Of a stretch of DNA of 32,000 nucleotides, positions 1-32,000 are shown piece after piece. How positions within the stretch are numbered: the stretch's first letter is position 1; the number at the start of each line of letters is the position of its first letter. The notes under the pieces are model-generated. The model did not search any database. It saw nothing but the letters and a program-made list of their open reading frames with translations, and was not told where the DNA came from. The position numbers and the translations under genes are program-made. The stretch is from assembly GCF_000981785.2 (NCBI RefSeq), contig NZ_CP011304.1:3840001-3872000 (forward strand), read 5' to 3'. Origin of the DNA: Microcystis aeruginosa NIES-2549 (lineage in GTDB: Bacteria > Cyanobacteriota > Cyanobacteriia > Cyanobacteriales > Microcystaceae).

Positions 1-124
1 CATCTGTTATAGTCTAATACAGAAGAAACTACCTTGTCAAATTTAGGCAAATTCGGGCAAAATAGGGGATGTAAATTTTATACACTATTTAGTATTATTT
101 TGATAGGACTAAAGAGGCTAGATT

Positions 125-2995
125 ATGACCAGTGCCGGGCAAAATAAGTTATTTATCCTGATCGATGGGCATTCTTTGGCTTTTCGTGCCTATTATGCCT
201 TTGCTAAGTCTCGTTCTGGTCCTCTGCGTACTTCTAGCGGCATTCCCACCAGTGTTTGTTTTGGGTTTTTAAATTCTCTGCTGCAGTTACTAGAAACTCA
301 AAAACCCGCTTATTTAGCAGTTGCTTTTGATTTAGCAGTCCCTTCTTTTCGCCATGAAGCTGATGTTAATTATAAGGCTAATCGGCAAGAAACTCCCGAA
401 GAATTTCGCCCCGATTTAACTAATCTGCAAAGTCTCTTGGCAGCGATGAATATTCCTATTGTTACTTCCCCGGGTTACGAAGCAGATGATGTTTTAGGAA
501 CTTTGGCAAAACAAGCCGGCGATAATGGTTATACGGTCAAGATTTTAACAGGCGATCGAGATTTATTCCAATTGGTAGATGAGGAGAAAAAAACCACAGT
601 TCTCTATCTGGATATTAATGCAGTCAAAAATACATCGGGACAGGGTTATACAGAATTTAATTCCCAAGCTGTCACGGAAAAGTTAGGGGTAACACCAAAA
701 CAGGTAGTAGATTTTAAAGCTCTTTGCGGTGATAAGTCTGATAATATCCCCGGAGTGCGCGGAATTGGCGAAAAAACAGCGATAGATTTATTAAAAAAAT
801 ACGATAACTTAGAGGATATATATACCAATCTGGAATCGATCAAGGGAATGGTAAAAACTAAATTATTAGAGGGAAAAACCGCAGCCGAAAGTTCTCGCTA
901 TTTAGCCAAAATTGCCCTTGATGCCACCGTTAGCCTCGAAGAAGAGAAATTTCGTCTCCGAGGTTTTGATCGGCGTTTAGTTAAACCTTTATTGGAAAAA
1001 TTAGAGTTAAAGAAAATTCTCCAGAAACTCGATCAAATTCAACAGCATCTAGGTGGCACTCCTACCCTAGAATTAACTAGCGATGCTGATTATAATCAAT
1101 TGTCTCTGTTTGATTTACCCCCTATTTCTCCACCAGTTCTAATTGCTCCCGACATTATTGATACTATTCCTAAGTTAGATGCTTTACTGGCAAAATTAAC
1201 AACTTTCACTAATCGGCAATGTCCTGTCGCTTGGGATACCGAAACCACGGATTTAAATCCTCGTGTAGCCAAATTAGTTGGCATCGGTTGCTGTTGGGGA
1301 AAAGAATTAAATGCTATGGCCTATATTCCCATCGGCCACCAGAGCGGTGATAATTTAAATCTAGAGATAGTTCTCGAAAAATTACGCCCAATTTTAGCCA
1401 GTGATGATTATCCGAAAGTCTTCCAGAATGCGAAATTTGATATTGATGTTTTTTATCATCAAGGAATTACCGTTAAAGGTCTAGTTTTTGATACTATGGT
1501 GGCTAGTTATGTCCTCCATCCCGAACTAACTCATAATCTCGAAGATTTATGCGATCGCTATTTAACTGGTATCACTTCCCTTAGTTATAAAAGTCTCGGT
1601 ATTCCTACGGGAAAAACCATAGCTGATTTAGATATTACCACTACTGCTACCTACTGCGGATTAGATGCCTACGCTACCTATTTACTTCGAGAAAAATTAC
1701 AGGCAGAATTAACTAAAATTCCCCCTTTATATCAATTATTCTCTGAAATAGAATCTCCCTTAGTCATGGTGCTGTGGCAGATGGAAAATTATGGTATAAA
1801 AATTAATATCAATTATCTAAAAAACTTGTCCCAGCAACTAGAAAGAGACTTGGCAGACATAGAAAAAAAAGCTTACGAATCCATCGGAGAAACTTTTAAT
1901 CTTGGCTCTCCTAAACAGTTAAGTGAAATCCTCTTTGATCGATTGGCACTCAATCGCAAAAAATCCAGAAAAACTAAAACAGGTTACTCTACTGATCAAA
2001 GTGTTTTAGAGAAACTACAAGGCGATCATCCCCTGATTGATTATATCCTTGAACATCGCACCTTATCCAAATTAAAATCCACCTATGTGGATGCTTTACC
2101 GAAATTAGCCGAACCAAAAACCGCAAGAGTACATACAGATTTTAATCAAACCATCACCAGCACCGGACGCTTATCATCCTCCAATCCTAACCTACAAAAT
2201 ATCCCTATTCGCAGTGAATTTTCCAGGCGAATTCGTCAAGCTTTTATCCCCGAAGATGGTTACTTATTGGTGTCAGCGGACTACTCACAAATCGAGTTAA
2301 GAATTCTCGCTCATCTCAGTCAAGAACCAGTTTTATTAGAAGCGTATCGTAGTAATCAAGATGTTCATAAAGTCACCGCTCAATTGCTCTTTGATAAAGG
2401 GGAAATTACCCCAGAAGAACGCAGTTTAGGAAAAACAATTAACTTCGGGGTTATTTATGGCATGGGAGCGCAAAAATTCGCCCGTGAATCGAAATTAACC
2501 GTAGAACAGGGCAGAAAATTTATTGAAAAATATCATCAACGTTATGCCCAAGTATTTGAGTATTTAGAGAATAGTAAAAAACAAGCGATCGCTCAGGGAT
2601 ATGTAGAAACAATTTTGGGCAGAAGACGTTATTTTAACTTCGATAATCCTCTCTTAAAAAGACTGCGAGGACTGTCCTTACATGACATCGATTTAGATAG
2701 CCTCAAACTCAACAACGAGGAAGCACAATTATTAAGATCGGCCGCTAATGCGCCCATTCAGGGTTCCAGTGCTGATATTATTAAAGTAGCGATGGTAAAA
2801 CTGGCCGAGGTACTGCAAAATTATCGAGCGAGATTACTGCTGCAAGTCCATGATGAATTAGTCTTGGAAGTACCGAGGGAAGAATGGCCATCCCTAGAGT
2901 CAAAAATCAAGACGACTATGGAAGAAGCTGTCTCCTTGACGATCCCTCTCTTGGTAGAAATTAAAGCTGGTGACAATTGGATGGAAACCAAATAA
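125..2995 (+). CDS. polA: DNA polymerase I
   Basis: 956-aa ORF. The N-terminus resembles a 5'-3' exonuclease (LILIDGHSLAFRAYYA, GYEADDVLGTLA). The C-terminus has family A polymerase motifs (DYSQIELRILAHLS, GKTINFGVIYGMG, LQVHDELVLE). Confidence 0.97.
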   Translation: MTSAGQNKLFILIDGHSLAFRAYYAFAKSRSGPLRTSSGIPTSVCFGFLNSLLQLLETQKPAYLAVAFDLAVPSFRHEADVNYKANRQETPEEFRPDLTNLQSLLAAMNIPIVTSPGYEADDVLGTLAKQAGDNGYTVKILTGDRDLFQLVDEEKKTTVLYLDINAVKNTSGQGYTEFNSQAVTEKLGVTPKQVVDFKALCGDKSDNIPGVRGIGEKTAIDLLKKYDNLEDIYTNLESIKGMVKTKLLEGKTAAESSRYLAKIALDATVSLEEEKFRLRGFDRRLVKPLLEKLELKKILQKLDQIQQHLGGTPTLELTSDADYNQLSLFDLPPISPPVLIAPDIIDTIPKLDALLAKLTTFTNRQCPVAWDTETTDLNPRVAKLVGIGCCWGKELNAMAYIPIGHQSGDNLNLEIVLEKLRPILASDDYPKVFQNAKFDIDVFYHQGITVKGLVFDTMVASYVLHPELTHNLEDLCDRYLTGITSLSYKSLGIPTGKTIADLDITTTATYCGLDAYATYLLREKLQAELTKIPPLYQLFSEIESPLVMVLWQMENYGIKININYLKNLSQQLERDLADIEKKAYESIGETFNLGSPKQLSEILFDRLALNRKKSRKTKTGYSTDQSVLEKLQGDHPLIDYILEHRTLSKLKSTYVDALPKLAEPKTARVHTDFNQTITSTGRLSSSNPNLQNIPIRSEFSRRIRQAFIPEDGYLLVSADYSQIELRILAHLSQEPVLLEAYRSNQDVHKVTAQLLFDKGEITPEERSLGKTINFGVIYGMGAQKFARESKLTVEQGRKFIEKYHQRYAQVFEYLENSKKQAIAQGYVETILGRRRYFNFDNPLLKRLRGLSLHDIDLDSLKLNNEEAQLLRSAANAPIQGSSADIIKVAMVKLAEVLQNYRARLLLQVHDELVLEVPREEWPSLESKIKTTMEEAVSLTIPLLVEIKAGDNWMETK

Positions 2996-2999
2996 AACT

Positions 3000-3245
3000 A
3001 TGATCGAAAACAGACAATTTTTAACCCCAGAAGAATCCGCAGATGTGGACGCTGCCCTCTTGACTTTTCCCGAAAAATTCCTGACTCGTTTAACGATTTC
3101 TTCCCTACGCTTACTAAAAATAATCGCCGAAGATACGGGAGTAACCCTAGAAGAACTAACCCATAAACAGGTCATTCAATGGCTAGAAAAAGATAGTCAA
3201 CTGCGTCGGGAACAGGGGATCGAAGCGGCAGTGCTGAAATGGTAA
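3000..3245 (+). CDS. Small conserved hypothetical protein (81 aa if started at the internal ATG)
   Basis: The ORF track gives 2970..3245. The ATG at 3000 removes the overlap with the polA stop. I recognise no domain. Confidence 0.5.
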   Translation: MIENRQFLTPEESADVDAALLTFPEKFLTRLTISSLRLLKIIAEDTGVTLEELTHKQVIQWLEKDSQLRREQGIEAAVLKW

Positions 3246-3320
3246 ATAAACTCTTAAAAAATCAGCTACCCCTGACAATTTATGCTAGTTTTTAGCTATA
3301 AAGTTACTGGAGTTACAACA

Positions 3321-3530
3321 ATGACAATTACCCTAAAAGTGCCTAGTATTGCCTGTGAAGGTTGCGCTAATACCATTACTAAAGCGATTAATAATCAGCA
3401 ACCGGCAGCCCAAATATCGGTGGATGTAGCCAATAAAATCGTCACGGTAGAAACCACCGCATCCCGCGCAGAAATTGCCCAATGGATCAGCGAAGTCGGT
3501 CATACTGTTGAGTCTGGGAGTGAGAGTTGA
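3321..3530 (+). CDS. Heavy-metal-associated (HMA) domain protein, CopZ-like metallochaperone
   Basis: MTITLKVPSIACEGCANTITKAI carries the CxxC metal-binding loop of the HMA ferredoxin-like fold. About 69 aa from the ATG at 3321 (the ORF track begins at 3282). Confidence 0.8.
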   Translation: MTITLKVPSIACEGCANTITKAINNQQPAAQISVDVANKIVTVETTASRAEIAQWISEVGHTVESGSES

Positions 3531-4321
3531 CATCCTCCCCCTTTAAAAATAGACCTCAATTGGGTGCTTATTGTTTAGAGATTGTCTATGAACAACCATC
3601 CTTATCAAGTCAAGAGGGAGAAAGATATGCTTTTATCGATTTAGGCTTAAATAACCTAGCTGCTGTTACCTCTAATATTCCCGAATTTCAGCCAACTTTA
3701 GTATGTGGAAAAGCCTTAAAATCCTGCCATCAAAAGTACAACAAGACACTAGCTAAACTCAAATCGGAATTACCCAGTCTCCAGAAGACCAGTAAAAGAA
3801 TACAAGGTTTAACTTTAAAGCGTAATTGCCAGGTGGATTATTACCTCCACACCGCTAGTAAATATATTATTGATAAATTACTAGCTCATCAACTTAACCT
3901 TTTAGTTATTGGTCATAATCAAGGCTGGAAACAAAACATTAATATTGGAGATAGAAATAACCAGTCATTCGTAAATATTCCTCATTCAAGGTTTATCGAA
4001 CAACTTATCTATAAAGCAAATTTAGTAGGAATAGAGGTCAAAACAACTAATGAAAGCTATACCTCTAAATGTAGTTTCTTGGACTTAGAGTCTATTCAAA
4101 AGCAAAAAAGCTATTTAGGCAAGAGAATTAAAAGAGGACTATTCAGAAGCTCGTCGGGTTATTTCTATGGAGCAGATATTAATGGTTCCTTAAATATTGG
4201 AAGAAAGGTAGTCGGAGAGGCCGCCTTTAGCGGGAATCCGATAGAGAGGTTCGTAGTTAACCCAGTACGGGTCAAAGCGTACAAAGCTAATTCTAGATGC
4301 AATATTTGCGTACAGAATTAG
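3527..4321 (+). pseudogene. tnpB: IS200/IS605-family TnpB (OrfB) RNA-guided nuclease, N-terminally truncated remnant
   Basis: RuvC-like residues are retained (FIDLGLNNLA, TNESYTSKCS, GADINGSLNIGRK), but about 130-150 N-terminal residues expected of TnpB are missing. The frame opens on a TTG that overlaps the TGA of the HMA gene. No tnpA is adjacent. Confidence 0.8.
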
Positions 4322-4386
4322 TAACTATGACCAGCTTAGTTGGGAAAAAAATCTCAATTACCATCAATGGTTGACCTAAGAAAATA

Positions 4387-4428
4387 TTTCAGTCTCTCCG
4401 TCGGGAAATAACCTATTAGAGACTGAAA
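4387..4428 (-). terminator. 11-bp stem hairpin (tttcagtctct / agagactgaaa) with a 20-nt loop, directly downstream of the RHH gene
   Basis: Perfect inverted repeat read in the sequence. The large loop and weak T-tract make it uncertain. It could also be part of the IS right end. Confidence 0.35.
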
Positions 4429-4432
4429 AATC

Positions 4433-4663
4433 TTAGTCATTCCATTCCCCTTTGGGGGGTACGGGAGGATTGCGTCGAAGATGGCGGGTTAAGTCCTCAT
4501 CCGGTTGTCTCTCTCCTCTTAGCCACTGTTTAATCGCCGTTTCGATAATGCGACTAGGATCGTTAGTCAGGTGTTTAATCTGTTCTAAAACTTCCGAGTC
4601 AAGGTGAATAGCGATTTCAACTTTCTCCGCCGTGCGCTGAGTCGGTGTAGCATTGTCGTTCAT
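4433..4663 (-). CDS. Ribbon-helix-helix (CopG/antitoxin-like) small protein
   Basis: 76 aa. KVEIAIHLDSEVLEQIKHLTNDPSRIIETAIKQWL fits a beta-strand plus two helices RHH pattern. No toxin ORF is adjacent. Confidence 0.65.
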   Translation of the reverse strand: MNDNATPTQRTAEKVEIAIHLDSEVLEQIKHLTNDPSRIIETAIKQWLRGERQPDEDLTRHLRRNPPVPPKGEWND

Positions 4664-4996
4664 AAGCTCTATTAATGATTGCTATCTATCATTCTACCCG
4701 TCAGTCGAGGATTCTCATCCAAGAGTTCATCCATGGTAATCCGATTTGGACAAATCTTACATCTTCTCCCTAGCCATTGCCCTTTCCCTGATTTTGTCCC
4801 CATACTCAAACTGACCATAGTTTCCTGTGGATGCCGAGAGGGGAAGCCAAAGCCGAAACCCTGACTATGCTTGCAGTTTACCTTTTTTTACCTTTTACTT
4901 TTCACTTTTGCTCCAGCCTTAGAGACTTTACCTTTACAATGAGTTAAGGAATCTAAAATTTTATAAACCCCTGACTTTTGCCAGCAGTGAACCACG

Positions 4997-6808
4997 ATGA
5001 CTGACGTTCCCGTTTCTCGCATTCGCAATTTTTCCATCATCGCTCATATCGATCATGGTAAATCAACTCTCGCCGATCGCCTCCTGCAAATTACAGGAAC
5101 CGTAGCCCAACGGGAGATGAAAGAACAATTTCTCGATAATATGGACTTGGAACGGGAACGAGGTATCACCATCAAGTTACAAGCGGCACGCATGGATTAT
5201 ACCGCTAAGGATGGTCAAAAATACGTTCTCAATCTGATTGATACCCCCGGCCATGTGGATTTTTCCTACGAGGTTTCTCGGTCTCTAGCGGCGTGCGAGG
5301 GAGCTTTATTAGTTGTGGATGCGTCCCAAGGCGTGGAGGCGCAAACTTTAGCCAATGTTTACCTAGCACTGGAAAATAACCTCGAAATTATCCCAGTTTT
5401 AAATAAAATCGACCTACCTAGTGCCGAACCGGAACGAGTCGCGGCGGAAATCGAGGAAGTGGTGGGTTTAGACTGTAGTGAGGCGATTCGGGCCTCGGCT
5501 AAGGCTGGGATCGGTATTAATGATATTCTAGAGTCGATCGTCCAATTAGTTCCCCCTCCCCAAGATACCCTCGAAGAACCCTTCCGAGCTTTAATTTTTG
5601 ATAGTTATTACGACGCTTATCGAGGGGTAATTGTCTATTTCCGCGTCATGGATGGTCGGGTGAAAAAGGGCGATAAAATTCGTTTTATGGCTTCTGGTAA
5701 AGAATTTGTTATCGATGAATTGGGAATTTTATCACCGCAACAGGTACAAGTAAATGAACTGCACGCGGGAGAGGTGGGTTATCTGGCAGCCGCGATTAAA
5801 ACTGTCGCCGATGCCCGGGTGGGTGATACGATTACTCTAACCGCTAAACCGGCACAAGAGCCTTTACCCGGTTATACAGAAGCAAAACCGATGGTTTTCT
5901 GCGGATTATTCCCCACCGATGCCGATCAGTATGCCGATCTCAAAGATGCGCTGGAAAAGTTAAAATTAAACGATGCAGCTCTATCCTACGAACCGGAAAC
6001 TTCTAGCGCCATGGGTTTTGGTTTCCGTTGCGGTTTCTTGGGACTGCTACACATGGAAATCGTCCAGGAAAGACTAGAAAGGGAATATAACTTAGATTTA
6101 ATTACCACTGCTCCCTCGGTAGTTTATCAGGTCACTACCACCGATGGCGAAATTGTCGAAGTGGATAATCCTAGTTTGTTACCTTCCCCACAAAAACGGG
6201 AAAAAATTGAGGAACCTTATATCCAAGTGGAAATGATTACTCCCGAAACCTATGTAGGTGCTTTGATGGAATTATGTCAAAGTCGTCGGGGAGTTTTCAA
6301 GGATATGCGTTATTTTACTAAAACTCGCACCGCTTTGATTTATGAGTTACCTTTAGCGGAAGTGGTGACGGACTTTTTTGATCAATTAAAGTCTCGATCG
6401 CGCGGTTACGCTAGTATGGAATATCAATTAATTGGCTATCGGGAAAATGAGCTAGTTAAATTAGATATTATGGTCAATGGTGATCCCGTTGATGCTTTAG
6501 CGATGATCGTTCACCGGGATAAAGCTTATTATGTTGGTCGCGCTTTAACCGAAAAGTTAAAAGAATTGATTCCCCGGCATCAATTTAAGGTTCCCATTCA
6601 GGCTGCTATTGGTTCTAAAATTATCGCTAGTGAACATATTCCCGCTTTAAGAAAGGATGTCTTAGCTAAGTGTTATGGTGGTGATATTAGCCGCAAGAAA
6701 AAGCTGTTAGACAAGCAAGCAAAAGGGAAAAAACGGATGAAAGCGATCGGAACTGTTGATGTCCCGCAAGAGGCATTTATGGCAGTCCTAAAACTCGATC
6801 CTCAGTAA
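4997..6808 (+). CDS. lepA: Translation elongation factor 4 (LepA)
   Basis: 603 aa. G-domain motifs are [25 protein letters not shown] and NKID. The C-terminal domain is LepA-specific. Confidence 0.97.
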
Positions 6809-6815
6809 AATCTTG

Positions 6816-6840
6816 GGGTGAGAATTAACTCACCCTTTTT
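6816..6840 (+). terminator. Rho-independent terminator of lepA
   Basis: gggtgag-aattaa-ctcaccc hairpin followed by TTTTT, 8 nt after the lepA stop. Confidence 0.7.
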
Positions 6841-6863
6841 AGTTTTAGCAGTGGGGAATTATT

Positions 6864-7424
6864 ATGAAACTTTTGAGATTATCCTATCAAGATTTATCCT
6901 CTGGATTAAGTATAGATTCTTGCGATTTTTTTCCAGATTTTAATTTATTAGTTGGTATCTCAGGTGCAGGAAAAACATCGATTTTAAAGTCCATTAGTAA
7001 TTTAAAAAGAATCGCTAATGGTGCATCTATAAATGGAGTAAAATGGGATGTAGAATTTTTAACAACCGAGCATATTCGTTATCGTTGGTTGGGTGAATTT
7101 ACTTCTGATAAAACCATAGTTAGTGAATATATTTATAGAGAGGATAGGGAAATAATTAAAATAGAAAACGATCAAACTTGGTTTAATGCTCAAAAAATCC
7201 CTAAATTATTACCTCGTTATAGTGTTGCACAACTATTAATTCCTGACCCTGATATTTATCCCGTTCGAGCAGAATTTAATCAAATTGACACATATTTTGA
7301 TGAATATATTGTACAATTTTATCACAAGTATAATGGTAACTCCAGAAAAACAATCCTAAAAGTGCCGTCAGTCTCTTCAGTTAGCAGTTACCAGATAGAA
7401 GTTAAAAATTGGCAATTTACTTGA
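6864..7424 (+). CDS. P-loop ATPase N-terminal fragment (SMC/RecF/OLD/AAA_15-21-like head), probably truncated
   Basis: A Walker A motif (LLVGISGAGKTSILKSI) lies about 30 aa from the N-terminus. No Walker B or signature motif follows. The ORF ends after 186 aa in a repeat-like tract (cagtctcttcagttagcagttaccag), 4 nt before the next gene. Confidence 0.5.
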   Translation: MKLLRLSYQDLSSGLSIDSCDFFPDFNLLVGISGAGKTSILKSISNLKRIANGASINGVKWDVEFLTTEHIRYRWLGEFTSDKTIVSEYIYREDREIIKIENDQTWFNAQKIPKLLPRYSVAQLLIPDPDIYPVRAEFNQIDTYFDEYIVQFYHKYNGNSRKTILKVPSVSSVSSYQIEVKNWQFT

Positions 7425-7428
7425 TGTT

Positions 7429-9243
7429 ATGGCTTCCTTACGCGATATTCTCAGTTACTATCGCAATTATCAAAAAGCCGCCTTTTTGAGCATTGCTGCC
7501 TCCAGTGTCTTTGAAATTATCGATCTGATGGTTCCCTACGCTGTCGGACAGATTCTTAATGTTCTTTCTCATCAACCTTTAGATGGATTCGTGCAATCTT
7601 TGGTCGATCGCACCATGATTTTAACTCCCTTTGCCTCAGAAAAGTGGGTTAGTTTGGCAGTATTATTAGGCTTAATTTTCCTAACCACGGTAATTAAAGC
7701 ACCAATTCAGCCTTGGGTGGGTGTCTGGTTTCACTGGGAAATATCCTTAAGATCGCGAAGAGATCATCTCAGAAAAATTATTGCCAAAATCCTCACCTTA
7801 CCCCTATCTTTTTACGATGAAAATAATCCGGGACGCATCGCTAACCGGATCGCCAAAGGGATAGAAAATCATACTTGGACTTATCCTGAAATAGCGGGAA
7901 TGATGATCCCAAAATTGTTTAGAGTTTTGGGTATCTTTATTGTTATTTGGATAATTCAATGGCAAATCGCCCTTGCTTTTCTTATTTCTTTTGTATTAAT
8001 TGTAGCTTTTATTTTGAGAGATTTAAAAGATTTAATGCAAAAAGAAAGGATTCTGGATCAGCACATCGAAAATACCCAAAGTCGCAATTCTGAGATTATT
8101 ACTAATATCAAAACTGTCAAAGCTTTTGCCACAGAAGGACAGGAATTATATCGTCAAAAACAGCGTTTAGAGAGAGAATTTACCTACGTTATCCATCGCA
8201 TTCATAAGGGTTATGTGGACTTAATTACTTGGGAAAAAACCCTCGTCCAAGCTAGTTTATTTGGAGTATTTTTCTTTACTCTCCTAGCCACCGTTCAACA
8301 GAAAATCTCGATCGGGCATTTTATCACCACCTATACCCTAGCTAGTATGGCCTATGCGGAATTAGATCCCCTATCCCAAATGGCAGAAACTTTCGCTCGT
8401 CGCTATGCTTCTATGGTCCGTTTACAGGAATTTATCAACTTACCCAGTGGCACTGATGCCGGTAGTCTTTTAGCCGATCATGCCCAACATAATCCCTATC
8501 ATTTTACGGGGAAAGTAGAATTAAGTAATCTTAGCTTTGGCTATAGTCCAGAAAGAACCATTCTCAAGGATATTAATCTGCTGATTGAACCCTATCAAAC
8601 CGTGGCATTAGTGGGAAAATCTGGTTCAGGCAAATCCACTTTAGTTAAGTTACTTTTCCGCTATTTTGAACCGAATCAAGGGCAAATTCTGATGGATGGC
8701 GAGGATATTCGTCGCTTAGATGTCACTTGGTATCGGCGACGGTTAGCGATTGTCCATCAAGAAGTAGATGTTTTTAATGGTACGGTGTTAGAAAATCTCA
8801 CCTATGGTAATCCTAATATTAGCTTCGAGAAGGTAGCAGAAGCCTGTAAAATCGCCCGTGTCGATGAATTTATTCAGGAATTACCTAATGGTTATTCCAC
8901 TATTGTAGGGGAAAGGGGCGTGCGTCTTTCGGGGGGACAAAGACAGCGTTTAGGAATTGCTAGGGCCTTAATTGTCGATCCGGATGTGTTAGTTTTTGAT
9001 GAGGCCACTTCTAGCTTAGATTATGAGTCAGAAAGAGCCATTCAACTAGCCATGAAATCCATTTTAGGCACTCGCACCACAATTATTATCGCCCACCGTC
9101 TCAGTACCGTTCGAGAAGCGGATCAAATTGTCGTTTTGGATAATGGTCGCATTGTCGAGATCGGTAGCCATGACCAATTATTAAATCAGCAGGGAATCTA
9201 TCAGCGTCTCCACTCTTTACAAGAAAGCGGCGAACTGGTTTAG
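7429..9243 (+). CDS. ABC exporter, fused permease and ATP-binding protein (MsbA/ABCB type)
   Basis: 604 aa. An N-terminal six-helix TMD-like region is followed by Walker A GKSGSGKST, signature LSGGQRQR and Walker B LVFDEATS. Confidence 0.93.
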   Translation: MASLRDILSYYRNYQKAAFLSIAASSVFEIIDLMVPYAVGQILNVLSHQPLDGFVQSLVDRTMILTPFASEKWVSLAVLLGLIFLTTVIKAPIQPWVGVWFHWEISLRSRRDHLRKIIAKILTLPLSFYDENNPGRIANRIAKGIENHTWTYPEIAGMMIPKLFRVLGIFIVIWIIQWQIALAFLISFVLIVAFILRDLKDLMQKERILDQHIENTQSRNSEIITNIKTVKAFATEGQELYRQKQRLEREFTYVIHRIHKGYVDLITWEKTLVQASLFGVFFFTLLATVQQKISIGHFITTYTLASMAYAELDPLSQMAETFARRYASMVRLQEFINLPSGTDAGSLLADHAQHNPYHFTGKVELSNLSFGYSPERTILKDINLLIEPYQTVALVGKSGSGKSTLVKLLFRYFEPNQGQILMDGEDIRRLDVTWYRRRLAIVHQEVDVFNGTVLENLTYGNPNISFEKVAEACKIARVDEFIQELPNGYSTIVGERGVRLSGGQRQRLGIARALIVDPDVLVFDEATSSLDYESERAIQLAMKSILGTRTTIIIAHRLSTVREADQIVVLDNGRIVEIGSHDQLLNQQGIYQRLHSLQESGELV

Positions 9244-9285
9244 TCTTAAAATAGTCCCCGATAGGGAACCGAGAAAATATATCTA

Positions 9286-9654
9286 ATGGGAGTTGATACT
9301 ATGTCTAACGAAACCGTTACCTATTCCCTAGAAGCTGTTTTGACTAGGATTGAGGGGAAAATTGACAATCTCCAAAAAGATGTTGACCAAAAATTTGAAA
9401 CTCTCCAAAAGGATTTTAACCAAAAATTTGACAGTTTCCAAAAAGATGTTGACCAAAAATTTGACAAAATCGACGAACGGTTAAATAAACTAGAGGTAGG
9501 ACAGGCAAAGTTAACCGAAAAGGTTGAGGGCATCGATAATCGCCTAAAATCAGTGGAAGGAACCCAAAAAAATCAGGTTTGGACATTGATTATTCTTTTG
9601 GCAAGTGCGATCGCTACTGCCGGTTGGAAAGTATTTTTTTCAGGTAATCCCTAG
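9286..9654 (+). CDS. Tail-anchored coiled-coil protein, paralog 1 (three 11-residue repeats). The likely true start is the ATG at 9301.
   Basis: LQKDVDQKFET / LQKDFNQKFDS / FQKDVDQKFDK hendecad repeats, then IDERLNKLE...VEGIDNRLKSVEG, then a C-terminal TM segment VWTLIILLASAIATAGWKVFF. GGAG lies 9 nt upstream of the ATG at 9301. Confidence 0.65.
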   Translation: MGVDTMSNETVTYSLEAVLTRIEGKIDNLQKDVDQKFETLQKDFNQKFDSFQKDVDQKFDKIDERLNKLEVGQAKLTEKVEGIDNRLKSVEGTQKNQVWTLIILLASAIATAGWKVFFSGNP

Positions 9655-9780
9655 AATTAATCTGTGGCTATTATTCACGGTTTCAAGTTTTGTCATCCCA
9701 GAAAAACGCTCTTCTCAGACAACCTCAAACCGGTTTAGTCTTAAAATAGTCCCCGATAGGGAACCGAGAAAATATATCTA

Positions 9781-10083
9781 ATGGGAGTTGATACTATGTC
9801 TAACGAAACCGTTACCTATTCCCTAGAAGCTGTTTTGACGAGGATTGAGGGGAAAATTGACAGTCTCCAAAAAGATGTTAACCAAAAATTTGACAAAATC
9901 GACGAACGGTTAAATAAGCTAGAGGTAGGACAGGCAAAGTTAACCGAAAAGGTTGAGGGCATCGATAATCGCCTAAAATCAGTGGAAGGAACCCAAAAAA
10001 ATCAGGTTTGGACATTGATTATTCTTTTGGCAAGTGCGATCGCTACTGCCGGTTGGAAAGTATTTTTTTCAGGTAATCCCTAG
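9781..10083 (+). CDS. Tail-anchored coiled-coil protein, paralog 2 (one 11-residue repeat). The likely true start is the ATG at 9796.
   Basis: Nearly identical to paralog 1 except for a 66-nt (22-codon) deletion of two repeat units. Confidence 0.65.
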   Translation: MGVDTMSNETVTYSLEAVLTRIEGKIDSLQKDVNQKFDKIDERLNKLEVGQAKLTEKVEGIDNRLKSVEGTQKNQVWTLIILLASAIATAGWKVFFSGNP

Positions 10084-10224
10084 AATTAACCCGTGGCTAC
10101 CATTAGGTTAACTACTCTCCCACAAGCCTACTTTTTTCTTAGTACAAGTATTCTATATTTTGCGATCTCTGTTTTGGGTATCGTACCTATACCCTACTGA
10201 ATTCTACCCATCAATCTACTTTTC

Positions 10225-10267
10225 GACTGCAAAAACAAAAATCAGTCCATATCTTGACTGCAAAAAC
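10225..10267 (+). promoter_or_regulatory. Two perfect 12-nt direct repeats gactgcaaaaac (10225-10236 and 10256-10267), a candidate operator or activator site
   Basis: Read directly. The 31-bp centre-to-centre spacing places the repeats just upstream of the candidate -35 of the dndB-like gene. Confidence 0.3.
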
Positions 10268-10291
10268 GGTATATTAACTTTATATGGGATA

Positions 10292-10320
10292 TTGACAAGC
10301 CTAAAAGCTTTCTTTAAACT
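10292..10320 (+). promoter_or_regulatory. Candidate sigma70-type promoter for the dndB-like gene
   Basis: TTGACA (10292-10297), a 17-nt spacer, then TAAACT (10315-10320), about 100 nt upstream of the ATG at 10426. Confidence 0.4.
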
Positions 10321-10425
10321 AGATTCAGTGCATAAACAAAAATTCCGATAAGTACCTATTGCAGTAGGACTTCTCGGACGTTTGTATGTACTTAATTGTT
10401 TTTGGACATTTTTTCAAGGTTAATT

Positions 10426-11661
10426 ATGACTCAGATCACATCGGCTGTCAATGACGACGGCTACCGTTCCAGTGCTGACCTCGTACACTGTCAAAGACAA
10501 GATGAAGCGCAGACTTTAGCTTTCGCTGATTCGGCCACATCAGGAGCGAGAGTTTTTATTTGTCATGTTTACGAACAGGGGGGAAGAACTCATCTAGTTT
10601 TTTCTCTACCTTGTAGTCTGCTGATTGAATTGGCAAAATTACAGAGTGCTGAAGCTAAAAAGAATAAGTCTAATGCGGATGAAGTCATGAACAGACCACT
10701 TATTCTCCAGCACGTTAACGAGATTGCAAAGTATTTGCAAGATACGGATCAGTATATTTTGCCCCCATTCATCTTTAACTCGAATACACCGATCAAAGTT
10801 TTTACCTATGGTGCAGGTCCAGTCAAATTCGGTTATGCTGTTATGCCAATAGATGTAGAACTTTATGTTACTGACGGTCAACATCGGTTAAAAGCGATCG
10901 AAAAAGTTTTACCTGAAAAACCTGACTTGCGTAACGACAGCGTAACTGTGCTGGTAGTTCAAGAAGCAGATATGGATCAAATTCATCAAGATTTTGCCGA
11001 TTGTGCCAAAAATAAACCCATCCCTCCTGCTTTATTGGCTGCTTTCGACGTTACTGATCCTCTTGCTAAGTTGACTCGGACAATTACTAAAGATTTAGTC
11101 ATTTTCAATGGACGGATTGATAAAATCTCTCGTACTATCGGAAAAGACGCCAAATATATGTTTACTATGAGTCAGTTAAGAATCGGTGTCGCTGAATTTC
11201 TTTTTGGTTCATCTCGAAAACCAGTTATAGAATCTCATTCTCGTCAAAGTAAGAGTGAATTTTTGCTGATGTTAGAGAGATTAAAGATTTTTTACACAGA
11301 ATTCGCCAAAAACAATGATACTTGGCGACTTTTGCTACAACCCGCATCTCAAACGGTCAATCTCAACTTATACGATCTCAGACAACAGCGTGTGGATTTT
11401 AATACCGTTGGGTTTCAGGTACTTAGTCGAATTGGACATTTCATCTTTTTTGGACAAGAATTCACTGATTTACAGCGAGAAGCTCTAATTAAAGCACTTG
11501 CGGGTTTGGATTATACCCGTGACTCAGCTTTATGGCTAAATAGTATCGTGATTGATGATGCTGGTGCTAAAAAGATAGTTACACAGACAACAGCAGTCGA
11601 TAAAGCGTTTAAAATCGCCAGAGATGCTGTACAAGAGAAAACTGGGATAGTTTTAATCTAG
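10426..11661 (+). CDS. dndB: DGQHR-domain protein, DndB-like (ParB/sulfiredoxin-fold family)
   Basis: A VTDGQHRLKAIEKV motif plus the downstream IHQDFADCAKNKP motif typical of DndB-like proteins. The ATG at 10426 is preceded by aagg (the ORF track starts at a TTG at 10396). Confidence 0.8.
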   Translation: MTQITSAVNDDGYRSSADLVHCQRQDEAQTLAFADSATSGARVFICHVYEQGGRTHLVFSLPCSLLIELAKLQSAEAKKNKSNADEVMNRPLILQHVNEIAKYLQDTDQYILPPFIFNSNTPIKVFTYGAGPVKFGYAVMPIDVELYVTDGQHRLKAIEKVLPEKPDLRNDSVTVLVVQEADMDQIHQDFADCAKNKPIPPALLAAFDVTDPLAKLTRTITKDLVIFNGRIDKISRTIGKDAKYMFTMSQLRIGVAEFLFGSSRKPVIESHSRQSKSEFLLMLERLKIFYTEFAKNNDTWRLLLQPASQTVNLNLYDLRQQRVDFNTVGFQVLSRIGHFIFFGQEFTDLQREALIKALAGLDYTRDSALWLNSIVIDDAGAKKIVTQTTAVDKAFKIARDAVQEKTGIVLI

Positions 11662-11819
11662 TTTCGAGTAGATTTAGAGCAATTCAGTCTTATATACCTT
11701 CTGAAATCACAAGCAGAGATCGAGCAGTTTTGCTTTATCTCTCTTTTCCTGTGACTATTGATAGGTTTTACTAATTAGACATACAGTATAGAGAGGAGAA
11801 CTTTAAAAGCATATATGTA

Positions 11820-13421
11820 ATGACCGCAATCCAAACCTCTCTACTACCGAATCGTACTATTGATGAGTTCGTAGAAGATATTAAACTACTGACTCAAGAA
11901 GTACAAAAGCTCTACTGTTTAGATGAGATTCCTTGGATTATTGGTGTTTCTTGGGGAAAAGATAGTTCAGCAGTTTTACAGTTAATCTGGAATGCGATCG
12001 CTGCTTTACCATTAGAGAAGCGACAAAAAACTATTCATGTGATCACCACCGACACAATGGTTGAAAATCCCATTGTCTCCGCATGGGTTAGAAAGTCGAT
12101 GGAAAAGCTGGAAAAAGCTTCAGAAGCTCATAGAATGCCATTTAAATCACATTTACTCTATCCTGCTGTAGAAGATCGCTTTTGGAGTGGATTAATAGGT
12201 AAGGGTTATCCTGCTCCCCGTTTGAAATTTCGTTGGTGTACTGGAAGACTGAAAATTAACGCTTCTAATAACTTTATTCGTGAAGTCATCAGAAATTGTG
12301 GGGAAACAATATTAGTTTTGGGAATCCGCAAAACAGAAAGCTCTCGTCGTGCTAAGGTGATGGAAAAATTAGAAGCTAAAAGACTTCGTGAGCGTTTGAG
12401 TCCTAATGCAAATATGCCCAATTCTCTCGTTTATAGTCCGATCGAAGATTGGCGTACTGATGAAGTATGGATGTACTTAATGCAGTGGGAAAATCCCTGG
12501 GGAGGAGACAACAAAGAATTATTAGCAATGTATCGAGGAGCGACTGCGGATAATGAATGTCCCCTGGTGGTAGATACCTCCAGTCCTAGCTGTGGAAGTT
12601 CCCGTTTTGGTTGTTGGGTTTGTACTTTGGTAGATAAAGATACATCTCTGAGTATGATGGTTCAGAATGACCAAGAAAAGGAATGGTTACAACCACTCGT
12701 AGAACTTAGAAATGAATTAGACCTTTTGGATGATAGAGAGAGACGTGATTTCCGTCGTCTTGTTGGGAAAGTACAATTATTTGAAAGAAACTTAAATGGA
12801 GAAATATCGATCGAACCCATACCGGGACCCTATACTAAAAAATGGCGGGAATATTGGCTGAGAAGGGTATTAGAGGCCCAGGAGAGCGTGCGTACTAATG
12901 CCCCAGAGGATATGAAAGATATTACCCTAATTACCACGGAGGAACTCAGCGAAATTCGCCGGATTTGGAGGGAAGAAAAGCACGAATTTGATGACCAATT
13001 ACCGAAGATTTATAAACAAGTGACTGGAGAAACTTTTCAAGACCCGCGACCTGGAGCGGATAATAATCTTTTGGGGAGTGAAGAATGGGATATCCTCGCG
13101 GATATCTGTGCCGAGGATTCCATGCACCTAGAATTATTGGCTAAACTTATCGATACGGAACGTCAATATTTTCTCAAAATCTCTCGCAAGGGTATTTACA
13201 AAGACCTAGAAAAATGCTTTGAGTCTAGTTCTCGTAGTAAAGAGGAAGCGATCGAAAATGCTCGTTATGTCTATGATCTAAAGAATGCCGCTCAAAGTGG
13301 CAATATTGCTCAGGTGAAAGAACAACTCAAGGAGAGTTTTAGTGAACCGGAAAAAGACCCGCAAAAACAGTTAACTTGGGCCAGTATGAAATTCCCTACA
13401 ACCGATGAGGAGGAGGAATAA
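11820..13421 (+). CDS. dndC: DndC-like PAPS-reductase-fold PP-loop ATP pyrophosphatase with Fe-S cysteine cluster
   Basis: 533 aa. It has PP-loop VSWGKDSSAVLQLIW, GKGYPAPRLKFRWCTGRLKI and ECPLVVDTSSPSCGSSRFGCWVCT, the motif set I associate with DndC of DNA phosphorothioation systems. Confidence 0.88.
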   Translation: MTAIQTSLLPNRTIDEFVEDIKLLTQEVQKLYCLDEIPWIIGVSWGKDSSAVLQLIWNAIAALPLEKRQKTIHVITTDTMVENPIVSAWVRKSMEKLEKASEAHRMPFKSHLLYPAVEDRFWSGLIGKGYPAPRLKFRWCTGRLKINASNNFIREVIRNCGETILVLGIRKTESSRRAKVMEKLEAKRLRERLSPNANMPNSLVYSPIEDWRTDEVWMYLMQWENPWGGDNKELLAMYRGATADNECPLVVDTSSPSCGSSRFGCWVCTLVDKDTSLSMMVQNDQEKEWLQPLVELRNELDLLDDRERRDFRRLVGKVQLFERNLNGEISIEPIPGPYTKKWREYWLRRVLEAQESVRTNAPEDMKDITLITTEELSEIRRIWREEKHEFDDQLPKIYKQVTGETFQDPRPGADNNLLGSEEWDILADICAEDSMHLELLAKLIDTERQYFLKISRKGIYKDLEKCFESSSRSKEEAIENARYVYDLKNAAQSGNIAQVKEQLKESFSEPEKDPQKQLTWASMKFPTTDEEEE

Positions 13422-13484
13422 CGGGTTTATGTAAACTGGCGATCGAGTGGACTACCAATAAAATTACCATTTCCCGATGACGAG

Positions 13485-14177
13485 ATGAAACCCTACCAAA
13501 AAATTCCTATTCGTGAATGTGGGGAACCCCTAGTACCTATACCCGCAGATAAGTTTGTTATTCCTTCTCCCCATGCTTACGAGAAATTAGGGGCTAATTA
13601 TCGGGGTAAATCTCCCTATTTTTTGCGACAAGGGGTGTTAAATGCCCTGATTGAGGCTCAAAACCGTCTGCAAGTCTATCAACCCGGTTGGCAAATTTTG
13701 ATTTTTGATGCCTATCGACCGGTGGAAGTGCAACAATTTATGGTCGATTATACTTTTCAGACTCTCCTAGACACAAGAGGATTAGCCAAAGAGAAACTAT
13801 CGGAGGCAGAAAGTCAAGCGATTTTAACAGAAGTTTACACTATTTGGGCAATTCCCAGCGATAATGCCGCCACCCCGCCTCCCCATAGTACCGGAGCGGC
13901 GATCGATATTACCCTAGTGGACGAGAAGGGACAAACCATCGACATGGGGGGAGAAATCGATGAGATCGGAGAGCGATCGCATCCCGATTATTATATCGCC
14001 GCAAAAAGCCCGCAAGAACAGAGTTATCATCAAAAACGAGTTTTATTGGCTAAAGTGATGGAGGAGGCGGGATTTAGCCGACATAAGGGGGAATGGTGGC
14101 ATTTTTCCCTAGGGGATCAGATGTGGGCCTGGTCGCTCGATCGAGCCTACGCCATCTATGGCAGAGTGGAGGATTAA
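13485..14177 (+). CDS. D-alanyl-D-alanine dipeptidase, VanX/DdpX-like (peptidase M15D)
   Basis: PPHSTGAAIDITLVD and GEWWHFSLGD zinc-ligand motifs. 230 aa. Confidence 0.85.
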   Translation: MKPYQKIPIRECGEPLVPIPADKFVIPSPHAYEKLGANYRGKSPYFLRQGVLNALIEAQNRLQVYQPGWQILIFDAYRPVEVQQFMVDYTFQTLLDTRGLAKEKLSEAESQAILTEVYTIWAIPSDNAATPPPHSTGAAIDITLVDEKGQTIDMGGEIDEIGERSHPDYYIAAKSPQEQSYHQKRVLLAKVMEEAGFSRHKGEWWHFSLGDQMWAWSLDRAYAIYGRVED

Positions 14178-14291
14178 GTAGGGGTTGCTGAATAAATCTA
14201 AAAACCTCGTTGGATAATATCTTTAGGCTTTTTTGAGATCAAAAAGTGCCGGCCCTTGGAGTAATCGGGGGAAAAGGACTCTCTTATTCTT

Positions 14292-14405
14292 TGTGTGATA
14301 GGTTTAACTTAATTATAGAAGCGATCAATCTTTGTGTCCTTTGTGTCTTTGTGGTTCGTTCCACACCCCACACCCCACCAACAAACTTTTTCAGCAAACC
14401 CTAAG
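14292..14405 (+). repeat. Composite dispersed repeat: L module (tgtgtgata...ctttgtgtcctttgtgtctttgtggttcgttccac), (CACCCCA)n heptamers, R module (ccaccaacaaactttttcagcaaaccctaag)
   Basis: The L module recurs at 19769-19840 in the same orientation. The R module recurs inverted at 19638-19667. Confidence 0.75.
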
Positions 14406-14483
14406 TAGATAGCTGTTGAGCGGTAAACTCAAAGCAGCTGGTCTAGATAAATACTGATATACTAACAAAAGAAGACTCAAAGC

Positions 14484-14888
14484 TTACACCGACTCCCGAT
14501 CAACGATCGCCAAAATTTGCTCAACAAAAGCTTGGTGATCAACCACTGGTTTAGAAATATAACCATCGGCCCGACTCTGCTTGAGAAAATTCTCTCGATC
14601 GCCTTCCATAGCGTGAGCAGTGACGAGAATAACGGGTAAATCGGCGGTTTCGGGGTTAGCTTTGAGAATTTGGCTGATTTTAATGCCATCTACCGCTTTC
14701 CCTTCATAGACACTATGGGAGAGGGAGACATCCATTAAGATCACGTCCGCTTCCTTATCCCGAGCAATACGAAGCACTTCTTCCACATCTTCGGTCCCTT
14801 TGACCTCTAGACCACCTCGTTTGGTCAAAATTTTGGCAAAAACGCGAAAATTTATCGGGTCGTCTTCTACAATCAAAACAGTCGTCAT
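14484..14888 (-). CDS. Stand-alone response regulator receiver (CheY-like)
   Basis: 134 aa. It has VLIVEDDPIN, ILMDVSL (the phospho-acceptor Asp context) and a conserved Lys region (YISKP). Confidence 0.9.
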   Translation of the reverse strand: MTTVLIVEDDPINFRVFAKILTKRGGLEVKGTEDVEEVLRIARDKEADVILMDVSLSHSVYEGKAVDGIKISQILKANPETADLPVILVTAHAMEGDRENFLKQSRADGYISKPVVDHQAFVEQILAIVDRESV

Positions 14889-14970
14889 AGGGAAGCTCAG
14901 GGATAAACAAGGTTAAAAAGGGCAAAATGCCTTATGATTCACAGCTAGACAGATTAAAAACGAGAGACTC

Positions 14971-17628
14971 ATGGCCAAACAACTGGATTTCTTAGCTAGT
15001 GGTCAAATTATACCCACGGCTTTACACCAAGAGATGGAACGCTCCTATCTAGAATATGCCATGAGTGTGATCGTGGGGCGAGCCTTGCCGGATGTACGCG
15101 ATGGCTTAAAACCAGTACATCGTCGCATATTATACGCTATGCACGAACTGGGTTTAACTCCCGATCGCCCTTTTCGCAAATGCGCGCGGGTGGTGGGGGA
15201 TGTGTTGGGTAAATATCATCCCCACGGCGATCAGTCAGTGTACGAGGCACTGGTTCGTATGGTACAGGATTTTTCCAGTCGTTACCCACTTTTATCGGGC
15301 CATGGTAACTTTGGTTCGATCGATAACGACCCCCCGGCGGCCATGCGTTACACAGAAACCCGTTTGGCCGGCATCGGCGATCAGGCGGTTTTAGGGGGAA
15401 TTAGCGAAGCTATCGTTAATTTCAACAGTAATTTTGATAATTCTCAACAGGAACCCGTTGTTTTACCCGCTCAGTTACCGATACTCATTCTTAATGGTTG
15501 TTCTGGTATTGCGGTGGGGATGGCGACTAATATTCCTCCCCATAATTTAGGGGAAGTGGTGGAAGGTTTAATCGCTTTGATTGATAATCCCGATTTAAGC
15601 GAGGAAAAGTTAGTAGAAATTATCCCCGGGCCCGATTTTCCCACGGGAGGCGAGATACTAGATGATACCGGTATTCGCGAGGCTTATCGCACTGGTAGGG
15701 GGATTATTCCCGTGCGCGGAGTGGCGAAAACTGAAACAATTATCATTGAGGGCAAGCGCCGAAGGGAAAGGACGGCAATTGTGGTTACTGAGTTGCCTTT
15801 TCAGGTGAATAAGGCGGCATGGATTGAAAAAATCGCCGAATTAGTCAATTTAGGGAAATTGGAGGGAATTGCCGATATCCGCGATGAAAGCAATCGCGAA
15901 GGCATTCGGGTGGTGATTGAATTAAAGCGGGAAAGTCAACCGCAGCAGGTTTTGGCGGCTTTATACCAACAAACGGCCCTACAGACTAATTTCGGGGCAA
16001 TTATCCTCGCTTTGGTCGATAATCAACCCCGGCAGTTATCGTTAAAACAAGTTTTACAGGAATTCTTGCGCTTTCGAGAAACGACTCTCACCCGTCAGTA
16101 TGGCGATGAGTTGCAACAGGCCAGCGATCGCTTACACCTAGTGGAGGGTTTATTATTAGCTTTGCAGAATATCGATCGAGTGGTGGATATTCTCAAAAAT
16201 GCTCCCGATGGGACGACGGCTAAGTATCGTTTTCAGGCAGAATTAGGCATTAGTGACCCTCAAGCTGATTCTATCTTGGCTATGCCCCTACGTCGTTTAA
16301 CCGGTTTGGAAAGACAAAAGTTAGAGACGGAAGCGACGGAATTACAAACAAAAATTCAACAGTTAGAAACCCTCCTCCATAACCGTCAGGAGTTTCTCAA
16401 GTCTCTGAAAAAAGAATTGCGCTCTTTAAAGAAAAAATTCGCCGATAGCAGACGGACAAAAATTCGCACAGGGAAGTCGGGGGACAGGAGACAGGAGACA
16501 GGAGACGGGAAGCAGCAGGCAGCAGGGAAGAAACAGGAGACAGTCCCGATGAAAAAATTTTCACCCCCACAGATGAAAGAGGTTTCTTTCCCCACACCCC
16601 ACACCCCACACCCCACACCCTCTTTGAAGGCAGAAGTTAAAAAACAGGAGAATAAAGTTAAGAAAAAGCCTGAGAGTGAGAATGCACCGAGTTTAAGCCT
16701 ATTTACGCCCCAAGAACCCCCAGAAAATGCAATTTTATTGCTTGATGCCGAAGATAAAATTAGTTGGACGACACCAGAAGAGCGAGCGCCGGACCAGGGT
16801 TTAATTATCTATCAACAGGCGATCGAAAAACGGGAAAATTTCCTAGTTATCCTCGATAATGCTAAAGCTTACCCGATTGCTACCCGGGAAGTCCCCCCGC
16901 AAGCGAATCAACCAGTGTTAATCTCCAGTCTGCTGACCAAAACCGCCCAAAAAGAGTCAGAAGCCGTGTTAAATCAATTTTTCTTGACGGAACCTCAAAA
17001 AACTCAAGAATTGCTTTTACTGAGTCAACAAGGGCGAATAAAGCGGCTTCCCATCGATGAATTAGAGGGGGTTGGTAGTCGGGGTTTGTCCCTGATGAAA
17101 TTGAAAGAAGACGATCGCCTATATGGTGCTATTTTTACTCACGAGGGCCTGGACTTAGCGATCGCCACCAGTAGCGGTCGAGTGTTACGTTATCCCGTGC
17201 GCGAGGAATTATTGCCAATGATGAGTAAATCCGCTCAGGGTTTGGCAATTTTGCGATTGCGCTACGGGGAACATCTAGCCGGCTGTGTTTCTCTCCCCCA
17301 TCGGGAAAATCTGCTCCTGATTTCGGGATTGGGTTACGCGAAAAGACTGGCGATCGAGAATTTACGTTTATCACAATTAGGCGATCTTGGTTCACCCGCT
17401 TTACAATTCGTCAACAAACAGGATAGTTTAGCGGCTATGGTAGCGGCGCGGCCGGGGAGTATAGTGTTATTAAGTACCAATCAGAATCGAAAACTACCCT
17501 TAGAGGTAGAAACTGTGACGGTTACGGGTAAAGACGGGACAGGTTCACAATTAGTGAAACTCAACCCCACAGAAAAAATTATCAAAGCACAATTGTTACA
17601 GGACACCTCGAATAGGGGATTTTGTTAA
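14971..17628 (+). CDS. Type IIA topoisomerase subunit A, GyrA/ParC family paralog with a low-complexity insertion
   Basis: It has [34 protein letters not shown], and the active-site Tyr context [11 protein letters not shown]. The C-terminal blades are degenerate. I found no GyrA-box (QRRGGKG-like) in the translation. Confidence 0.9.
16541..16625 (+). repeat. Copy A of a ~90-nt dispersed element ending in (CCCCACA)4, located in frame inside the topoisomerase CDS
   Basis: cagtcccgatgaaaaaattttcacccccacagatgaaagaggtttctttcccc(acacccc)n is almost identical to 26056-26146, with one substitution and one extra heptamer in copy B. Confidence 0.9.
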
Positions 17629-18010
17629 CAAAGTGTTGGTCGAGGAAATCTCCTAGATATACAGTGGTGAAGAGGGAATAATTTTAAATAACTAACAAGG
17701 CTCTCCGTCACTCAAAATTTGATTTTTCGAGCTGTCTTAGAAATAACGCCCTGGTTATTGAGTAAAATTAAACTTTTTCTGCCCATCAACTTAAAAACTT
17801 GCGTTTTTTGGATCATCTTAGCATAGAGGAAGGAGTAGTATGAGTTAAAGCAAAGTTGATTTGTTAATTTTGTCTATCAGTGTAATCTGGGTTAAATCTC
17901 TCACTTTTTTCCCTGATCAATTACTAAGAGGCAAGATTAGACGGACTTAAGTTACATATCTTGATAATTCAAAAAACTCTCAACCGCTTATTCCTCCTGC
18001 CTCCTGCCTT

Positions 18011-18039
18011 GCTAAAACGCATCTAAGATGCGTTTTAGC
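18011..18039. other. Perfect 13-bp stem, 3-nt loop hairpin gctaaaacgcatc-taa-gatgcgttttagc
   Basis: Read directly. It contains the ATG at 18028 that the ORF track uses as a start. Function unknown. Confidence 0.4.
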
Positions 18040-18174
18040 TTACCCCGATCAATTGGACTTATTGATAAAATCTTCGCACTAATTGAGAATAACCCAAGAT
18101 TTCATGAGGGTTTCGGGCTGTGCAATACTGAAGTAAATCTATTTTTTGAGCTACCCTACACCGTCTCTAAGTCA

Positions 18175-18858
18175 ATGGCGAAAAAACCGAAAAATGTTGC
18201 GCGTAAACACCGGCATTGGCAAAGATGGTTAAAACTAACTCTGGTGGCAGTTTTTGGGTTTATTATCCTTAATTTAGCGACTAATTTAGCCATCTGCTGG
18301 TCAATTAATCAACAAAAACCCGTTGAGGCCATCTTAGTTTTGGGGGGCAGCATTCGTCGGGAAATTTATGTAGCCAATCTAGCCCAGCAATACCCCGATA
18401 TACCGATTTTAATTTCCCAAGGCTCGGAAGATCCCTGTATTTTATTACTATTTGAACGGGCAAAAGCACCAAAAACTAACGTCTGGTTAGAAAAGTGTGC
18501 TGATTCTACCTTCGGCAATTTTTTCTTTGCTGTGCCAATTTTAAAACAATGGGGAGTACATAAAGTAAAAGTTGTCACCTCTCCTACTCATTTACCCCGC
18601 GCTAAATGGTTAGCAGAAATTCACTTGCAATCCCACGGTATAGCAGTAGAAATAGATGCAGTCCGAGAAATTGGTATCCCGGGTAATAACGAATCAAAGC
18701 TAAAAACTGGGTTGGATGTGACTAGAAGTATAATTTGGGCTTTTGTCGGACAATTAATCTCTCCCCCCTGTTGGCAAGTCATCCCCTTAAATTCCGTTGA
18801 TTTAGAAGCTTGGCGCGATGAAGGTTTTAAATGTGAATATCAAGGTAAGATCAGGTAA
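18175..18858 (+). CDS. DUF218/YdcF(ElyC)-like membrane-anchored protein
   Basis: A basic N-terminus (MAKKPKNVARKHRHWQRW) is followed by a TM helix, then ILVLGGSIRREIYVA and VVTSPTHLPRA, typical of the YdcF-like fold. The ATG at 18175 is preferred over 18028, which lies inside a hairpin. Confidence 0.7.
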   Translation: MAKKPKNVARKHRHWQRWLKLTLVAVFGFIILNLATNLAICWSINQQKPVEAILVLGGSIRREIYVANLAQQYPDIPILISQGSEDPCILLLFERAKAPKTNVWLEKCADSTFGNFFFAVPILKQWGVHKVKVVTSPTHLPRAKWLAEIHLQSHGIAVEIDAVREIGIPGNNESKLKTGLDVTRSIIWAFVGQLISPPCWQVIPLNSVDLEAWRDEGFKCEYQGKIR

Positions 18859-18990
18859 ACAATCCTCTCCCAGTTAGTTTTTTAGCGGCTGTATCCCATT
18901 TTTGTAAATCTACTAACTTGGGGTTTTTAAAGGCAAACTCTCTCTTCCCACTTTCCTATACCTTTTAAACAGGATTGAGTATCAGAGGCC

Positions 18991-19635
18991 CTATCGGGTA
19001 TTTGCGATCGCATCTAGAGCCAAATTCAGTTTCAGCACGTTAACCCCCGGTTCGCCGAAGATGCCGAGAAAGCGATCATCGGTGTTTTTGGTAACGAGGA
19101 TCTCCACTTGATTCGTCGGTAATCCCCGCACCCGCGCCACCCGCTCGATCTGCGCTCTGGCGGCCTCTGGGGTGATATGGGGATCGAGACTCGATCCAGA
19201 GGTGTACACCAGATCCGCGGTGGGTTTAATTGCCGCTTTCTCTAATCGGGGAATCTCCCCCTCTACAGCTTTCGCTGGATCGGGATTGGGTTTTCCTTTA
19301 ATGCGATCGATCAATGCGGGGTTACTGGGAGCTAGGTTACTCGCACCCGAAATTCCGGTTTGCAGGACTTTGTTAGGATCGTTTTTCGGATCGGCCGTAC
19401 TGTAGGCGGTGGTACTCGGACGACTATTGAAATAGCGATCGCTGGTGAAAGGTTGCCCAATTAGAGCCGAACCCACCACTTGACCTTGATTATTAGTGAT
19501 CAAACTCCCGTTCGCTTGCCAGGGAAAAAGAATTTGACCGACGGCGATCATCGAGAAAGGATAGATCAGCGCGGTAATTACCCAGAGAACTAGGGTAGAA
19601 CGGATGGCTCTACCGGCATCGCGTGCAAAACTCAT
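18991..19635 (-). CDS. kdpC: K+-transporting P-type ATPase subunit C
   Basis: 214 aa. An N-terminal TM segment is followed by YPFSMIAVGQILFPWQANGSLI and SGSSLDPHITPEAA, which are KdpC hallmarks. Confidence 0.92.
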   Translation of the reverse strand: MSFARDAGRAIRSTLVLWVITALIYPFSMIAVGQILFPWQANGSLITNNQGQVVGSALIGQPFTSDRYFNSRPSTTAYSTADPKNDPNKVLQTGISGASNLAPSNPALIDRIKGKPNPDPAKAVEGEIPRLEKAAIKPTADLVYTSGSSLDPHITPEAARAQIERVARVRGLPTNQVEILVTKNTDDRFLGIFGEPGVNVLKLNLALDAIANTR

Positions 19636-19637
19636 AA

Positions 19638-19840
19638 TTAGGGTTTACTGAAAAAGTTTGTTGGTGGAGTTAGGAGTCAGGAGCCAGTAGTCAGGAGTCA
19701 GGAGAATTAGGAATAAACCACAATCAATGAAAGAGTCTATTTAGAGATTTTCTGGCTCTTCTAGGTTCTGTGTGATAAGTTTAACTTACAATATGATCGA
19801 TCGATCTTTGTGTCCTTTGTGTCTTTGTGGTTCGTTCCAC
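19638..19840. repeat. Composite repeat region: inverted R module (19638-19667), (GTCAGGA)n-like heptamers (about 19666-19705), L module (19769-19840)
   Basis: Shares modules with 14292-14405. The R module abuts the kdpC start codon. Confidence 0.75.
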
Positions 19841-19955
19841 CCCCTCGCTAGGGGCAATGTATCTTAGAATACATTTTACCCACCAAATCCAAGAGAGCCA
19901 TTTTCTGCTTTTTCCCATTTTTGAACTCTCAAAAATTAATTGTGCCAGAAATCTC

Positions 19956-20162
19956 TTAAAACCTCTCCGGGACAAAGATGACAAGGAATAGGTAGATAAA
20001 TAAAGCAAAGGCGACTAATCCTAAAAGGGTTAATGCGGAGGCTTGCCCCCTATTTATAGCACTTCCCGTAGAAGCTTGAACGATGGAGGAGAAAAGAATT
20101 GTTAGACAGAAATTTAAGAAAATATACCAGAAAAATCGGTATTTTCTAGGGGATGCTTTCAT
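19956..20162 (-). CDS. Small two-TM membrane protein with a KdpF-like C-terminal helix (kdpG position between kdpB and kdpC)
   Basis: The C-terminus LTLLGLVAFALFIYLFLVIFVPERF resembles the KdpF helix, which ends in PE(K/R)F. The gene lies inside the kdp gene string. Confidence 0.6.
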   Translation of the reverse strand: MKASPRKYRFFWYIFLNFCLTILFSSIVQASTGSAINRGQASALTLLGLVAFALFIYLFLVIFVPERF

Positions 20163-20240
20163 AAGAATTAGAGTTTTTTGGAGATTTGTTTTTGCCAGTC
20201 AATCAAGAAAATAGCTGTAGTTGTCAAAAATTATCAGACA

Positions 20241-20270
20241 CCCCCCTTATCAAGGGGGGATTAAGGGGGG
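20241..20270. repeat. G6/C6 hairpin repeat cccccc-ttatcaa-gggggg-attaa-gggggg
   Basis: Read directly. It sits between the methyltransferase stop and the kdpF-like gene. It looks like a small cyanobacterial repeat element. Confidence 0.5.
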
Positions 20271-20299
20271 ATCAAAGACAAAATCTATTTTCAATTTAA

Positions 20300-21523
20300 T
20301 TATAACCACTTACTTAGCTGTAGTTGTCGATAGGTTATCTTGTTTCCCTTTTTCAATTCATAGTTAAGAATACATTGGCCCACATATCTAGCCAAATTAA
20401 CAGGGACAGCATTGCCAATCATTTGTTCTAGATTAGATTTTGTTCCTGTAAAAATAAAGTCTTTAGGAAAAGTTTGAATATAGCTTCGCTCCCTCGTTGT
20501 TAGCGGTCTTAATTTTTCCTTGAGATGACAAGCATCACCGGGATGTTGTCGATAGGTTTTGGGAACTGGTCGATTTACTCCTCGAATAGTAGGGCTAGGT
20601 TCATAAATACTGAATATCGCCCTTCTTTGATAGCTTCTAGGATGTCTATAATAGTATTCTATATCTAATTCTTTGCCCATATAGTCAAATACAGTCAGAG
20701 GTTGACTTGATAAATTGTTATTGATTTCATCGATTAAAAAATCATCTTCTTCGTTCATTTTACCGATCAAAAAATATCTTTTTCTAGTTTGAGTAACTCC
20801 GCAGTAACAAGAATTAATAACTTTTCCAGTTAAACCATAACCATGTCTTTTAAAAACTTGTTTTGCCTGAGTGAGTATTTTACTTTTCTCAATTCTGTCC
20901 ACATTTTCCATAACAAACCATTGGGGACTTACTCCAGTTACAATTTCAGCGAATGTGAGCGTTAGATTCGCTCGTCCTAAACCCTCGTCTCTCTTACCCG
21001 CACTGGAAAAGTCTTGACAAGGAGGGCTGCCGACAATAATCTCAGGATTATATTGAGCCAATATTTCTTGATTAGATTCTCTAGATAAATCGACATTAAA
21101 TATCGGATGACTAAAGTTATTTCTATAGACATCTATAGCAGGTATCCAATTATCAAATGCGGCCACAATAGTAAACCCTGCTTTCTGAAAACCTAAAGAT
21201 AAACCACCACAACCAGCGAATAAATCGATTGTGATCATTTTGCTCCCTCCCCTAAATTGACTCTCGAAAGCATAAAATAAATTATCGGAATTGGGAGCTA
21301 GACCGTATAACTCTTTTGTACTTAACTCAGCAGGTTGAACTTTTAAATTTTCATCGAGTTTCAGATATATATTTTTCATTCCTTTCCCATCCAAGTAAGC
21401 GCACAAAGAAGCTGGAAATGAGGAGTTAAATTGATTTTTAACCCATGTTTCTTTTTGGGTAAAATCCCGATTCGAGTGCTTCAATCCGAATAAACTAGGC
21501 TTAAATATTGCCGATTTTCCCAT
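20300..21523 (-). CDS. DNA (cytosine-5) methyltransferase with a ~95-aa non-MTase N-terminal extension
   Basis: Motif I is IDLFAGCGGLSLGF, motif IV GSPPCQDFS, motif VI MENV, motif VIII QTRKRYFLIG, motif IX RPLTTRERSYIQTFPKDF and motif X GNAVPVNLARYVG. An alternative start is the ATG at 21238, preceded by GGAGGGAG. Confidence 0.92.
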   Translation of the reverse strand: MGKSAIFKPSLFGLKHSNRDFTQKETWVKNQFNSSFPASLCAYLDGKGMKNIYLKLDENLKVQPAELSTKELYGLAPNSDNLFYAFESQFRGGSKMITIDLFAGCGGLSLGFQKAGFTIVAAFDNWIPAIDVYRNNFSHPIFNVDLSRESNQEILAQYNPEIIVGSPPCQDFSSAGKRDEGLGRANLTLTFAEIVTGVSPQWFVMENVDRIEKSKILTQAKQVFKRHGYGLTGKVINSCYCGVTQTRKRYFLIGKMNEEDDFLIDEINNNLSSQPLTVFDYMGKELDIEYYYRHPRSYQRRAIFSIYEPSPTIRGVNRPVPKTYRQHPGDACHLKEKLRPLTTRERSYIQTFPKDFIFTGTKSNLEQMIGNAVPVNLARYVGQCILNYELKKGNKITYRQLQLSKWL

Positions 21524-23682
21524 TACCTCAACCCGATCGCTGAAATTATCTCATCAATAATCTTAATAGCAATAAACGGCGCAATCATGCCTCCCACGCC
21601 GTAGATGAGGATATTGCGCCGCAATAGTTGGTCAGCAGTGAGCGGGCGAAATTGAACGCCTTTAAGTGCTAGGGGAATCAAAACGGGGATAATCAGGGCA
21701 TTGTAGATCAGGGCCGAGACGATCGCCGATTGAGCGCTTTTCAAACCCATGATATTTAAAGCACCGATCCCGGCAGCGGCGAAAATCGTCGGGATAATGG
21801 CGAAATACTTAGCGATATCGTTAGCTACCGAAAACGTGGTCAGGGCGCCGCGGGTAATTAATAACTGTTTGCCGATGGTCACTAAATCGATCAGCTTGGT
21901 CGGGTCGGAATCGAGGTCCACCATATTGGCAGCCTCCTTCGCCGCTTGGGTTCCGGAGTTCATTGCCACACCGACATTAGCCTGGGCCAGTGCCGGTGCG
22001 TCGTTGGTTCCGTCTCCCGTCATGGCAACTAACTTGCCCTTGGCTTGCTCGCGACGGATCACCTCGATCTTATCTTCCGGGGTGGCCTCGGCGATAAAAT
22101 CATCCACCCCCGCCTCCGCCGCGATCACCGCCGCCGTGATCTGGTTGTCGCCAGTGAGCATGATCGTTCTCACACCCATGCGCCGTAATTGGTCAAAACG
22201 CTCTTTTAATCCAGGTTTCACGATGTCTTTGAGATAAATAACCCCGTAGATATCGTTACCCCGACAGACGGCCAGGGGAGTCCCCCCCAAACGGGAAACC
22301 CTTTCCTGTGCCTGATCGAGGCTGGCGGGAACGGAACCCCCCCTAGAACGGACGAAACCTTTAATCGCTTCTACGGCCCCCTTGCGGTATTCCTCACCGT
22401 CCCTATCGGTGCCGCTCATGCGGGTACGAGCCGAGAATGGGACTCCCTCGCCGGGTTGACCATCGATATCGAGGTTTGCGCCCAAATTCCGGGCTAAGGC
22501 AACGATCGAGCGTCCTTCCGGGGTTTCGTCGAAAAGGCTGGCCGCTAGACAGACGCGGGCTAATTCCTCGAGGTTATGACCGTTGGCCGGGATAAATTCA
22601 TCAGCCAGCCGGTTGCCGAGGGTGATTGTTCCCGTTTTGTCGAGAAGGAGGGTATTTACGTCACCGCAGGCTTCCACCGCACGCCCAGAGGTGGCGATGA
22701 CGTTAAACTGAGCCACGCGATCCATGCCGGCGATACCGATCGCGCTCAATAAACCGCCGATCGTCGTGGGAATGAGGGCCACGAGAAGCGAGATCAAGAT
22801 GGCGATACTGGAACCGGCCCGAAAAGTATCCGCGACCGCCGGACCGAGGCTCGTTTCCAGGAAACCGGCGATATAGTTCCCGATCGAGGGAATCGTGGCC
22901 ACGACAATTAAAAAGACTTGGGTTAACACGGCCAGAAGTACCGTCAGCGCGATCTCGTTGGGGGTTTTCCTGCGCTCGGCCCCTTCCACAAGGGAGATCA
23001 TGCGATCGATAAAACCCCGGCCGGGATCTTGAGTGATCCGCACTGTCAACTCGTCCGAGAGAAGCCGCGTACCACCGGTGACGGAACTGGCGATGTCAGT
23101 GCCGGGTTGTTTGAGGACGGAGGCCGATTCTCCAGTGATCGCCGATTCATCCACCGAACCGATTCCCTCGATCACTTCCCCGTCGGCGGGAATCACGTCC
23201 CCGGCCACCAGTTTCACCCGATCGCCCCGATGCAAGGCCGTGGAACTGACCGACTCGATCGATCCGTCGGCCAGGATTTTTCTGGCGATCGTGTCGCTGC
23301 GGGTCGATCGCAGGGCATCGGCCTGGGCTTTTCCCCGTCCCTCGGCGATCGCCTCGGCGAAGTTGGCGAACAGCACCGTGAAGAAGAGTATGAGGGTGAT
23401 GATGCCGTTAAGTAGCCGTTGTTGTCCCCTATCACCGGCGATCGTGCCGAATAGATGCGGGTCGATCGTCACCAGGGCCGTGACGATTGTTCCCAACCAG
23501 ACCACGAATAGGACCGGGTTACGCACGGCGATGCGCGGGTCGAGTTTGAGGAAGGACTGCCGGATCGCGCTTTGATAGAGACCGGTCCGGTTGACCTTGG
23601 GGGTGTGGTGGCGGTCGTCCCGGCGACCTCTCGGCACTCGCAACGGGCGGGGGGACTTAGAATTTCCTTTGTTCGTTCTCAT
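21523..23682 (-). CDS. kdpB: K+-transporting P-type ATPase subunit B
   Basis: 719 aa. It has the DKTGTIT phosphorylation site, [21 protein letters not shown] and an N-terminal [11 protein letters not shown] motif. Confidence 0.97.
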
Positions 23683-23697
23683 AAATTATCTAAACTC

Positions 23698-25443
23698 CTA
23701 GCCGATCATCCTGGTGATTTGAAAGGCTTCCGCGATCGGCCCGAGGGCTAATATCGGCAAGAAAGTGAGCGCACCGAGAATTAAAATCACCCCCGCCGTT
23801 ACGCCAGTAAAGAGTCCGGTATCGGTGCGGAGGGTTCCGGTGGTGGCGGGAACCGGTTGTTTGCGGGACATCCCATCGGCTAACAAGAGCAGGGCCGCGA
23901 TCGGGATATACCGTCCGGCCAGTAAACTAAAGGAGGCGCTCAGATTCCACCAGAGAGCGGTCATCGTCGGTTTCGCCCCAGATGCGATCGCAAGCGGTGC
24001 GGGTTGGGAGTCCCCCAGTCCCTCGAATCCCGACCCGTTATTGGCGGCGGCGGAAGCGTACTCGTAGATAACTTGAGATAATCCGTGAAAGCCGGGGTTA
24101 CTGATGCCCCGAAAGTCGGGAAAGGCAAGGGCGATCGCTCCGGGGATGAGGATGGCGATCGGGTGAACCAGCAGAATTAAAAAACTCGCTAACACCACTT
24201 CCCGCTTCTCGATTTTGCGCCCGAACAATTCGGGGGTTCTTCCCACCATTAGCCCGGTGACGAATACCGCCAGGATCAGATAGGCGAACAGGTAGGCGGT
24301 GCCGGTTCCCTGGCCGCCGAAGACGATTTGCAGGAACAGATTCGAGAGGGTGGCGAAGCCGCCGTTCGGCATCAAGGAATCGTGCATAGCGATCACCGCA
24401 CCGCACATGGTGGCCGTGGTAGTCACTGCGTACAGGGCTGATTGCGCCCAACCGAAGCGCACTTCTTTCCCCTCGAAGTTAACCGCTCGATCGACCCCTA
24501 GCAGGGAGTTAACCGCCGGGTTGCCGTTATATTCTCCGATCGCTGTGATGATCGTAAAGCCGATGAAGATACCGAGGGGAATTAGATAGATTAATCGAGC
24601 CTGCTTGAGATTATCGGCGAAAACCCCGTAGGTATAGATCAGGGAGGTGGGAATCGAGAGAATAGCAACTAATTGCACCAGATTGACGAATCCGTTCGGG
24701 TTTTCCAAGGGGTGGGCCGAGTTGCTGGCAAAAAAGCCGCCGCCGTTTTCTCCCAATTCCTTAATAATCTCAAAGTGGGCCACTGGACCGCGGGCGATCG
24801 CCTGACTGAGGTTGGGGTTTTCTAGCGTCGGCAAGATCGCCGGGCCCGCGAGGGTTTCCGGGACTCCAGCGATGATCAGGGCAATTGCCCCCACGATCGA
24901 GATCGGTAAGAGGATACGGGTGATCGCTCGGATCAGATCCACATAAAAATTGCCCAACGGTCGCCCCGTCAGTCCCCGAATAAAGGCGATCCCCACCGCT
25001 AGACCGGTTCCGGCCGAGGTGAACATCTGGTAGCCGAGACCCCAGATCTGACTCGCGTAGCTGAGGGTGGTTTCCCCGGAATAATGCTGTTGGTCGCTGT
25101 TGGTGATAAAGGAAATCGTTGTATGTAGCGTGGTGTCCCAAGTGGGGGCGGGGATCCCCGTCGGGTTGAGGGGAAGGACTCCTTGGCCCGCAATCAGGGA
25201 AAAAACCAGAATTGCTATTACCGCGTTACTGTAGAGAACGGCGCGGAGGTACTGCCAGCCAGTCATATTCTCTTTCCCTTTCACCCCGACGAAGCTGTAA
25301 AGAAGACTCTCGGCTCGATCGCACAGTGGGTCGAGCAGGGTTCTCTGTTCCATGAAAACCCTCGCCATATACCGCCCGAAAAAGGGGGTGATTGCCACGA
25401 TTATCAGGATCGTGAGCGCGATTTGAATCCATCCTTGCAACAT
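23698..25443 (-). CDS. kdpA: K+-transporting ATPase subunit A (channel-like subunit)
   Basis: 581 aa, polytopic. The N-terminus [30 protein letters not shown] and the overall pattern match KdpA. Confidence 0.97.
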
Positions 25444-25595
25444 GGTTCGATCAACTCCGAAAAAGACCAGTGGTCATTGAGCTTGTGGAAATGTGGCCGA
25501 TCATGGACGGTGAGCTTGTCGAATCCGTCGATGATCGACCTGAAAAATCACGGGTTCGCTGTCTCGAAACCACTTGAGAAAACCAAGTTTGTCTA

Positions 25596-25612
25596 ATCAT
25601 TAGCGATCATTA
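25596..25612. promoter_or_regulatory. Direct repeat ATCATTA-gcg-ATCATTA (10-bp period) about 155-170 nt upstream of the kdpA ATG
   Basis: Read directly. The geometry resembles OmpR/KdpE-type direct-repeat sites, but no consensus match is claimed. Confidence 0.2.
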
Positions 25613-25616
25613 ACAA

Positions 25617-25859
25617 GTGGATGATCGAGGGATTATTATCGCCTCTGCTGGGATGATTATAGCGATTTCTTGCGCTTTGACAATCTATATTTTTTCTGTT
25701 CTTTATCCTGTCAGCTTTTACGCACTTATGCAGAAATACGGACAATCAGCCATTATCGGTGACTCTTGGGCTTTTAGGTCAGCAGTGGCTGAACAAACAG
25801 GAATAATTATCCAAACGCCATCGCAATTTATGCCTTTATTTAGAAAACGGGTTTCTTGA
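25617..25859 (+). CDS. Doubtful 80-aa hydrophobic ORF
   Basis: It has a GTG start, no clear RBS and no recognised domain, and it ends inside a palindrome. It may be non-coding. Confidence 0.25.
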   Translation: MDDRGIIIASAGMIIAISCALTIYIFSVLYPVSFYALMQKYGQSAIIGDSWAFRSAVAEQTGIIIQTPSQFMPLFRKRVS

Positions 25860-25874
25860 AGAAACCCGTTTTCT
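25842..25874. terminator. Perfect 16-bp palindrome agaaaacgggtttctt-g-aagaaacccgttttct, a possible bidirectional terminator
   Basis: Read directly. Both arms contain T or A runs. Confidence 0.5.
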
Positions 25875-26055
25875 GTATATGGTAGTCTTGAAAAATTCGG
25901 GATTGTTCGCACAAAATAATTGGAACAATGGTCTCAATAATTTTCTCTATTAAGTGAACCAAACAGAGGAAAAATGTTCAGAACTAAGCTGTTAATAATT
26001 TAAATCGGCGGGCAGCTTACTAAACGTTTTTTCTCCCCCGATGGCTTTTTTGAGT

Positions 26056-26146
26056 CAGTCCCGATGAAAAAATTTTCACCCCCACAGATGAAAGAGGTTT
26101 CTTTCCCTACACCCCACACCCCACACCCCACACCCTACACCCTCTT
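26056..26146 (+). repeat. Copy B of the ~90-nt dispersed element with (CCCCACA)n, intergenic
   Basis: Near-identical to 16541-16625. Confidence 0.9.
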
Positions 26147-26244
26147 TCCAGTCAGAGGGGGTAAGGATTGATGATATTCAATCCCCCCGGCTACGATCGA
26201 ATTATCTTAATCTGTAAGGGGAAGTTGCCAAAAAGGAGACAATT

Positions 26245-27360
26245 GTGCGACGGGGAAGACATAAAATTTTTATCGGTATGGCCCCGGGGGTCGGGAAAAC
26301 TTACAAGATGCTCGAGGAGGGGCATAGCCTCAGAAAGCAGGGAACCGACGTGGTGATTGGACTGCTTGAAACCCACGGACGGAAAGAGACCGCCGAAAAA
26401 GCCGAGGGATTGGAAATCCTACCGAGAAAAATCCTAGAAAAAGAGGGATTCACTCTCTCGGAAATGGATACGGAAGCGATTATCGCCCGCTCACCGCAGC
26501 TGTGTCTCATCGATGAATTGGCCCACACCAATGCACCCGGTTCGGAGCGAGAGAAACGTTTTCAGGACGTGGAGATAATTTTATCCCGGGGAATCGATGT
26601 TTACTCGACCGTGAATATCCAGCATATCGAGAGTTTAAACGATCTGGTTGCCCGAATCACTGGGGTGGTGGTGCGAGAGCGAATACCCGATCGAATTTTG
26701 GAGGAAGCTGATGAAGTGATTGTGGTAGATGTTACCGCCGAAACCCTAGAGGAAAGATTATTAGCGGGAAAAATCTACGCTCCCGAAAAGATCGAACAAT
26801 CTTTAAATAATTTCTTTCAACGGCGCAATTTAATCGCCCTCCGGGAACTCGCCCTGCGGGAAGTGGCCGATACAGTAGAAGAAGAAGCGAGTAATTCGAC
26901 ATTTATCGGTCAATCCTGTCCCATTCACGAACGAGTATTAGTCTGTATTTCCACCTATCCCAACTCTTTACGATTATTACGTCGGGGAGCGCGGATAGCG
27001 GGGTATATGAACGCGGAATTTTTCGTGATTTTCGTCGATAAACCCGATCGCTTTCTCACCAAAGAGGAGGCTTTACATATCGAAACCTGCGAACGTTTAT
27101 GTCGGGAATTCGAGGGGAAATTCTTAAGGATTAAAAGCTATCAGGTGGCCGCAGCGATCGCGGAAGTGGCCGAACGGGAACGGATCACCCAGATTGTGAT
27201 CGGGGAGAGCCTTCAATCGCGCTGGAAGCATTTAATCAAAGGTTCTTTCACCCAAAAACTCATGCGCCTGATCTGGCAGAAAAATATCGATCTTCACATC
27301 ATCGCCACCGATCCAAAAGTATCAATTAAAGACGCGCAAGCCAAGGGGATGAAAAGGTGA
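26245..27360 (+). CDS. kdpD: Short KdpD: KdpD N-terminal sensor domain plus USP-like domain, with no TM or histidine kinase part
   Basis: The GTG start is preceded by AAGGAG. KIFIGMAPGVGKTYKMLEEGHSLRKQG and VIGLLETHGRKET match the KdpD N-terminal domain. 371 aa, like the truncated cyanobacterial KdpD. Confidence 0.9.
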   Translation: MRRGRHKIFIGMAPGVGKTYKMLEEGHSLRKQGTDVVIGLLETHGRKETAEKAEGLEILPRKILEKEGFTLSEMDTEAIIARSPQLCLIDELAHTNAPGSEREKRFQDVEIILSRGIDVYSTVNIQHIESLNDLVARITGVVVRERIPDRILEEADEVIVVDVTAETLEERLLAGKIYAPEKIEQSLNNFFQRRNLIALRELALREVADTVEEEASNSTFIGQSCPIHERVLVCISTYPNSLRLLRRGARIAGYMNAEFFVIFVDKPDRFLTKEEALHIETCERLCREFEGKFLRIKSYQVAAAIAEVAERERITQIVIGESLQSRWKHLIKGSFTQKLMRLIWQKNIDLHIIATDPKVSIKDAQAKGMKR

Positions 27361-27387
27361 CTACCGCTCCGCTATTTACCAACGAAG

Positions 27388-27418
27388 TGCTGGTGAAAGA
27401 ATTTTCCTTTTACCAGCA
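27388..27418 (+). terminator. 12-bp stem hairpin (one G-U pair) downstream of kdpD
   Basis: tgctggtgaaag-aattttc-cttttaccagca. No strong T-tract follows. Confidence 0.35.
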
Positions 27419-27510
27419 ACAGGTTTCAAGATTTTCAGTTCAACTGTTATTTAAATAAGTTTTAGGGGTATCATAAGACAAGAAGCTAATCAATAAGGTG
27501 GATATTTACC

Positions 27511-28164
27511 ATGGCTAATTGTCCTAACTGTGGTTCTAATCATATTCAGTTACAACGAGAAACCAATGTTAATTGGGGAAGGGCGGCAGCAGGTTGGGCT
27601 TTATTTGGTGTGGTTGGTGGTGCGGTGGGTGCTGTCACTGGAGAAGATAGAAATGTTAACGCCTGTCTTGATTGTGGAACTACTTGGAGAGCGGCAGACT
27701 TATATAAAACTCTTGAAATTATCAAGCATTTAACTCAGGAAATACTTGATTTATCTTTAGCAAGAGATAGATTATATCTCAATGATTTTATGGTTGAAAT
27801 TGGACCCTATCTTGATTCCATTTCAAAAGCAGAAGAAGAAGGGAACAAGATGATTAAAGAAGCAGAATCTAAAAAGGGTCAGGCAGCAGCATCAGGATGT
27901 GGCACTGGCTGTCTTATGTCTATATTTGTCGCTTGTGGTGGCGGTTTGGCGGTAACTGTCCCGATGAGTTTAATAGTTTTTACTGGAATTTTCATCTCGT
28001 TTTTATGTTTTTTAATTGGGGCTTCAATAGATGCAGCTAATAGTAAAGTTACCGAAGAAGAAATACAGGGCGCTATAAAAAAAGCAGAAAAAATCAAACA
28101 AGAAGCAGACATAGATTTTAACTACAGGATCAAGGATTTTATTGCTAGACATTCTATTAATTAA
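27511..28164 (+). CDS. Zinc-ribbon membrane protein of unknown function
   Basis: CPNCGS...(hydrophobic Gly-rich segment WALFGVVGGAVGAVTG)...CLDCGT, then a helical region, then a ~45-aa hydrophobic block and a charged C-terminus. The gene is AT-rich. Confidence 0.65.
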   Translation: MANCPNCGSNHIQLQRETNVNWGRAAAGWALFGVVGGAVGAVTGEDRNVNACLDCGTTWRAADLYKTLEIIKHLTQEILDLSLARDRLYLNDFMVEIGPYLDSISKAEEEGNKMIKEAESKKGQAAASGCGTGCLMSIFVACGGGLAVTVPMSLIVFTGIFISFLCFLIGASIDAANSKVTEEEIQGAIKKAEKIKQEADIDFNYRIKDFIARHSIN

Positions 28165-28557
28165 GAGCTTATTTATCAAGAAAATATTAAGTTAGACAAT
28201 CCCTTATTTTTAGAGGAATAATCAAGAGAAAACTTTTCTTTTCTAGAATTGCCAATCGTAACCGGCGATCGAGCGAAAATAAACTGGTAAAATCTGAATA
28301 GAACTCGTGGCTTTTGCGATCGCTAATACCGCATCTACGGCAGTTATCTTAATGGTGAGGTACAAAGCTTTCGTTTTGGGGAGTGAGTCGTCAGTATTCG
28401 GGAGACAGGTTTTAGGTTTTGGGGGTTGGGGTTTTGGGGTTTTGGTATCTTAGTTCAATTTCCCCAGTTCCCCTCTCAAATCAGCAACGCCCTCTGGGAT
28501 GATATTCTAGGAGTTAATCTTTAATGCAAATCCGTTGTCACTTAAGGGAGTTAACTC

Positions 28558-28665
28558 ATGCAGGTAAATAATCTCGGCTTTATCGCTAGTATCCTATTCG
28601 TCCTAGTCCCCACCGTTTTCCTCTTGATTCTGTTTATCCAAACCAGAGAGGAAACCGAGGGTTAA
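28558..28665 (+). CDS. psbM: Photosystem II reaction centre protein M
   Basis: I translated this 35-aa ORF by hand: MQVNNLGFIASILFVLVPTVFLLILFIQTREETEG. It matches the cyanobacterial PsbM pattern and is too short for the ORF track. Confidence 0.88.
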   Translation: MQVNNLGFIASILFVLVPTVFLLILFIQTREETEG

Positions 28666-28674
28666 ATTAGGCCC

Positions 28675-28710
28675 GGAGAGACCAGTTATTTGGTCTCTCC
28701 TTAATTTTTT
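28675..28710 (+). terminator. Rho-independent terminator after psbM, possibly bidirectional with argJ
   Basis: ggagagacca-gttatt-tggtctctcc (10-bp stem) followed by ttaatttttt. Confidence 0.8.
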
Positions 28711-28717
28711 GGTGGCT

Positions 28718-29959
28718 CTAGGTAGTGTACTCGGCATTAATTTTGACGTAATCGTAACTAAGATCGCAACCCCAGGCCGTACCTGTTCCCGAACCGTTAC
28801 CGATACAGATAGACATTAAAACGGTATCTTCTCGTAAATAAGCCCCGCTTGCTGCCGCTTTCAGGTAATTACTGGCACTAGCTCGATCGAACGCCAGAGG
28901 TTGACCATTTTCCATCATCACGAAGTCGCCTAACTTGATTTGCAGGTCTTCTTGATGGAAGACAACCCCGGCCCGGCCTGCCGCCGCCGCAATTCGTCCC
29001 CAGTTGGGATCTCGACCGAAAACCGCCGATTTTACTAAGGAAGAACCGGCAATGGTGCGAGCAATCTGACGAGCGGACTGATCATCGGCCGCCCCCGAAA
29101 CCCGCACTTCTATTAAACAGGTGGCTCCTTCCCCATCCCGGGCGATCGCTTTAGCCAAGTATTGACAAACTTCCGTTAACATGGCCTCTAACTTTTGGGC
29201 ATCCCGGCCCATTTCTGTGATCGCCGTGGTGCGCGATTGACCGTTAGCCAAGGCGATCAGACTGTCATTGGTACTGGTGTCCCCATCCACCGTAATCTGA
29301 TTAAAACTTTTATTAGCCGCCCGACTTAACATATTTTGCCAGAGAACCGTCGATACTGCGGCATCACAGGTAATAAAGGAGAGCATCGTCGCCATATTCG
29401 GGTGAATCATCCCCGATCCCTTGGCAATTCCCCCAATTGTGACCGGACGACCATCGATAGTGGTTTGCAAGGCGATCGATTTGGGGACTAGATCCGTGGT
29501 CATAATCGCCCGGGCCGTGCTTTCGCCGCCATTTTCCGACAATAAACCCGCTAAGGTCGGTAAAGCGGCGGTTAACGCATCCATGCGAATCCGTTGCCCG
29601 ATCACTCCCGTAGAAGCCAGCAAAATTGCATCGGCGGGAATCCCTAAAACTTGGCTCAAGGCGGCGGCACTATCGAGGGCATCTTGCCATCCGGCTTCCC
29701 CCGTGGCGGCGTTTGCTTGGCCGGCATTACACAAAATCGCCCTGGCGCTGGCTTTAGTTTGTAGGCGTTGACGGCAATAATCGACGCAAGCGGCCCGCAC
29801 TTGACTGGTGGTAAAGACTCCTGCGGCGATCGCTTCTGTTTCCGAGACAATTAGGGCTAAATCGGGCAAACCGGACGGTTTTAGCCCCGCGGCCATCCCT
29901 GCGGATTTAAATCCTTTTGGGGCCGTGATCCCCCCCTCTATTTCCTGCCAATCGGCCAT
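28718..29959 (-). CDS. argJ: Bifunctional ornithine acetyltransferase / N-acetylglutamate synthase
   Basis: It has GITAPKGFKSAG and the ATMLSFITCDA autoprocessing site. The likely start is the ATG at 29959, preceded by GGGAGA. The ORF track extends to 30091. Confidence 0.93.
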   Translation of the reverse strand: MADWQEIEGGITAPKGFKSAGMAAGLKPSGLPDLALIVSETEAIAAGVFTTSQVRAACVDYCRQRLQTKASARAILCNAGQANAATGEAGWQDALDSAAALSQVLGIPADAILLASTGVIGQRIRMDALTAALPTLAGLLSENGGESTARAIMTTDLVPKSIALQTTIDGRPVTIGGIAKGSGMIHPNMATMLSFITCDAAVSTVLWQNMLSRAANKSFNQITVDGDTSTNDSLIALANGQSRTTAITEMGRDAQKLEAMLTEVCQYLAKAIARDGEGATCLIEVRVSGAADDQSARQIARTIAGSSLVKSAVFGRDPNWGRIAAAAGRAGVVFHQEDLQIKLGDFVMMENGQPLAFDRASASNYLKAAASGAYLREDTVLMSICIGNGSGTGTAWGCDLSYDYVKINAEYTT

Positions 29960-30139
29960 TTTCTCCCGTCTCCTACTCAAATTCGACACTCGATTATAGC
30001 AAGTAAAAAGCCAAAAATTAGCAAAGGGTTTGACCGTTTCGGGTTGGGAAGTGGGGAAAAAAGGCCGACGGCTGATAATTCCTGGCTGCAAATTAGCCTA
30101 AAATACGATTAATTGGCCAGAATTTTGGAGAGATAGTTT

Positions 30140-30547
30140 ATGGAACGCGGGTTATTGTGGACACCTTTATTAATTCTATTTATTTGGTTGGCTTGGAGTG
30201 GTTGGAATGAATACCAAAAAGTGGAAATCTATCGACAATGGGCGGAAAACTTCGATCGAGCTAAGTATGATATATATTCTGTCTTAGGTCAAAAAGATAA
30301 AATTATCACTTGGGGAAAGCCAACTCGTAAGGGAGTGATTAATTTACAAACTTTTTCCCTAGAGGAGGTAAAAGAAATCCGTCTGTTAGTTAATAATCAA
30401 GTGGTGGATTTAGATGCTCTTCCCCCGCAGGGTTCTCCTTTTCTAGAATTTATCTTTAAGGAGCGATCACCTGAAAAAATTCCCTTTACTGAAGTTGAAT
30501 TGGCTAGTCGGTGGGCGAAATTTTTACAACAACAAATCTTAATTTGA
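30140..30547 (+). CDS. Hypothetical protein with an N-terminal TM helix
   Basis: 135-aa ORF starting LLWTPLLILFIWLAWSGW. No recognised domain. Confidence 0.55.
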   Translation: MERGLLWTPLLILFIWLAWSGWNEYQKVEIYRQWAENFDRAKYDIYSVLGQKDKIITWGKPTRKGVINLQTFSLEEVKEIRLLVNNQVVDLDALPPQGSPFLEFIFKERSPEKIPFTEVELASRWAKFLQQQILI

Positions 30548-30559
30548 TTGCGATAATTT

Positions 30560-32000
30560 CTACCGCAATCTCCCTGATCGCAGGATACCGACAACTAACC
30601 ATAAACCGATTAAACTAGCTGTAGCAAATAATACGGTACTAATAATAGTTAATTGCCGAGATTGGGCACTGGCTGTGACAATGGCAGCCCCGATAATTAA
30701 GGAACCAATAATCACACTAAAAGCTAGTCGATTGGCGGAATTATCTAAACTGCGACGGAGATTATCTAAGTCGCGAATTTTCAGATTAACATTTAAAGTT
30801 TCGGAGGTTAAACCATCTAGTAAAACTTCAATTTGACGGGGATATTTCAGGGAAAAAGATTTCAAGTCTAAAACTGTTCTTAGGGCAGTTTGTAGGGGAG
30901 TGCTACCGATTAACTGTTGTTCAAGAATATTAGTTAATAGCGGTTTGACTTCTTCTAGGATATTAATATCAGGATTAAATTTTCGGGCAGTTCCTTCTAG
31001 ATTAGCGAGACTTTTGGCAAATAAACCTAAATTACCCGGAAGTTTAATTCTATTGCGACGGGCAATTTGCAAAAGTTCATAAACCACCTGACTAAAGTTA
31101 ATTTGATTTAAATTGAGGTTATAATATTTTCGCAGCATCCGCTCATAATCCACCTCTAATTGTACTAAGGTAATCGGGACTACTGACTCGGATAATTTAA
31201 TAGTTAGTTGACTGCATCTTTTCGCATCTAAGTCAACAATTGCCAATAACAATTCTGTTAAGATTTGTTGAGTTTGTGGGTCTAATCTGCCCACCATACC
31301 ACAGTCAATTAAAGCTACTCTACCATCGTCAAGATAGAAAATATTACCCGGGTGAGGATCGGCATGAAAGAAGCCATCAATATAAATTTGTTGAAAAAAT
31401 GACCGAAACAAAATCCTAGTTATTTCGCTTTTTCTTTGGGAAATTGTTTGCTCGGTTTCTGGTCTAGAAACATCGGCATCTAAAATTTGTTTTCCTTCTA
31501 ACCATTCTAACACTAATAGCTTGGAATTAGTTAAGTCCCAATAAATTTTAGGAATAACTAACTGTTTGGGTTCTGACCACCGACTCTGGGTTAAATTATA
31601 GCGTAATTGGTCAGTATAATGACCTTCTTGGGTGAAATCTAATTCCGCATTGACTGCTTTAATAAACTCCTCTGCTAAGTTAACAACGTCATAACTTTGA
31701 CCAAATTCTGTGAGGGCAACTAAATCAGCAATTACCTTAATTAAGGCACTATCTTGGGCGACAATTTTTTCGATCCCCGGACGCAAGACTTTAATCGCTA
31801 CTTCCTCCCCAGATAATAAAGTTGCCCGATGAATTTGCCCGATCGATCCTGCGGCGATCGGTTGGGGATTAATATACTTAAATACCTGTTTAATCGGTTT
31901 TGCTAACTGTTCGGTGATGACTATTTCTATATCCGTCCAAGCAACGGGAGGAACTTGCGCTTGTAGAGCAGTTAAAGCCTCGATATAATTAGCAGGTAGC
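30560..32000 (-). CDS. ABC1/UbiB (AarF) atypical kinase family protein, 5' end beyond the window
   Basis: My hand translation upstream of the track's TTG start stays open to the window edge and gives AAGSIGQIHRATLLSGEEVAIKVLRPG. It then continues to FHADPHPGNIF and IDCGMVG, with C-terminal TM helices. Confidence 0.9.
   Translation of the reverse strand, partial: LPANYIEALTALQAQVPPVAWTDIEIVITEQLAKPIKQVFKYINPQPIAAGSIGQIHRATLLSGEEVAIKVLRPGIEKIVAQDSALIKVIADLVALTEFGQSYDVVNLAEEFIKAVNAELDFTQEGHYTDQLRYNLTQSRWSEPKQLVIPKIYWDLTNSKLLVLEWLEGKQILDADVSRPETEQTISQRKSEITRILFRSFFQQIYIDGFFHADPHPGNIFYLDDGRVALIDCGMVGRLDPQTQQILTELLLAIVDLDAKRCSQLTIKLSESVVPITLVQLEVDYERMLRKYYNLNLNQINFSQVVYELLQIARRNRIKLPGNLGLFAKSLANLEGTARKFNPDINILEEVKPLLTNILEQQLIGSTPLQTALRTVLDLKSFSLKYPRQIEVLLDGLTSETLNVNLKIRDLDNLRRSLDNSANRLAFSVIIGSLIIGAAIVTASAQSRQLTIISTVLFATASLIGLWLVVGILRSGRLR

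Follow-up and report, generated by a model that had tools for sequence, protein, structure and literature searches.

We conclude that two adjacent genes in a 32-kb stretch of the Microcystis aeruginosa NIES-2549 genome (hereafter, the window), encoding a DGQHR-domain protein and DndC, respectively, represent with a probability of roughly 0.9 the dndB-like–dndC half of the four-gene phosphorothioation (PT) system of M. aeruginosa, which is split over two chromosomal loci, with dndD and dndE residing elsewhere. The presence of dndD–dndE in the genome of NIES-2549 itself is deduced from sibling Microcystis assemblies. Operons are often split in the highly rearranged Microcystis genome, and the cyanobacterial dnd system is regarded as inherited vertically and as serving modification only. 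The locus belongs to that system as an ordinary component and has little significance beyond its correct annotation; the split arrangement is already known, having been published in 2008.

Two intact dnd genes in the window

Both genes are intact open reading frames (ORFs) on the same strand, as a preliminary description of this DNA had stated, and the DGQHR, SWGKDSS, and FRWCTGRLKI motifs and the cysteine cluster listed there were all recovered in the translations. The downstream gene, dndC (positions 11820 to 13421, + strand; 533 aa), is predicted from profiles and motifs to encode the PP-loop ATP pyrophosphatase/[4Fe-4S] sulfurtransferase of DNA phosphorothioation. More specifically, its product scored 672.9 bits on TIGR03183 (cut-off, 290.4 bits), covering profile positions 2 to 446 of 447, and 699 bits on NF005316; with the PADLOC profiles, it reached 629 bits for DndC, relative to 42.6 bits for BrxP and 32.8 bits for SspD. 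The motifs SWGKDSS, FRWCTGRLKI, and CPLVVDTSSPSCGSSRFGCWVCT are intact (DndC is known for an SGGKDS-type PP-loop motif; PMC6435447), and the C-terminal cysteine cluster reads CPLV...SCGSSRFGCWVCT, the cysteines of which are assigned by homology to the Fe-S centre. Judged by these sequence features, the window protein is a bona fide, equivalog-level DndC. Pfam returned PAPS_reduct and a sub-threshold Sp-DndD match only, and no PDB chain matched DndC in a sequence search. The identical DndC sequence is present in many assemblies.

These scores bear on one of two readings offered in the preliminary description, namely, that a DGQHR/ParB-fold protein and a PAPS-reductase-fold DndC form a self-contained two-gene module that operates without DndD/DndE, perhaps with nonclassical chemistry, as a minimal modification or defense system akin to IbrA/IbrB or BrxP. 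IbrA/IbrB, BrxP (BREX type 4), and SspD have a PAPS-reductase/PP-loop fold in common with DndC, and IbrB is, like the window DGQHR protein, a ParB-fold partner. However, as the bit scores above indicate, the likeness of BrxP and SspD to the window DndC is weak and confined to the domain level, the BREX/Ssp gene context is absent, and Pfam detected no IbrA-type domain.

The upstream gene (positions 10426 to 11661, + strand) encodes a DGQHR-domain (ParB-fold) protein of 411 aa and is termed dndB-like on the basis of profiles and synteny. Its open frame reaches back to a TTG at position 10396, but the ATG at 10426 was preferred as the start because it gives the 411-aa length seen in Microcystis homologues and gene calls. 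The protein contains YVTDGQHRLKAIE and scored 236.7 bits on Pfam DndB (PF14072; profile positions 1 to 334 of 338). The profile check suggested in the preliminary description had a divided outcome: DndC passes TIGR03183 and the DGQHR protein passes TIGR03187 (106.9 bits; cut-off, 58.85), but the latter fails the dndB equivalog TIGR03233 (82.9 bits; cut-off, 328), on which a canonical DndB of a Microcoleus-type cluster scored 400.8 bits. The window protein and this canonical DndB are collinear and share 20% identity. The dndB-like gene adjoins dndC on its upstream side in 31/34 cyanobacterial loci, its product is 93 to 99% identical across four Microcystis loci, and some cyanobacterial clusters hold both the dndB-like gene and canonical DndB. 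A sequence search with the DGQHR-family alignment against PDB chains gave no matches. By profile and position, the DGQHR protein is a cyanobacterial DndB paralogue directly upstream of dndC. Because it fails TIGR03233 and coexists with canonical DndB, it may differ in role from Salmonella DndB.

In agreement with the preliminary description, dndC is followed, after a spacer of 63 nt (positions 13422 to 13484), by a gene for a Peptidase_M15 D-Ala-D-Ala dipeptidase (positions 13485 to 14177; Pfam, 146 bits). A dndD remnant behind dndC was ruled out, as the spacer is too short and is followed by this conserved gene. Pfam scans of the other window ORFs of at least 90 aa identified PolA, a TnpB fragment, LepA, ABC transporter genes, two XhlA-like genes, a response regulator, DUF218, KdpC/B/A/D, a C5 methylase, ArgJ, and an ABC1 kinase; precomputed Pfam hits added GyrA. 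Consistent with what had been described, these scans revealed no dndD, dndE, cysteine desulfurase (dndA), or dndFGH in the 32 kb; likewise, the window contains no PT-dependent restriction genes (dndFGH/pbeABCD) and no pglZ/brx or ssp genes, and tRNA and Rfam scans of it yielded no matches. A 32-kb window cannot, by itself, show that pathway partners are absent.

The dndD–dndE half and its location

Gene maps of cyanobacterial loci carrying the orthologous pair placed dndD downstream of dndC, within 10 kb, at 17 of 31 loci (17 species), and dndE was also recognised at 12 of those 17. Pair orthologues in such dndB-C-D-E clusters are 60 to 73% identical to the window proteins. In the contiguous clusters of Aphanothece hegewaldii (L006), Microcoleus (L010 and L033), and Nostoc (L012), the gene order is the same, identities amount to 60 to 72% for the dndB-like protein and 61 to 73% for DndC, and the palindrome and TTGACA of the window recur upstream (see below). 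These clusters have dndD, and usually dndE, within 10 kb of dndC, whereas the window cluster is split, and they often add canonical DndB, a 530-aa DGQHR protein, and dnd_assoc_4, all absent from the window. A contiguous cluster has also been reported for Nostoc punctiforme (NpF4488-4494; PMC2442094).

Scores were 656 bits for DndD (TIGR03185) and 136 bits for DndE (TIGR03184). The 90%-identity cluster of Microcystis DndD contains 461 sequences; 12/12 named members, of 15 listed, are from Microcystis, and they include M. novacekii Mn_MB_F_20050700_S1, a MAG that also carries a locus with the pair (L003). Intact, adjacent dndD–dndE genes occur in Microcystis PMC 728.11 (L050) and LEGE 91341. In the latter, dndD–dndE lies on contig JADEXY010000135 (L055) and dndB-like–dndC on contig JADEXY010000102 (L002) of the same assembly; similarly, both halves are found in one assembly of Pannus brasiliensis, from the sister genus of Microcystis (L004, pair; L054, dndD–dndE). 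A TPP-enzyme gene sits beside dndD–dndE in both Pannus and Microcystis (78% identity), and this shared neighbor indicates that the genes were already split before the two genera diverged.

In M. aeruginosa PCC 7806, the 2008 genome paper of Frangeul et al. (PMC2442094, Additional file 9) lists a DGQHR-motif DndB together with DndC on contig323, and the UniRef name of the PCC 7806 sequence in the corresponding 90% cluster is 'contig C323'; DndD and a DndA-like desulfurase are listed on contig288 and DndE on contig304. PCC 7806 thus carries the locus of the window, with the pair adjacent; nothing substantive sets the two strains apart here, although the number of upstream XhlA-like genes differs. 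A 2021 Microcoleus paper likewise reported dndBC and dndDE on separate contigs, 'as in toxic M. aeruginosa strains' (PMC8546630). The other reading in the preliminary description, that the pair is half of a split cluster, therefore matches the evidence, as dndD–dndE lies elsewhere in Microcystis assemblies, Pannus, and PCC 7806. That description had also regarded dndD, dndE, and a desulfurase elsewhere in the genome as the mark of a normal split system with ordinary PT modification; at the level of genes, we found dndD–dndE in LEGE 91341 and Pannus, and all three are on record for PCC 7806 (PMC2442094).

These data also weigh on the self-contained two-gene module. The pair stays linked with no dndDE nearby in Microcystis, in Pannus, and at seven loci of Chamaesiphon and a related Chroococcales MAG; at those seven, dndDE was not seen within ~8 kb of the pair, and no Chamaesiphon is named among the best 120 DndD matches. 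The pair furthermore has its own conserved promoter and operator-like region, the palindrome of which is missing from the dndDE locus. Nonetheless, with orthologues of both proteins sitting in dndB-C-D-E clusters of 17 species, intact and selected dndD–dndE genes in the same Microcystis and Pannus assemblies, and split dndBC/dndDE already described in M. aeruginosa and Microcoleus (PMC2442094, PMC8546630), we regard such a module as extremely improbable, and the suggestion of a different chemistry as unsupported. A related proposal would make the DGQHR protein a distinct cyanobacterial paralogue, not a DndB orthologue, that forms with dndC and the palindromic operator a self-regulated unit capable of being uncoupled from dndDE, and that might act without DndD/DndE in Chamaesiphon and its relatives, where no dndDE was seen nearby, or, in Microcystis, under certain conditions; we consider this very unlikely.

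Selection on the four genes

If the four-gene system is indeed split, the pair could still be a decaying remnant, i.e., part of a cluster broken by frequent Microcystis rearrangement, the halves of which no longer make up one working system. The genomes of Microcystis show high plasticity (PMC2442094), NIES-4325 has an inversion breakpoint immediately behind dndC (L001), the dndDE flanks differ between Microcystis strains (L050 versus L055), and the authors of the Microcoleus paper speculated that separation of the dnd halves may affect expression (PMC8546630). However, none of the four genes is truncated at any Microcystis or Pannus locus that we examined, the catalytic motifs are preserved, and dN/dS values of 0.05 to 0.25 over dndB-like, dndC, dndD, and dndE (0.06 to 0.25 for dndB-like; 0.05 to 0.09 for dndC) indicate strong purifying selection. 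For all four genes, Microcystis is nearer to Pannus than to Aphanothece, and the comparison of Microcystis with Pannus has reached saturation at synonymous sites. The low dN/dS at saturated synonymous sites therefore implies that selection has preserved the genes ever since a split older than both genera, which makes decay a highly doubtful explanation relative to two maintained halves of one PT system.

Tandem palindromes and a promoter-like site upstream of the dndB-like gene

Two operator-like palindromes lie in tandem upstream of the dndB-like gene: copy 1, CAATCTACTTTTCGACTGCAAA (positions 10212 to 10233, + strand), has one mismatch to CAGTC-N8-GACTGCAAA, and copy 2, CAGTCCATATCTTGACTGCAAA (positions 10243 to 10264, + strand), matches it exactly. 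Counted with this pattern, which was derived post hoc from the same sequences, the window holds 6 matches versus 1.7 expected (those with 0 to 1 mismatch being the tandem pair only), the tandem palindromes are kept at the same position in 5/5 Microcystis loci, and a palindrome with ≤2 mismatches occurs in the 320 nt before the orthologous dndB-like gene in 17/32 cyanobacterial loci, at a density of 2.15 per kb in the 320-nt upstream regions versus 0.016 per kb in the remainder of those loci. In Microcystis and Pannus, the region preceding dndD contains no palindrome with ≤2 mismatches, and its comparison with the dndB-like promoter revealed no notable shared k-mers.

The palindromes are followed by a promoter-like site, TTGACA-17 nt-TAAACT (positions 10292 to 10320, + strand; 10/12 matches). 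Common to Microcystis and Pannus are the -35 TTGACA, the -10 (TAGACT in Pannus), and a AGTGCATAAACAAAAA block after the -10, and TTGACA lies downstream of the palindrome in most other cyanobacterial loci. Promoter-like regions had been ascribed to both genes in the preliminary description; this holds for the dndB-like gene, the site of which is conserved in Pannus and preceded by the palindrome, but not for dndC, where the site (positions 11758 to 11787; 9/12 matches) is without conservation support, and a promoter and terminator consensus scan of the window was at chance level (12 sites versus 10.8 expected). The tandem palindrome is a candidate operator and putative binding site of the DndB-like regulator, and it is the single small new detail of this analysis. 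It may offer an entry point to the regulation of PT modification in cyanobacteria; it marks the dndB-like–dndC half and is missing from the dndD–dndE half.

Proposed function and comparison with studied PT systems

Based on the homologous systems studied in Salmonella and Streptomyces, we infer the in vivo PT chemistry, the sulfur donor, and the binding of the DGQHR protein to the palindromes as follows. Persulfide sulfur would come from a housekeeping NifS/IscS-type cysteine desulfurase (IscS can stand in for DndA; PMC6435447). DndC, as a PP-loop ATP pyrophosphatase with a Cys4 iron-sulfur cluster, would work with DndD, an SMC-like ATPase, and DndE, a binder of nicked DNA, and the three would swap sulfur for a non-bridging phosphate oxygen at short chromosomal consensus sites. 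The DGQHR protein would serve as regulator, probably on the tandem palindromes upstream of its own promoter, and would limit its own expression and that of dndC; its gene matches the position of that for DndB, a negative regulator that binds the dnd promoter (PMC6435447).

In comparison with dndBCDE of Salmonella enterica Cerro 87 and dndABCDE of Streptomyces lividans, DndC, DndD, and DndE of Microcystis are alike at the equivalog level. Those systems form a single operon, whereas the Microcystis system occupies two loci; a literature search found no PT measurement in Microcystis DNA. Microcystis further differs from studied PT systems in the absence of a dndFGH partner and in a DGQHR protein only ~20% identical to canonical DndB. 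Varied or incomplete dnd configurations, with dndFGH reported absent, have been described for Cyanobacteria (PMC8569181), and solitary clusters account for 45.6% of dndBCDE clusters (PMC6435447). Within 10 kb of dndD–dndE in the PMC 728.11, Pannus, and LEGE 91341 loci, no PT-dependent restriction genes were detected. With none beside either half, the system is thus most likely a modification-only ('solitary') dnd system, typical of cyanobacteria.

Two intact ORFs and their profile matches

The window carries two intact ORFs on the same strand, as the preliminary description had stated: ORF 1 (10426-11661, +), encoding a DGQHR protein with the motif YVTDGQHRLKAIE (411 aa from an ATG start shared with Microcystis homologs and gene calls), and ORF 2 (dndC; 11820-13421, +), encoding 533 aa with the motifs SWGKDSS, FRWCTGRLKI, and CPLVVDTSSPSCGSSRFGCWVCT. 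The gene 63 nt 3' of dndC, likewise described correctly, encodes an M15 D-Ala-D-Ala dipeptidase (Pfam match). Domain annotation of the other ORFs detected no dndD, dndE, desulfurase, or dndFGH (the phosphorothioate [PT]-dependent restriction genes) in the 32-kb window. Since both ORFs are intact and the other dnd genes are missing from the window, the original observation was confirmed.

Scored against TIGRFAM profiles, as had been proposed, ORF 2 matched the dndC equivalog (TIGR03183, 672.9 bits; cut-off, 290.4) and ORF 1 the DGQHR domain (TIGR03187, 106.9 bits; cut-off, 58.85), but ORF 1 fell below the dndB equivalog cut-off (TIGR03233, 82.9 versus 328 bits). ORF 1 also matched Pfam DndB (PF14072, 236.7 bits; cut-off, 29.1), and it is collinear with canonical DndB at 20% identity. 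On PADLOC profiles, which carry no cut-off, ORF 2 scored 629 bits for DndC, 42.6 bits for BrxP, and 32.8 bits for SspD. DndC further scored 318 bits, nearly full length, with PADLOC PDLC03333 ("Type II methyltransferase"), a label apparently misapplied to what is a DndC-like family, and its residues 424-468 weakly matched Pfam Sp-DndD (PF20306), below threshold.

Neighborhood of the pair across genomes

A genome scan with the DGQHR-family alignment as query, covering one representative genome per species, yielded 49 loci, whose ORFs were clustered and conserved neighbors annotated. The window DGQHR protein is 93-99% identical to those of four Microcystis loci, which assigns the window to Microcystis aeruginosa, and an ortholog of its type occurs in all 34 cyanobacterial loci (49-99% identity). 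In 31 of these 34 loci, the ortholog is closely followed by a dndC ortholog (61-99% identical); two of the three loci where none was seen are cut by contig ends. Because of this conserved downstream dndC, we take the protein, from sequence and context, to be the dndC-adjoining cyanobacterial DndB paralog. DndD (TIGR03185, 646-656 bits) was found within 10 kb, downstream of dndC on gene maps, in 17 of the 31 loci, and DndE (TIGR03184, 126-136 bits) was also recognized in 12 of these. The pair normally belongs to a dndB-C-D-E cluster. Many cyanobacterial clusters hold extra genes, namely canonical DndB (TIGR03233, 400.8 bits), a third DGQHR protein (530 aa), and dnd_assoc_4 (TIGR04062).

The headline reading of the preliminary description, a stand-alone two-gene module, is not supported. 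The census it called for fits this reading in one respect: no dndDE lies close to the pair in Microcystis, in Pannus, or in a group comprising Chamaesiphon and a related Chroococcales MAG. Against it stand the 17 dndD-bearing loci, in which orthologs sit in contiguous dnd clusters, the equivalog-level DndC, and the retention of dndDE documented below, and we regard such a module as extremely improbable.

Up to three DGQHR paralogs (divergent 530-aa, canonical DndB, and window type) occur per cyanobacterial dnd cluster (L005, L008-L011, L013, L033, and others), and these clusters also carry dnd_assoc_4, as well as an unannotated 217-aa gene between dndD and dndE. In L035-L045 (Armatimonadota, Chloroflexi), DGQHR homologs are 32-38% identical, with no dndC nearby. 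The next conserved gene in six Chloroflexi loci encodes an N6/N4 DNA methylase (PF01555), which suggests that the window-type DndB-like subfamily accompanies other DNA-modification enzymes too.

The dndD-dndE half at separate loci

The alternative that had been named, half of a split cluster, proved correct. The matches to an Aphanothece DndD query included a group of 461 sequences clustered at 90% identity (12 of 15 listed members named, all as Microcystis) and the DndD of Pannus brasiliensis. The cluster includes M. novacekii Mn_MB_F_20050700_S1, a MAG that also carries a pair locus (L003). Contig look-ups revealed intact, adjacent dndD-dndE in Microcystis PMC 728.11 (L050), M. aeruginosa LEGE 91341 (L055, contig JADEXY010000135), and Pannus (L054, contig JBAFSM010000004); the LEGE 91341 and Pannus assemblies carry the pair on contigs JADEXY010000102 (L002) and JBAFSM010000036 (L004), respectively. 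Microcystis DndE scored 153 bits on Pfam DndE. Because the same TPP-enzyme gene (78% identity) adjoins dndD-dndE in both L050 and L054, the split is older than the Microcystis/Pannus divergence.

For each of the four genes (dndB-like, dndC, dndD, and dndE), Microcystis is nearer to Pannus than to Aphanothece, and dN/dS is 0.05-0.25 throughout, indicating from sequence comparison that all four are maintained and evolving together. This argues against a decaying remnant, as full-length genes had already been said to do; because the genes are intact and have been under strong purifying selection ever since they were separated long ago, decay is very unlikely.

On the most likely reading (probability roughly 0.9), dndB-like and dndC together make up one half of a PT system that is split between loci and modification-only. 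Homology suggests that sulfur would reach DndC from a housekeeping desulfurase (DndA is replaceable by IscS; DndC has a PP-loop motif and DndD is an ATPase [PMC6435447]), and DndC, together with DndD and DndE, would act on DNA. dndFGH is reported to be absent from Cyanobacteria, where dnd configurations are described as varied and incomplete and inheritance in Cyanobacteriales as vertical (PMC8569181); 45.6% of dndBCDE clusters lack dndFGH (PMC6435447). The split arrangement is already published: the M. aeruginosa PCC 7806 genome paper reports dnd genes, with a DGQHR-motif DndB and DndC on contig323, DndD and a DndA-like desulfurase on contig288, and DndE on contig304 (Additional file 9; PMC2442094), and in toxic Microcoleus the contig with dndBC is not the one with dndDE, "as in toxic M. 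aeruginosa strains" (PMC8546630). Our literature search found no PT measurement in Microcystis.

In the Microcystis spacer between dndD and dndE (L050, 11987-12314; L055, 6691-6947), a heptanucleotide is repeated in tandem, (ACTGATC/ACTGATT)n. The repeat resembles cyanobacterial STRR repeats and, by reading the sequence, seems to be present in more copies in L050 than in L055; according to the PT review (PMC6435447), dnd loci of other bacteria lack repeats of this kind.

Upstream palindrome and other features of the window

One small new detail concerns regulation. The palindrome CAGTC-N8-GACTGCAAA occurs in two tandem copies (10212-10233 and 10243-10264) just upstream of a -35 TTGACA at 10292. 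Defined post hoc from the same sequences, it recurs with ≤2 mismatches in the region preceding the orthologous gene in 17 of 32 cyanobacterial loci from several orders, at a density of 2.15 per kb upstream versus 0.016 per kb elsewhere in these loci. DndB binds the operon promoter and acts as a negative regulator (PMC6435447); by analogy with Salmonella DndB, we consider the palindrome a candidate operator. No copy precedes dndD in Microcystis or Pannus, so the two halves may be regulated separately.

The dndB-like gene is immediately preceded by a tandem pair of genes (9286-9654 and 9781-10083) for XhlA-like (PF10779) coiled-coil membrane proteins; both the copy number (1-3) and the lengths (95-122 aa) differ between Microcystis strains. 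In M. aeruginosa NIES-4325 (L001, 4166-8487), the block of M15 dipeptidase, response regulator, and gyrA has the opposite orientation to that in the window, with a breakpoint immediately 3' of dndC, which makes the 3' end of the pair a rearrangement hot spot. GyrA (14971-17628, +; 885 aa; precomputed Pfam hits) has a Lys/Pro/Glu-rich low-complexity insertion, and its total length ranges from 870 to 914 aa across Microcystis strains. Elsewhere, the window encodes PolA, LepA, ABC transporters, a response regulator, DUF218, KdpD, ArgJ, and an ABC1 kinase; tRNA and Rfam scans gave no matches. A truncated TnpB (3527-4321, +; OrfB_IS605 and TNB domain, 264 aa) and an ABC ATPase fragment (6864-7424, +; 186 aa), located immediately 5' of a full-length ABC exporter gene, are probably gene remnants. 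In the kdp operon, kdpA and kdpB (21500-25500) have 54-60% GC versus ~40% in surrounding Microcystis DNA, which suggests horizontal acquisition. Between kdpB and kdpC, a low-GC (~36%) segment holds a C5 cytosine DNA methylase (20300-21523, -; PF00145, 216 bits) whose N-terminal match to the HindVP restriction-endonuclease profile covers just the first 71 of the 332 profile positions; it looks like an orphan methylase fused to the remnant of a lost restriction gene.

Follow-up and report, generated by a model that had tools for sequence, protein, structure and literature searches.

A C5 DNA methyltransferase gene in the kdp operon of Microcystis aeruginosa is a probable relic of a restriction-modification cassette

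A cytosine methyltransferase gene inside the kdp operon of Microcystis aeruginosa NIES-2549 raises the question of whether DNA methylation in this cyanobacterium is linked to K+ limitation or whether the gene is a trace of something else. The initial annotation of the locus, which lies in a 32,000-nucleotide stretch of contig NZ_CP011304.1 (hereafter the window), read ORF 20300-21523 on the minus strand as an orphan C5 DNA methyltransferase gene that looks like a foreign insertion and has a start geometry associated with translational coupling to kdpB. The ORF exists and has 407 codons, and the minus-strand order kdpA, kdpB, ORF, a 68-aa KdpF-like ORF and kdpC was confirmed by profile searches (Table 1). 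We take the KdpF-like ORF to occupy the kdpG position of cyanobacterial kdp operons. A 49-aa ORF at 25451-25600, just upstream of kdpA, was rejected as kdpF because it is non-hydrophobic and has no Pfam match. Literature searches on Microcystis kdp, kdpB and methylomes returned no account of this arrangement.

Table 1. Features of the kdp region in the window (all on the minus strand).
Feature	Coordinates	Evidence and remarks
kdpC	18991..19635	PF02669, E 7e-67; dN/dS 0.13
320-nt strain-variable insert with dispersed repeats	19636..19955	between KdpF-like ORF and kdpC
KdpF-like small membrane ORF	19956..20162	PF09604, E 1.3e-7
MITE-like 89-nt insertion	20226..20314	14-bp target duplication GACAACTACAGCTA at 20315-20328 and 20212-20225
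407-codon ORF	20300..21523	chimera of REase remnant and intact C5 DNA methyltransferase
C5 DNA methyltransferase, intact, 312 aa	20300..21238	PF00145; M.BsaHI/M.HgiDI family
Last 15 nt of former REase gene	21239..21253	read RGGSK in the methyltransferase frame
Deletion junction	21253..21258	alignment with intact alleles; single leftover AATTTA of two direct repeats
REase gene remnant (HindVP/BsaHI family)	21254..21523	codons 1-90 of 366; partial PF09519 match
Candidate promoter-like site	21545..21572	TTGCTA-16-TG-GATAAT; AT-rich 3' end of kdpB
kdpB	21523..23682	TIGR01497, 1092 bits; GC3 0.67; dN/dS 0.11
kdpA	23698..25443	PF03814, E 6e-213; GC3 0.69; dN/dS 0.125
Candidate kdp promoter	25656..25683	TTGTCA-16-TATAAT; top-ranking promoter-like site in this region; ~210 nt upstream of kdpA
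dN/dS values are among Microcystis.

A Pfam search divided the ORF into two parts. Residues 98-385 form a complete C5 DNA methyltransferase (PF00145 positions 3-322 of 324, E 1.4e-63; also TIGR00675, 148 bits) in which motifs I (FAGCGG), IV (PPCQ), VI (ENV), VIII (QTRKR), IX and X (GNAVP) are readable. Residues 27-97 match positions 1-71 of the 332 in the RE_HindVP profile PF09519 (E 8e-20), which makes the window copy of the endonuclease a gene fragment. On these matches the ORF is a chimera, in which the methylase is fused in frame to the first 90 codons of a restriction endonuclease (REase). The 5' quarter that had been read as part of the methylase is thus a truncated REase gene, intact in sister strains, and the statement that no restriction endonuclease is adjacent does not hold. 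The start codon of the ORF (ATG 21523-21521) does share A21523 with the kdpB TAA (21525-21523), as originally noted, but the methylase itself starts at ATG 21238-21236 behind a Shine-Dalgarno sequence GGAGG at 21250-21246, the point at which free-standing homologues of 309-316 aa also begin. Judged by this anatomy, the TAATG overlap is a feature of the endonuclease remnant and not of the methylase. The 407-aa protein has no exact match on record, and a comparison of the 95-aa N-terminus with PDB sequences gave nothing meaningful (best E 1.9). Public annotation is inconsistent: the gene appears in some records as 'DNA cytosine methyltransferase' and in others as 'HindVP family restriction endonuclease'.

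The same site carries an intact 366-aa REase gene, with the same kdpB-overlapping ATG, in 4 of ~18 independent Microcystis loci (L009, L010, L012 and L088), where it is followed on the same strand by the adjacent methylase gene with an ATGA overlap. The intact proteins, such as that of L009, cover PF09519 positions 1-332 of 332 (480 bits), and those of L009, L010 and L012 bear GLEIKL (ExK) and LLSPERRFD. Over their first 90 residues, the four intact REases share 88-93% identity with the window remnant. Alignment with these alleles places an 812-bp deletion in the window, and both the ExK and the SPERRFD motif lie within the deleted segment and are missing from the remnant. In intact alleles, the 15 nt that now precede the methylase ATG read ...EEGAK-TGA, and the TGA overlaps that ATG. 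One and the same AATTTA junction is common to the window and at least 11 other Microcystis loci (L003, L004, L006, L007, L008, L011 and L013 in the alignment, and L001, L002, L005, L090 and L092). Most loci, at least 12 of ~18, carry the deletion allele.

The anatomy of the ORF, its deletion, the existence of intact alleles and the assignment to a family are established. Very likely, a Type IIP restriction-modification (R-M) cassette of the BsaHI/HgiDI/HindVP family (GRCGYC) once stood here in the Microcystis kdp operon and left the ORF as its relic. In the ancestral form, which survives in some strains, six genes are tightly packed, with the endonuclease and then the methyltransferase gene between kdpB and the kdpF-like gene, the kdpB stop and REase start overlapping in TAATG, the REase stop and methylase start overlapping in ATGA, ~40 nt between the methylase and kdpF-like genes and 5 nt between the latter and kdpC. 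Deletion between the two AATTTA repeats took out REase codons 91-361, so that only 15 nt remain of the 3' end of the gene; because 812 mod 3 = 2, the 90 leftover codons moved into the methylase frame and created a single ORF. Translation of the methylase probably continues from its own Shine-Dalgarno sequence and start codon, possibly also yielding a kdpB-coupled, N-terminally extended form. Because the kdpF-like gene and kdpC lie downstream, the kdp transcript would account for at least part of its mRNA. It would have no restriction partner to serve and would be an evolutionary leftover heading to loss. The orphan label therefore applies in one sense and fails in another: within the 32 kb of genome seen, the methylase is now without a functional partner beside it, but it is not a primary orphan, as the endonuclease half of a Type II pair was deleted.

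A genuine orphan methyltransferase coupled to kdpB, through which K+ limitation or osmotic stress would tune cytosine methylation as an epigenetic regulator, appears very unlikely. In its favour, the AGGTAATGG junction between the kdpB stop and the ORF start is unchanged across all aligned Microcystis loci, no terminator-like site was found on the minus strand between kdpB and kdpC, and the methylase is intact, with a dN/dS of about 0.2. Because the downstream kdpF-like gene and kdpC are under purifying selection, transcription must either run through the methylase gene or begin anew within it. These downstream genes and the lack of a terminator-like site make read-through from kdpAB, and co-transcription of the methylase with kdp, plausible. 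However, the frame that opens at the invariant overlap begins with a non-functional REase fragment and not with the methylase, which has its own Shine-Dalgarno sequence and ATG; the candidate promoter-like site 22 nt upstream of the remnant ATG (the same site scores 10/12 in L009) could permit expression independent of kdp; and the intact pairs at the same site indicate that the original function was restriction-modification. The initial annotation had itself counted the same methylase beside an REase at this position in relatives as evidence against its reading, and 4 of ~18 independent Microcystis loci show this pairing. Nor is the methylase intact throughout the clade irrespective of the REase, as expected of a conserved regulator. 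It is inactivated only in REase-less alleles, at least four of which are broken: by stops at aa 111 in L006 and aa 145 in L013, by an interruption in L005 and by insertions in L090.

With kdpB on one side and further kdp subunit genes downstream, the cassette may be expressed more strongly when kdp is induced, with consequences for GRCGYC restriction and methylation; we regard this as unlikely. If it were true, K+ limitation would boost restriction at GRCGYC wherever the pair is intact, and the endonuclease would be translationally coupled to KdpB. In deletion strains such as this one, synthesis of the 407-aa extended isoform would require translation of kdpB, so that GRCGYC methylation occupancy would depend on conditions. 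The site could also reveal whether a defence system is driven by the transcription of a stress-inducible operon.

The commonness of the deletion allele could also suggest that the in-frame fusion is a selected novelty, in which the 95-residue extension gives a new property such as dimerisation, DNA binding or kdpB-coupled synthesis. We find this hardly credible. The abundance of the allele fits it, as do the cluster sizes (648 methylase/fusion sequences versus 174 intact REases, the former mixing fusions with free-standing 310-aa methylases) and the existence of natural C5 methyltransferases such as Dcm with N-terminal extensions of roughly 90 aa (the catalytic domain aligns from PRK10458 position 90). 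Other fusions of an REase N-terminus to a methylase have arisen independently, with lengths of 50 aa (P0011 and P0012) and 172 aa (P0025), but this recurrence is an ascertainment effect because a protein search detects only in-frame fusions. The remnant is not visibly degenerating faster than the methylase (dN/dS 0.24 for both in one comparison, 0.21 for the methylase in another), which fits selection on the extension and speaks against a relic, but the deletion may be recent or the remnant weakly constrained. Against a selected extension, the remnant is broken in three loci, with codon 73 changed to a stop in L011 and 190 bp inserted in both L013 and L092, in each case with the methylase start kept; the window remnant carries G28V in the family-invariant WGKNQF motif; and deleted alleles hold 23 non-synonymous and 15 synonymous distinct variants, compared with 8 and 8 in intact alleles. 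These lesions are independent inactivations of the REase gene, as is a DDE-transposase (IS) insertion that disrupts it in L089, and they favour the relic. This decay path, here in the BsaHI/HgiDI family, is the usual one for a Type II R-M system.

All Microcystis loci seen have the cassette at one position, after kdpB and before the kdpF-like gene, and it is absent from the kdp operons of the other cyanobacteria seen, including the kdpABGCD clusters L083, L084 and L086. The nearest non-Microcystis operons (Oscillatoria FACHB-1407, Pantanalinema and Synechocystis LKSZ1) have the order kdpA-kdpB-kdpF-like-kdpC-kdpD; kdpB and the small gene are 18-44 nt apart there, and R-M genes are absent. These comparisons support an insertion of the R-M genes into the kdp operon, as originally proposed, but the composition argument offered for it points in the opposite direction. 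The GC contrast itself was confirmed (57.5% in kdpB, 35.7% in the methylase part), yet the methylase GC3 of 0.26 falls in the range of ordinary window genes (0.25-0.46); kdpA and kdpB are the compositional outlier, and the methylase resembles the host.

That outlier, together with the presence of the cassette in all Microcystis kdp loci seen, would fit a joint arrival, in which the R-M genes came with a horizontally acquired kdp cluster and were never inserted into a resident operon. We judge this highly improbable, because the GC3 of the cassette (0.26-0.33; 0.31 for the L009 REase) is opposite to that of kdpAB, and the closest kdp operons, at 85% KdpB identity, lack the cassette. At synonymous sites the cassette has diverged by 0.08-0.10, roughly half the value for kdpA, kdpB and kdpC (0.17-0.23). 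The sequences bordering the cassette also look altered: the last ~9 residues of KdpB (EIISAIGLR) are unlike other cyanobacterial KdpB tails, and in the alignment the Microcystis KdpF-like N-terminus is 25 residues shorter than in other cyanobacteria.

The operons of L083, L084 and L086, which we take to be of the kdpA-kdpB-kdpG-kdpC(-kdpD) type of Anabaena and Synechocystis, share gene content and order with Microcystis, a KdpF-like ORF between kdpB and kdpC, and a truncated KdpD with KdpD and Usp domains only. Unlike them, Microcystis has the R-M cassette, the small ORF shortened by 25 residues, the altered KdpB tail, a divergent kdpD upstream of kdpA and strain-variable MITE-like inserts.

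Outside Microcystis, a HindVP-family REase is directly followed by this methylase family in 63 of 68 loci from many phyla, and none of the 68 R-M loci has kdp beside it; P-type ATPase matches near L055 and L070 were rejected as kdpB because they share only 25-30% identity and lie several kb away. HindVP, NpuORFC228P and SplZORFNP have been described as putative homologues of BsaHI, HgiDI and HgiGI, with cyanobacterial members listed; the BsaHI/HgiDI family is tied to GRCGYC with the central C methylated, and the ExK and SPERRFD motifs are shown or proposed to be necessary for BsaHI activity (PMC2413257). The Microcystis system resembles BsaHI, HgiDI and HgiGI in its PF09519 endonuclease, with both motifs in intact alleles, and in its partner C5 methyltransferase of ~310 aa, where TI lies near residue 217 and is preceded by an arginine 11 residues before it. 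It differs in that the window endonuclease consists of 90 codons fused to the methylase, that GRCGYC specificity is here a prediction, and that a location in a kdp operon is unreported for those systems.

This predicted target, of which the methylase would modify the inner C, follows from family membership, conservation of the target recognition domain (TRD) and site depletion. Among 62 methylases adjoining HindVP REases, TRD conservation is 0.60 compared with 0.59-0.61 for the core. The window methylase has TI at residues 217-218, compared with TI217 in M.BsaHI as known from its published description, and an R, followed by A, 11 residues upstream of TI. GRCGYC occurs 2 times versus 18.8 ± 4.5 expected, a depletion of ~9-fold, and its non-palindromic members GACGCC/GGCGTC rank 7th lowest among 879 comparable hexamer pairs, although many other palindromes are likewise depleted in this genome. 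GGCC specificity, suggested by some database names, is unsupported because the alignment with M.HaeIII covers the catalytic motifs and leaves the TRD outside.

Solitary methyltransferases can arise through loss of the cognate endonuclease during R-M turnover. The Microcystis locus follows this course, as the endonuclease was lost first and the methylase persists and later decays in some lineages; what sets it apart is that the loss is visible at base resolution (812 bp, AATTTA repeats) and produced a chimeric ORF. In cyanobacteria, REases appear and disappear rapidly and GrCGyC methyltransferases are widespread (PMC4390886). A review citing genome comparisons by the Kobayashi group treats R-M systems as mobile units and describes their insertion into operon-like gene clusters (PMC2993543). 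Like the units described there, the cassette comprises two genes with no recognisable carrier element inside a conserved operon, and related genomes lack it; unlike them, it is fixed genus-wide and tightly packed, with stop/start overlaps on its upstream side, and the Microcystis population displays all stages of decay.

The main value of the locus is a correction and a clean example: what appeared to be an operon-embedded orphan epigenetic regulator is very probably a decaying selfish R-M cassette. Because intact pair, microhomology deletion, IS-disrupted REase and broken methylase all occur at one fixed chromosomal site, the locus offers a convenient natural series in which to follow R-M turnover, in a bloom-forming cyanobacterium with a known heavy R-M load (PMC8262939).

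Positions 18800-26400 gave no RNA family in an Rfam scan (E <= 0.1) and hence no riboswitch in the kdp leader. The MITE-like insertion provides the methylase gene with its final 4 codons and its stop; it is absent in L009 and L004, and other strains have 1-3 repeat units. It bears a CCCCCC/GGGGGG hairpin, which we rejected as a terminator after the methylase because its fold z-score of -1.3 is not significant and no U-run directly follows. The 320-nt insert is absent from L003, L004 and L009, where the gap is 5 nt, and partial copies of it occur elsewhere, for example at window positions 14292-14404.

The 407-codon ORF downstream of kdpB is an ordinary, decaying BsaHI/HgiDI-type restriction-modification (R-M) cassette whose endonuclease has been deleted in this strain, leaving a stub fused to the surviving methylase. 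The initial annotation had described an orphan C5 methyltransferase inserted in the kdp operon; its coordinates, the gene order and the sharing of A21523 between the kdpB TAA and the ATG of the ORF were all correct. The ORF is, however, a chimera: residues 27-97 match positions 1-71 of 332 in the Pfam profile RE_HindVP (E 8e-20), and residues 98-385 form a complete C5 DNA methyltransferase (PF00145 positions 3-322 of 324, E 1.4e-63). Because of this split, and because the methylase has an internal ATG (21238-21236) with GGAGG 5′ of it (21250-21246) and begins with MI(T/A)IDLFAGCGG as do free-standing 309-316-aa homologues, the kdpB-overlapping ATG belongs to the endonuclease fragment and not, as had been proposed, to the methylase. 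A full set of catalytic motifs is readable in the methylase, and its alignment with M.HaeIII covers these motifs, not the target-recognition domain.

Features of the kdp locus in the window, with third-position GC content (GC3)
Feature	Position	Strand	GC3	Remark
argJ	28718-30091		0.53	
kdpD, truncated	26245-27360	+	0.53	KdpD and Usp domains; divergent, upstream of kdpA
Candidate kdp promoter	25683-25656	-		TTGTCA-16-TATAAT
kdpA	25443-23698	-	0.69	
kdpB	23682-21523	-	0.67	
Promoter-like element	21572-21545	-		TTGCTA-16-TG-GATAAT; AT-rich kdpB tail, 22 nt upstream of endonuclease ATG
Chimeric ORF	21523-20300	-		407 codons
Endonuclease remnant	21523-21254	-	0.33	
Methylase	21238-20300	-	0.26	
MITE-like element	20226-20314			89 nt; 14-bp target duplication GACAACTACAGCTA at 20315-20328 and 20212-20225
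KdpF-like ORF	20162-19956	-		68 codons; C-terminus matches PF09604 (E 1.3e-7)
Dispersed-repeat composite	19636-19955			320 nt, KdpF-like ORF to kdpC; CTCCTGACT- and CACAAAG-type motifs
kdpC	19635-18991	-	0.54	
Ordinary genes of the window			0.25-0.46	
Intact endonuclease of L009			0.31	

Using the N-terminal fragment as query against species-representative genomes, we retrieved 12 Microcystis loci (L003-L014), and the small KdpF-like protein yielded five further loci from metagenomes (L088-L092, L091 being the same contig as L009). No restriction endonuclease had been noted beside the methylase, but apart from the stub within the ORF, an intact pair occupies the same site in L009 (M. aeruginosa W13-11), L010 (M. 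novacekii), L012 (Microcystis sp. LSC13-02) and the metagenomic L088. There, a 366-codon endonuclease ORF begins at the same AGGTAATGG kdpB junction as the window ORF, and its TGA overlaps the methylase ATG (ATGA). The protein covers the entire PF09519 profile (480 bits) and contains both GLEIKL (ExK) and LLSPERRFD (SPERRFD); in BsaHI, ExK is proposed to be catalytic and mutagenesis showed SPERRFD to be needed for activity (PMC2413257).

Alignment with the intact alleles revealed a single 812-bp gap in the window, bounded by the direct repeat AATTTA (...GAGAGTC[AATTTA]CGCC ... TTGTTT[AATTTA]GAGGAGGG). In intact alleles the methylase ATG lies 1097 nt downstream of the endonuclease ATG, in frame +2. 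Because the loss of 812 nt (812 mod 3 = 2) leaves 285 nt, both genes came into one frame, and a single ORF now runs from the first 90 endonuclease codons through a five-codon linker (RGGSK, whose bases formerly read ...EEGAK-stop in another frame) into the methylase. The same junction is common to the window and comparison loci L001-L008, L011, L013, L090 and L092, which points to one deletion event that later spread.

Other strains carry further lesions. A 1.3-kb insertion encoding a DDE transposase splits the endonuclease at about codon 52 in L089, and the remnant has a stop at codon 73 in L011 and an additional 190-bp insertion in L013 and L092. Damage to the methylase is confined to endonuclease-less alleles: stops at residues 111 (L006) and 145 (L013), insertions (L090) and an interruption after residue ~62 (L005). 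Because prior loss of the methylase is lethal in a Type II R-M pair, loss of the endonuclease before the methylase is the expected order. Exact-sequence clusters agree with this picture at larger scale, with 174 members for the intact endonuclease versus 648 for a cluster mixing 405/407-aa fusions with free-standing 310-aa methylases; source names vary ('HindVP family restriction endonuclease', 'DNA cytosine methyltransferase', 'modification methylase HaeIII'). The initial annotation, which raised a possible link of cytosine methylation to K+ limitation or osmotic stress, is confirmed in part as an observation and supported in part as an interpretation: our data are compatible with a K+-dependent phenotype in methylation or restriction but do not require one, and the methylase has been lost repeatedly in sister strains, which speaks against a conserved role in regulation.

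Comparison with related kdp loci upheld the insertion itself. Outside Microcystis, KdpB is most similar (82-85% identity) in Oscillatoria sp. FACHB-1407, Pantanalinema and Synechocystis sp. LKSZ1, whose clusters run kdpA-kdpB-small ORF-kdpC-kdpD with a kdpB-to-small-ORF spacer of 18-44 nt and contain no R-M genes. The cassette or its remains occupied the same site in all Microcystis kdp loci retrieved, an unusual position that is fixed genus-wide. Because the Microcystis KdpB C-terminal tail differs from the ...(A/V)(L/I)DL(I/M)L(P/S)... of the relatives and the KdpF-like protein lacks 25 N-terminal residues, the insertion probably replaced the extreme 3′ end of kdpB, the intergenic spacer and the 5′ end of the KdpF-like gene. 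Insertion of R-M units into operon-like clusters has been described (PMC2993543). Among the loci retrieved, L011 (Microcystis sp. T1-4) has no kdpF-like gene or kdpC in the 9 kb downstream of the methylase (downstream of 11218), and its operon appears broken by rearrangement; L014, a contig binned as a 'Rhizobium sp.' MAG, carries Microcystis kdpA-kdpB and the endonuclease remnant (93-98% amino-acid identity) and is most likely a mis-binned Microcystis contig.

The methylase had been considered an AT-rich foreign insert; the contrast with kdp is real, but its direction was wrong relative to the host, the kdp genes being the compositional outliers and the cassette looking host-like. Synonymous divergence among Microcystis is 0.08-0.10 for the cassette versus 0.17-0.23 for kdpA/B/C, and dN/dS reaches 0.21-0.24 in the methylase and 0.24 in the remnant, against 0.11-0.13 in kdpA/B/C. 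In Synechocystis sp. LKSZ1, kdpABGCD-thiC-argJ are colinear, and in Microcystis kdpD diverges from kdpA; the GC-rich kdp/argJ genes may reflect an old transfer or inversion of a syntenic block.

The six genes of intact alleles are tightly packed, without space for obvious signals. On the minus strand of the window, no terminator-like site was found from kdpB to kdpC. Because kdpC and the small ORF downstream are under purifying selection, we infer that either transcripts from the kdp promoter extend across the cassette or transcription starts anew inside it. Since the methylase must precede the endonuclease in the cell, an R-M pair would need kdp-independent expression, which the candidate element in the kdpB tail (scoring 10/12 in L009) could provide.

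HindVP groups with the characterised BsaHI, HgiDI and HgiGI for endonuclease and methylase alike, together with putative Nostoc punctiforme and Spirulina systems; the whole BsaHI/HgiDI/HgiGI group recognises GRCGYC, and methylation by M.BsaHI falls on the central C (PMC2413257). The endonuclease fragment retrieved 68 non-Microcystis loci, spanning Cyanobacteria, Bacteroidota, Acidobacteriota, Planctomycetota and other phyla, and 63 of them have a full-length endonuclease with a methylase 0-120 nt downstream that shows 55-68% identity to that of the window. A comparison of 62 of them gave a conservation of 0.60 for the target-recognition region (residues 165-245), which contains YYYRHPRSYxRRxxFSxxEPSPTIRGVNRP, on a par with the catalytic core (0.59-0.61). 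TI lies at residues 217-218 (TI217 in M.BsaHI), and Arg-Ala begins 11 residues upstream of it; Gly or Ala has been described near that position (PMC2413257). GRCGYC occurs twice in the 32 kb versus 18.8 ± 4.5 expected. Because palindromes are widely depleted in this genome, we checked the non-palindromic members separately: GACGCC/GGCGTC occurs once versus 9.4 expected, the seventh lowest of 879 comparable hexamer pairs. From these comparisons, GRCGYC is the likely specificity, a prediction in which we have reasonably good confidence. Of the 64 palindromic hexamers expected 3.3-18 times in the window, 18 do not occur (TTCGAA, for example: 0 versus 18), and CGATCG is 9.4-fold over-represented, a pattern consistent with HIP1-type repeats and a heavy R-M load in this genome.

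In the window, the operon is broken up further by two repeat insertions that vary between strains. The MITE-like element provides the final four codons and stop of the methylase and thereby replaces the C-terminal ...LQLFS of the protein with ...LQLSKWL. Other strains carry 1-3 copies of the element's 36-nt unit GATCCCCCCTTAATCCCCCCTTGATAAGGGGGGTGT, L009 and L004 none. The composite has a partial copy at 14292-14404, and the gap between the KdpF-like ORF and kdpC is 5 nt in L003, L004 and L009. A ~100-nt member of the MITE family found after the window's methylase lies between kdpA and kdpB in M. novacekii (L010, 2672-2794), and MITEs seem to insert repeatedly in the spacers of the kdp operon.

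Elsewhere in the window, 10396-13421 contains a DndB-family gene (PF14072, E 5e-70) and, after it, a 533-aa PAPS-reductase-domain (DndC-like) gene, possibly a pair for DNA modification or defence. The small ORFs at 9286-9654 and 9781-10083 (122 and 100 aa) are tandem paralogues: their N- and C-termini are identical, their numbers of QKDVxQKFD-type repeats differ, and both contain a hydrophobic C-terminal segment. A truncated TnpB/IS605 OrfB-like ORF (3527-4321; PF01385 and PF07282) is probably an IS remnant.
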